Source: Mobula hypostoma (Eukaryota). Taken from it: DNA of 64,000 nt. This document shows positions 1 to 64,000 of the stretch, piece by piece (the stretch's first letter is position 1; each line of letters begins with the position of its first letter). The position numbers and the translations under genes were made by a program. The stretch spans positions 66,342,001 through 66,406,000 of the forward strand of contig NC_086108.1 in the NCBI RefSeq assembly GCF_963921235.1, in the 5' to 3' direction. The notes beneath the pieces were generated by a model. It had not been told where the DNA came from, did not search any database, and was given only the letters and a program-made list of their open reading frames with translations.

Positions 1-113
1 GCAAGAAGGTAGGTCGATGGGGCTAAGTGGGATCCGGATTGGCCATGATGGAATTGCAGAGCAGACTCGATGGGCTGAATGGCCTAATTCTGCTCTGATA
101 CTTTATGGTCTTA
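1..113 (+). mobile_element. CR1 LINE 3' end
   Basis: ...gactcgatgggctgaatggcctaattctgct...tatggtcttatg matches the CR1 3' terminus seen on other copies in this window (e.g. the reverse complement at about 714-780). Confidence 0.75.
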
Positions 114-713
114 TGACATACTTGGAGAAGCCGTGAATCTGGAACAAAGTGACAAGCCTTTGAGAACTAGTCCACACAACCATAGTGACAGTACTTCCTT
201 GGGAAGGAGGAAGGCTGGTGATAAAATCCATTGAATTATGCTACCAACATGAGTGGCAATAGGTAGAAGCTATAAAAGCCCTTGGGTAGATGTGTGGTCC
301 TAGACTCCCCCATCATAGGAAACATCCTCTCCACATCCACTCTATCTGTGCCCTCTGATCTGAGGCTCCCCCACTACAGGAAACATTGCTGGGTTCCTTA
401 TTCTGGGCGCGCACACACATCACATGCTGAAATGTAACCTTTGACATCTTTGATCATACCTGGCCACCAAACCCACTTCCTTATAAACTCCACAGTTGAT
501 GAAACTCCTGGGTAACTAACCACATTGGAGGTATGCCCCCAATTCAATACCTTAATGCGGACTACCTCAGGGATGAAGGTACGATCAGGTGGGTCATTGC
601 TGGAATTGGCCTCATGTTCTTCCTGGGCCCTCTACTCCCCATCCATACCCCATCTAGTGGGAGCCAGCACCCTTGAATAGGGAGAATGGCCTCTGAGATC
701 TCCTCCTTATTAT

Positions 714-2197
714 AAGATCATAAGATAAAGTAGAATTAGGCCATTTGGCCCATCAAGTCTGCGCCGCCATTTCATCATGACTAATCCAGCTTTCCTCTCA
801 GCCCCAATCTCTTGCCTTCTCCCCATACCCCTTCATGCCCTGAACAATCAAAAACCTATCAAACTATGCCTTAAATATACATAAAGACTTAGTCTCCACA
901 GCTGCCTGTGAAAAAGAATTTCACAGATTCACCACTCTCTCGCTAAATAAATTCCTCCTCATTTCTGTTCTAAAAGGATGCCCCTCCATTCTGAGGCTGT
1001 ATCCTCTGGTCTTAGACTCTCCCATCATAAACAACAGCCTCTTCACTATCAAAGCCTTACACCGTTCAACAGGTTTCAATGAGGTCACCCCTCATTCTTC
1101 TGAATTCCAGTGACTACAGCCCCAGAGCCATCAAACACTCTTCATTTGACATGCCATTCAATCCTGGAATCATTTTTATGAATCTCCTCGGAACTCTCTC
1201 TAGTTTCAGCACATCCTTTCTAAGATAAGGGGTCCAAAACTGCTCACAATACTCCAAGTGAGGTCTTACTAGTGCTTTATAAAGTCTGAACATTACATTC
1301 TTAGTTTTATATTCTAGTCCTCTTGAAATGAAAGCTAACATTACATTTGCCTTCATCACCAAAAGCTCAACCTGCAAATTAACCTTTAGGGAATCCTGCA
1401 CAAGGACTCCTAAGTCCCTTTGCATCTCAATTTTTTTTAATATTTTCTCTCCATTTAGAAAACAATTAACTCTTTCATTACTTCCACCAAAATGCATGAC
1501 CATACATTTCCTGACACTATATTCCATCTGCTATTTCTTTGCCCATTCTCCTAATCTGTCTAAATCCTCCTGTAGCCTCTCTACTTTCTAAAAACTACCT
1601 GCCCCTCCACCTATCTTCATATCATCTGCAAACTTAGCAACAAAGCCATCAATTTGATCATCCTTATCATTGACATATAATGTAAAAAGAATTGGTTCCA
1701 ACACAGACCCCTGTGGAACACCACTATTCACTGGCAGCCAGTCATAAGAGGCTCCCTTTATTCCCACTCTTTGTGTTCTACCAATCAGCCACTGGTTTGT
1801 CCATGCTAGATTCTTTCCTGTAATACCATGGGCTTGTAGCTTGTTAAGCAACCTCATGTGTGGTAACTTGACAAAGGCTTTCTGTAAATCCAATTACACA
1901 ACTTCAACTGATTCTCCTTTGTCTGTCCTGCTTGGTATTTCTTCAAAGAATTCCAATAGATTTCTCAGCCAAGATTGTCCCTTGTGGAAACCACTCTGGC
2001 GACGGCATATTTTCTCAAGTGCCTCGAAGTACCCTGAGACTTCATTGTTAATAATCGACTAACTGGCCCATAGTTTCCTTTCTTCAGCCTCTTTCTCTTC
2101 TTGAAGAGTGGAATGACATTTGCAATTGTCCAGTCTTCTGGAACCATTCCAGAATCTAGTTATTCTTGAAAGATCATTACTAATGCCTCTACAATCT
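714..2197 (-). mobile_element. 5'-truncated CR1 LINE (degenerate ORF2 RT)
   Basis: ORFs 1965-2147, 1588-1893 (SGVPQGSVL...KFADD) and 1114-1527 (LYKALVRPHLEYCEQFW); 3' tail near 714. Confidence 0.92.
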
Positions 2198-3026
2198 CTT
2201 AAGCCGCCTCTAGCATTTCAAATTGCCTAGAAAAAGCATCTGGTTTCTGATTTTGGGAATCAGGTGTGTATGTAGTGATAAAATTGAACCTGTTAAAGAA
2301 CAATGACCAGCTTGCCTGCCAAGAGTTCATTCTCTTGGCTTCCTGGATAGGTTCTTGTGATAAATCCAAATTAAAATGGGATGTTTGGCTCCCTCCAGCC
2401 AATGCTTTCATTCTTTAATTGCCAGCTTGATGGCAATCAACTCCCTGTTGTCAATATAGAACATAGAACACAGAAAACCTACAACACAGTAAAGGCCTTT
2501 CGGCCCACAAAGCTGTGCCAAACATTACAACTACCCAGCCTTACCCATAGCCCTATATTTTTCTAAGCTCCATGTACCTATCCAGGAGTCTCTTAAAAGA
2601 CCCTATTGTTTCCACCTCCACCACCGCTGCCAGCAGCCCATTCCATGCACTCACCACTCTCTGCGTAAAAAACTTACCCCTGACATCTCCTCTGTACCTG
2701 CTTCCAAGCAGCTTAAAACTACAGTATGCCCTCTTGTGCTAGTCATTTCAGCCCTGGAAAAAAGCCTCTGACTATCCACATGAACAATGCCTCTCATTAT
2801 CTCAACCTATTCTCATAAGGCATGCTCCCCAATCCAGGCAACATCCTTGAAAATCTCCTCTGCACCCTCTCTATGGTTCCACATCCTTCCTGTAGTGAGG
2901 CAACCAGAACTGAGCACAGTACTCCAAGTGGGGTCCGACCGGGGTCCTATATAGCTGCAACATTACCTCTCAGCTCCTAAGCTCAATCCCATGGTTGATG
3001 AAGGCCAATACACCGTATGCCTTCTT

Positions 3027-4267
3027 TTTTTTTTAAATCTTTTTATTGAGTAAGTATACAAAAAAGGTAAGCCATATAAACATTAATACAATGTTAAAGT
3101 ATAATAAAATTCCAAAAGATATCAATACCAAAAAGAAATTACTACAAACAATGTAATTTAAACATAAGAAACCAAGATAACATAATAGTATACTAAATTT
3201 TATATATATCAATGGAAAAAAAAGAAAAAAAAAACCCAAAAAAAACCCCACCGTGCAGCTAACTAAAAGCAAAGCAAAGCAATGGGCTAACTTGAAACCA
3301 AACAGAGTTAAACTTAAAATCATGTCCTCAATCCCGACCTCCATTAAAAACAGTGAAAAAAAAACAAGAAGGGTAAATATTACATTAAATGAAAATATCG
3401 AATAAAAGGTCCCCAAATCTGTTCAAATTTAAATGAAGAATCATAAAGGTTACTTCTAATTTTCTCCAAATTCAAACATAAAATCGTCTGAGAAAACCAA
3501 AAAAAGGTAGTTGGAGCATTAAGCTCTTTCCAATGTTGTAAAATACATCTTTTCGCCATTAAAGTAAGAAATGCAATCATTCTACGGGCTGAAGGGGAAA
3601 GATTACTAGAAATTTTAGGTAGTCCAAAGATAGCAGTAATAGGGTGAGGAGAGATATCTATATTTAATACCTTAGAAATAATATTGAAAATATCTCTCCA
3701 AAAAGTTTCCAAAGCAGGGCAAGACCAAAACATATGAGTTAAAGAGGCTATCTGCCCCGAACATCTATCACAGAAAGGATTAATATGCGAGTAAAAACGC
3801 GCTAACTTATCTTTGGACATATGTGCTCTATGAACCACTTTAAATTGAATTAGGGAATGTTTAGCACAAATAGAGGAAGTATTAACTAATTGTAAAATCT
3901 GCCCCCAATCATCCACAGAAATGGTAAGCCCCAATTCCTGTTCCCAATCTACCCTAATCTTATCAAATGGAACTTTCCTAAGTTTCATAATAATATTATA
4001 AATCATAGCCGATGCACCTTTCTGACATGGATTAAGGTTAATTATCGAATCTAAAATATATGTAGGAGGAAGCATTGGAAAGGAAGAAAGTATAGTACTT
4101 AGGAAATTTCTAACTTGTAAATATCTGAAAAAATGTATTCTTGATAAGTTATATTTATTAGATAATTGTTCAAAAGACATAAGGGAACCATCTAAAAATA
4201 AATCCAAAAACCGTAAAATACCCTTAGTCTTCCAAGTTTGAAAAGCGCGATCCGTAAAAGAGGGAGG
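3027..4267 (-). mobile_element. 5'-truncated L1-clade LINE with poly(A) tail and TSD
   Basis: Open ORF 3380-4288 with the C-terminal CCHC motif CDRC...HMFWSC. Poly(T) on the plus strand at about 3025-3034. Direct repeat ACCGTATGCCTTCTT at 3012-3026 and 4268-4282. Confidence 0.9.
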
Positions 4268-5009
4268 ACCGTATGCCTTCTTAACCACAGAGTCAAACTA
4301 CGCAGCAGCTTTGTGTGTCCTATGGACTCAGACGTCAAGATCCCTCTGATCCTCCACACTGCCAAGAGTCTTATGATTAATACTATATTCTGCCATCATA
4401 TTTGACCTACCAAAATGAACCACCTCACACATATCGGGTTGAATTCCATCTGCCACTTCTCAACCCAGTGTTGCATCCTATCAATATCCCGCTGTAACCT
4501 CTGACAGCCCTCCACACTACCCCTAACCTTTGTGTCATCAGCAAATTTACTAACCCATCCCTCCACTTCCTAATCCAGGTCATTTATAAAAATCATGAAG
4601 AGTAGGGGTCCCAGAACAGATCCCTGAGGCACACCACTGGTCACCGACCTCCATGCAGAATATGACCAATCTACAACCACACTTTGCCTTCTGTGGGCAA
4701 GACAGTTCTGGATTCACAAAGCAATATTCCCTTGGATCACATGCTTCCATACTTCCTCAATAACCCTTGTATTGGGTACGTTATCAAATGCCTGGCTGAA
4801 ATCCATATACACTACATCTATGGCTCTACCTTCATCAATATGTTTAGGCACATCCTTAAGAAGTTCAATCAGGCTTGTAAGGCATGACCTGCCTTTGACA
4901 AAGCCATGCTGACTATTCCTAATCATATTATGCCTCTTCAAATGTTCATAAATCCTGCCTGTCAGGATCTTTTCCATCAGCTTACCAACCACGGAACTCT
5001 GTAACACTC

Positions 5010-5614
5010 TGTAACACTTGCTTTGCCTAGTGGCATGATCACGGTGTGATAACCCCCTGCCTGGCCAAACCTTAGCACTCTCGTTTGGGTGGATGTTGTG
5101 TGTGGTGTCCCCTGTGTAAAATCAGTACCCCGAAATAACCAGCGGTACACAATGTGCAGTTAAATGATTAAGATTTTATATTTGACTACGGGGTTAGTAG
5201 AGAAACAAAATATCAAATAAAAGGGTGCCAATAATCTCATTAGGCAGTCCAGTGCACAAATCGTTGGAGCTCACAGATTTTTCTCTTCATTGATCCTCCT
5301 CCGATCATCACCGATTCCTGGGCTCCCGTCCCAAGCCCAGGGCCGAGAGGGTCTCACCACCCACTGTCTCCTCAAGCCATGTCTTTTCTCTTCATCCTCC
5401 TCGCGCCTTCTCCCCGAAGCCCGCGCAAACTAACAGCTTTCACACAGACAGAAAGGATAACATCTCTTCCATTGGTTAACACTGAATTCCAAAGCCCCAT
5501 TATCAGTTATAAAGGAAACATCCTGCTACAGAAACCCACTACCTCAGCAGTTAACATTACAGAGAATTTATTTTATAAGCCTTAGCAACTAACATGAAAG
5601 AAGAAACCCCTACA
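5010..5614 (-). repeat. 3' LTR of the myosin-carrying Gypsy element
   Basis: TG...CA ends (TGTAAC at 5010, CCTACA ending 5614); preceded on the minus strand by the purine-rich tract TTTGGTGGGGGGAGAG; duplicated at 8831-9310. Confidence 0.9.
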
Positions 5615-6081
5615 CTCTCCCCCCACCAAATTTAGTCATGTCCTCATGACATCTAAATAACTCGCCAACACTTCCTGCAGACACAAAAACCCAATCCAGG
5701 TACAAAGCAGTGACATTGCTCCACAGACAGTAGACCTTACTCCCAGTTCCCCAGGCGCTACATAGGCCAACCTATCGGGGAGTTTCCTAATCCTCTGAGA
5801 CCTCCATACCCCCTCACCTAACCCTTCAGGGTTGGACACTACTGGGGATTCCTCGGGTCTGCTTGCCGAATCCTCTCTCAATCATGCCACCCCGTCTCTC
5901 CTTCAGGGTCCTGAAGTAACCCAGGCTGCCTACAGCTAGCACCCCCCCCCCTGCCCACCTCACCTGACTCAGTGGGAGAAGGGCCAGAAGTCTCTTCATC
6001 AAACAGGGGGAAGTTAGTGAAAGGCAGCACGTACCACACCTCCATCTCATCATCTTTCGAATCCATATTCTTCCCCTTTTC

Positions 6082-6645
6082 CTCGATTTGTAGCAGCTGT
6101 TTGGTTCCCTCCACGCTGGTGCACTTGGCCTGGGCTGCTTCTGCAGCCTCCTCAGCCTTCTGTTATTGAGACAACAGCTTCTTCTTGGTCTCCTCCAACT
6201 CTCGCCACAGTCGCAGCAGTTCTGACTCACGCTTCTTGGCCATCTCAATCTGGTATGCAGTTACTCCACCAGCTTTTTCCACCTAGGCCTGATATTCCTT
6301 AATCTTCCTGTGAAAAACAGCAGTTAAATACTGTTCATCCTCCAATCTAGTGTTCACTGAACTTATCTCCAGCTTTTCCTTCTTAATGACTTCTTCCAGG
6401 TCAACTTTCAGTTTTTCCATTTCATTTAAGCTGTCGATGGTCATCCTCAGGTTCCCTTCAAGCTTCAGCTTCCCTCTTCTGAGATCTGTCTGCAATTGCT
6501 TCACCTCCTCTGAATTGTATTCAGACTTCCCTCTCTGGGCTCTCAGTTTTCTGTTGGCCTTAGTTAGACAGCTGTCTTTGTCTTCACCAACTTGCAAGCC
6601 TTCCAACTTGTTCTGGATCACTTTCTCCAGTCTCTGCTCGGAATT
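6082..6645 (-). pseudogene. Captured intronless sarcomeric myosin heavy-chain rod fragment (MYH16-like), in frame with pol
   Basis: Translation: [18 protein letters not shown]...[45 protein letters not shown]...[74 protein letters not shown]. This matches the myosin II rod motifs LQAEEDKVN.LTK, KLEGDL, EDEQ, RLEEAGGAT..QIE..KKRE.E and [39 protein letters not shown] resembles MYH16 as I recall it; the paralog call is less certain than the myosin call. Confidence 0.88.
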
Positions 6646-8807
6646 CTGTCTCTCTGTCTTCACTTCAAACTTGATCCCGTAGAGACAGTCACTCAGCTTC
6701 TCCTCCACCATTGTCCATTCCAACGCCAAGAAATTCAACTGGTGTGTTGGGTAATTTCTCCAATAATAACCACAGAATTCCACAAATGAAATCAGAACAC
6801 TCACCAATTATGACCTTCACCAGACCTGGTATGTGTCCAGAGAAAGCTTTAACTCTTTAGTTCTCAGCCGCTCCTGCAACAGCCTCACTTCATATTCTTC
6901 CGAGGCAGATCCAAATACTAGGAGATCATCCAAATACACCAAAACTCCAAACAACTCCACATCCCCTATCATCTTCCTCATGCCCCGCGGGAAAATTGCA
7001 AGGGCTCTGGATATGCCCTGGGGCATCTTTTCGGACTAGAAGAATCCCAGGGGACCTATAATGGCCGTCTTCTCCTTGCCGGCCTCACTTAGCAGGATTT
7101 GGCAACATCCACTCCTCAGATCCAGCATATTAAACCACTTTGCACCACTCAAACAGACCACTGCATCTTCAACCCTCGGGACCGCATATTGGTCGGGGAC
7201 AGTGCACCTATTCACAGTCCTAGAATCCATACACACACTGCCTACGTCTTCCACATCTGCAGGGGCCAGTCACCGTGACCCTTCTCTCACCAAGGCATCT
7301 TCAGCGGTCAACTCCCCCGTTTCTGGTATTTCGGAGCGTCCACTAAGAGGGCTTCACCCTCAGATACTCGCCCGGGCTGTACCACCATTTGCTCTCGTTT
7401 AACTTCAGTACCTGTCCCAATGCTGCCATACACATCTTCACCAGCAGCTCGAGATGCTGGGTGTACACATAATTCCCCCAAACAGCTCTCACCTGCCTTC
7501 CTCTAGCAGGCCCCCATGCGCCTCCTCACAAGCGGGGTGTGGGTCCCCTCCTGAGTCGAAACGCTGCCCGTCTCAACAGTGTCTGGACAAATCAGCACTA
7601 ACTACTCACGAATCTCAGACACCCACACCTTGGCCTCTGAGAGCTCCAGCTTCACTAACCAGTAATCGTTGTCTGGATAAACCCCAGCACTGATACTCCA
7701 AATCTCCAGTCCCCTGAATGGTGTCAAGAGTATATGCTTCAAATAACGAACTGTACAGCAACTTGACCTGCGCCCCAGTGTTGAGGATGGCCTTAGCATA
7801 GTTTCCATCTATCCGTAATGACACATGGGAGTGTGGTCCCACTAAGTCTTCAGGAATAGGGTCTTCTCCTTTCTGGAGATTCTGGTACATTCTGGGAACG
7901 TGTTCCCCCAGAGACCCCAAGCCGTTCCCCCACTGGGCTCCACTAAGTTTCCCGACACCTCTCTGATCAGCTGAACAACTGGGGGAGGGGCTGATCCCCT
8001 GAAATGATCCCCCTGGCACAGCAAGTAGTTTAGCTGCCCTCCTAGCCAGAGAAGATACACTAAAAGCTTTCCCCCAATCTCCTGACACAGGTATGGAAAG
8101 CCCCCCAGGTACTGTATGTTACTTCCAGTCGAACCAAATGCATTTTCGCACGCTTTCAGATAACTGGCAACTGACTACAGGATAATTGAACCTTACAGTT
8201 CTAACATCGTTAGCAGCCCGCCTACTCAAACTTTCAACCAATCCCTGTCGCTTTCCCTCAACCGGGCCGTGCCACTCATTTAACAACTGAGAGATCTGTT
8301 CCACCCACGTCTCACACACCTCCACTCCTTCAGGGGTGGGCATTATTCCAAAGGAAAAGCAGAGCCTGCGATAGCGGGAACATCTATTCACCAGAGAAAC
8401 AAAGGCAGACACAACCCTAGAATTCTCACTCTCCACCGGGGGACAAGAACTGATTAGACATCCCAACTCCATCCACTCTTCCCCCTCCCTCCTGACAGCC
8501 CATGGCCCCGCCTCACCTGGGGTACCAATAGACACTGGCAATCCCACCACCGTGACGTCAGTGCTAGCTCGTCCTAAAGCAAGGTTTGAGCCCACCATTT
8601 TATCAAACTTTTGCGTTACGATTTCAACTTTGCCATCAGCTTCAACCATACTCATAAATCGAATTAACAATTCATCCAAGGTATGAATATTCGCCCCACT
8701 CAACCCGCACACATTCCCACAGAGGTGCACATTACTAACCACAATCCTACAGAGACAAATCAGCACTGATTTAAACAGGGCGATCACACATCACCCCACT
8801 GAATCAA

Positions 8808-8827
8808 ATCCACGGACGAAGCCCCCA
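8808..8827 (-). promoter_or_regulatory. Primer-binding site, tRNA-Pro-like
   Basis: The minus strand reads TGGGGGCTTCGTCCGTGGAT, 3 nt inside the 5' LTR. The canonical PBS-Pro is TGGGGGCTCGTCCGGGAT, so this copy has two 1-nt insertions. Confidence 0.8.
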
Positions 8828-8830
8828 AAA

Positions 8831-9310
8831 GTAACACTCGCTTTGCCTAGTGGCATGATTGCAGGGTGATAACCCCCTGCCTGGCCAAACCTTAGCACTC
8901 TCTTTTGGGTGGATACTGTGTGTGGTGTCCCCTGTGTAAAATCAATACACCGAAATAACCAGCAGTACACAATGTGTGGTTAAATGATTAAGATTTTATA
9001 TTTGACTATGGAGTGAGTAGAGAAACAAAACATAAAATAAAAGGGCGCCAGTAATCTCATTAGGCAGTCCAGTGCACAAATTGTAGGAGCTCACGGATTT
9101 TTCTCTTCACTGATCCTCCTTTGATCATTGCCAACCTCTGGGCTCCCGTCCCGAGCCCAGGTCCCAGAGGGTCTCGCCACCCACCGTCTCCTCAAGCCAT
9201 GTCTTCTCTCTTCATCCTCCTCGCGCCTTCTCCCCGAATCCTGTGCAAACTAACAGTTTTCACACAGACAGAAAGAATAACATCTCTTCATTGGTTAACA
9301 CTGAGTTCCA
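8831..9310 (-). repeat. 5' LTR (5'-truncated) of the myosin-carrying Gypsy element
   Basis: Aligns with 5011-5490. The part matching 5491-5614 is missing and the sequence runs directly into CR1. Confidence 0.88.
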
Positions 9311-10861
9311 TTTCCCTAACATGTCCGTTCCAATCCCTCTCCAATACTATGGTAAAGGAGATAGAATTGTGGTCACTGTCTCCAAAATGCTCTCCCACTG
9401 AGAGACCTGACACCTGACCAGGTTCAGTTCCTATTACCAGATCAAGTACAGCCTCTCCTCTTATAGGCTTATACCTATTGTGTCAAGCAACCTTCCTGAA
9501 CACACCTAACAAACTCCACCCCATCTAAACCATAAATTCCTTCAAATCCTCCACCTGGTTGCTGGTCTTAAGAACTTCTTTAAGCTGGCTATTTAATCCC
9601 CATTTAAACAGAGCAACCAATGCCTTATTGTTCCACCTGCTCTCAGCTGCTCGGGTACAGAAATCAATGGAATAGCCAGCCACGGATCATGCTCCCTGAT
9701 GCAGCTGGAGGAGTCTGCTGGCTGCTTTTGAGACCTGACAGGATGATAGACTACTCTCCTTATCATTCATAGAAATAAATTTATATCAGAACACACAGGA
9801 ATGTCCTTCTCTCACAAAGCTGTTGCCCATAAAAGGGTCCTACCTGATAGGAGGGATATTATACAAGCCACCTTACTCCTGTCTGAGGAGAATTTTGTGG
9901 GTTGTAATTCAAAGAGTAGGGAGCATTGATTTAGGAACTCGTGGCAAGACTCAGGATCCCCATTGCACAGCTCTGGAGCTGACAGGTTAATTAACTCTGT
10001 GTGGTAATTCTGGGAACACGTAACAGGACACACAGGCAAATGCTCCAAACCAGAGTTGATCTCTGAGGAAAAAATCCCGCTTATTGGTCTCAGAATCCTT
10101 CCTCAATGATGCAAGTATCTCCTGGAGAAACTACTCTTGCTGTCCGACTGCCTGTCCCTGACTGGCCAATGCTGTGGAAAGCTGATCAGTCTCCATTGGG
10201 TCCATGATCAGCTGAGTCCTGTTGTAGCGATCTTCAGACAAGCTGACCCAGGTGTGGAGGAAACTCAGGACTCGATAGTAGAAATTAACGATGAAGATTT
10301 ACACAGAGAACACCACAGTGAATAACCAAACTAAGAGCTCACGTACTCAGGACTTCAGCACATAAAACAATAATTCACATAGAACTCAAATTCGGGATTG
10401 AACGATGAGCGATGGTCCAGAATAACCTTGTATAGAACATAAAACACAGGAAACCTGCGCAGTTCAAAATCAAAAACTGATCACTTAAGAATGGGAAGTA
10501 TAGGGAAACCATATTCACATAACAAGCATCACAAAAACACAGTGACAGCTTAATGATAAAAGTAGTCATTAGACAACTGTAATAAATTGCTACCCAGCCC
10601 CCCATCACTGGTTCAAAGGGTTCACAACATCTCCTCCCTTTACTGACTGTGAAGAACACAGTCACACTTTCCCCTCATACCCCCATCTGCTTATGAATCT
10701 GGCCAGGAAGGGGATGTATCTAGTTGTCAGGAGGGTTCCTGGAAACCTCCATTTAAGTGGGTTTCTCTGTAGAAATGGACTGTCTCTCCACATGTCCAAG
10801 CTCACTGAATGCTTACCATAATATTTAGGAATTCTGCGGTTTTCTTGCTCAATAAGATCTG

Positions 10862-11175
10862 GCGTGGTACTGTAGCAGTTAGTGCAACGTTTTACAGCCA
10901 CAGTGATCGAGGCTTGATTCCTGCCACTGTCTGTGAGAGGTTGGTTTGTTCTCCCTGTGACTGCATGGGTTTCCTCCAGGAGTTATGATTTCCTCCCATA
11001 TTCCAAAGACCGAGTTAGTATTAGTAAACTTTGTGCATGCTACGTTGATGCCGGAAGCATGGTGAGACCTGTGGCCTGCCCCAAGCACATCCTGGGATTC
11101 TGATGGTTGTTTGCATAATTGACACATTTCACTGTATGTTTTGATATACATTTGACAAATAATTATAATTGTTAA
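10862..11175 (+). mobile_element. V-SINE (HE1-like) tRNA-derived SINE
   Basis: V-SINE core-like sequence ...gttctccctgtgactgcatgggtttcctccagg...tttcctcccatattccaaagac, preceded by a box-B-like gcttgattcc. Confidence 0.75.
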
Positions 11176-12329
11176 AAAAAGCTCTTTAATCTCCTTCAGG
11201 ACCATAGGAGGTATTCTAACAGATTTTGGTGGTTTGCTTTCCCTGATATCAACTAATTTATCTGAAACGTTCACTTAAATTTGCAATAAAATCTCCAATT
11301 GGACTTGCAAATATTTAAACAATCGCTCCTTATTGCATTGTGTAATATAACTATTGCAGCTCAGATCCCTGCTGGTGTTCACATTTCACATGAAATTCCT
11401 ACTAGTCATCCAATGGAATCATGGTCATAAGCAAACTCACACCAGAAGTGTACAGTCAAATTTCTTGTGTGACACAGAAATGATTGTTCTTCTTTCACTA
11501 AATGAACAATTGAGTTTTAATTGCAGTAAGTAAGATAACTGAATGAAATCTTAAAAAAATACAATTAAGGTATTATGGCAAACTGCATTAAAGTTTGTTG
11601 AACTTTACCCAGTTTGTTGAAAAGATGAAAATTTAAGTAGAATCTAAAGGCAAGCTTCATTTCTGAGGATCCATACTCATTACTTATTTTAAAGGTTATT
11701 AGTAGAACTATTTTATTTTTGATCATCAATGTCAAAATATTAATTTTTCCTATGAACAGAAGAAACTGGAAAAAGATATTAATAAGGAGGTTGATCTCAA
11801 ATAGTAAGTGAAAATTAAAATAACAGCAATATACCTGAGAAAATTAAATTATGCATGGAATAACAGATGGGCAACCAACAAAGCCTCAGCACTTAGATAG
11901 CACTCTGAATAAGCTAATAAACTGTTAAGTGTTGTCTCAAAAAAATGAAATATCATCTGAAATAAATACATTTCAGTTTTGCCATGTTCATTAAGCTTAT
12001 GTACTTGTTGTTATGGTTGTGATCAAGGAGAGACATTGAAGCTGGTGATAGAGATAGCTAAAGCTATCAGTAGTGGCTGTCATTAGTTACTCTGTGGGCA
12101 GGTCATGGTAAGATAATTTTGTTTCAGGTTCACAGCAATAATTCATATTCCATGCCATGACAGAAGATGACCAGCGATCTTGACAAACAGTGTTTTTGAT
12201 CAATCTACTACTTGTACACTACATGATTCCAAGCACTTCGTTCTTTTCTGCAAATATGCATTACATAGAATGACCGCTGCTTTATCTCCCTTCCTCTTTG
12301 ATTGGCTTTCCCACCACTGCCAATGTTCC

Positions 12330-12663
12330 TGTCACAGTGTGAGCTAACAGACAGCTGAACCCAGGTGCTGAGGCATGACAGACCGCCATGTAGGGACAGA
12401 AAGAAGAGTTTATTTCAGAGGAATTTCAACAGAACATCGGTGGCACTTCTGAGTGACGCCATGAGACAAACCATTCATGATACATAAGGATCCCGCGATA
12501 AACACAAGTAGGGAGTCCACTTTAAATATTCACAGTACTTGGAAAACCCATGTCAGTCAATATAAACTTGACAAGATCAAATAAAAGCTCAAGGGCTTAA
12601 CAACTCTAGATAAGACAACAATTAACAAATACTGGTGTACAGGTCCGCAGGACTCATGACAGA

Positions 12664-12698
<35 letters not shown>

Positions 12699-14418
12699 AG
12701 ACTGGTAGCTGACAGGTCAGGAAACCCTGGAGAACTCAAGATAGGGCTGGTAAACTTGAGACAGGCATGATGCTCTCAAGATAGCGCTAGTAAACGTTGC
12801 ATGTAACTCAGGAACATAGAATCAAACTCACGAACATGGAATAGTCCTCAAAATCCTGGAATAGTCCCCGGAAATCTCGAGAGCAACAGGAGAGCCAGGA
12901 AATCTTGATGACATTGAGTGTGGATTAGGGAACCTCAGAATGTGGTCTTGAGAAACTCAGAAGGTAGCCTCAGGAAGCTCAAAATGTAGCCTCGGGTAAC
13001 TCGTAATGTAGCCTTGGATCAAGCATTGAGAATAGATGGCATCCTCGCCACTGAAAGCTCAAGCTATCCAAACCACTTTCCAAGCTGCTGTTGAGCCTCC
13101 ACGAGGTCCATTTATGGTGGATTCCTACTGTCACAGTGTGTGGTAACAGACAACTAAACCCAGATGCAGAGGAATGACAGATTTCTATGTAGAAATAGAA
13201 ACAAGAGTTTAGTCATAGGAATTCCAACAGAACATTGGTGCTCAACTGAGCAAAACTGCAAGACAAATCATACCTGAAACACAAGGAACCTGCAAGGGAC
13301 TCTACTTTAAATGATCACAGTATGCAGAAAACCTGTGCCAGTCAAAATAAACTTGACAAGATTAAACAAAAAGCACAAGTGCTTAACAGTGTCAGATAAG
13401 ATAACAATTAATAAATACAAACAAGAGAAAATCTGTAGATGCTGGATCTCCAAAGCAACACACACAAAATGCTGGAGGAATTCAGCAGCTTCTATTGGAA
13501 AAGAGTAAACAGTCAATGTTTCAGGCCAAGACCCTTCATCAAGACTGGAAAAAAGAGATGAGAGGTCAAAGTAAGAAGTTGGGGGAGGGCAAGAAGAAGT
13601 AAAAGGTGATATGAGAAACTGGGAGGGGGGAGGGATGAAGTAAAGAGCTGGGAAGTTGATTGGTGAAAGAGATAAAGAGCTTGTGAAAGGGGAATCTGAT
13701 AGGAGAGGACAGAAGACCAGGGAAGAGGAAGGAGCACCAAAGGGAGATGATGGGCACATAAGGAGATAAGGTGAGAGAGGGAAATGGGAATGACAAATGG
13801 TGAAGGGGGGTGCGGGTGGAGAGGCATTTGTCAGAAGTTTGAGAAATCAATGTTCATACCGTCATGTTGGGGGCTACCCAGATGGAATATAAGGGGTTGC
13901 TCCTCCAAGCTGAGCGTGAACTCATCACGACAGTAGAGAAGGCCATGGACTGACATGTCAGATTAGGAATGGGAAGTAGAATTGAAATGGGTGGCCACTG
14001 GAAATCCCACATTTTCCGGTGGATGGATCATAGGTGCTCTGCAGTCTCCCAATCTATGTCAGGTCTCACCAATATACAGGAGGAGGCACCAGGAGCACCA
14101 GATATAGTAGATGAGCCCAACAGACTCATAGGTGAAGTGTTACCTCACCTGGAAGGTTGCTTGGGGCCCTGAATGATAGTGAGGGAGGAAGTGTAGTGGC
14201 AGGTGTGGCACTTATTCCGCTTGCAAGGATAGGTTTCAGGGGGAGAACAGTGGGAGAGACTAATGGACAAAGGAGTTGGGTAGGAAGCAATTCCCGCGGA
14301 AAGCAAAAATTGCAGGGGAATGAAAGACATGCTTTGTCGTGGCATCTCAGTGGAGATGACAGAAGTTATGCAGAATAACAGGAAGATACAGGTGCATAGA
14401 CCTGCAGGGTTCATGACA
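12330..14418 (-). mobile_element. Complete miniature LTR retroelement (TRIM-like)
   Basis: Two homologous LTRs TGTCAC...ATGACA at 12330-12661 and 13129-14418, the second split by a Penelope insert. 467-bp internal region. 5-bp TSD GTTCC at 12325-12329 and 14419-14423. Confidence 0.85.
13419..14385 (-). mobile_element. Penelope-like element 3' part (GIY-YIG remnant plus pLTR)
   Basis: ETYPCKRNKCHTCHYTSSLTIIQGPKQ (ORF 14145-14414), YIGET and EEQPLIFHLG-like motifs. The terminal repeat is shared with the copies at 62 and 63 kb. Confidence 0.85.
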
Positions 14419-15028
14419 GTTCCTCTGAGATCCAGTTTTTAACCCAGCTGTATTTGTCCATTCCCTGTTCAACCTTCTTATGTTTATCGATTATATACTC
14501 TGTGAATTCTCCCCTCTTCATAATCCAAGCCATGAAGTGGCTGCATTCCTTTTCTGTAGAAAGTTAAAATTTCTGCAGTATTGTCCATCTTAGGTCTTGA
14601 TTCTCAGATTTTCCCACACATAGTGAAATATGCACAATCAATTCCCCAACCGAGTATACACTGGTGTTCTGAACATGATCTTCCATACTACTTAGGTGTT
14701 CTCAGTAAACTTGCTATACTCAATCAGTTGCCTACTGATCAAGTACACATGCACCTTCTGCTATCTCGAGCGGTTAGTAACCAGATTTCACAACTGATAG
14801 CCCTGTCTTGACAAGCTACTCAGCGCTGTCTGGTACTGATTTCTTTTACAAAACATTGAAACTCACAGACACCACACTTTTATATCTACCTATTGAGTTC
14901 TCTGACATGCCTATAAATGCTCTGTGATCCTGTGGTCATTGACCTCAATGTTGATCTATGATTGCTTCTCCTAAAAAGAATACTCAAACCTCTTAGAAGT
15001 CACTGGATACACAGTGGACCATGAACGC

Positions 15029-15716
15029 ATCCCAGATGTGCCCCCAAATGTTGTGACTGTGCTCAAAGTCACCAGAGAGACACTAAAGCTGATGATATAG
15101 AGGTCTTTATTCGTCACAGCAAGTAGACATCATTCTGGAGACACTTTCAGTAGAGGCTCATAAATTCAAAGGTACGTCACATTTTTATATTCTAAAGATC
15201 AAGGTAACAGTAGGTGATTGAATACAATTTCAATAGTTACAATGACATTGTTTACTTCAAATAGTTCTTTTGCGATACATAGTGGAAGCACACTATAATT
15301 GATGAGACACCTCTGAAGATCCAGGCACCTTTGGGAGAAACTAATCAAAACCAATATTCTAAAAACTTTTGATGACAGAGAGCCAGACACCAAAAATTAT
15401 TTTTGCAAGGGTTGTATATGAGTACACAAATATTGCAAGTACACGAAAACAGTTGGTTGCTTCTTCTGTGACCATGTTTGATATGCAAAGTGACAACATC
15501 TGTCTGGTCTGCCATCTTGAACTCAAGTTGCAATGGTGCAAATAACTTAGCTATGTTGCTTGGTGAGAAGCAGGCCAATTAACACGACCCCGTTGTCTTA
15601 ACTTCTGGCTGTTGCGTATACAATCTCTTAGTCAGTTTAACGTCAATTTACTGCTTGCAATTTATAATAAGAATTGAAGGCCACTTGCAAGCATCCCAAA
15701 CTTATTTATATTTACA
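15029..15716 (-). mobile_element. Old LTR with adjacent PBS-Pro (ERV or Gypsy); right boundary uncertain
   Basis: The minus strand at 15029-15046 reads TGGGGGCACATCTGGGAT (15/18 to PBS-Pro), next to a TGTTG terminus at 15049. AATAAA lies on the minus strand at about 15106-15111. Confidence 0.5.
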
Positions 15717-17332
15717 GTAAGAATGGAAGAGTGGCTCTAGTTTGAATAAATACCTGCTATATCCACATATCTCCAGAATACTCCCTCACATCTGTGTTGT
15801 CATTTTCAATAAAAAGTGAAGATGAGCCAAAGGCCCTTCTGTTCAATTATGTTCCTTAGGACTCTACCAGTTACTAAATAGATGCACGCCCTGTCTTCTC
15901 AAAGTGAACTGGTCAAAATTAAATTCCATCTGCCTGTTCTCTGCCCAACTTTCCAACTGATCAATACCCTTCTGTAGCTTTAGCCAACCCTCATTATTTC
16001 TGGATTCATACAAACCTGTGCATTGTATCACTGCAGAAGTTTAACTAGAACAGAATTTCTGAGTTAATTTTGACAGCTGCCTGGACGATCTTTGTCTAGG
16101 AAGCTGTATGTGACTGTGACCCTAATCTCCATGACAAATTAGGCAGGGTAAAAAGGAGGTTAAATTTGAGTTCACAGGAAGTCACAGATCTCTGCAAGAA
16201 AAGAGAATGCAATTTGAGTATACTGGCCCTTTAAGGAGTATGGATTCAGAGAAGATAGAGTTATTTAAACCTGACTGCTCTGTGACTAAATAAGAACTGT
16301 TATGTTTCTCATGCCAATTAAGTTCATTTTACAACATACATGTTATATCACTGTTGACATCTTCTGAGAGAGTTGAACACCAGTAAGAAGATGGCAACAA
16401 TCTTGAGAAAAAGTGAGGAGACAAGTTTTCTAATGGACACCAAGACTTCTAGAACTGTGCAACAAATTACTCTCTCCCAAATTAAGCAAATTTCCCACTG
16501 CATAGCATTGTCTATCTTGTAGTCATGCAATTGAATTTATACAAACATTAAATTAAACAACTTAGAAATGTCTTGAGTCTTGAGGTCATTGTGGGTTGGC
16601 CTGACGTAAACTGAATGTAGCAATCCACTAGTGGCTCTTTGTTAAAATTCCAATGAATTATCAGGATCTGACATAGGATGGAAATTGTTTTGGCTGCCTC
16701 ATCAGTATATGGTTCCAGGGTGAATGAGTAATATGAATGATGGCAACTGCCTGCTGGTTCACTTCCATTTTATCAGAAGCACCAATTTCATCCATTTTAC
16801 CATTTTATGTGCCCAGCAGATACTGGAACTAAAAGCTTGTTTACGTTGTTTTCCAACTGGGAAATAGATGAAGAGACAAAGAGTCCTTGAAAGTGAGTCC
16901 ATTTCAGTGGGAACAGTTCAGTGATGGGATGAGTGAAGTTGAGTAAATTATCCCCACCGATTCAAGAGCCTGATGGTTGAGGGGTAATACTGTTCCTGAA
17001 CCTGGTGGTGTAGGTCCTGAGGCTCCTGTACCTCCTTCCTGATGACAGCAATGAGAAGAGAGCATGGCCTTGATGGTAGGGGCCCTTGATCATGGATGAT
17101 GCTTTCCTGCAACAGCACTCCATGCGAGTGTACTCAGTGCTGGGGAGGGTTTTACCTGTGGTGGACTGAGCCATATCTGCTACATTTTTATAGGTTTTTC
17201 TGTACAATGGCACTGGTGTTACCATACCAGCCCATGACACAACCAGTAAACATATTCTTCACCACACATCTATAAAAGATTCTCAAAGTTTTGGATGACA
17301 TGCCAAATCTACACTAACTTCTAAGAAAGTAA

Positions 17333-20300
17333 ACATAGAAACATAGAAATATAGAAAACCTGCAGCACAATACAGGCCCTTCGGCCCACAAAGTTGGGCC
17401 GAACATGTCCCGACCTTGGAAATTACTAGGCTTACCTATAGCCCTCTATTTTACTAAGCTCCATATATCTATCCAAAAGTCTCTTAAAGGACCCTATCAT
17501 ATCCGCCTCCACCACCATTGCCGGCAGCCCATTCCACGCACTCACCACTCTCTGAGTAAAAAACTTACCCCTACAATCTCCTCAGCACCTTAAACCTGTG
17601 TCCTCTTGTGGCAACCATTTCAGCACTGGGAAAAAGCCTCTGACTATCCACACGATCAATGCCTCTTATCATCTTGTACACCTCTATCAGGTCACCTCTC
17701 ATCCTCCGTCGCTCCAAGGAGAAAAGGCCAAGTTCACTCAACCTGTTCTCATAAGGCATGCTCCCCAATCCAGGGCAACATCCTTGTAAATCTCCTCTGC
17801 ACCCTTTCAATGGCTTCCACATCCTTCCTGTAGTGAGGCAACCAGAACTGAGCATAGTACTCCAAGTGGGGTCTGACCAGGGTCCTATATAGAAACATAG
17901 AAACATAGAAAATAGGTGCAGGAGTAGGCCATTCGGCCCTTCGAGCCTGCACCGCCATTTATTATGATCATGGCTGATCACCCAACTCAGAACCCCGCCC
18001 CAGCCTTCCCTCCATACCCCCTGACCCCCGTAGCCACCCTCAGTCTTCTAAATTCCAACGAGTAAAAGCCCAATTCATCCAGTCTTTCTTCATATGAAAG
18101 TCCCGCCATCCCAGGAATCAATCTGGTGAACCTTCTTTGTACTCCCTCTATGGCAAAGATGTCTTTCCTCAGATTAGGGGACCAAAACTGCACACAATAC
18201 TCCAGGTGTGGTCTCACCAAGGCCTTGTACAACTGCAGTAGTACCTCCCTGCTCCTGTACTCGAATCCTCTCGCTATAAATGCCAGCATACCATTCGCCT
18301 TTTTCACCACCTGCTGTACCTGCTTGCCCACTTTCAATGACTGGTGTATAATGACACCCAGGTCTCGTTGCACCTCCCCTTTTCCTAATCGGCCACCATT
18401 CAGATAATAATCTGTTTTCCTATTTTTGCCACCAAAGTGGATAACTTCACATTTATCCACATTAAATTGCATCTGCCATGAATTTGCCCACTCACCCAAC
18501 CTATCCAAGTCACCCTGCATCCTCTTAGCATCCTCCTCACTGCTAACACTGCCACCCAGCTTCGTGTCATCCGCAAACTTGGAGATGCTGCATTTAATTC
18601 CCTCATCCAAGTCATTAATATATATTGTAAACAACTGGGGTCCCAGCACTGAGCCTTGCGGTACCCCACTAGTCACCGCCTGCCATTCTGAAAAGGTCCC
18701 GTTTATTCCCACTCTTTGCTTCCTGTCTGCTAACCAATTCTCCACCCAATAGCTGCAACATTACCTCTCATCAATTCCATGATTGATGAAGGCCAATACA
18801 CTGTATGCCTTCTTAACCACAGAGTCAACCTGCGCAGCTGCTTTGAGCGTCCGACTGACTCAGATGCAAAGATCCCTCTGATCCTCCACACTGCCAAGAG
18901 TCTTACGATTAATACTATATTCTACCATCATATTTGACCTACCAAAATGAACCACCTCACACTTACCTGGGTTGAACTCCATCTGCCACTTCTCAGCCCA
19001 GTTTTGCAGCCTATCAATGTCCTGCTGTAGCCCCTGACAGCCCTCCACACTATTCACAACACCTCCAACCTTTGTGTCATCAGCAAACTTACTAACCCAT
19101 CCCTCCACTTCCTCATCCAGATCATTTATAAAAATCATGAAGAGAAAGGGTCCCAGAATAGATCCCTGTGGGTCTCCACTGGTGACCAAGCTCCATGCAG
19201 AATATGACCCATCTGCAACGACTCTTTGCCTTCTGTGGGAAAACCGGTTCTGGATCCACAAAGCAACATCCCCTTGGATCCCATGCCCCCTTACTTTCTT
19301 AATAAGCCTTGCATGGGGTACCTTATCAAAAGCCTTGATGAAATCCATATACACTACATCTACTGCTCTTCCTTCATCAATGTGTTTAGTCACATCCTCA
19401 AAAAATTCAATCAGGCTCGTAAGGCACAACCTGCCCTTGACAAAGCTATGCTGACTATTCCTAATCATATTATGCCTCTCCATATGTTCATAAATCCTGC
19501 CTGTCAGGATCTTCTCCATCAACTTACCAACCACTGATGTAAGACTCACTGGTCTATAATTTCCTGGGCTACTTCTACTCCCCTTCTTGAATAAGGGAAC
19601 AACATCCGCAACTCTCCAATTGTCCGGAACCTCACCCATCCCCAGTGATGATGCAAGGATCATCGCCAGAGGCTCAGCAATCTCATTCCTCGCCTCCCAC
19701 AGTAGCCTGAGGTACATCTCATCTGGTCCCAGCGTCCTATCCAACTTGATGCTTTCCAAAAGCTCCAGCACATCCTCTTTCTTAATATCTACATGCTCAA
19801 GCTTTTCAGTCTGCTGCAAGTCATCACTACAATCACCTTTTCCATAGTGAATACTGAAGTAAAGTATTCATTAAGTACCTCTGCTATTTCCTCCAGTTCC
19901 ATACACACTTTCTCACTGTCACACTTGATAGGTCCTATTCTATCACGTCTTATCCTCTTGCTCTTCACATACTTGTAGAATGCCTTGGGGTTTTCCTTAA
20001 TCCTGCCCACCAAGGCCTTCTCATGGCCCCTTCTGACTCTCCTAATTTCCTTCTTAAGCTCCTTCCTATTAGCCTTATAATCTTCTAGATCTCTAACATT
20101 ACCTAGCTCTCCGAACCTTTTGTAAGCTTTTCTTTTCTTCTTGACTAGATTTATTACAGCCTTTGTACACCACAGTTCCTGTACCCTACCATAACTTTCC
20201 TGTCTCATTGGAACGTACCTATACAGAACTCCACACAAATATCCCCTGAACATTTGCCACATTTCTTCCGTACTTTTCCCTGAGAACATCTGTTTCCAAT

Positions 20301-21130
20301 TAAAACTTCCAATTTCCTGCCTGATAGCCTCATAATTCTCCTTACTCCAATTAAATGCTTTTCTAACTTGTGTGTTCCTATCTCTCTCCAATGCTATTGT
20401 AAAGGAGATAGAATTGTGATCACTATCTCCAAAATGCTCTCCCACTGAGAGATCTGACACCTGACCAGGTTCATTTCTCAATACCAAATCAAGTACAGCC
20501 TCTCCTCTTGTAGGCTTATCTACTTATTGTGTCAAGAAACCTTCCTAAACACACCTAACAAACTCCACCCCATCTACACCCCTTGCTCTAGGGAGATGCC
20601 AATCGATATTTGGGAAAGTAAAATCTCCCATCATTACAACTCTGTTATTATTACACCTTTCCAGGATCTGTTTCCCTATCTGCTCCTCGATATCCCTGTT
20701 ACTATTGGGCGGCCTTTAAAAAGCACCCAGTAAAGTTATTGACCCCTTCCTGTTCCTAACCTCCACCCACAGAGACTCTGTAGACAATCCCTCCATGGCG
20801 TCTATCTTTTCTGCAGCCGTGACACTATCTGTGATCAACAGTGCCATGCCCCACCTCTTTTGCCTCCCTCCCCGTCCTTTCTGAAATATCTAATACCTGG
20901 CACTTGAAGTAACCATTCCTGTCTCTGAGCCATTCTAGTCTCTGTAATGGCCACCACATCATATCTTCAAGTACCGATCCATGCTCTAAGCTCATCTGCT
21001 TTGTTCACAACACTCCTTGTTTTAAAATAGACACATTTCAAACCTTCAGTCTGAGCGCGTCCCTTCTCTATCACCTGCCTATCCTCCCGCTCACACTGTC
21101 TACAAGTTTTCTCTATTTGTAAGCCACCCT
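17333..21130 (-). mobile_element. CR1 LINE, near-complete ORF2 (frameshifted)
   Basis: ORFs 19789-20487, 18860-19819 (NYRPVSLTS...KFADDTK) and 17571-17981; (aaacatag)n tail at 17333. Confidence 0.93.
17893..18748 (-). mobile_element. Nested 5'-truncated CR1 of another subfamily
   Basis: Open 252-aa ORF 17987-18745 (RT C-terminal half) with its own tail at 17893. It interrupts the host at ...cctatatag|ctgcaac. Confidence 0.9.
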
Positions 21131-22620
21131 CCTCTGTGCTTTCTTCTTAATGGTACTTATGTGCTGGACCTAGGACAGAACCTTGTCAAAGATAACACTG
21201 AGGAATTTAAAGGTTATGATTTCCTCTGCTGGACATCTAAATACTTTTACCAAAATTAACCCATTGGATAAGACATAAACATTTACTTTGTTTTTTAGAT
21301 TAAGGAATGCATATATCATAGTTAACATTGACCTGTTGATGGTTATTCAAGGTATCTATTTCAGGCTCATTTGAGCAATGATAGACCACAAATTAGGATT
21401 TCAATGGAAGATTATATTTGCCTTGGAGTCAGTACAGTCTCGATTCATTAAACTGGTGTTTGGGGTGATATAAGAGCCATGTGAGATGTGGAGATGGTCT
21501 TCTCATTGGAGTTTAGAATGAGAGGTGATCACATAAAAAGTATAAGATTTTAAATATAATTGATAGAATAACTTCAGGAAAGATTGTATTGTCTAGGACA
21601 AGGGTAAATTGAATTGTATCTGAATTAAAGGTCAGCCATTCAGCAAGTGAAATGTTCAAGGATATGTGGAGTGAAAAGGAAGATGGTTTAACTGAAGGAC
21701 AAATCATGATAATATTAAATGTCTGTACTCTTGCGAGACAGTGTAACCTACAGGTTCCATTTCTAAAGTCAAAAGTAGATCAGGATCCTTATTTAAAGGT
21801 TGGGCTGATATATCAGGACTTTAAATTAACAGAGTATGAAATGGCTTAAGGTGCAAAGGGTCAAGTATCTATTGAACAACAACTGGTCAAGCATATTGTC
21901 CAAATTCTATAAAGGCGAGGAATCTCCAATTAGCAACAGACTTCAGACAGCCAGCTTGTTCTGATTGTGCTAAACAATCAAAACAATAAGCAAACTTTGT
22001 AGCTGAAAGTGACTGCCTTTGGAACCAGCATTTTATAAATATAATTTTTCAATCTATGTTCCCTTTCTTTTGATTTTCTGCAATATTTTGAGTATTCCTG
22101 AGTCTATAATGAGGAATTGATAAGGTTGAATACAAATGAACTAAGACTTTCCCCTCACAAATTCCTTTCCATCCTCAATATCCTTGCAAAGCATGGGTGC
22201 TGTGTAGATTACCCACCATACTGTTGATTTGGAAGAGATGCTGTAGAGGAACAAATAGACACAAAGACATTATTTCTGTGTGGTCTCATCATGATTGAGT
22301 TAGGTGTTTGGTCTCTGCTTCACGGAGCTTTGTAGATAGTGATAGGCCACCAGGGATCATTTTGTGTCCTTGCTAAGCAGGAATTCCTTTATTGTATCAA
22401 ACCACTGTCCTCCACTTCAAGGGAAATGAGGCTGATGGTATTCTGCTGGGAGTTCTCCCCTGCTTCAGCCTCTGTCTACTAATCCCCATTTTTGGGGTCT
22501 GCTTGACACTCACCCTCTGTCAAAATTGTACAACACATACACCATGATGCATCTGGCTGAGGTATATAGAGGATCCACGTGGATCAACTGAGGCAATGGA
22601 GTCTCATATTTAGAAATTTA

Positions 22621-23149
22621 GACTTCACAGACCAGACCATGACAGAAAGAAAAGAGAAAGCAGGAAATAACCAGCAGACCAGACAGCATCTCTGGAGAGA
22701 CAAAAGCTCAAATGAACCCTGACTTCTCATAAGTTTAGGGAGTAGCCAACCAGCAATTGTACTCATGTGCTCCTAAAGGCTTCCATTAAAAACGTGGACC
22801 TCTTCCTCAATAGGGAAGTCTTCACTTTCAGTGACTATTTTCAGTGACTATTGTGTGGGATCTTCTGGTTGGTGCTAATTTTCCATGAGAAGTGTATTAA
22901 TTTGTATAAGGCCAGCATTCCTTCTTTAATGCCCAAACAAGAAAGTGAAGACTTCCCTATTGAGGAAGAGGTCCACGTTTTTAATGGAAGCCTTTAGGAG
23001 CACATGAGTACAATTGCTGGTTGGCTACTCCCTAAACTTATGAGAAGTCAGGGTTCATTTGAGCTTTTGTCTCTCCAGAGATGCTGTCTGGTCTGCTGGT
23101 TATTTCCTGCTTTCTCTTTTCTTTCTGTCATGGTCTGGTCTGTGAAGTC
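22621..23149. repeat. Perfect inverted duplication: 209-bp arms, 111-bp spacer
   Basis: 22621-22829 is the reverse complement of 22941-23149. The ORF track gives the same peptide on both strands (22584-22766 minus, 23004-23216 plus). Confidence 0.95.
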
Positions 23150-24680
23150 CGCATTCCGGTTCACGGTCCAGTCTGTGGACTCAGGACTCTGGGTCTTCCA
23201 GCTGTCCCTTGTTTGAGTTAATCATAAGCACTTGATTCCCATCTTGGGGCTTGGAATATAAGTAGCCTTGGGGTTGAGTGTGAGCTGCTGGTTTGTTTTG
23301 CCAAGGTCCCCTTGGAGCAACCTGACAGTGGAAGGCTAGAGCAGCCAATTGCCATCTTTAGGTCGCGTTGGGGAACCATCCCCTCATGGAGCCTTGCTGT
23401 CAGTAGTCAGAGCTATCTTTGTGGTATGGATTCGGCTGTTTCCTGGGCCAGCTGAGAGGCTGCCTGCTACTCTGAGCTAGGTAGGGATCTGGCTCTTTCT
23501 GTAGCCAGCTGAGGTTGCTGGCTGAACTGAGACTTGGAGCTACCCTGGAGCAGAGATGGATCTGTCTGTTGTTCTTTGGTGTTGTCTCTTGTCCTGGCCT
23601 CCGTGGGGTAAGCCAGGCCGTTTTGCCGTTACCCTGCGGGAGGTCTTGTATTGTCTTGTCTTGTCCTTGCCTCTGTTGGGTAAGTCCGGCCGTTCTGCCA
23701 TTACCAGATGGAGAGACCTGTCCCACCTTGGTTTGGAGATGAAGTTGAGTCCCGGCTTGTCTTAGCATATGTCCTGGCTCTGTCTATGTTCTGTCCTGTC
23801 TCATGTTAGTGTCATGTTAAAGATGAGTTCCGGCTTGTTGATGGATAAGTCCCGGCTATATGTTGATGTTCGGTTCCCAGTCTGTCTCTGAGCTCCAAGA
23901 ACCCTAGCCTCGAGGATCCCGCAGCCAAGCTCCAAGAACCCTCACCTGGAGGATCCCGCAGCCAAGGTCCAAGAACCCTAGCCTTGAGTATCCCGCAGCC
24001 AAGCTCCAAGAACCCTAGCCTCGAGTATCCCGCAGCCAAGCTCCAAGAACCCAAGCCTCGAGGATCCCGCAGCCAAGCTCCAAGAACCCAAGCCTCGAGG
24101 ATCCCGCAGCCAAGCTCCAAGAACCCAAGCCTCGAGGATCCCGCAGCCAAGCTCCAAGAACCCAAGCCTCGAGGATCCCGCAGCCAAGCTCCAAGAACCC
24201 AAGCCTCGAGGATCCCGCAGCCAAGCTCCAAGAACCCAAGCCTCGAGGATCCCGCAGCCAAGCTCCAAGAACCCAAGCCTCGAGGATCCCGCAGCCAAGC
24301 TCCAAGAACCCAAGCCTCGAGGATCCCGCAGCCAAGCTCCAAGAACTCAAGCCTCGAGGATCCCAAGCCAAGCTCAGGCCTCTAGACCCCAGCCACGTCC
24401 TGTCCTGAAGCCATGTCATGTTCTTGCCTGGTTCTGGGGTCCGAGCCCGAGGCAAAACCCAGGTTCTGGGTCCTTGTCCAGTCTCGGGCTTGGAGTCCAA
24501 GCCTTGTCTCCTAGTCCATGATTTCTAGTCCTGGTCCCGCTTTTCCTAGCCCAAGTCCGCGTTCTTGTCCCTGCTTCTGGTCTGAATCCTGTCATATCCC
24601 TACTCTAGCCAAGTCCTGTTCCTTGTACTTCAGTGTCTGTGTCTTACATTTGTGTCTGTTCACAGCACCCCATTGTGGCA
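23126..24680 (+). mobile_element. Solo LTR with internal minisatellite
   Basis: TGTCATGG...TGTGGCA termini and a 5-bp TSD CTTTC (23121-23125, 24681-24685). The ends are shared with 35706-36814 and 36841-37875. Confidence 0.85.
23892..24375. repeat. 37-bp minisatellite, about 13 units
   Basis: Unit GCTCCAAGAACCCAAGCCTCGAGGATCCCGCAGCCAA, head-to-tail with no spacers. Confidence 0.95.
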
Positions 24681-26300
24681 CTTTCAGATTTCCATCAACT
24701 TTTGTATACTGTATCTCTTAGTTCTCTCTCTCTTTCTCTCTCTAGATTCCCATCTATTAACAACAGGACAATGAAAGCAATAATTTCAGCTGGCAATCCT
24801 TAGTCTCCATCCGATCACAGGCATCCTTTTGTTCACTTCATTCTCCCATTCTCTCCAATGTAAAACACACTTATTTTCTCTCCAGTTATGATGAAGGAGA
24901 AAATCTGGTTCTCTCTCCCACAGGTTAATCTGATCTGCCATTTTTCTGGCATTTTCTGTTTTTTTCTGAAATTGATGTCTGCCAAAGCTCCCAGCTAGCT
25001 GCTCACTAAGGCTTGGGGAAGATTACCTATTCCCCTCACTCAAAGACAGAACAATTTATCTGAGTTTCTTTCATCCCACAGGAGCAGACAGAGTGGATGC
25101 ACTAACTTATTTCCATTGCAGTCTTCCCCAAAGGGAGAGATATTAGATATTCATAGACCCCCTGGCAGCCTTCTATTTCAAGTCCTTGGCCATAGACCTT
25201 GTCAATTCTCTTGCTGAAAGAACTGTCTACAGGCACAGTCACTGTTCTTCACCAGCTTATTCAGATAAGCTCCTGGGAGCATATTTCTATCTCCACTCCC
25301 TCCCATCGTTTCAGTATTTATTCATTCATTCAACAGCAGCACTTCCCTGAATATATGTAGTAGAGTGGTGTTTCCATTGTGGTGCTTCTCTTTAATGGCC
25401 GACTGTAAAGACTTGGAGATGCGAGAGACTGCACAAGATGTTGGAATGTGAAGCCACAGATAATCTGCTGGAGGAACCCTGCAGATTGAACAGCATTTGC
25501 GGCAGTGAGGGGGGAAACCAGGAGGAGAAGGAAATGCTGATGTTCCAGGTCAAAACCCTGCATCAGATTGTAGATTGTTTTTGTCTGTAAAGACTTCACC
25601 TACTTGGCTAAGTGCCAGCAGGGATGAGTTCGTCCCATAGATCAATAGAAAATGCAATGCCAAAACAGTGCAGCATTGCATAGAGAAATCTGATTAGAAA
25701 GCATAGAAAAACTACAGCACAGAAACAGGCCTTTTGGCCCTTCTTGGCTGTGCCGAACCATTTTCTGCCTAGTCCCACTGACCTGCACACGGACCATATC
25801 CCTCCATACACCTCCCATCCATGTATCTGTCCAATTTATTCTTAAATGTTAAAAAAGAAACTGCATTTACCACCTCGGCTGGCAGTTCATTCCATACTCC
25901 CACCACTCCCTGTGTGAAGAAGCCTCCCCTCATGTTCCCTTTAAACTTTCCCTCCGCTCACCCTTAACCCATGTCCTCTGGTTTTTTTCTCCCCTTGCCT
26001 CAGTGGAAAAAGCCTGCTTGCATTCACTCTATCTATACCCATCATAATTTTATATACCTTTATCAAATCTCCCTTCATTCTTCTACGCTCCAGGGATAAA
26101 GTCCTAACCTATTCAACCTTTCTCTGTAACTGAGTTTCTCAAGTCCTGGCAACATCCTTGTAAACCTTCTCTGCACTCTTCCAACCTTATTTATATCCTT
26201 CCTGTAATTTGGTGACCAAAACTGAACACAATACTCCAGATTCGGCCTCACCAATGCCTTATACAACCTCATCATAACATTCCAGCTCTTATACTCAATA

Positions 26301-26405
26301 AACAACATACATCAAAGTTGCTGGTGAACGCAGCAGGCCAAGCAGCATCTATAGGAAGAGGTGCAGTCGACGTTTCAGGCCGAGACCCTTCGTCAGGACT
26401 CAATA
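26301..26405 (-). mobile_element. Short Penelope pLTR fragment inserted in CR1
   Basis: Same sequence as the pLTRs at 61857 and 63274; flanked by the direct repeat CTTATACTCAATA (26288-26300 and 26406-26418). Confidence 0.85.
26365..26400 (-). ncRNA. Minimal type I hammerhead ribozyme (Penelope-associated)
   Basis: AGUC-CUGACGA-AGGGUCUCGGCCU-GAAA-CG-UC-GACU: stem I AGUC/GACU, intact core, palindromic ACGU stem III, GUC cleavage triplet. Confidence 0.8.
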
Positions 26406-28686
26406 CTTATACTCAATACTTTGATTAATAAAGGCCAACGTACCAAAAGCTCTCTTTACGACCCTATCCACCTGTGACGCCACTTTTAGGGAATTTCGTA
26501 TCTGTATTCCCAGATCCCTCTGTTCTACTGCACTCCTCAGTGCCTTACCATTAACCCTGTATGTTCCACCTTGGTTTGTCCTTCCAACGTGCAATACCTC
26601 ACACTTGTCTGTATTAAACTCCATCTGCCATTTTTCAGCCCATTTTTCCATCTGGTCCAAGTCCTTCTGCAGGCTCTGAAAACCTTCCTCACTGTCTACT
26701 ACACCTCCAATCTTTGTATCAACAGCAAATTTGCTGATCCAATTTACCACATTATCATCCAGATCATTGATATAGATGACAAATAACAATGGACCCAGCA
26801 CTGATCCCTGTGGCACACCACTAGTCACAGGCCTCCACTTGGAGAAGCAATTCTCTACTACCACTCTTTGGCTTCTTCCATCGAGCCAATGTCTGATCCA
26901 ATTTACCACCTCTCCATGTATGCCTAGCGACTGAATTTTCCTAACTAACCTCCCATGCGGGAGCTTGTCAAAGGCCTTACTGAAGTCCATGTAGACAATA
27001 TCCACTGCCTTCCCTTCATCCATTTTCCTGGTAACCTCCTCGTAAAACTCCAATAGATTGGTCAAACATGACCTACCACGCACAAAGCCATGTTGACTCT
27101 CCCTAATAAGTCCCTGTCTATCCAAATGCTTGTAGATTCTGTCTCTTAGTACTCCCTCCAATAACTTACCTACTACCGACATTAAACTTACCAGCCTATA
27201 ATTTCCCGGATTACTTTTCGATCCTTTTTTAAACAACGGAACAACATGAGCCACTCTCCAATCCTCCGGCACCTCACCTGTAGACAGCGACATTTTAAAT
27301 ATATCTGCCAGGGCCCCTGCAATTTCAACACTAGTCTCCTTCAAGGTCCAAGGGAACACCCTGTCAGGTCCCGCGGATTTATCCACTTTAATTTTCCTCA
27401 AGACAGCAAGCACCTCCTCCTTTTCAATCTCTACAGTTTCCACGATCTTACTACTTGTTTCCCTTAATTCCATAGACTTCATGCCAGTTTCCTTAGTAAA
27501 TACAGATGCAAAAAACCTGTTTAAGATCTCCCCTATTTCCTTTGGTTCTGCACTTAGCCGACCACTCTGATCTTCAAGAGGACCAATTTTATCCCTTACA
27601 ATCCTTTTGCTCTTAATATACCTGTAAAAGGTCTTTGGATTATCCTTCAATTTGACTGCCAAGGCAACCTCATGTCTTTTTTTATCCCTCCTGATTTCTT
27701 TCTTAAGTATTTTCTTGCACATCTTATACTCCTCAAGCACTTTATTTACTCCCTGTTTGCTATACATGTCATACAACTCCCTTTTCTTCTTTATCAGAGT
27801 TGCAATATCCCTTGAGGACCAAGGTTCCTTATTCCTATTCAATTTGCCTTTAATCCTGACAGGAACATACAAACTCTGCACTCTCAAAATTTCTCCTTTG
27901 AAGGCTTCCCACCTACCGATCACATCTTTGCCAGAGAACAACCTGTCCCAATCCACACTTTTTAGATCCTTTCTCAGTTCTTCAAATTTGGCCTTCTTCC
28001 AGTTCAGAACCTCAACCCTAGGACCAGATCTATCCTTGTCCATGATCAAGTCGAAACTAATGGTGTTATTCACTGGAACCAAAGTGCTCCCCTACACAGA
28101 CTTCCGTCACTTGTCCTAACTCGTTTCCTAACAGGAGATCCAATACTGTATCCCCTCTAGTTGGTCCCTCTATATATTGATTTAGAAAACTTTCCTGAAC
28201 ACATTTTACAAACTCTAAACTATCTAGACCCCTAACAGTATGGGAGTCCCAATCAATATATGGAAAATTAAAATCCCCTACCACCACAACTTTATGTTTC
28301 CTGCAGTTGCCTGCTATCTCTCTGCAGATTTGCTCTTCCAATTCTCATTGACTATTGGGTGGTCTGTAATACAATCCCACTAATGTGGCCATACCTTTCC
28401 TGTTTCTCAGCTCCACCCATAAGGACTCAGTAGACAAGCCCTCTATTCTGCATTGAAATATATACACCTCAGATTACACTGTTCCAGGAGTCCTGTAATT
28501 ATAGGTGGAAACATGGAAGCATGAAAAAGCATGGCACATGATTCTAAATTAAACTAAGACCATCTGCCTACATATGGTCCGTATCCCTCAGTTTGCTACC
28601 TATTTATGTCTAAATGCCTCTTAGAAGCAATTGAGATATCTGTTCCTACTGCCTTCCTGGGCAGTTCCAGGCATCAATACCCTGGG

Positions 28687-31600
28687 ATAGAACATAGAAT
28701 AGTACGACACAGTACAGGCCCGTCAGCCCACAATATTGTGCCGACCCTCAAACCCTGCTTCCCATATAACCCCCCACCTTAAATTCCTCCATATACCTGT
28801 CTAGTAGTCTCTTAAATTTCACTAGTGTATCTGCCTCCACCACTGACTCAGGCAGTGCATTCCACGCACCAACCACTCCCTGAGTAAAAAACCTTCCTCT
28901 AATATCCACCTTGAACTTCCCACCCCTTACCTTAAAGCCATGTCCTCTTGTATTGAGCAGTGGTGCCCTGGGGAAGAGGCACTGGCTATCCACTCTATCT
29001 ATTCCTCTTAATATATTGTACACCTCTATCATGTCTCCTCTCATCCTCCTTCTCTCCAAAGAATAAAGCCCTAGCTCCCTTAATCTCTGATCATAATTCA
29101 TACTCGCTAAACCAGGCAGCATCCTGCTAAATCCCCTCTGTACCCTTTCCAGTGCTTCCACATCCTTCTTATAGTGAGGCGACCAGAAATGGACACAGTG
29201 CTCCAAGTGTGGCCTAACCAGAGTTTTATAGAGCTGCATCATTACCTAGCGACTCTTAAACTCTATCCCTCGACTTATGAAAGCTAATACCCCATAAGCT
29301 TTCTTAACTACCCTATCTACCCATGAGGCAACTTTCAGGAATCTGTGGACATGTACCCCCAGATCCCTCTGCTCCTCCATATTTCCAAATATCCTGCCAT
29401 TTACTTTGTACTCTGCCTTGGAGTTTCTCCTTCCAAAGTGTACCATTTCATACTTCTCTGGGTTGAACTCCATCTGCCACTTCTCAGCCCACTTCTGCAT
29501 CCTATCAATGTCTCTCTGCAATCTTCGACAATCCTCTACACTATCCACAATACCACCAACCTTTGTGTTGTCTGCAAACTTGTCAGCCCACCCTTCTACC
29601 CCCACATCCAGGTCATTAATAAAAGTCACGCAAAGTGGAGGTCTCAGAAACGATCCTTGCGGGACACCACTAGTCACAATCCTCCAATCCGAATGCAAGC
29701 GAATTCTGAATCCACCTGGCCAAACTTCCCTGGATTGCATGCCTTCTGACTGTCTGAATAAGTCTACCGTGTGGAACCTTGTCAAATGCCTTACTAAAAT
29801 CCACGTAGATCACATCCACTACACTACCCTCATCTATATGCCTGGTCACCTCCTCAAAGAACTCTACCAGGCTTGTTAGAGATAATCTGCCCTTCACAAA
29901 GCCATGCTGACTGTCCCTGATCAGACAATGATTCTCTAAATGCCCATAGATCCTATCTCTAAGAATCTTTTCCAACAGCTTTCCCACCATAGTCATAAGG
30001 CTCACTGGTCTATAATTACCCAGACTATGCCTACTACCTTTTTTGAACAAGGGGACAACATTCGCCTCCCTCCAATCCTCCGGTACTATTCCTGTGGACA
30101 ATGAGGACATAAAGATTCTAGCCAGAGACTCAGCGATCTCTTCCCTCGCTTCTTGGAGCAGCCTGGGGAATATTCTGTCAGGCCCTGGGGATTTATTCGT
30201 CCTAATGTATTTTAACAACTCCAACACCTCCCCTCCCTTAATATCAACATGCTCCAGAATATCAACCTCACTCATATTGTTCTCATCGTCATCAAGTTCC
30301 CTCTCATTGGTGAATACCGAAGAGGAGTATTCATTGAGGACCTCGCTCACTTCCACAGCCTCCAGGCACATCTTCCCACCTTTATCTCTGATTGGTCCTA
30401 CTTTCACTCCTGTCATCCTTTTGTTCTTCACATAATTGAAGAATGCCTTGGGGTTTTCCTTTACCCTACTCTCCAGGGCCTTCTCATGCCCCCTACTTGC
30501 TCTCCTCAGATAATTCATTTAATTATTTATTAAATAATTCGCTTAATTATTTATGGTGCAACTGTAACGAAAACCAATTTCCCCCGGGATCAATAAAGTA
30601 TGACTATGATTATGACTAACCCCTTCTTCAGCTCCTTTCTTGCTTCCCTATATTCCTCCATAGACCCATCTGATCCTTGCTTCGTAAACCTCATGTATGC
30701 TGCCTTCTTCCACCTGACTAGATTTTCCACCTCACTTCATGGTTCCTTCACCCTACCATTCTTTATCTTCCTCACCGGGACAAATTTATCCCTAACAACC
30801 AACAAGAGATCCCTAAACATCGACCACATGTCTATAGTACATCTCCCTGCAAAAACATCCCAATTCACACCCGCAAGTTCTAGCCTTATAGCCTCATAAT
30901 TTGCTCTTCTCCAATTAAAAATTTTCCTGACCTCTCTGATTCTATCCTTTTCCATGATAATGCTAAAGGCCAGGGAGCGGTGGCCACTGTCCCACAGATG
31001 CTCACCCACTGAGAGACCTGTGACCTGACCTGGTTCGTTACCTAATACTAGATCTAGTATGGTATTCCCCTAGTCGCCTGTCTAAACCCTTGGAGCTAAT
31101 CAGGTGCCAATCAATATTAGGGAAGTTAAAGTCACCCATGATAACAAACCTGCTATTTTTGCACCTTTCCAAAATCTGCCTCCCAATCTGCTCCCCGGTA
31201 TCTCTGCTGCTACCAGGGGGCCTATAGAATACTCCCAATAGAGTAACTGCTCCCTTCCTGTTCCTAACTTCCACCCATACAGACTGAAAAGAGGATCCTG
31301 CTACATTACCCACCCTTTCTGTAGCTGTAATAGTATCCCTGACCAGAAATGTCACTCCTCCTCCCCTTCCCCCCTACCCCATCCCTTTTAAAGCACTGAA
31401 ATCCAGGAATATTGAGAATCCATTCCCGCCCTGATGCCAGCCAAGTCTCTGTAATGGCTGCTACATCATAATTACACTTGTGTATCCAAGCTCTCAGTTC
31501 ATCACCTTTGTTCCTGATGCTTCTTGCATTGAGGTACACACACTTTAGCCCTTCTACCTTACTACCTTTACACCCTTTATTTTGCTTCTCTTTCCTCAAA

Positions 31601-32060
31601 GCCACTTTATATGTTAGATCTGGCTTTACTCCATGCACTTCTTCCACTACTCTATTGCACTGGGTCCCATCCCCCTTGAAAATTAGTTTAAACCTTCCTG
31701 AACCATGCTAACAAACCTACCTGCAAGGTTATTTCTCCCCCTCGAGTTCAGTTGCAACCCATCCAATCTGTACAGGTCCCACCTTCCCCAAAAGAGATCC
31801 CAATGATCCAAAAATCTAAAACCCTGCCCCCTGCACCAACTCCTCAGCCACGCATTCAACTGCCATCTCCTCCAATTCTTACCATCACTATCACGTAGCA
31901 CTGGCAGCAATCCTGAGAATGCCACCCTTGAGGTCCTGTTCTTCAGCCTTCTGCCTAGTTCCCGAAACTCACACTTCAGGACCTCATCCCTCTTCCTGCC
32001 TATGTTGTTGGTGCCAACATGTATCACGACTTCTGGTTGCTTTCCTTCTCATACCAGGAT
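28687..32060 (-). mobile_element. CR1 LINE including ORF1 esterase (SGNH) part and ORF2 (APE plus RT)
   Basis: ORF1 part at 31683-32027 (IHVGTNNIGR...AFSGLLPV...LNAWL). ORF2: 31306-31647 (YLNARSIRNK...ITETWL), 31038-31355 (MGDFNFP), 29670-30518, 29246-29785 and 28748-29242. Confidence 0.93.
30510..30618 (+). mobile_element. Very short LINE 3' end (Rex1/Babar-like tail) inserted in CR1
   Basis: ...aatttcccccgggatcaataaagtatgactatgattatgact (poly-A signal plus a tandem tail) interrupts CR1 ORF2. Confidence 0.6.
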
Positions 32061-34416
32061 CTTGAGAAATAAAGTGTCAGTGCATCTTTCAGAGTGCAAA
32101 CCACCATTATGCTGTATCAACCCACTTTTTGGTTATTTATTTGCAGAGAAATACCACAATAGTTTGAATAATTCCATTTAAAACAGATTAATGTATGCAA
32201 TAGACATTCTGACATTCTTGGTCTTTGCAGACATCCAAGAAAACAGAAGAATGCCCCAAAGGATGAGTGACAGTCAAAATGTTAGAAACCCAGAGCCCCC
32301 CCCCTACTCTTCCCTCCCAGGCACAAGCAGCAGCTTCAACCTGTTCCCCCAACCCCCTACCTTCTATTGATTCCTTTCTGGGGAATTAAACCTCCATAGG
32401 ATCTAGTCTCTAAAGCGTATGCATATCTGACTGGCAGACTGAATTAAAATCAGACCTGGTGCATTAACCTAGTGAACCATACTGGAAGGTTGCAGAATTT
32501 GCTTTCAAGATAAATACATTTTTTATTTTTAAAATCCCTCTGTAATCTAATTTGGATGGGAGGTTATCTTTGGGGAAAAACACTCAAGGTTTTTCCTCTT
32601 GACCTGTGTAATGAACAAGTGAGCCTGTAAAATTTAGAATTAAAGGCAACATTTTTTGACCAACAGTTAATTAATAAAGCCATTTAACATAGTATACTTA
32701 AACCAAATCCTAAAAAAATGCTGTGAAAGATGTAAGTATAATATAGATGCTTAAGATCTGAAACCTCGAAGCAGCTGTCCAGCCTCAACAATTATTTCAG
32801 GACTTCTTTCAATACAAATATGAAGGTAAATTTACAACTAGAATCAGGACCAGATGTATATGATTCTAATAACTATTCTGCTGTAGTTCCAAATGAACAG
32901 GCTGTATTTTTCAAACAGATATATCATTAATAAGTCTAATCTGTGATCAAGTGATGTCCTCACATTTAGTCATCTATTTTCTCGTTTTCATTGGTAATGT
33001 AATTTTCAGTATTCCCACTGAAAGAGAAACATAAGATTCTTTTTTTCATTCCAGAAGGTGAGTTCCTATTCTCGTTTGCACTAGAATGATTTATGTAGAC
33101 TGGATTTTGAAGAGTATAGTGCTCTTTGGAACATTGCCCAAATGATTTCACTGTGCACTGTGTAAACACTTGAATCATTTTTAACACACAGGAGCCTCCA
33201 TTAATTCAGAGCCTCTGTGGAACATTGATTAAAATACATGCTGCTTTGCATGTTGAAAATAAATCTGGTGCATCACATAAGGATTAAGCATCCCTTGAAT
33301 TTAAGTGTGCTTGAGTATTACTGGAGCTGAAGCATACAGTACTTATTTATGTATTTCAAAGTCCATCTCGTTATAACATTTTGTTAAAAAGAAATCAGAA
33401 ATAATTTATTTTTAAGCATTTGCTTTCACAGGTTTAATGTAAATATTTCTTATAGCATTTTCATAAGTTATTACTTACAATGTTGTCTTTTTACCATAAA
33501 AATATAGTCCATAATTCCTGAAGTCGACAATACTGAAAGCCATGCTCCTATGCTGAAGTATTGGCAGCTTTTTGACTGCATAATCTTCACATTTGTGCTT
33601 GCTTCTGTCTTCACTCAATATTCATCAGTAAAGCATCACACGAATGTAATTTGGAGAAATAGCACTACTTAACCTTGTAGAGCTTATGCGCCAGTTTTAA
33701 AAAGACGAGCAGGCCTGTCAGTGTTCTTCTGTGGAGACAGTTGAAGGCAATTCCTTGTGGAGTTTACATGCCACTTTTAAAAAGTGACCGGGGCCTGTTA
33801 AGACTTGTCTATGGGGCAGGAGATTGCTTTGGTTATTAGTAACATAGCAAGGGCCAATAAAAAGAAGCAAGGTGTAAGCAGAGTGGTCATGCTTGGAGTG
33901 GGCTGGGGTTAGAGTGGGAGGCTTTGGCTTAACGGGATGGAACCAGGGTTAGTGGAATGTTCTTTATGTGAGCTTTGGGAACTCTGACAGACCTCCAGTC
34001 ACCTAGATAACTACAGTGGTATGAATGCATGAGCTGCAGTTCCTTAAAGACCATATTAAGGAACTGGAGCTGCAGCTTGATGACCTTTGCCTCATACAGG
34101 ACTATGGGGAGGTGAGGGATAAAAGCTACAGGGAGGTAGTCAATGCTAAGCTGCAGGAGGCAGGTAGCTTGGTGACTGTCAGGACAGGGAAAGGGAATAA
34201 GCAGCCAGTGAGAGTACGCCTGTGGCCAACTCCCTCAATATTAAGTATACTGATTTGGACACTGTTGGGGAGGGGAATGAACTACCAAGTAGAAGCCACA
34301 GCTCTCTGGTCTCTAGCACTGAGACTGGCTCTGTTACTCAGAAAGGAAGGCAGGAGACGAGGAGTGTAGTTGTGATAGGGGATTCCATAGTGAGAGGAGC
34401 AGACAGAAGATTCTGT

Positions 34417-34512
34417 GTCCTGACGAAGGGTCTCGGCCTGAAACGTCGACTGCACCTCTTCCTACAGATGCTGCTTGGCCTGCTGCGTTCACCAGCAACT
34501 TTGATGTGTGTT
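34417..34512 (+). mobile_element. Penelope pLTR fragment starting at the hammerhead motif
   Basis: GTCCTGACGAAGGGTCTCGGCCTGAAACGTCGAC (34417-34450) followed by pLTR sequence. Confidence 0.85.
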
Positions 34513-35705
34513 CCCAGATGATATGTTGCCTCCCAGATTCCAGAGTCAGGGGTGCCTTGGATTAAAACCACAGCACTCTAAAGGGGGAGGGTGAACCGCC
34601 AGAAGTCATGATACAAATTGGTACCAACAACATTGATAGGAAAAGGGAGGAGGCCCTGGAGAGAGAGTTTAGGGAATTAGGTAGAAAGCTGAAAAACAGA
34701 ATCTCAAGGGTAGTAATCTCTGGATTACAGTCTGTAACAAGGACCAGTGAGATTAAGAGTGGGATGATTTGGCAGACGAATGCATGGCTGAGAAAATGCT
34801 GTGGGGGCAGGGTTACAGGTTTCTGGGTCATTAGGATCTCTTCTGGGCAAGGTATGGCCATACAAAAAGTGCAGGTTATACCTGAACTCAAGGGACACCA
34901 AAGTCTTTGAGGGCAGATTTACTAGAACTGATGAGGAGGGTTTAAACTAATTTGGCAGGGAGCTGGGGATAGGGTTGACGATGAGGCAGTTGGTGTGGTG
35001 AGACTGTCAGGAAGGACAGGCAAATAATAGGGCAAATTACAGTCAGTGGGATGAGTTGAAGTGTAACATGGGGGAAAAATTGAAAATGTTGATGAAAACA
35101 GGACTGAAGGTGTTATATTTGAATGCATACAGTGTACAGCATAAGGTAGATGATCTTGTAATGCAGTTAGAGATTGGCAGGTATGACACTGTGGCATCAC
35201 TGAATCGTAACTGAAAGAAGATCATAATTGGGAACTCAACATCCAAGAATACACCTTGTACAGAAAGGACAGGCTGATAAGTTCGGGAGGAGTCTCTGTT
35301 GGTAGAAAACAAATTCAAATCCTTAGAAAGAGGTGGCACAGGATTGAAAAATGTAGAATCCCTGAGGGTGGAGTTAAGAAACTGCAAGTGTAAAAAAAAA
35401 CCTGATGAGAGTTATATATAGTACAGACCTCTGAACCACAGATATGGGATACAAATTACAACAGGAAATAGAAACATCATGTAAAAAGGGCAATGTTATG
35501 ATAGTCCTGGGGGATTTCAATATGCAGGTAAATTGTGAAGATCAAGCTGATGATGGAACTCAAGAGAAATAATTTGTGGAATGCCTCCGAGATGGCTTTT
35601 TGGAGCAGCTTGTGGTTGAACCTACTAAAGGATCAGCAATTCTCGATTGGGTGTTGTGTAATGAACCCAATATGACTAGGGTGCTTAAGGTAAAGGAACC
35701 TTAGG

Positions 35706-36814
35706 TGTCATGGTCCGGTCCGTGAAGTCCATATTCCGGTTCACAGTCCGGTCCATCGACCCTTGCTCCAGGTTTTCCTGTCTACTCTGTTTCTGTTCTT
35801 GTTAAGCTCTAATTGAGCCAGCTGATGCTCATTGGGGCTGGCTGCATAAATACCTTCAGAGACCAGGGCGTGGCTGCTGGATTGTTCTTGTCCTTACTGC
35901 TTGTATCCCTTCCTCTGCCTTCTGTTTCCTTGCCTGAAGCCCTGCCTTGTCTTGCCGGTAACTGTCGCCTCGTCTTGCCTGCAGTCTTGTCCTGGAGCCA
36001 CCCTGTACCTAGCTCCCTTCCTGTCCCTTGCCTCCGTCGGGTAAGCCAGGCCATCTTGCCGTTACCTGCGGCTGGTTCTGTCCCTTCCTGTCCCTTGCCT
36101 CCGTTGGGTAAGCCAGGCTGTCTTGCCCTTACCTGCAGTTGGTTCTGTCCCTTCCTGTCCCATGCCTCCGTCGGGTGGTGATCCGTGCCCTGCCCAGGTG
36201 AACCGCGTCCTGCCCAGGAGGAACTTGCCTAGCCTCAAGCCTGAAAACTCCAGCCTCCTGCCTAGCCTCAAGCCTGAAGACTCCATCCTCCTACCTAGCC
36301 TCAAACCTGAAGACTCCAGCCTCCTGCCTAGCCTCAAGCCTGAAGATTCCAGCCTCTAGTCTCCTGTCAAGCCTCGTCTCTAGCCTCTAGACTCAAGCCT
36401 CCTGCCTCCTGCCAAGCTTTGCCTCAAGTCTCTAGCCTCTAGCCTCTATCCTCCTGCCTCCTGCCAAGCCTCGCCTCTAGCCTCAAGCCTGAAGACACCA
36501 GCCTCCTGCCTCCTGCCAAGCCTCGCCTCTAGCCTCAAGCCTGAAGACTCCAGCCTCGTCCTGCCTGCCTGCCAAGCCTTGTCCTTGTCTAGTTCTGGGG
36601 TCCGAGCCAGAAGCAAGACCCAGGTACTGGGTCATTGTCCAGTCTCTGGCTCGGATTCCAAGCCCGGGCTCCTAGTTCTCTTGTTCTGTCCTGTTCCGGG
36701 TTCCCAGTTTTCGTGTCCATGTCCTTGCCCTCAGCCTGTATCCTAGTCCTGTCCCTAGTACTTCAGTGTCTGTGTCTTGCACTTGGGTCCATTCCCAGCC
36801 ACCTCCTCATGACA
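35706..36814 (+). mobile_element. Solo LTR with internal tandem repeats
   Basis: TGTCATGG...CATGACA termini; TSD TTAGG/TTAAG (1 mismatch); 33-bp repeats from about 36228. Confidence 0.8.
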
Positions 36815-36840
36815 TTAAGAGGCAGTGATTATAATATAAT

Positions 36841-37875
36841 TGTTATGATCCAGTCTGTGAAGTCTGCATTCTGGTTCACGGTCCAGTCCGTGGATTCCAT
36901 ATTCCGGCTATTCCTTTTTTCCCTTGTTCCATTGGGCACCTTAATCAAGGCACCTGTTTCTCATTTCGAGCTGGTAACATAAATAGCTCTGGGGTCCAGT
37001 GATTCCTTGCTGGACCATCCTCGGCAGTAACCTCGGCAGTAACATTGCCAGAATCCTCACCGGAACAGATCCATCAAGTTACCCTACTGGAGTGAGTCAA
37101 GAAACGCTGTCTGTAGTTCCGGGGCCTAGTCGAGAGCTCGCCGCTACTTGGAGCCACTTCATGACAAGATAAAAGAACTGTCTATCGTTGTGTAGTTTTG
37201 TCTCTTCGTGTCCTAGTCTCAGCTGGGTAGGTCCGGCCATTTGCCACTATCTTGAGTTGGGAACAATCACTTTGTGTCCTCGCCTCCTTTGGGTAGGTCC
37301 GGCTGTTTGCCGCTACCCTGAGGGGGGAATGGTCTCAGTATTTTGTGCCCTGTGTCCAAGGAGGAGCCCCGGCTCGGAGTTTCATGTCCTGTGTCTAAGA
37401 AGAGTTCCGGCTCTATGTCCTGTGTCCAAGGAGGAGCCCCCGGCTCAGTGTTCTGTGTCCTGTGTCTAAGTCAATTCTGAGCCTAGTCCAAGTCAAGAGT
37501 CAAGTTCCAAATCCAAGTTGACAGCCAAGTTCCAAATCCAAGTTGAGAGTCAAGTTCCAAATCCAAGTTGAGAGTCAAGTCCAAGCCAAGTCCGGGTCAA
37601 GTCAAAGCCAAGTCCAAGTCCGAGTCCAAGCCAAGAGCCAAGTCTAGACCCAGGTGCCGAGTCCTGGCCAAGACTCGAGCTTCAAGTCATGACCTGAGTT
37701 CCCTGTCAAGTTCAAGTCCAGGTTTTCCAGTTTGTCACTCTACATCTACCTTCGTGTTATCAATTTGTCCTCGCTCCTTGGCTTCCCTAGCATTCTTAAT
37801 AAACATATTCCAGTTTCTAGTACTTCAGTGTCTGTGTCTTGCATTTGGGTCTGCTTCCATCGCCTTCTTATGACA
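36841..37875 (+). mobile_element. Solo LTR, related family
   Basis: TGTTATGA...TATGACA termini; TSD ATAAT/ATGAT (1 mismatch); CAAGT-rich repeats at about 37485-37650. Confidence 0.8.
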
Positions 37876-38171
37876 ATGATGCAATTCACTCTTTAGTTTG
37901 AGAGGGAGACACTAACATCAGATGTATCAGTATTACAGAGGAGTTAAAGGAATTACAGAGGCATGAAAGAGGAGCTGGCCAAAGTTGATTGGAAGGGTAC
38001 TCTAGCAGGGATGACAGAAGAACAGTATTGGCTGAAAATTCTGGGAGCAATTCAAAAAGTACAGGATAGATACATCTCAAAGATGAAGAAGTATTCTAAA
38101 GGGAGGATGAGGCAACTGTAGCTGACAAGGAAAGTTAAAGACTGCATAAGAGCGAAATGGTAACATGTAAT

Positions 38172-39335
38172 ATGACATTGATGAAGGTAGAGCCATAGGT
38201 GTACTGTATATGGATTTCAGCAAGGCATTTGATAAGGTACCCCATGCAAGGGTTATTGAGAAAGTAAGAAAGCATGGGATCCAGGGGGACATTGCTTTGT
38301 GGGTCCAGAACTGGCTTGCCCACACAAGCCAAAGAGTGGTTGCAGATAGGTTATATTGTGCATGGAGGTCGGTGACCAGTGGTGTGTCTCAGGGATCTGT
38401 TCTGGGACCCCTACTCTTCATGATTTTTTATAAATGACCTGGATGAGGAAGTGCAGGGATGGGTTAGTGAACTTGCTGATGACAAAAAGGTTGGGTGTAT
38501 TGTGGATAGTGTGGAGGGCTGTTAGAGGTTACAGCAGGATACTGATAGATGCAAAAGTGGGCTGAAAAGTGGCAGATGGAGTTCAACCCAGATAAGTGTG
38601 AGGTGGTTCATTTTGTTAGGTCAAATATGATGGCAGATTACAGCACTAATGGTAAGACTCTTGGCAGTGTAGAGGATCAGAGGGATATTGGGGTCCGAGT
38701 CCATAGGTTAAGAAGGCATACAGTGCATTGGCCTTCATCAACCGTGGGATTGAGTTCAAGAGCCAAGAGGTAATGTTGCAGCTATATAGGACCCTGGTCA
38801 GACCCCACTTGGAGTACTGTGCTCAATTCTGGTTGCCTCACTACAGAAAGGACGTGGAAACCATAGAAAGGATGCAGAGAAGATTTGCAAGGGTGTTGCC
38901 TGAATTGGGGAGCATGCCTTATGAGAATAGGTTGAGCCCCTTGGAGTGACCAAGAATAAGAGGTGACCTGATGGAGCTGTACAAGATAATGAGAGGCACT
39001 GATCGTGTGGATAGTCGGAGGCTTTTTCCCAGGGCTGAAATGGCTAGCATGAGAGGGCATAGTTTTAAGCTGCTTGGAAGTAGGTACAGAGAAGATGTCA
39101 GGAGTAAGCTTTTTACGCAGAGAGTGGTGAGTGTGTGGAATGGGCTGCCGGCGGTGGTGGTGGAGGCGGAAACGATAGGGTCTTTTAAGAGACTCCTGGA
39201 TAGGTATATAGAGCTTAGAAAAATAGAGGGCTATGGGTAAGCCTAGGTAGTTCTAAGGTAAGGACATGTTCAGCACAGCTTTGTGGCCGAAGGGCCTGTA
39301 TTATTCTGTAGGTTTTCTAGGTTTCTCTGTTTCTA
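38172..39335 (+). mobile_element. Nested 5'-truncated CR1
   Basis: ORFs 38210-38437, 38549-38773, 38728-38949 and 38971-39240; 3' end near 39330. Confidence 0.88.
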
Positions 39336-39436
39336 ATATAGCAAAACTTAGTGGGAAGTTGGAGAATTGAGAAGCTTTTAAAAACCAACTAAAGGCAAAT
39401 AAAAAATCATAAGGAGGGATGAGATGAAATATGAAT

Positions 39437-40790
39437 ATCATCATTATCATTATTATGTGCCATGTAGTATGACATGAGTGATCATGGTCTTCCATCCATC
39501 TTTACTCTGAGAAGTTCTAATAAGTTCTCCAAAACTTTTGCCTGTCCATTCTTTGATGTAACTCATGAGTGTTATGTGTTATCAACTGTGAATTTTTCTT
39601 TCATCAGTTTTTCCCATCACTACAAGTTGTTCGAGCTTCCCTTTACTCAGTACCTGTCCCAGAAATTCCAACTGCCACTTCCTAAATGATGACATTTTCT
39701 CTGCTTATTCTGGCTTTTCGCAACCCTTTCTCATTTGTTACTCTGTCTTTCTACGATACCTTCATCATTCTTTTCAAAAACCACATTGCTGCAGTTTTGA
39801 GCGTTCCTTCATCTTGCTTTGATAATGTCCAACATTCGCTTCCATATGTTCTTGAAGAACGACTGTAGCTCTGCTACACTGAGTTTTGTAGCCATAGTAA
39901 TTATGTAATTCTTTAGTATCTTGCTCAAACACTTGAACGTGCATTTAGCAATTCCAATCCTTCTTCTAGCTTCAACATCAGCCTAAGTAATTGAATTTCC
40001 ATGTTTGCTTAATTGTTTTGTTGCCCACTTTCAGTTCATACTTCTGTACTTCTTCCTTCTTGGTGACAACCATACATTCAACCTTCTTGCAGGTGATCGT
40101 CAATCCTCTCTGCACTTTCTTCAATGATTTTGTCTAGTATTTCTTGGAGCATCTCTTTAGGAGTAGCTATCAGTACCTTGTCTGTGTATCATAGATTGTA
40201 AAAATTGTATCCACCAATTATCATGTCTGGAATACTGCTAATTTCTCTTAGAATCTTGTCACTATAAATGTTGAATAGGTCAGTTGAGAGTACACAGCCC
40301 TATCTGACATCCCTCTTATTCTGGACAAAATCACTTGCCTCTTTTTCAGCTCTCATTCCTGCTCTTTGTTCCCAATTCAAATTTCAGATTATTCTGATCT
40401 CTTTCCCATCAATGTCCAAGTACTGAAGGATTTTCATAAGCTCTTCATGTCTCACCTTATCAAATGCTGTGGCATAATCATATAGGTCTTTCTGCACCTC
40501 GATGGAATGCTCACAAATCATTCTAAGGATGAAGATTGCATTTCATATTCTACTTTCTTCAATGAAGCTGTACGACTCTTGTGTGATCTCTGCTTTCATG
40601 TTTTTTTCTTGCTTTCATCTTTATGGTTTGTAGCAGGACTTTCACAACATGGCTCATCAAAATAATTGTGCGATGTAACTCACATTCAATTGCTGTAATG
40701 TTTTTCACATTGCAGTGAATACTGACTTGCTCATTTCCTCAGGACTTTCCCTGCTATCATATATTTCATTCAGCAAATCTATCAATCTTT
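39437..40790 (-). mobile_element. Degenerate RTE-clade LINE
   Basis: The minus strand at about 40240-40315 reads (G)VR*GCVLSTDLFNIYSDKILREI; AFDKVRHEEL near 40450; (ATG/TGA)n-type tail at about 39437-39455. Confidence 0.65.
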
Positions 40791-41579
40791 CAATTCCTAG
40801 GAGTGCTGACTCTCTCCACCACTGATCTTCCAAAGTAGTCTGCACCATGTTTGCCCTCCTGACCCTTCCTAAACTCAACAATCAGTTCTGTTGGAAGACT
40901 GTCAGTGTAGAAACATTGTGATCCACCAGCAGTTTGTCTATCAAGGTTGTTGATCAAGAAAGAGAAGAGCAATAAACACCACGCAAGAGAGTAAGCAGGT
41001 CAGTTACAGAACATGCAAAAGTTGATTTCAACATTTTGAATCAATAAGAGAGAATGCAAGATGCTGGCTCATTGAAAGGCTCTTTGCAATTTCTTGACTT
41101 CACTGTGGAAGACACTAGCAGTATTCCAGAAATTTGAGAGTGTCGGGGGGCAGAGTTGAGTGTAATTACTATTAATAAGAATAAAGTGTTTGGGAAGATA
41201 AAAGTCTGAAGGTAGATAAGTCACCTAGATCAGATAGACTACACCCCAGGGTTCTAAAAGAGGTAGCTTAACAGTCTGTGGAGGGATTAGTAATAACCTT
41301 TCAAAAATCACCAGATTCTGGAATGGTTCTGGAGGACTGGAAAATTGCAAATTTCACTCTACTCTTCAAGAAGTTGGGGGGGGGCAGAAGAAAGGAAATT
41401 ATAGACCAGTTAGCCTGACTTCAGTGGTTGGAAAGATGATTGAGTTCATTATTCAGGATGAGGCTTTGGGGGACTTGGACGCACATGATAAAATAGGCCA
41501 AAGTCAACTTGGTTTCCTTATGGGAAATCTTGCCTAACAAATTTGTTGGAATTCTTTGAGGAAATAACAGGCAGGATAT

Positions 41580-43280
41580 TTTTTTTTTGCATCTGTATTT
41601 ACTAAGGAAGCTGGCATGAAATCTATGGAATTGAGGGAATCAAGTAGTGAGACCATGGAAACTGTACAGATTGAAAAGGAGGAGGTGCTTGCTGTCTTGA
41701 GGAAAATTAAAGTGGATAAATCCCCGGGACCTGACAGAGTGTTCCCTCGGACCTTGAAGGAGACTAGTGTTGAAACTGCGGGGGCCCTGGCAGAAATATT
41801 TAAAATGTCGCTGTCTACGGGTGAAGTGCCGGAGGATTGGAGAGTGGCTCATGTTGTTCCGTTGTTTAAAAAAGGATCGAAAAGTAATCCGGGAAATTAT
41901 AGGCCAGTGAGTTTAACGTCAGTAGTAGGTAAGTTATTGGAGGGAGTACTAAGGGACAGAATCTACAAGCATTTGGATAGACAGGGGCTTATTAGGGAGA
42001 GTCAACATGGCTTTGTGCGTGGTAGGTCATGTTTGACCAATCTGTTGGAGTTTTTCGAGGAGGTTACCAGGAAAGTGGATGAAGGGAAGGCAGTGGATAT
42101 TGTCTACATGGACTTCAGTAAGGCCTTTGACAAGGTCCCGCATGGGAGGTTAGTTAGGAAAATTCAGTCGCTAGGTATACATGGAGAGGTGGTAAATTGG
42201 ATTAGACATTGGCTCGAAGGAAGAAGCCAGAGAGTGGTGGTAGAGAATTGCTTCTCTGAGTGAAGGCCTGTGACTAGTGGTGTGCCACAGGGATCAGTGC
42301 TGGGTCCATTGTTATTTGTCATCTATATCAATGATCTGGATGATAATGTGATAAATTGGATCAGCAAGTTTGCTGATGATACAAAGATTGGAGGTGTAGT
42401 AGACAGTGAGGAAGGTTTTCAGAGCCTGCAGAGGGACTTGGACCAGCTGGAAAAATGGGCTGAAAAATGGCATATGGAGTTTAATACTGACAAGTGTGAG
42501 GTATTGCACGTTGGAAGGACAAACCAACGTAGAACATACAGGGTTAATGAGGAGTGCAGTGGAACAGAGGGATCTGGGAATACAGATACAAAATTCCCTA
42601 AAAGTGTCATCACAGGTAGATAGGGTCATAAAGAGAGCTTTTGGTACGTTGGCCTTTATTAATCTAAGTATTGAGTATAAGAGCTGGAATGTTATGATGA
42701 GGTTGTATAAGGCATTGGTGAGGCCGAATCTGGAGTATTGTGTTCAGTTTTGGTCACCAAATTACAGGAAGGATATAAATAAGGTTGAAAGAGTGCAGAG
42801 AAGGTTTACAAGGATGTTGCCGGGACTTGAGAAACTCAGTTACAGAGAAAGGTTGAATAGGTTAGGACTTTATTCCCTGGAGCGTAGAAGAATGAGAGGA
42901 GATTTGATAGAGGTATATAAAATTATGATGGGTATAGATAGAGTGAGTGCAAGCAGGCTTTTTCCACTGAGGCAAGGGGAGAAAAAAACCAGAGGACATG
43001 GGTTAAGGGTGAGGGGGGAAAAGTTTAAAGGGAACATTAGTGGGGGCTTCTTCACACAGAGAGTGGTGGGAGTATGGAATGAGCTGCCAGACGAGATGGT
43101 AAATGCGGGTTCTTTTTTAATGTTTAAGAATAAATTGGACAGATACATAGATGGGAGGTGTATGGAGGGGTATGGTCCGTGTGCAGGTCAGTGGGACTAG
43201 GCAGAAAATGGTTCGGCACAGCCAAGAAGGGTCAAAGGGCCTGTTTCTGTGCTGTAGTTTCTATGGTTCTATGGTTCTAT
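41580..43280 (+). mobile_element. Nested young CR1 (same subfamily as 25697-28450)
   Basis: ORFs 41616-42263, 42270-42623 and 42406-43200; tail ttctatggttctatggttctat. Confidence 0.95.
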
Positions 43281-45600
43281 GATAGACCAAGGAGTCAGTA
43301 GATTTTGTTTACTTGGATTTTTAGAAGGCACTTGACGAGGCACCACTTATGGGGCTACTTAACAAGATAAGAGCCCATCAAATTACAGGAAAGATACTAG
43401 CATAGGTAGAAAGTTAGCTGAATGGCAGAATGCAAAGAGATGAACTACAGAGAGCCTATTCTGTTTGGCTGTCAGGATGTAGGTTCCACAGTGACTGTAT
43501 AGAGACCACTTCTTTTCACATAATACGTCAACGATTTGGATGCCAGAACTGATGGTTTTGTGGCCAAGTAGATGTACAGTGCAAAGATATGTGGATGGGC
43601 TGGTAGTGTTGCGGAAGCAAAGCATCAGCAGAAGGACTTAGACAGAGAAGGATATTGGCCAAAGAAGTGTTAGGTGGAATATAGTGTAGGGAAGTTCATG
43701 GTCATCCTCTTAGATAGAAGGAATAAAGAGCATAGACTATTGCCTAAATGGGAAGCTAATTCAAAAATATGAGGTAGAAAGGAACTTTGGAGTCCTTGTA
43801 CAGAATTCTCTAAAGGTCAACTTGCAGGTTGAGTCAAAGGTAAGGAAGGGAAATGCAGTGTTAACATTCATTTCAAGAGGACTAGAATGTACTGTAAGAG
43901 CAATGATGTGATGCTAAGGCTTTATAAGGAATTGGTCAGACTGCACTTGGTGTACTTTGAGCAGTTTTGGGCCCCGTTTCTAAGAAAAGATGCTCAGAGG
44001 AGCTCCACAAGAATGATTCTGTGAATTGGAGAGTTAACATATGATGAACGTCTGATGGATAAAGCCTATTGAATATTGAAAGTGCAAGATTGTGTGGATT
44101 TGGAGAGGGTGTTTCCTATAGTGGAATAGTCTAGGACCAGAAGGCACAGCCTCAGAGTAGATGGAAGTCTATTTAGAACAGAGATGAGGAGGAATTCATT
44201 TAGTCAGAGGGTTGTAAATCTGAAATTCGTGGCCACTGAGGGCTGTGAGGTCCAAGTCATTAAGTATGTTTATAGCGGAGGTTGATAGGTTCTTGCTTAG
44301 TCAAGGTGTCAAAGGTTATGGGAAGAAGGCAGGAGAATAGTGTTGGGAGGGATAATAAATCAGCCTTGTTGGAACGCCTGAGTAGTCTTGATGGGCCTAA
44401 TGGCCCAGCTCTGTCCTGTGTCTTCTGGTCTCTTGTCTACATGAAACACATAAAATGCATATAAATATTTCAACATGGAAACTGGTGACAATTGAGCGAT
44501 TAGTACATTATTCATTCAATAATTGGATTAATAGGGTGGCACAGTTAGAACTGAGGACAAAGATAAATAGAATAGAAGAGCTATGAAAACTGTTAAAGGG
44601 ATCGCTGGAGGTGAGGTTTTTGAAGTTCAGTTTTCAGTACTGGTAAGTTTGTCCAAGTTTTACAATTTCTTCAGACGGGTCAATGTTGATTATGATACGA
44701 AGTTTTGCCTATATATTGGAGAATACTGTTATAATAGAATAATGACAGAGTAATCTGATAGAACTTCTATTTTTTAGATTTAGTTTCTAGGAGACACTAC
44801 CAACCATCATCATAATTGTGGAGAGCATGACTTAAAGGACATTACACATTTTTAGAGCTGGAAAGGTGTCAACTGCTATGAGTGTTAGGAAGTGCACTCA
44901 CCATGACACTGGAATATCAGCGCTGAGATTTGCGGCAACAATTCTAACTTGTGTGGGGGCTGATGGTAATTGGACAGTTGTCAGAAGCACAGGTGTGAAG
45001 AAGAGTTTTATGATGTACAGGGGCCAGGAAATGGTGGTAGGGTTCTGTCTGAGAGTCTGAAATCCTCAGCGTTTATGCTGGACCTTGAAGGACAGGAGCT
45101 TGAAGATGCAAGATCATGATATTGCAGAAGGTGTGATTAGAATTCAGATGGAGATGCTCAGAAGTTAGTAGTCCGTGCTGGGAGGTGGTTGGGTTATGAT
45201 TTGTTCTGTCAAGGGTGTGTCTGTATACAAAGCTAAGTAAAAAGGCCTACTTAATATGTGTACCCTAAATGCTGTAGCATTAAGAAAACACAATTCTGGA
45301 AGTGACCACCACTTCAGTTGCTAACAGAACATTATGAATCAATTTGCCACACGATGTTTCAAAAGAATGTCTGTACTCAAAGCAACATTATCAAAGTAAG
45401 CTGATCACAGATTGTCTCAAGAGGGAAACTTGGCTGGAAATTTCTGGTCAACTTTCTGACATAATTAAATGTTCACAGAGAGATCACAGTTGTCATTTTG
45501 TCACTTGTTGTCCATACAGGATCTTGCAGTCCTAAAGATTTAAAAAAAGAATCTTTAGAGGTTCTGGGTATTTATTGGGCTACATAGGCATTAATAAATA

Positions 45601-46089
45601 CACTCAGTGGCCACTTTATTAGAAGACCCATCCACTTCAAGGTTTGATGTGTTGTGGTTACAGAGATGCTATTCTGTACCACCACTGTTGTAACACGTGG
45701 TTATTTGAGTTATTGCCGCCTTCCTGTCAGCTTGAACTAGTCTGGCCATTCTCCTGTGATCACTCTCATGAACAAGGTGTTCTTGCCCATGGAACTGCAA
45801 CTCACTTCATGATTTTTTCACTTTTTACACCATTTTCTGTAAGCTTTGGAGACTATGCTTGAAGATCCCAGGAGATCAGCAGTTTCTGAGATATCAACAA
45901 TCACCCCACGGTCAGAGTCACTGGGGTCAAACTTTTTCTATTTCTGATCTTTGGGCTGAACAACAACTGAACCTTTTGACCATGTCTGCATGTTTTCATG
46001 CATTGAGTTGCTGCCACATGATTACCTGATTAGATATTCACATTAATGTGCAGGTATTCAGCTGTACCTAATAAACTGGTCACTGAGTG
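45601..46089. mobile_element. Non-autonomous Tc1/mariner-type element (MITE)
   Basis: TIRs CACTCAGTGGCCACTTTATTAG (45601-45622) and CTAATAAACTGGTCACTGAGTG (46068-46089); TA on both flanks; no transposase ORF. Confidence 0.88.
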
Positions 46090-46264
46090 TAGATTCATTG
46101 TTGAACCAGAAGGAGGCTATTCGGTCCATTATGTCCATACTGAACTTCGGTCATCACTACTTCCCAGCTTTTGCTCTGAAACTCTCAGTGTTATGCCTCT
46201 TCCATAACACTGGAGGGTTTATCAACACCACCTTTTCAGGCAATGAGTTATAGATTCAACCATT

Positions 46265-49200
46265 CAATATTCTTCTGACCTACTGAAGATGTTAGGCCAT
46301 CTGAAAGCTGAAAGGTTAAAACTGTCACTGGACAAGTGCCAGTTCTGCAAGATGTCTGTCAACTACATTTGACACATAGTCTCACAGATGGAGTAACTAC
46401 AGATCTGTTAAAGATAGAGGCACCCACATACTCAAGAATGTGAGTGCGCTGCGCTCGTTCCTTGGATTCTGTGGGTACTATCAGAGGTTTGTGAAGGACT
46501 ACTCTAAAATGAGTCACCCTTTGAATCAGCTTCTGTGTGGGTACCCTCTTTTGGGGAAGAACGGGAGGAGGGCGAAAGGAGAAGATGGTAAAGTTTATCT
46601 TAGCCCTTTGGAGTCTTTTGGAGCAAGATGGGATACAAAATGTGAAGAGGCCTTTCAGTTGCTGAAGGAGCTGCTGATGAAAGTGCCTATGTTGGCCTTT
46701 GCAAACCCCCAATTGCCATATGTGTTGCATACAGATGCCAGCCAAGTGGGCTTAGGGGGGCATTCTATATCAGGATCAGGGCACAGGGTTACAACCTGTC
46801 ACTTTTGTCAGTCGGAGTCCGTCACACCCCGAGCGAAACTACCTCATGCACAAATTGGAGCTCCTGGTACTAAGATGGGCCATGGTGGATGTAAGTGATT
46901 ATCTATATTGCTCCAAGTTTGAGGTGAGGATGGACACCAACCTATGAACATATCCTGATCTCCATGAGATTGGATGCCACAGGCCAATGTCGGCTGGTGG
47001 AGTTGTCTGCCTATGATTTCAACATGTAGTACCCGCCAGAGAGCTGGAACATTGATGCAGATGCTTTGTCCTGACATGCGCATGAAGGGCTGGAAATGGA
47101 CGGAGAATGGGAGAGCGTTCCTGCACCTGGAGTTAAAGCAATGTGCCAGTTTTCCATCATGGGGAAATCAGAAGCACGGCCAGAGCTGGATAGAACTGTG
47201 GATCGTTAGGGAGTTTCTGTGCCATTCCACAAGCTCACTGCAACCTGACTGCCCTGAATACAAAGCAGTTGCCTATGTTGTGTCCTGGGAAAGTGGCCGC
47301 TGCTCAGTGAGATGACCCTTGTATGGGTACCGTTCGGTCAGCTGTTGCGACAGGGGATATGGCCCAAGCTGGAACGATGAAACACCCTGCCATATCTCTA
47401 CTGCTGAGAGAATGGGACAAACTGGAGTTGAGGAACCAGGTTCTAGACTGGGTCACGTCTCTTCCAGACAGGCCTTGACGTTCCCAGTTGGTTCTGCCTG
47501 ATAAGTATCAGAGGATTGTGTTGAAGTCATTTCATGATGATTCAGGTCATTTGAGTTTGACAAGATCTATGGATTGGTCAGAGATCAGTTCTGCTGACCC
47601 CAAATGAACCCTGAAATAAAAGAGTACTGTAAGTCATGCATTCAATGTATTTGGAGGAAGATGCTGCCTATGAGGGCCGCTCCTTTATCTCATTTGCAGA
47701 GTGCAGGGCCACTTGATCTGGTATGTATGGATTTCCTCTCCATACAGCCTGATTCCAGCTACACAGCGAATTACTGATCGCTACACCAGATATGCTTAAG
47801 CCTTCCCTACAAAGGAACAGAGGGAATCCACTGTGGCCAAAGTGTTTTGGAAGAAGTATTTTGTTTGTTATGGCCTTTTTAGATGGATACAGAATGATCA
47901 GGGAAGGGATTTTGAGAGGAGGCTCATACATGAGGTACTGAGCATGCTTGGAGTCAAGAAGTCGAGGACTATACCTTATCACCTTCAGGATGATCCCCAG
48001 CCCAAGAGGTTCAACCGGGCATTACTAGACATGTTTGGAACCCTGGAGTCAGTATATTGGGCATCTGGTCCACTGTTACAACTGTACACAGAATGAAACT
48101 ACTGGATACTCACCATATTATTTGAAGTTTGGGTGCAAAGCAAGATTGCCTGTTGACCTCTGGACTGCTGGGGAAGATTTGCCACAGAAGACCTATCCAT
48201 GTCTGACATGAGGAGTGAATTGCAAAAGGCTTATGAACTAGCAAAGGTCTCTGCTACCAAGCAGAATCAAGGAAATAGGAGGAGATATGAACAAAAGATT
48301 AGGTTCTTCCAACTGATGCTGAGACAGAGTTCACATAAGGAATTGGGGGCTACCAGGGAAGCATAAGTTGGCTGACCACTGGGTGGCTACGCCCTATGTA
48401 GTGGAGAGTCAGATGCCAAATACGTCAGTTTTCCGGGTGAAGCCAAAAGATGAGAATGGCCTGTCAAAATTCTCCATCGGAACCACCTTTTACCTCTGGG
48501 ATAAGAGGCACACGTTGACCCAGAGCCTGACATAAACCCTGCCGCTAGTAGGAGGACTCTGCAGCGAGATTGGAGAACAGAGAGACAAGCAGTGGAGAGA
48601 CGTGAAGGGGACTTAACCACTGAATATTGTATAGACTCAAAGGATGAGGAAATGGTGGTGTGATACATGTTACCTATGCAAATTCCCCAATTATTGACAA
48701 AGAGACATTTCAAAGTCATGTGGACATGACTATTTCTGGTGGTGGGAGTGTGTAACACCCTGGTAAAGGTTTTACTGCTGACGTTGTAGAGTATTTTATG
48801 TAAAGGTCTTTCTGTTGAAGCAGTACATTCTGCTGGCGTGTTTGGGTTACCATTAATGATAAGAGATGCTTAGAAATGTGTGTCATCCAGTCAGGACAGT
48901 GGAACTGGGAGAAGGTTCTAAAGAACACTGGGGGAGCAGTTTTTTGTGATGAACACTGAGGTGGGTCGAGGTCTTTCTCGGCGGGAGATGGAGAGAGAAG
49001 GCGCTCAAGAGAACTGGCTGTAGGATTCAATCTGGCGAGAGCGTGTAATCAAATGGAGCCCAAGAGGGGAACTTTTACCAGAAGTGGTGAATAGATGTTG
49101 GTACAGTGTATACATCAAAAACAATGGCTTCTGGAAGATTTGAGCTCCACCGTGCACATGTGGCTGTTTAATTATAATGGGACCTTTTTGTTTTTTTCTT

Positions 49201-49510
49201 TTCTTCCTTTAATAGCTGTTTGCTTAAGTTAGCATTGTTAAATATACTTCTTTATAATTGTATGCAGTGTATGATCTGTCATTTCTTGCCTAAAGGTGAC
49301 TGCCAGGGGCAGTAAATCACACAGCATTTACACAAACCGGGGTTTGGGTGGACAAGACATCCTAACCTCAGGAATCTGGCGAGACCAAAGTCGTACACAC
49401 CCTGGATGTATGAAGCTTGAAGGTGGGTTTCTCACCACGGACTCCAGTGGCTATTAGCAAGGAGCTAACGAGCCATACTTCCAGAGACGCCCAGTAAAAT
49501 GAGGCTTCAA
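46265..49510 (+). mobile_element. Degenerate Ty3/Gypsy 3' half (RT end, RNase H, integrase, PPT, 3' LTR), related to 5010-9310
   Basis: LRSFLGFCGYYQRFVKDYS...LHTDAS (46440-46898). Integrase ...IQNDQGRDFE...KSRTIPYH...RFNRALLDM (47833-48096). PPT followed by TGTAAC at 48751; the LTR right end is approximate. Confidence 0.88.
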
Positions 49511-52259
49511 AGGCTATTTGGATGTTCTCTGATTTGGGTCTCGGCTTCCACCTGAAGACTCAGTGGTCAATGTGACCCACTGGCTTGGGGAAGGACTCTC
49601 TGACACAGAGGGTCAGCTGTAGGTGGGTTCAATTGAAACTGAGAAATGTTTGATTATTTAAAAATGGAGGGTTATGTAGAAGTTCAGCACAGCATCATGG
49701 GCTGAAGATCTACACTGTGGTGCAATGTTCTGTATTCTAGTTTCTGCCCCCCTTTCCATCTATGGATCATCATAGAGAGAGAGAGAAAGAGACCTTATTA
49801 GATACTTTACATCACATTTTACTCAGCTTAAGTGCTGACAGCTGTTGTTTCGGCAAATAACAACTGAGTACATTCAATTCAATTGATATGTGCCTACACG
49901 CATTGATAAATTAACAGCTCCATTATGGTGCTGGAGACTTTGTAAAATATTCACTTAATGGCAGACATACTTCAATATGTATTCCTTAATCATTGGTAAT
50001 ACGGTTATTCTATGTCTGACTGAAAATTATAATCTTTAGTAAACCATAAAGCAACGACTTCCAGAGTCGTCGTGAATTTATATCAATCATTTCTGCCGTA
50101 CAGCAACCCACCTATTACGTATACGTCAGTGTTCATGTGTCAGGGTTAATATAAAACAGCGTGTGCAGTAATTAGTTAATTCCTGACAAATAACCATTCA
50201 TCAAACATGATAAATAGACCAGAGAGCCTACACATGGAAACAGATTGAACAAAGGCAACATAAAATTAGTCCCACATAGCAAATCATCTTGTATTGGTTG
50301 AAGGACTTTGAAGTGATATCTAAAGTGCGTCTGGACTTTAATTTGCTTTAATGCCATTGGCCAATTCATTTATCATACCAAAGAGGGTGGTTGTGTGGTT
50401 AAATGACAGATCATCTGTCGTAAGGCTTAATGTATTATCTTGAAAACCTGATGGGAAAGTAAAGAAAAAAACAAGATGTTTGAAACTCAGCGGCTGGGAC
50501 AACCTCAGCATTCAATAAAGTGTTTGTACTCCACTTGACCTCTGACGCTGCACAAAATTCTAGTGAACCCTGCAAAACAGGCATGGCTATTTAAATAAGA
50601 GTAGGTTTTTAAATATCTGCTTATATAGTAAATAAAAACTTCAAGCTCCACGCCAGTGACCCAGCAAAACTATTTTTCATACAAAAGTACTAAAATAACA
50701 TTTTTTAGTAAAGTATTCTCTTCTAGCTCCTCCCTCTCTGCTTTCTGCATCCTATGGAAATGCACATCTGTTTAAAATATATAAACAGATTTTAGTATTA
50801 AATGTTCCATGTAAAAACAAATAGTAAATGCTTTAATTAAATTGGGATTGAAAAGTAAGGAACACCTCCTGAAACTTGCCAGTGAGTGTGGTCATTTACA
50901 ACAGGTAGACCTTGTTTTGAATTGTAGGTTTAAAATAAGCTTAGCGTTGATGGGCAAATGGCTTATAAAGTGAAACTTTCAATATCAACGTCCAGGTCTT
51001 TTGCATTCAAGTGAGATAGAACTTGTTCATTCATGTTGAGATTTGTAAAAGCAATGTTGTACTACTTGCAGCAATAGGAAATACTGCCCATTGAGTCCCT
51101 TGCATTAGAAGCTACAAGCTAGAAGTTTGCATAAACCCCACAAGATTATCATGCAACAAACATAGTATAGCTTGTTGGTTCATTGAATGTGTGTGTTCTT
51201 TGTGCCAATAGCAGTACATGGTATAGGAACATTCCAAAGTTCCATTAATCAAAGAACCAGCACCTTAAAAACATATTAAAAATTCAATCGTATATTTGAA
51301 TAATAAATGAGAAATTTACCATGGAATACTTATCATTTCCAAGTGAATTTTGTGAATTTCCTTTTATCTGAATTGACTATACAATAACCAACTTCCTTCA
51401 CAAAGTCTTCCTACTTAAATTGGCTAATTGCATGTGCACAAGTGAACTACCTGGCGGTAACAGTTCTGTATGAAATGTTGGGGGAGTGATTAAAGGTGTG
51501 AGGCAGTGATCTGTTCCTAACATGACAGGTTGGCTATGACGCCATAAACCCATCACTTAATCCCTCCTGCTATGTTATCGAGATTCCCTATTGTTTTCAT
51601 CTCATGCTCTCATTTTCTGTGCATTTTAAAAACTTACGTAAATGCAACTTTTATATTATATGTAACAGCACAGACAAAATCTATTTACTCTCCACCTGCT
51701 CAGCCCCAGTGATATCCAAAAAAAATCTATGCTCTACATAGCCTTGAATCATTCTCTTCATGAAGCAATAATAAAATGCTTCACAAAACATGCAAAAATT
51801 GGTTTCAACAATGATCTATGACAAAGATCTATTGTTTAGACATTCATCCCGTAACAAGCACTTAACATACTATATATTAATTCCAATCAATTGTAATTTA
51901 CTGTTGAAATGCATCTAACCAAATTCGATTGACTAAATTTTAGCGACAGAGTACCATGTGTCGCTATTGAAAGGGCATGGATTTCTCAGCTTGTTTGCTC
52001 CAAGAATTCCCTGTGGAAAGTATTCACTCCTCAAGTCTCGACTCACTTATTCAGCACCAACATCAACTAATTTAGGCAATGAGTTCTTAAATAAATGCAA
52101 TGGGTTTTCCATATTCTCTCCTTAAAGCCTTATAATCCAAAAATATCTCTCAATTATCTTCCTTGTGTCTGAACTAATGATGATTTACATTGTTACAACC
52201 CTTGAATATAATAGCAACTGAGTTTCAAAATTTTAATGTAAGAAACTAATTTTTTTTTG

Positions 52260-52510
52260 GTAAGTAAATTGAGGATAAGTACTGGCTAGGTCTTTTATAA
52301 AACTCTTTTAAGTATTGCAGAAAGATTTCTTGCTCCTACTTGAACAAATTGGTTAACAAGTCCTGACAATGACAGCACCAACGCTAGTGCAGTTCCATCA
52401 CAGCACACCATGCAACAATTAAAAATAGTCCATAATAATTTTAGTTCCAACCCAGGAGAATGGATATCACATGACTGCTTTCTAAATTCAGTTTCACAGC
52501 GGACAAAGGC
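52260..52510 (+). mobile_element. Highly diverged Deu-domain SINE-like remnant (SacSINE1/AmnSINE-like)
   Basis: gaggataagtactggctagg...gacagcaccaacgctagtgcagttccatcacagcacacca resembles the Deu core as I recall it; low identity. Confidence 0.4.
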
Positions 52511-53834
52511 AAGGTTTAATTTGGGACAACATCCATTTGTTATGAGTCAGCTTTCTTGGGGGATTGATTTTACAACATCTGGCAATCCATTTGGGACCTA
52601 ATTCCCCCAGTATATAACTACTTTTAAGTTTTGTGAACCAGAAAGCAGACTTTTCTGATTTGAGAGAGACCGTAAAGTGTTTGCCTTCAAACACAGAAAC
52701 AGTGTTAAATTTGAAGGGAAACTGAATAATTAATGCATTTGTTTTTAAAACAAAATTAACTTTAAAATAATTTATTGTTTTATTATTGCAGAATAGTGTT
52801 TAGAACTAAATAAAGGTCTAATGTTTTCATGGTGTATATGATGAATAAACTCTTCTTAATATAATATTTAGAACTGTTCTGCCAATTGTAATATTATTAA
52901 TTAGTGATTACATAATGCTGCTCTCTACCAGATATTCAATATGGATTGATCAATAAAAAAATTAAAAGTTCAAATCTTCAAACCCACATTAGTTAGTTTT
53001 AACTTGCTTGCCTCAAAAATGGAGCCATCTATTCAAATGCCACCTCTGCATTCCACTGCCACTCAACTGTTCCCTAATTGAAGTTCCAGCTTTCTCATTG
53101 TTTCCTGTTTGAAATATTTTGCCTATATTATCAACTTGTGATGTCTTTTGACTCCTACTTAAACTACCAACTAATAAATTATCCTTCAGCTGTACGTTCA
53201 CTAAGATAATTAATATTGTCTAAACAATGGGAATCCCAAATGTCTTACTTTCAAAATAACTATGTTACCCTCTTTGCAGATATTTTACTCTTCTGTTGTC
53301 TATCTTCACCAACTTTAGCACAATCCACAACCTCACTTTCTTTGCTAAGAACGTGTTTTGTTTCCTGGCTATGTGAATTTCCCTGTTTGAAAACCTTTAA
53401 TCCATCTACAACACTGGAATCCTCTGGTCAAAGTCATGAATAATTGTAATGAGTCTTTGCAACCTGTCCTTTTCAATTTCTCCTGGATGGTTGACATTGG
53501 CAAGCCCAACAACCTCTCCAATCACATCTCCTTTGCTGCCCCATTTCATGAAACTATCCTCACCTGGTTCTATTCCTGTATGTCCAAAGACAGCTGGAGT
53601 ATCTTCAGTAACAGTTTATTTTCCTTTCTCCACCTACACTTTTTGCATCAGGGATTCCATTAAAATTGAACCATGGATCTTTTTCTGCATCAATGTAATA
53701 CTGACTGCAACATCACAGCGCAGCTGCTGGTTGACTAACCTATGAATAGTGTTAGCATCAAGTTCCATTTTTCCGCTTTTCTCAACTGCCTGTCTACCTC
53801 TGTGATGTGAGAAGTGGAGGTAGCTCTAAGCATC

Positions 53835-54740
53835 TTCAAGACTCAATGGCTAAAATCAATGTTCAAAGTAAATTTATTATTAAGGTACACATATTTCATC
53901 GTATACAACCCTGAGCTTCATTTCCTTGCAGGCATACTTAATAAATCCATAACCATAATAGAATCAATGAAAGACCACGGCAACAGGGCAGTCAAACAGT
54001 GTGCAAAAGACAACAAACTGTGCAAATACAAAAATAATGAAACAGAAATAAATAATAATAACAATAAATAAGTAATCAATAAACATTGAGAACATGAGAT
54101 GAAGATTCCTTGAAAGTGAGTCATTAGGTTGCAGGAACATTTCAGTGATAGAGTAAGTGAAGTTGAGATAAATTATCCCCTCTGGATCAGGACTCTGATG
54201 GGTAAGGTGTAATAACTACTTCTGAACCTAGTGGTGTGACTTCTAAGACTCCTGTACCTTCTTCAGCAGCGAGAAGAGAATATGACCTAGGTGATTAGAG
54301 TCCTTGATGATGAAGCACTCCATGTAGATGTGCTCAGTGGTGGGGAAAGCTTTACCCATAATGGACTGGGCAATATCCATTACTTCTGTAAGATTTTCCA
54401 TTTAAGGACATTGCCGTTTCCATACCAGGCTGTGATACAGACAGTTATGTACCCTCCACCACACCTCTATAGAAGTTTGTCAAAGTTTTAGATGTCATGC
54501 TGAATCTTCGCGAACTCCTAAGGAAGTAAAGGCACCTCTGTTCCTCCTTCATAATCGCACTTACATGCTAGGCCCAGGACAGTTCCTCTGAAATGATAGC
54601 AGCGAGGAATTTAAAGTTGCTGACCCTCTCCACCTCTGATGCCTAGATAAGGACTTGCTCATGAATCTCATTTTTCCTCCTCCTGAAGTCAATAATGTCA
54701 TGCTGACATTGAGTAAGAGGTGGTTATTGTGGCACCATCA
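53835..54740 (-). mobile_element. Rex1/Babar LINE 3' part
   Basis: Collinear with 16870-17332 plus 21131-21230; AATAAA on the minus strand at about 53873-53878. Confidence 0.75.
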
Positions 54741-55166
54741 AATCAAAGAATCTCAGCTGATTGCCATCTACTGCACTACATTGCCATCCTCCATATTCCT
54801 ACCAATGAAATAGTAAATTAGCTTTCTTTTCATCAAAAATTACTTGCAGGAAATAATGGAAACCATGGGCAGGGAATCTAGCTGAATTGTGGATCTTCTA
54901 TGCCCACAATTAATATTAATCCCATCATGCCATTACTGATAAAACTAAGCAAGTCCCAAAGGATTTCATTCCCAGACTGGTTCAGCAGCAGATGGTGAGA
55001 GAACTAAGTTACGTGACATTATTCTCCCAATCTACTGTTACAACCTGTCCACAATAGCACAGGTATTGGAGAGAATCAAACTCTCATTTCAGCAGTGAAT
55101 GACTTTATTGTGTGCTATGATATTACAAATATGTAAGGTGGAGCAGGTAATGTTGCGATGTCATTG

Positions 55167-55560
55167 GGCACCATGGTAACATTGTGTTTAGCATGATGCT
55201 AATACAGCTCAGGGTATTGGAGCAACACGCACAAAATGGTGGAAGAACTCAGCAGGCCAGGCAGCATCTATGGAAAAAAGTACAGTTGATGTTTCGGGCC
55301 GAGACCCTTCAGCAGGACTTTGGGAGTTCAATCCCAGTGTCCTCTCTATGGAGTCTCTGTTTGTCCTCCCCAAGGAATGCATAGGTTTTCTCTGGGTCAA
55401 CCATTTTCTTCTCACAGTCCAAAGATATACTGGGAAGGTTAATTGGTCATTGTAATTCTCCCATGAGGTTAGGGCTAAATTGTGGTTGTCACTGGGCGGT
55501 GCAGCTCAAAGGGCCAGAATGTCCTATTCCAATCTGAATCTCCAAACAAATAAATAAAAC
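55167..55560 (+). mobile_element. V-SINE interrupted by a Penelope pLTR fragment (about 55217-55319)
   Basis: Box-B-like gagttcaatccc plus a V-core resume after ...cagcaggact; (aaat)n tail at about 55550. Confidence 0.7.
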
Positions 55561-57799
55561 AAAGTATTAAGATTACATCAAATTGGGGCCTTTAACTTTC
55601 TGGCTCAACTACAACCACACTCCTTCATTAGCAATTAATGCCAACCATATATTGTTGCAACATACACAAGAACATGCCAACAGCAGGACCAGGCACACTT
55701 AATTTTAAATGATGCTTTCTGGGAAGATAGGTAAGCCAGAATTTTATTTCATATATGTCTATGATTTTATCCAAGGGCTCTAATACTTCTTTATTTGAAA
55801 ATACATTGAAAGAGGCTGTTCAGGTAGCAATACAAACATTAACAAACCTATTTATAAATAAATCTTCAGTGCCTTGATACAATAACTACCAATGGCATCT
55901 GATGCTTTGCAAATTGTAACTGAGTTTGGGTAACTTTATTGACCAATATAATTTTGAACAAGCTTTTTTCTGGGAAACAAAGCCGGTTGATCTCAATAAG
56001 CCTTTGCATGTCACTGAGCATTCAGAATTGGGAGAGAAGAGGCTTACACTTATGTTTCTCACCTTTATGGCCACAAAATTGAATAGGTTTGAAACACAGG
56101 GACATTTTTTTCCACTGCAGATCTGGTGTAATTTTCTAATGAATGGGCTCTCATGTGAAGAAGAGGTCAGTGGATAGTGGTTGCAATAAAAGCATGATTG
56201 CATGGTACTCGACTTAAACAAAAGAGTCCCTGCATTCTGCTTGTAAGAGCACAATGAATTTACATTGACTAGAACAATGTATTTTTTTGAATGTTCCTCA
56301 GTTTGGTGGAGAGCATACTACAAGGCTTGGTGTGAGAGGATAGGAGTACACATAAGGGTGGGGGCTGTTAGTGAAGCAATCACCCTTTGCTCAAGGTCAA
56401 GAGCTAAAATTTATGAGAACATGAGAATAAAATTCTGTCATTATGTATTGGCTTTAAAATATACAAAAAGTTAAGCTTGAAGAGTGAGATACCTTGGTAA
56501 CATGCACCAAGCTGGTTATCTGGGCACAAATTAATCAGTAGAAATTATGAAACCATGGTGCTACTGGCCATAGTGATTCTAGCTACCTACATATTCCACT
56601 TGCAACAATGAAGTGTCAGTTTTGAGACCAGACCAACAAATGGTTTGTGGTTAGAGTCCTTGCCTCGCTTTTCAGTATTTAAAAAGAAACATTTGTCTGC
56701 AATGTTTGAAATTTGGCCTAGTAATTTCATTCCATTGTAGGAGGGCAAACAGTGTGGTGGAATCATAGTGTCAAAAATTAGTTTGTCATTTCACATTTGA
56801 GAAATTTAAATAAAATCCGGTGTCTTTCTTGCTGATTAATGTGGCTTGGCAGCAGGAAATATTTAAGAATACTTGATGACCACATCTTGAATTTTCCTGA
56901 AAACTTATACTACACAAGAAAGTGGTTCTGTGACATTGTTTTATAAAGGAAAAATGATGCCATTTTACAGATGTGATTTTAGCTTTCTGTTTGGTTACTA
57001 TAAAGTCTGCCTTTTACCTTATGTGGAAAAGTCTCATTCAAGTCGATGTGGAGTAATAATAAGCCTCAGCTGTCAACAGAATTGAGTTTGAAACTAAAGC
57101 TTCAACTAAACTAATGCTTTACTTGATTTATTTTATTAACAAGTGTCAAATAACATTGCTTATTGAACCCAGGTAAAGGTATGAGAGTATAGATAGCAAG
57201 GAAGCTACTGGTAAGGGAGAGAGGTGCAATTGGAATGCAAAAAGGTATTGGTTTGAAATGTTATTAAAGCTGATCATTAAAATAATTAACTGTTCTGATG
57301 GAATAATATTAAACACCTCTTAAGTGATTATGATAAAGCTGTATTTGTTTTCTACATGATGTTTTGCAATAAAGCATGCTTCTATTGTAATTTTGTTATC
57401 TCTGGATACTTACTTATGAGGCTGACATTCTTCGGTGCCATATAAATCCACACAATTTATATTTGGCTCCCATGCATCACATTATCCTTATTGAGTCAGT
57501 TTATCTATGTTTGTAAATACCATGTTGATTGAGTAGATTTTCTCAACAGTGAATAGGTTTAAATTGGTCTTCATTACCTTTGATATTATCTAAGTCATAA
57601 GAAAAACAAGCACAAATCTCTTGAGGAAACATGCAGTGACTGGTAATACATTTGGGTCATTTCAGCTGCAGAATATCTACTTAATACTAAGTGCTTTGCC
57701 AAACTGAATCAGTTTCTGTGATACTTTCCTTCATTACCTCTAGTCACTAGTACATAAACTCATCCATTATGACTGATGTTCTGGACTAATGTTCTAAGT

Positions 57800-60700
57800 T
57801 GCATCTATTTCAATGCAAAGAATATTGTAGGTAAGTGAGATGAGCTTTGAGCATGGAAAAGCACGTGGAATTATGATTTTGTAGCCAATCGTGAGATTTA
57901 GTTTCAAGAGGGGCAGCACTGGCAGCTCAGTGTTCTGGGATTCCATTGTTTTAGATATGATAGAGGGCAGATATTAAAGGGGAGGGGTTGCATTACGCTT
58001 CAGGCAAAATAGCACAACGATGAGAAAACAGGAAAGACTGGAGGGCTTATCTATTGAAGCTGCATGTGTTGAACTGAGGAAATAAGACAGGGATAACCAC
58101 ATTAATGGGATTACATTATAGACCTCCCAATTGTCCATGGGATTTAGAGGAGCAAATTGGTCGAGTTTACAGTTAGTTGCAAATAAAATAAAGTTATGAT
58201 AATAGGTTATTTTAATTTTCCTAATATTGACTGGGACTACCTACTGTAAAATGATTGGGTGGGATAGAATTTATCAATGGTGTTCGGGAAAGTATCCTTA
58301 AGTAATATATAGAGGTCACAGCTAGAGAGAGCATGGTACTGGATCTTCTATTAGGGAAGGACACAAAACTGCTAACAGAAGGGGAACACTTTGGATCCAG
58401 TGATCTTAATTCCATGATTTTCAAGATAATTATGAAGAAGGACTGGATCTCAAGTTGAGATTCTAAATTGCAGAAAGGCCAATTTTGATGGCATCAGAAA
58501 GGATGCAGGTGTGGTTTGGGACAGGCTGTTTTCTGGCAAAGGAATGCAAGGGAAGTGGCAGACCTTCGCAAATGCAATACTGAGCATACAGAATTTGTAT
58601 GCTCCTGTCAGAATACAAGATAATCCTAAATGGGAGTTTAGGGAATCTTGTTTTTCAAGGGAAATTGAGGCCCTGGTTCAGAAGAAGGAGGTGCATTGTA
58701 GGCATAGGCAGCAATGAACAAATGAGGGATATAAGAAATGCAAGAGAACACTTAAAAGGGATAGCTGGAGGCTAAAATAAGGCACAATTTTGCTCTGGCA
58801 GATAAAGGTGAAGGAGCCTTCTACAGATATATTAACAACAAGAGGATAGCAAGGCACAAAGCAGGTCCACTTGAAGATCAGCGTGGTTATCTATACATGG
58901 GGCTGAAAGAGATGGGGAAGATCTTAAATGGGTTTTTGGCAACTGCATTTACTCAGAAGATGGACACAGAGTCTATAGAACTGAGGCTAAACAGTAGTGA
59001 GGTCATTAACTGTATCCAGATTACAGAAGAGGAGGTGCTTGCTGTCTTGAGGCAACTTAGGGTGGGTAAGTCCCCAGGGCCTGATAAAGTGTCCCCTCAG
59101 ACCTTGTGGGACATTAGTGCGGAAATCACAGGAGCCCTGGCAGAGGCATTTAAAATGTCCTTAACCATGGGTGAGGTACCAGAGGACTGGAGGATAGCTA
59201 ATGTTGTTCAATTGTTCATGAATAGTTCTACACATAAGCCAGAAAATTATAGGCCAGTGAGCCCAACATCAGTACTGTGGGACAGGAAATATCAGTCTTT
59301 GGATAGACATGTCCTGATTAGGGATAGTCAACGTGGTAGGTCGTGTCTAAACATCTTACAGAGTTATTCGAGTATGTTACCAGGAAAGTTAGATCATAAG
59401 ACGTAGGAGCAGAATTAGGCCATTTGGCCCAGTGTGTCAGCCCTACTACTTCATAATGGCTGATTTCTAGTAACGTATACAAAATGCAGGAAGAGCTCAG
59501 CAGGTCGGGCAGCATCTATGGAATGGAATAAACAGTCAACACTTTGGGCCAAGATCCTTCATTAGGACTGCAGCCGATTTATCATCTCTCTCAACCCCAT
59601 TCTCCTGTCTTTTCCCAATACCTCTGACACATTTACTAATCAAGAATCTATTTAAATATATCCAATTCCACAGATTTACCATCCTCTGTCTAAAGGAATT
59701 CCACCTCATCTCTGTTCTGAAGGGACTATTCTGTGGCTGTGCCCTTAGGTCCTAGACTCACCCACTATCCTCTCCATGGCCACTCTATGTAGACCTTCCA
59801 ATATTTGATAGGTTTCAATAACATCCCTCCTCATTCTTCTAACTCCAGTGAGTACAGGCCCTGAGCCATCAAACACGCCTTGTACATTAACCCTTTCATT
59901 CCCAGAATCATTCCCGTGAACTTCCTCTGGAAACTGTCCAATGCCAGCTCATCCTTTTCTAGATAAGGTGTCCAAAATTGCTCACAATTCTCCAAGTACA
60001 GACTGACCAAAACATTAAAAAGCCTTAGCATTGCATCTTTACTTTTATATTTAAGTCTTCTTGAAATGAATGCTACTACTGCATTTGCCTTCCTTACCAC
60101 TGATTCAATCTGCAAATTAATCCTTAGGGAATCCTGCACAAGGACTCTCAAGTCCCTTTCCACCTATAATTTCTGAATTTGCTCAACGCTTAGAAAATAG
60201 TCTATGTCTTTATTCTTTCTACCAAAGTGCACGACCATACACTTCCCTATTCTATAGTCCATTTCCCACCTCTTTGCCCTTTCTCATAATCTAAGTCCTT
60301 CTGCAGATTTTCTACCTCCTCAACATTATCTGCCCCTCCACCTATCTTTGTATCATCTGCAAACTTGGCTACAAAGCCATCAATTCCATCATCCAAATCA
60401 TTGACATAATGTGAAAAGAAGTGGTCCCAACACCAACCTCTGCAGAACACCACTTGTCAATGGTAACCATACTGAACAAACACCCTTTATTCCCACTTTT
60501 GCCTCCTGCCAGTCAGACAATTTTCTACCCATGCTGCTTTCTTCCCTAGCTCTTATCTTGATTAGCTTCCTCATGTGCAGCACCTTGTCAAAGGCCTTCT
60601 GAAAATCCAAGTAAACAACGATGACTTAGTGGGAGAAACCAGGAAGTGGTAGTAGATGGTTGTCTCTCTGACTGGAGGCCTGTGACTAGTGCTGTATCTC

Positions 60701-61610
60701 AGAGATCGATGCTGGGTCTGTTTTGTTTATGAAAATTTATGATTTAGATGATAATGTGGTTAAATGGATCAGCAAATATGCAGATGGCACTAAGATTGGG
60801 GGTGTAGTGGACAACGAGAAAGGCTATCAAACCTTGCAGTGGGATCTGGACCAGCTGGTAAAATGGGCTGAAAAATGGCAAATGAAATTTAATGTAGACA
60901 AGAGTGAGGTGTTACACTTGGGGAGGGCAAACCAGAGTAGGACATACACAGTGAATGGTTGGGCATTGAAGAGTGTGGGAGAACAGAGGAATCTGGGAAC
61001 GCTTATCCATAATTCCTTGTAAGTAGCATCCCAGTAAGATAGGTTTGTTTAGAGGGCTTTTTTCATATTGATGTTTATAATTCAGAATATTAAGTACGGA
61101 AATTGGACTGTTATGTTTAAGATGTTAGTGAGGCCAACTTTGGAGGTATTGTGTGCAGTTCTGGTCACTTACCTACAGGAAAGATACCAATAAGTGTAAA
61201 AAAGTTCAGAAAAAATTTTCAAGGATGTTGCCAGGACTTGAGGACCTAAGTTATGGGGAAATGCTGAAGAGGTTTGGACTTAATTCCCTGGAGGTGGGAG
61301 AATGAGGGGAGATTTGACAGAGGTATACAAAATTAAGGGAAGTATAGATAGGCTAAACACAGGCAGGCATTTTCCATTGAGTTTGGGTGAGACTAGAACT
61401 AGAGGTCATACGTTAAGGGTGAAAGGGAGAACCTGAGGAGGATCTTCTTCAGTCAAAGGGTAGTGCGAGTGTGGAATAAGCTAACAGTGGATGCAGATTT
61501 GACTGCAGCATTTCAGAGAAGTTTGAATAAATGCATGGATGTGAGGGGTATGGAGGGGTCAATGGGAGTAGGCAGAGTAACAGTTTGGCATGAGATTGAT
61601 TGGCAGCTTG
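57800..61610 (+). mobile_element. Old degenerate CR1 ORF2, split by an opposite-strand CR1
   Basis: ORFs 58511-58717, 58897-59406 (VPEDWRIANV...NYRPVS) and 60723-61022. Confidence 0.85.
59390..60625 (-). mobile_element. Nested CR1 (minus) containing a Penelope pLTR fragment at about 59470-59570
   Basis: ORFs 60398-60610, 60247-60453 (KFADDTK) and 59831-60163; tail near 59392. Confidence 0.85.
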
Positions 61611-61856
61611 TTAGTACAAAAGGTTTAGGTGGGGCAGAATTTTTCTAGTTGTACCCAGAAAGGGATCCTGACACAGTATGTAACCAGTCCACCTGGAGGA
61701 GTGGCCACACTGAATATAATACTAAGCAATGAACCTGAGCAGCTGACAGGCCTCTTGGTGGGTGTGCATTTCAGAAACCATGACCATAACTCCCTGTCCT
61801 TCAGCATAGCCATGGACAAGGACAAGAGCTGATAATACGGGTAAGTAGTTACAGTA

Positions 61857-62915
61857 GCACACATCAAAGTTGCTGGTGAACGAAGCAGGCCAGGCAGCAT
61901 CTCTAGGAAGAGGTACAGTCGACGTTTCAGGCCAAGACTTTTCGTCAGGACTAACTGAAGAAGGAGGTAGTAAGAGATTTGAAAGTGGGAGGGGGAGGGG
62001 GAGATCCAAAATGATAGAAGAAGACAGGAGGGGGAGGGATGGAGCCAAGAGCTGGACAGTTGATTGGCAAAAGGGATATGAGAGGATCATGGGACAGGAG
62101 GCCCAGGGAGAAGGAAAAGGGGGAGGGGGGAAAAAAACCCAGAGGATGGGCAAGGGGTATAGTCAGAGGGACAGAGGGAGAAAAAGGAGAGAGGGAGAAA
62201 GAATGTGTGTATAAAAATAAATAATGGATGGGGTACGAGGGGGAGGTGGGGCATTAGCGGAAGTTAGAGAAGTCAATGTTCATGCCATCAGGTTGGAGGC
62301 TACACATGTAGCCATACATGTAGCCAGTGGCCACACATTTTAATTCCACATCCCATTCCCATTCTGACATGTCTATCCACGGCCTCCTCTACTGTAAAGA
62401 TGAAGCCACACTCAGGTTGGAGGAACAACACCTTATATTCCATCTGGGTAGCCTCCAAGCTGATGGCATGAATATTGACTTCTCTAACTTCCGCTAATGC
62501 CCCACCTCTCCCTCGTACCCCATCCATTATTTATTTATATACACACATTCTTTCTCTCTTTCTCCCTCTGTCCCTCTGACTATACCCCTTGCACATCCTC
62601 TGGGTCCCCCCCCCCCCTTTCCTTCTCCCTGGGCCTCCTGTCCCATGATCCTCTCATATCCCTTTTGCCAAACACCTGTCCAGCTCCTGGCTCCATCCTT
62701 CCCCCTCCTGTCTTCTCCTATCATTTTGTATCTCCCCCTCTCCCTCCCACTTACAAATCTCTTACTAGCTCTTCCTTCCGTTAGTCCTGACGAAGGGTCT
62801 CGGCCCGAAATGTCGACTGTATCTCTTCCTAGAGATGCTGCCTGGCCTGCTGCGTTCACCAGCAACTTTGATGTATGTTGCTTGAATTTCCAGCATCTGC
62901 AGAATTCCTCGTGTT
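61857..62915 (+). mobile_element. Penelope-like insertion with inverted 5' pLTR
   Basis: GIY-YIG C-terminus VATHFNS...RLEEQHLIFHLGSLQADGMNIDFSNFR at about 62327-62497. Inverted arms at about 61857-62303 and 62450-62878. TSD TAAGTAGTTACAGTA at 61842-61856 and 62916-62930. Confidence 0.9.
62783..62818 (+). ncRNA. Minimal hammerhead ribozyme motif (stem III variant)
   Basis: AGUC-CUGACGA-A-GGGU-CUCG-GCCC-GAAA-UG-UC-GACU. Confidence 0.7.
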
Positions 62916-62954
62916 TAAGTAGTTACAGTAATTAGGGGAGGGTTAATTACAAAA

Positions 62955-64000
62955 ATAACAACTTATTTATAGATCTCTTTTTATACAAATGATGTAACTT
63001 GAAGTGTTTTACAATGGGATAAAGTGCAAACATGAAAATAAAAGACAAAACGATGCTATTTAAATACAATGCTAAATCAATTGATTTCTAGCTGGCATTT
63101 AAAAGTGTCAACTGAGTCTGCATCCTTATAATTTTAGGTATTGAGTTCCATAATTCAAAAAGGCTGCCCTGCCTGTTATCTTTTGAGGAAGATAGTTTAA
63201 ATTTTAAGAAACTGGCTGAAGAAGACCTGAAAGCTCGAGCAGGATTATAAAAAGAGAACTATTCTGTGATGTAACACACATAAAAGTTGCTGGTGAACGC
63301 AGCAGGCCAGGCAGCATCTCTAGGAAGAGGTGCAGTCGACGTTTCAGGCTGACACCCTTCGTCAGGACTAACTGAAGGAAGAGTGAGTAAGGGATTTGAA
63401 AGTTGGAGGGGGAGGGGGAGAGTACCCCATCTGTTACTTATTTTTATACACACATTCTTTCTCTCACTCTCCTTTTTCTCCCTCTGTCCCTCTGAATATA
63501 CCCCTTGCCCATCCTCTGGGTCGCCCCCCCCCCCACTTGTCTTTCTTCCCGGACCTCCTGTCCCATGATCCTCTCGTATCCCTTTTGCCTATCACCTGTC
63601 CAGCTCTTGGCTCCATCCCTCCCCCTCCTGTCTTCTCCTATCATTTTGGATCTCCCCCTCCCCCTCCAACTTTCAAATCCCTTACTCACTCTTCCTTCAG
63701 TTAGTCCTGACGAAGGGTCTGTACCTGAAACGTCGACTGCACCTCTTCCTATAGATGCTGCTTGGCCTGCTGCGTTCACCAGCAACTTTTATGTGTGTTG
63801 CTTGAATTTCCAGCATCTGCAGAATTCCTGTTGTTTGCTATTCTGTGATGTACCATATTTCAGTCCCAGAATAATGAGAGCTTTCAAATCAATTCTAAAA
63901 GATGCAGGAAGCCAGTGCAGAGTAGTTAGGATTGGAGTGATATGCTCCCTCATCCTGGTTTTAGATAAATGTCTAGCTACGAATTCTGAATGAGTTGAAT
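62955..64000 (-). mobile_element. L2-clade LINE 3' part, split by a Penelope insertion
   Basis: The minus strand at about 63870-63950 reads REHITPILTTLHWLPASFRIDLKALII, a typical L2 ORF2 C-terminal motif. Confidence 0.8.
63274..63837 (+). mobile_element. Penelope-like insertion with inverted 5' pLTR
   Basis: Inverted arms at about 63274-63421 and 63651-63798. TSD CTATTCTGTGATGTA at 63259-63273 and 63838-63852. Hammerhead motifs at 63334-63369 (-) and 63703-63738 (+). Confidence 0.9.

Follow-up and report, generated by a model that had tools for sequence, protein, structure and literature searches.

Acutely transforming retroviruses are helper-dependent and carry intronless host sequence fused to gag or pol. 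In animals, the mechanism that gives rise to LTR-mediated retrocopies is already published (Tan et al. 2016, PMC5131818). A defective-interfering RNA of mouse hepatitis virus is reported to replicate better with an open frame even if its chimeric protein is non-functional (PMC8255065). Here, we describe a Gypsy-type LTR element that is joined to part of a spliced myosin transcript in the devil ray Mobula hypostoma, within a window of 64,000 nucleotides (the whole stretch of contig NC_086108.1 that was analyzed). Capture and amplification of this myosin mRNA by a Gypsy family is almost certain, and the mechanism is a known one; the open-access literature yielded no description of the ray element itself, of a capture on this scale with its intermediates preserved, of the headless donor or of the frame signal. 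In a preprint on manta and devil ray genomes (10.64898/2026.10.27.761883), the main text contains 0 occurrences of "myosin" or "MYH." The overall explanation that we consider likely is that an integrase-less Gypsy element captured the mRNA by template switching and carries the protein as a passenger, with probable selection for translatability of the RNA.

Anatomy of the window element

The element (Table 1) has the paired LTRs with TG...CA ends, the primer-binding site and the polypurine tract of Ty3/Gypsy elements, and it aligns in order to relatives (L063+L057 and L058) in which the Ty3/Gypsy arrangement of protease, reverse transcriptase, RNase H and integrase is present. Its LTRs are 90.6% identical over 481 nt (K2P distance 0.099). 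The primer-binding site is presumably of the tRNA-Pro type, with an imperfect match, and we take the flanking LINE to be of the CR1 type from its motifs. The target-site duplication of the window copy is unreadable; L061 has a 4-nt duplication, and 3 of 4 letters agree in L062. No tRNA genes were found in the window. An autonomous Gypsy element would have an integrase and intact domains; this one has no integrase and has deletions in gag, reverse transcriptase and RNase H, and the window copy is an old, dead element. The first-pass annotation, made from the letters of the window, had both LTRs and the other cis signals retained, and this stands for the polypurine tract, the 3′ LTR and the imperfect primer-binding site, while the 5′ LTR is missing its first ~120 nt.

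Table 1. Features of the element and of its flank in the window.
Feature	Position	Strand	Evidence
5′ LTR, first ~120 nt missing	8831..9310	−	90.6% to 5491-5011; 5613-5480 has no upstream counterpart; similarity begins at 9310
Primer-binding site, imperfect	8808..8827	−	Adjoins LTR end directly
gag remnant (PNMA-like), with deletions and frameshifts	7842..8660	−	Pfam PNMA, E = 4.3e-6; blocks against integrase-bearing relative L063+L057
Protease-region remnant	7550..7830	−	Alignment to L063 protease region; no Pfam match
Reverse-transcriptase remnant with YLDD, interrupted by stops and deletions	6817..7290	−	Pfam RVT_1, E = 5.9e-6
RNase H remnant	6653..6804	−	77-80% to RNase H region of relative; Pfam RT_RNaseH only at E = 0.083
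Myosin block 1: exon Z end, exon A start (host)	6628..6665	−	87% to spliced host exons
Myosin block 2: exon A end, exons B, C and D, exon E start	6264..6638	−	89%; stop codon 6285-6283
Myosin block 3: exon F end, exon G start	6186..6281	−	92% to host exons
Myosin block 4: exon K end, most of exon H	6082..6201	−	87%; stop codon 6165-6163
Integrase-deletion junction and pol tail	5878..6081	−	10 nt past myosin end: 8/10 to myosin-free deletion form, 4/10 to integrase-bearing tail side
Polypurine tract	5615..5627	−	Present directly before the 3′ LTR
3′ LTR, complete, TG...CA	5010..5614	−	LTR comparison
Flanking LINE reverse transcriptase, insertion target of the element	4400..5000	−	Pfam RVT_1, E = 7.6e-9

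The single minus-strand frame that the annotation had traced from RNase H-like residues through myosin to a pol tail runs from 6807 to 5878 with exactly two internal stops and zero frameshifts. Its return to the pol tail is borne out by the residues DSKDDEMEVWY, which match the pol tail of integrase-bearing relatives. Residues 53-174 of the ORF at 6807-6286 match myosin-7 (residues 992-1113) at an E value of 4e-14, as expected from the myosin assignment. Pfam made no Myosin_tail_1 call on the window ORFs; the myosin identity rests on this protein match, the splice edges and alignment of the host exons and the tree described below. Myosin is present in the interval first proposed (6645-6082), although it starts near 6665 and is made up of four blocks instead of a continuous rod. 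The reported absence of integrase extends to all 39 sequences tested (38 loci and the window element, which is also locus L001), with integrase-region DNA found in 0 of the 39.

Donor gene and capture of its spliced transcript

A Narcine protein, of which the N-terminal part served as query, led to the host gene on contig C68 (14.40-14.71 Mb). Its twelve exons, Z to H, have AG/GT edges and join into 541 stop-free codons. The window insert (6665-6082), which is 87-92% identical to the host exons, crosses splice junctions Z/A, A/B, B/C, C/D, D/E, F/G and K/H exactly at these edges, and the proposed capture from spliced mRNA is thus borne out at seven junctions. The insert has been shortened by three internal deletions (72, about 105 and 624 nt), with a short repeat at each. 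A genome search with the portion of exon G that the insert has lost matched the host locus alone, so that the donor is single-copy over this portion.

In a tree of 22 rows, from which one fetched row was left out for short coverage and in which confirmed MYH7B and MYH15 rows are absent, the donor is sister to 13 MYH16-type rows with support of 100/100, on a long branch that falls outside the MYH16 clade. Grouping with MYH16 sequences is the likeness to the gene treated in a review (PMC6402096); the differences are an identity of only 58-61% to full-length MYH16 models, the long branch outside the clade, a non-myosin first exon and a motor domain that was not found. That first exon recurs at the start of gene models from electric ray, paddlefish, zebrafish and pipefish. 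No motor-domain (head) match was found on contig C68 between 3.7 and 15.3 Mb, in a search that gives only a lower bound on such matches. The genome was also searched for a canonical MYH16 that is closer; among the 24 of 4,850 candidates that were scored, the best rod matches reach 61-69%. The MYH16-like origin suggested earlier therefore stands insofar as the donor groups with MYH16-type rows, while the donor is divergent and apparently a motor-less rod gene instead of a canonical muscle MYH16. We propose that it may be an ancient headless MYH16-like rod gene; an alternative promoter inside a full myosin gene could be invoked instead of a headless donor. A headless myosin rod protein exists in Drosophila and offers a comparison for the putative headless donor, and no description of a headless fish MYH16-like gene was found in the open-access literature.

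Searching with the insert returned 797 first-look candidates, 40 of which were scored; this number, like the 702, 2,747 and 492 from separate searches, counts first-look candidates and not copies. At 29 of 29 other loci fetched, the myosin insert lies inside the same Gypsy element, in agreement with the proposed non-autonomous multicopy LTR family, and the two LTRs of each of the three fetched full copies agree at 89.7-93.8%. The parts of myosin deleted differ between subfamilies (9 to 837 nt). Four longer copies (L002, L004, L035 and L036) retain the RNase H end, and in these myosin begins at the start of exon Z. The RNase H-myosin joint of the window copy, originally read as the point of fusion, is therefore a secondary deletion of a longer capture. 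Mobula, Hypanus and Hemitrygon all have named proteins of the element type in which these junctions recur, so that the capture predates the split of stingrays and devil rays. Matches in Narcine are to the host gene, and absence of the element from that genus is weak evidence. Short family-like contigs were present in 30 of 30 bins from three sequencing runs guessed to be RNA and one DNA run (at 80% likeness), mostly less than 95% alike; no piece spans the element, and transcription of the window locus is not implied.

Related copies preserve what appear to be intermediates. In relatives L057-L059, integrase sits between RNase H and the same tail, with rve and H2C2 domains recognized in L057 and L058. 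L056 is both myosin-free and without integrase, and its deletion joint is spanned to query position 76 or beyond by 11 of 40 scored matches. The letters past the end of myosin match this myosin-free joint in at least 7 of 10 positions in 33 of 37 myosin copies, against mostly 2-5 of 10 for the integrase-bearing tail side. Two patches of homology, between which L056 has 39 letters and the host mRNA 1,578, mark the ends of the capture (by raw match counts, 10 of 11 letters on the 5′ side, and 5 exact plus 8 of 10 on the 3′ side), and ~1.6 kb of spliced mRNA took the place of about 40-55 nt of element. The result, a partial spliced mRNA flanked by a discontinuous LTR element and spread by secondary retroposition with switch points common to loci, has these features in common with LTR-mediated retrocopies.

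Integrase was thus very probably lost before myosin was captured, and the replacement of integrase by myosin, as the annotation had it, does not hold as a mechanism. Direct replacement of the integrase of a full-length element by myosin mRNA in one event would fit the end state, as no myosin copy holds integrase, but the letters past the end of myosin derive from upstream of integrase and form the same deletion joint as in myosin-free copies, which makes a single event improbable. An ordinary L1-type processed pseudogene that landed in one LTR copy would equally be intronless. Such an origin is refuted by junctions common to loci and species; moreover, the inserted piece comes from the interior of the mRNA and has homology on either side, its longest A run is 5, and its ends lack a duplication. 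The absence of an own poly(A), which had been put forward as a test for a processed pseudogene, is accordingly confirmed, and with poly(A), target duplication and single copy all wanting, the L1-type origin was rejected as having virtually no likelihood.

From the shared deletion joint and the homology patches, the simplest history is deletion of integrase, followed by a double template switch of the kind modelled by Tan et al. 2016 (PMC5131818) and then spread in trans. A Gypsy family of myliobatiform rays gave rise to an integrase-less subfamily by internal deletion. During reverse transcription, a double template switch with a co-packaged germ-line mRNA may then have inserted the myosin sequence. 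The chimeric element could have been spread in trans by integrase-bearing relatives, the putative helpers, through its retained LTRs, primer-binding site and polypurine tract. Stepwise deletions at short repeats produced the several subfamilies. There may have been one helper lineage or several, and subfamilies may have recombined.

Reading frames of the spreading lineages

The captured myosin residues are an unconstrained passenger. Across 38 copies, per-copy dN/dS against the host exons is 0.58-1.37, and the 9 private stops are close to the 9.9 expected under neutrality; with dN/dS about 1 and neutral private stops, there is no conservation of the protein, and copies decay once inserted. A role for the protein itself, for example as a fusion of the gag remnant and the myosin coiled coil that co-assembles with helper particles or muscle filaments, might be suggested by the existence of long open frames, which RefSeq models as proteins in Mobula, Hypanus and Hemitrygon. 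Against it, dN/dS on shared myosin changes is 0.88-1.12, the deleted parts of myosin vary by subfamily, and the frames of Hypanus and Mobula hypostoma have only 51-57% of residues in common, and we regard such a role as very unlikely.

The frame itself behaves differently from the residues it encodes. In the main sampled subfamily, no stop is common to a majority of 26 copies (the highest is 8 of 19). A derived subfamily (L060-62), whose members were chosen as long frames among 139 top-scoring matches and hence for openness, is open over 836, 812 and 724 codons between the gag remnant and the tail, with integrase in none. Fixed substitutions separate these three from older copies at 142 sites; 0 of them are stops, where 5.0-5.5 would be expected (Poisson probability about 0.005), and dN/dS by region for the fixed differences is 1.16, 0.88 and 2.36. 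The five large fixed length differences (159, 78, 138, 27 and 9 nt) are all multiples of three. The rare variants comprise 926 substitutions and 112 indels, and 96 of the latter shift the frame; small indels that recur in at least 8 of 26 copies number only two, one in gag and one at the tail end, and neither lies in the central ~600 codons. Over about 600 codons, about 15 small fixed frameshifts would be expected and none was resolved. Of the 139 top-scoring matches, drawn from 2,747 first-look candidates with a query that also holds tail residues common to myosin-free elements, 81 are stop-free by hand count. Forty copies were chosen on an 81-nt patch alone; 18 of these are among the 139 matches, and 13 of the 18 are stop-free (also counted by hand). 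In Hypanus, models of 632-729 residues at six loci, which may be spliced around stops since the exon structure behind them is not visible, are 93-97% alike, have a different gag junction and are only 51-57% identical to the L060/L061 frames.

On balance, we put it at slightly better than even that spreading lineages were selected for an open frame, that is, for translatability of their RNA. In this last step of the proposed history, a stop-free frame across the degenerate gag-pol-myosin-tail would have been favored, most likely because translated RNA evades nonsense-mediated decay or packages better. The main competitor is a purely neutral passenger, in which open frames reflect young copies, in-frame-biased deletions and the choice of the longest frames. 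Such neutrality is compatible with a dN/dS of about 1 everywhere and with the selection of L060-62 for their length, and repeats in coding DNA would by themselves yield part of the in-frame deletions (a microhomology null gives 53-79% in frame). Control frames are also overdispersed, with 29 stops against 21.7 expected overall and two frames with only 1. In the older subfamily, a step of 77 nt puts gag out of frame with pol (13 of 21 copies have remainder 2), while a poly-G site leaves remainders 2, 0 and 1 in 11, 8 and 5 of 24 copies; in the derived subfamily, the first Met of the long frame is at position 324 in L060, which has no early Met, and at 39 in L061. Neutrality is harder to reconcile with the absence of stops and of resolved small frameshifts among fixed differences, with a separate long frame in Hypanus that has another gag junction, and with 18 of 40 patch-picked copies that are unshifted over myosin and tail. 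We consider neutrality a real possibility, though somewhat short of even.

Comparison with described systems

Donor, parent, pre-capture deletion form and derivatives are found here in one genome, a case of gene transduction by an LTR element at the scale of a family in a vertebrate. If openness of the frame is selected, hundreds of natural copies make it possible to test whether retrotransposon RNA must be translated in order to be copied. In the annotations of Mobula, Hypanus and Hemitrygon, copies of the element pass for myosin or for host-gene isoforms and will inflate myosin counts. The donor is a pointer to a motor-less myosin-rod gene that is conserved in fishes. There is perhaps an even chance that this is a non-autonomous LTR lineage resembling defective-interfering genomes, which has kept an element-long open frame for tens of millions of years, independently in two ray families, while its residues drifted, and whose cargo came from an ancient and apparently undescribed headless MYH16-like rod gene of jawed fishes.

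Unlike acutely transforming retroviruses, the ray element has no env and no sign of selection on the captured protein. The cases of Tan et al. 2016 (PMC5131818) share with it a partial spliced mRNA within an LTR element, microsimilarity at both switch points, the lack of poly(A) and secondary retroposition. Those cases are few-copy, whereas the ray element has subfamilies with hundreds of candidates in two ray families, stepwise deletion and apparent maintenance of the frame. Maize Bs1, as treated in PMC5131818, is likewise a non-autonomous LTR element; it has transduced host sequence in spliced form, and its copies have their switch points in common. It has 1-5 copies and three donor genes, whereas the ray element has a single donor, lives in a vertebrate and is far more numerous. 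The defective-interfering RNA of mouse hepatitis virus, as described in PMC8255065, is similar in being a helper-dependent, internally deleted genome with a chimeric open frame and no conservation of the protein. It differs in being derived from an RNA virus and not from a genomic retrotransposon, and in the ray element the frame requirement is suggested by counts of stops and frameshifts.

Donor gene structure

Joining 12 exons of the MYH16-like donor gene yields 541 open codons; the gene's introns are up to ~80 kb long. The first exon is non-myosin, and the rod begins immediately after it. Separately, at least eight myosin-head loci are clustered ~0.6 Mb away from this gene.

Coordinates of features in the window, the donor locus and a related element
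Feature	Position	Remark
Donor gene 5' exons	L032:1500-1590, L031:1510-1660 (stretches of the donor locus)	G000 C68:14401226 and 14480487
Myosin-head cluster	G000 C68:15.3-15.9 Mb
Myosin-free subfamily	L056:230-360	integrase deleted
Right element boundary	window:5000-5019	tandem repeat
Flanking LINE	window:9310-9400 and 4400-5000
Further long frames	window:3380-4297, 17987-20523, 26400-30518, 41568-43200, 58765-59406	resemble LINE pieces

Related copies and insertion site

The Gypsy family of the window element also includes an integrase-deleted subfamily without myosin (279 candidate matches, 40 of them scored). In two other myosin-bearing copies (L006, L030), the LTR directly adjoins the myosin part and gag-pol is missing. 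The right boundary of the window element shows a tandem repeat of the 3' LTR's final 10 nt. Judging from CR1 motif spacing, the flanking LINE seems to lack several hundred bases, which would have disappeared along with the first part of the 5' LTR. The window's remaining long frames are, by appearance, presumably LINE reverse-transcriptase or LINE tail fragments.

Protein models

In the models P0006 and P0151, frames of the element bear the name of a host gene, each time as its isoform X1: TMEM192 in Hypanus and GSTT2 in Mobula birostris. These labels are either annotation artefacts or reflect LTR-driven chimeric transcripts. The N-terminal peptide of the donor gene, absent from every full-length myosin retrieved, also begins models from Narcine, Polyodon, Danio and Syngnathoides.

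Follow-up and report, generated by a model that had tools for sequence, protein, structure and literature searches.

A myosin rod inside a Gypsy-type retrotransposon of Mobula hypostoma and an integrase-bearing sister copy that brackets the exchange

The window analyzed here, a 64,000-nt stretch of Mobula hypostoma contig NC_086108.1 (positions 66,342,001 to 66,406,000, forward strand), includes two Gypsy-type elements, named A and B. Element A has a pol whose end was exchanged for a myosin rod, and it is one copy of a multi-copy family of stingrays and manta rays. Element B, dead and incomplete, belongs to a sister family with integrase. As an outgroup it is valid and reveals what element A has lost, but it does no more than bracket the exchange. 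We consider it reasonably probable that the family originated as a helper-dependent Gypsy hybrid that was later reshaped by deletion and recombination.

Organization of elements A and B

Element A has two LTRs, a primer-binding-site-like stretch, which we take to resemble a tRNA-Pro site, and a polypurine tract, as in Ty3/Gypsy LTR retrotransposons (Table 1). The identity between the 5' LTR and nucleotides 5011-5491 is 90.6% (K2P distance 0.099, 480 columns). The final ~10 nt of the 3' LTR are tandemly repeated at its border (window positions 5000-5019). Most of RNase H and all of the integrase are missing from the element, and its reverse transcriptase region does not include the blocks corresponding to residues 373-407, 547-~572, and 599-711 of P0011. 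Altogether four pol blocks, of ~29-125 codons each, are gone from element A with no involvement of the myosin.

Table 1. Components of elements A and B, in window coordinates
Feature	Position	Strand	Remarks
Element A, whole	5010-9310	-	Gypsy-type pol with myosin rod
A, 5' LTR	8831..9310	-	first ~120 nt missing; adjoins LINE-like DNA
A, primer-binding-site-like stretch	8808..8829	-	directly after the 5' LTR end
A, gag remnant, PNMA-type capsid	8101..8652	-	Pfam PNMA E 3e-6, above cut-off
A, protease region	7332..7866	-	tblastn with P0011; frame breaks near 7740 and 7310
A, reverse transcriptase	6760..7302	-	Pfam RVT_1 E 1.5e-10; in-frame internal deletions
A, RNase H stub (upstream flank)	6658..6759	-	P0011 ~712-746
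A, myosin rod insert	6082..6657	-	sense, in frame
A, ~6 codons assignable neither to myosin nor to B	6064..6081	-	resolution limit of the downstream join
A, acidic C-terminal pol tail (downstream flank)	5893..6063	-	70% DNA identity to B over 81 nt
A, palindromic hairpin (5635-5650) and polypurine tract	5615..5650	-	
A, 3' LTR	5010..5614	-	
B, reverse transcriptase C-terminus and RNase H	46265..46953	+	frameshifted, 5' truncated; Pfam RT_RNaseH_2, RT_RNaseH
B, RNase H end, linker, and broken integrase	46930..48633	+	1704 nt, absent from A
B, acidic tail start	48634..48711	+	followed by ~330 nt less than in A before the hairpin
B, hairpin (48715-48730) and polypurine tract	48715..48750	+	
B, single 3' LTR	48751..49397, end approximate	+	64% to the LTR of A over 498 columns

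The sequence that occupies the gap in element A is a myosin rod (best match MYH7, E 3e-18); Pfam did not recognize it. The insert comprises four pieces, equivalent to MYH7 residues ~963-974, ~999-1114, ~1150-1180, and ~1385-1424, so that gaps of 24, ~36, and ~205 codons lie between them; the placement of the first 10 codons comes from an alignment by eye to the family copies with longer myosin described below. About 115 codons of the insert align to MYH7 without gaps, and this stretch presumably spans several myosin exon borders. Identity to the myosin-like protein P0160 is 74% over 82 amino acids, and two RefSeq models of the family bear MYH16-derived names. A search for full-length ray myosins with residues 40-290 of P0020 as query recovered none among 1216 candidates, a negative of little weight.

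A single frame runs from the reverse transcriptase through the myosin into the tail, with 6 stops in 470 codons. Given the 10% LTR divergence, these stops could mostly postdate the insertion. All eight joins of element A between 7302 and 6022 are in frame, against a per-join baseline of 0.39-0.50; taking one half for each join, the probability of eight in-frame joins is ~0.004 (0.5^8), a value affected by ascertainment bias, and two frame breaks are found further upstream. Among contig joints that lie inside the ORF, those of at least 108 nt were in frame in five of five cases and smaller ones in none of five; this is a small sample, in which the 10 joints come from the 12 listed of 20 variants with known letters, the other 2 lying outside the ORF. 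Selection for frame in the family is thus offered as a lead. One reading, which we put forward tentatively and as rather doubtful, is that the family behaves like a defective-interfering RNA, with dead proteins and drifting sequence, in which only variants in frame from gag to the stop are amplified; translation to the end would then protect or package the RNA. A bolder form of it would have the same host mRNA captured a second time.

In element B the order reverse transcriptase, RNase H, integrase is that of Ty3/Gypsy. The Pfam domain Integrase_H2C2 was found above its cut-off at ~47556-47660, while rve (47770-47980) reached 24.6 bits versus a cut-off of 32.6 and represents a broken piece. 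Frameshifts and stops are numerous, and gag, protease, most of the reverse transcriptase, and the 5' LTR are missing. There is no pol match upstream of 46265, and a second LTR copy for B is not present in the 64-kb window. The earlier note, a reading of the letters of the window, had described B as an element spanning 46265-49510. The end at 49510 proved to be unsupported, with LTR homology extending to ~49343 and a probable end at ~49397, and B cannot be taken as a whole element, since it starts within the reverse transcriptase and has one LTR only.

Other repeats found in the window are a perfect inverted repeat of 209 nt whose arms lie 111 nt apart (22621-22829 and 22941-23149), a tandem array with a 37-nt period (23817-24445), a composite tandem repeat with a spacing of 33-52 nt (36219-36557), a 967-nt inverted pair that is 95% alike (26549-27515 and 41583-42549) among many LINE-like copies, CR1-like by eye, and a cluster of ~280-300 nt repeats, ~90% alike and in both orientations (61853-63825).

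Flanks, hairpin, and LTR border shared by the two elements

Element B carries both flanks of the myosin of element A, as the earlier note had proposed. The upstream motifs, LYCSKFEVR at 46903-46929 (+ strand) in B and LYGIKFEVK at 6658-6684 (- strand) in A, and the downstream motifs, DSKDEEMVV*YMLP at 48634-48675 (+ strand) in B and DSKDDEMEVWYVLP at 6022-6063 (- strand) in A, are located where that note had placed them. At the DNA level the upstream flanks are identical at 80 of 125 nt (64%) and the downstream flanks at 57 of 81 nt (70%); neither match was equaled in 500 shuffles, nor was the corresponding peptide match in 1000. The downstream match exceeds the extent initially noticed and crosses a 1-nt indel in B. 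Since the downstream peptide on its own gave an E value of 1.6 (tblastn, whole window), this flank draws its weight from the DNA match, which is longer, and from collinearity, there being five collinear matches between A and B plus the homology of the LTRs. The myosin of A has no match in B, its score having been reached in 91 of 200 shuffles. The contrast in size of what lies between the flanks was likewise correctly described: in B the flanks enclose 1704 nt, made up of the end of RNase H and the integrase, versus 594 nt in A. The distance from the tail motif to the hairpin is 40 nt in B versus 372 nt in A.

In intact pol relatives, an acidic stretch follows the integrase at the position of the tail. 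None of 54 integrase-positive proteins matched the tail of A at E 0.01, so that it is B that ties this tail to the end of pol; among the sequences compared, B is the only integrase-bearing one with the specific tail motif of A. A search for longer proteins with this tail found none among 20 candidates, again a weak negative. Over 71 shared columns of reverse transcriptase and RNase H, A has 38 residues (54%) in common with B and 45 with P0011; of 82 other proteins, 4 equal or exceed B in closeness to A. The LTRs differ, as the earlier note had said, yet they share homology over 498 columns (320 identical; none of 300 shuffles did as well), and to consider A and B as sister families is fair.

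Both elements carry the hairpin GTCATG-N4-CATGAC, of which there are exactly two in the window. Three runs, from three organisms, each contain about 3000 contigs that match nucleotides 5560-7320, contig depth not being equivalent to copy number. The bin that includes the hairpin has the greatest depth in each of the three DNA-type runs, and contigs that diverge from A on either side of it are numerous; the hairpin marks a wider clade, far beyond A and B. Folded with its surroundings it gave z values of -0.3 and -0.5, and 71 of 200 and 60 of 200 shuffles folded just as well. As it is clade-wide in the contigs and folds no better than shuffles, the hairpin was rejected as a marker of close kinship. 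As for a putative role, one may guess at plus-strand priming or RNA pairing.

In each DNA run, 89-120 contigs match the hairpin and polypurine tract and then continue into a B-like LTR start (5611, 5612-5879). One contig is 87% identical to the 3' region of A over 268 nt and does not have the LTR start of A. An A-like 3' region next to another LTR start means that the LTR type may not separate families cleanly.

The family of element A and its joins

The chimera of A recurs in 12 of 41 protein matches, which are models from Hypanus sabinus, Mobula birostris, or M. hypostoma; with eight further proteins, 20 family proteins besides A were classified. Diverged contigs bridge both joins of A in several runs; a further run, X14, guessed to be RNA, contributed 285 contigs and was not counted as expression. 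Searches for family loci led to no confirmed case among 248 pattern matches in metagenome contigs and to none among 108 in prokaryote genomes. P0048 was considered as close kin and rejected, its high profile score stemming from repeated reverse transcriptase domains.

Some of the gene models deserve mention in their own right. The TMEM192 isoform X1 model is the gag-to-tail frame of the element. P0049 has an unrelated N-terminus, which we take to be SDHAF3-like, fused to part of the myosin and tail. Seven models depart from the element at one common point of the tail, just behind the tail motif; this common exit suggests shared cryptic splice sites and possible exonization.

The joins of the family were read from gene models, which are possibly spliced. 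The downstream join follows one pattern in 12 of the 21 family proteins and in 2 more by eye, the remaining 7 ending or leaving the frame before it; this join is old and fixed. Upstream the picture is different. In 6 of the 17 family proteins mapped the myosin begins upstream of its start in A, up to ~50 codons earlier: these long-type starts correspond to MYH7 914 (four proteins), 928, and 951, versus ~963 in A, and P0026 aligns to MYH7 without gaps from 915. On the other hand, the RNase H kept in P0008 and P0020 corresponds to ~702-731 of P0011, versus ~712-746 in A. With more RNase H in A and more myosin in P0008 and P0020, neither form can derive from the other by deletion alone. No family protein (0 of 21) has the union of the two, RNase H up to the join of A together with a long myosin start, nor is a remnant of the RNase H end or the integrase found in any of the 21.

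At position 720 of P0011 no variation is seen among B and the outside proteins (87 of 87), and one and the same substitution is found there in all five family proteins that cover it, which include both join types. Both types descend from one already decayed ancestor. Together with the fact that they are not nested, this shared derived change indicates that the upstream join of A is probably a later deletion end.

The join type of A is present in 10 other family proteins and in contigs from two organisms. Element A is the least drifted copy, with 37 of 44 residues like P0160 versus 28-32 in the 8 others that have the whole block; it retains a 7-codon myosin block missing from 8 other proteins of both join types, as well as ancestral residues at two RNase H positions. 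Read by eye, 35-39 contigs per DNA run continue past the deletion of A at 7287 in the manner of intact P0011, so that by this reading a parent-type sequence closer to A than B exists. A variant contig at 6078-6286 connects the long myosin piece directly with the beginning of the tail, frame preserved, with a net difference of 192 nt; its tail-side position is that of A and its myosin end is another.

Origin of the hybrid and comparison with known systems

The earlier note had gone beyond the shared flanks, taking B as a map of the breakpoints and the myosin as a replacement produced by a double template switch. The first of these views does not stand, as B is too distant (64-70% DNA identity) and truncated, and the upstream join varies in the family; at that identity, microhomology at the joins of A is unreadable. 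What is borne out is the present state of A: the pol flanks are there, the RNase H end and integrase are missing, and myosin is in their place. That the loss of the integrase and the gain of the myosin were a single double switch is not proven by B; a replacement is likely by precedent, its original extent not being fixed by B.

Template-switch replacement is, by precedent, the best mechanism. A host sarcomeric (MYH16-like) myosin mRNA would have been co-packaged by the ancestral element, and, as in the precedent, the reverse transcriptase would have switched from the element to this mRNA where the pol tail begins, proceeded along the myosin rod, and rejoined the element upstream, this first upstream switch being placed at the RNase H stub or somewhere behind it, inside the interval that spans 1.7 kb in B. 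The hybrid, which retained both LTRs, the primer site, and the polypurine tract, could then have been multiplied by autonomous relatives acting as helpers, and would have continued to shrink by internal deletion and by recombination between subfamilies, a process with which the many variants seen are consistent. The ancestor would have had RNase H at least up to the join of A, its myosin would have begun at least ~50 codons before the start seen in A, and both present join types would be later deletion ends of this form with longer RNase H and longer myosin. By parsimony, the low drift and the ancestral residues of A would make its join the old one, so that this account needs the recombination between subfamilies, or else a second capture of the host mRNA.

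The same features make A look basal and, with the wide occurrence of its join type and a brief stretch at the join where, by eye, RNase H residues resemble myosin residues, could be read to mean that the joins of A are the original switch points, that the integrase was replaced in one double switch, and that the longer myosin was added later, the long copies resulting when the reverse transcriptase switched once more, guided by homology, onto the host mRNA. We regard this as unlikely, for it demands that one mRNA was captured twice, a rare event each time, and the myosin block present only in long copies is no closer to P0160 (10-14 of 31 residues) than the shared block (29-30 of 44), a weak test in which copies without the block still score 6-13 of 31. 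Even if this reading were right, B, at 64-70% DNA identity, could not show it. That the flank matches are instead generic Gypsy conservation or chance, or that A is an assembly chimera, is hardly credible: the E value of the downstream peptide alone and the wide sharing of the RNase H motif and the hairpin would agree with it, but both flanks were matched in none of 500 shuffles, the collinear matches are accompanied by LTR homology, and the joins recur in contigs of several runs and in models from three named species.

Capture and loss of the integrase could also have been separate events, the myosin entering near the tail at the cost of few or no residues, or into an element already devoid of integrase, followed by stepwise deletion. 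The four pol blocks lost from A with no myosin involved mean that integrase loss may not coincide with the capture, the myosin itself has lost blocks of 24, ~36, and ~205 codons, and the common derived RNase H change indicates that the lineage had decayed before its radiation. Nevertheless, such a sequence of events is distinctly improbable: no family protein keeps an integrase remnant, no myosin-free copy running from stub to tail is found among the 15 of 98 joints listed, the loss of ~568 codons far exceeds every deletion seen, and the precedent, to the extent of the excerpts of PMC5131818, favors replacement. Capture by replacement, with later deletion and recombination, is the account that we hold to be probable.

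Under this account, an LTR retrotransposon that had captured a vertebrate gene founded a large family in stingrays and manta rays. Annotation is polluted, since this element has been annotated as MYH16, as "myosin heavy chain-like", and even as TMEM192. A sister copy reveals the missing part, while in an old family that is still undergoing deletion the present joins need not be the points of capture. The coexistence of nested and non-nested variants makes the order of events, and a selection for frame independent of the protein, testable. The class of event is known; the vertebrate myosin-carrying family itself was not found described in the literature searched, and the words "myosin" and "MYH" do not occur in the main text of a manta genome preprint (10.64898/2026.10.27.761883), the supplements of which could bear on it.

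In element order, LTRs, primer site, and polypurine tract, element A is like Ty3/Gypsy elements with a PNMA-type gag (P0011, P0051, and P0052, intact or near-intact), as judged by similarity. Defective RNAs of coronaviruses and plant viruses spread best with an unbroken reading frame. The deletion variants described here likewise preserve a single frame, even with a dead protein; unlike those RNAs, the family of A is a genomic retrotransposon, in which frame selection is only suggested.

A close parallel is that of the LTR-mediated retrocopies, or "pseudo-LTR retrotransposons", of animals. According to Tan et al. 2016 (PMC5131818), the captured sequence replaced a portion of the ORF in 15 of 15 Drosophila cases, microsimilarity was found at 25 of 29 junctions, and further retroposition is reported. 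As in those cases, a partial host coding sequence replaces an internal part of the ORF between the LTRs of A, in sense and, as is often so there, in frame, and was, as judged from the family proteins and contigs, retroposed again. The cases of Tan et al. are young, with readable microsimilarity and few insertion sites, whereas the hybrid of A is old, multi-copy, and present in stingrays and mobulids, and the numerous deletion variants into which its family has diverged obscure where the upstream join first lay. The maize element Bs1, according to the portion of PMC13317346 consulted, is also an LTR retrotransposon with transduced host gene fragments and a chimeric ORF; Bs1 combines pieces of three genes in a plant, while element A carries one myosin transcript, cut by internal deletion, in a vertebrate.
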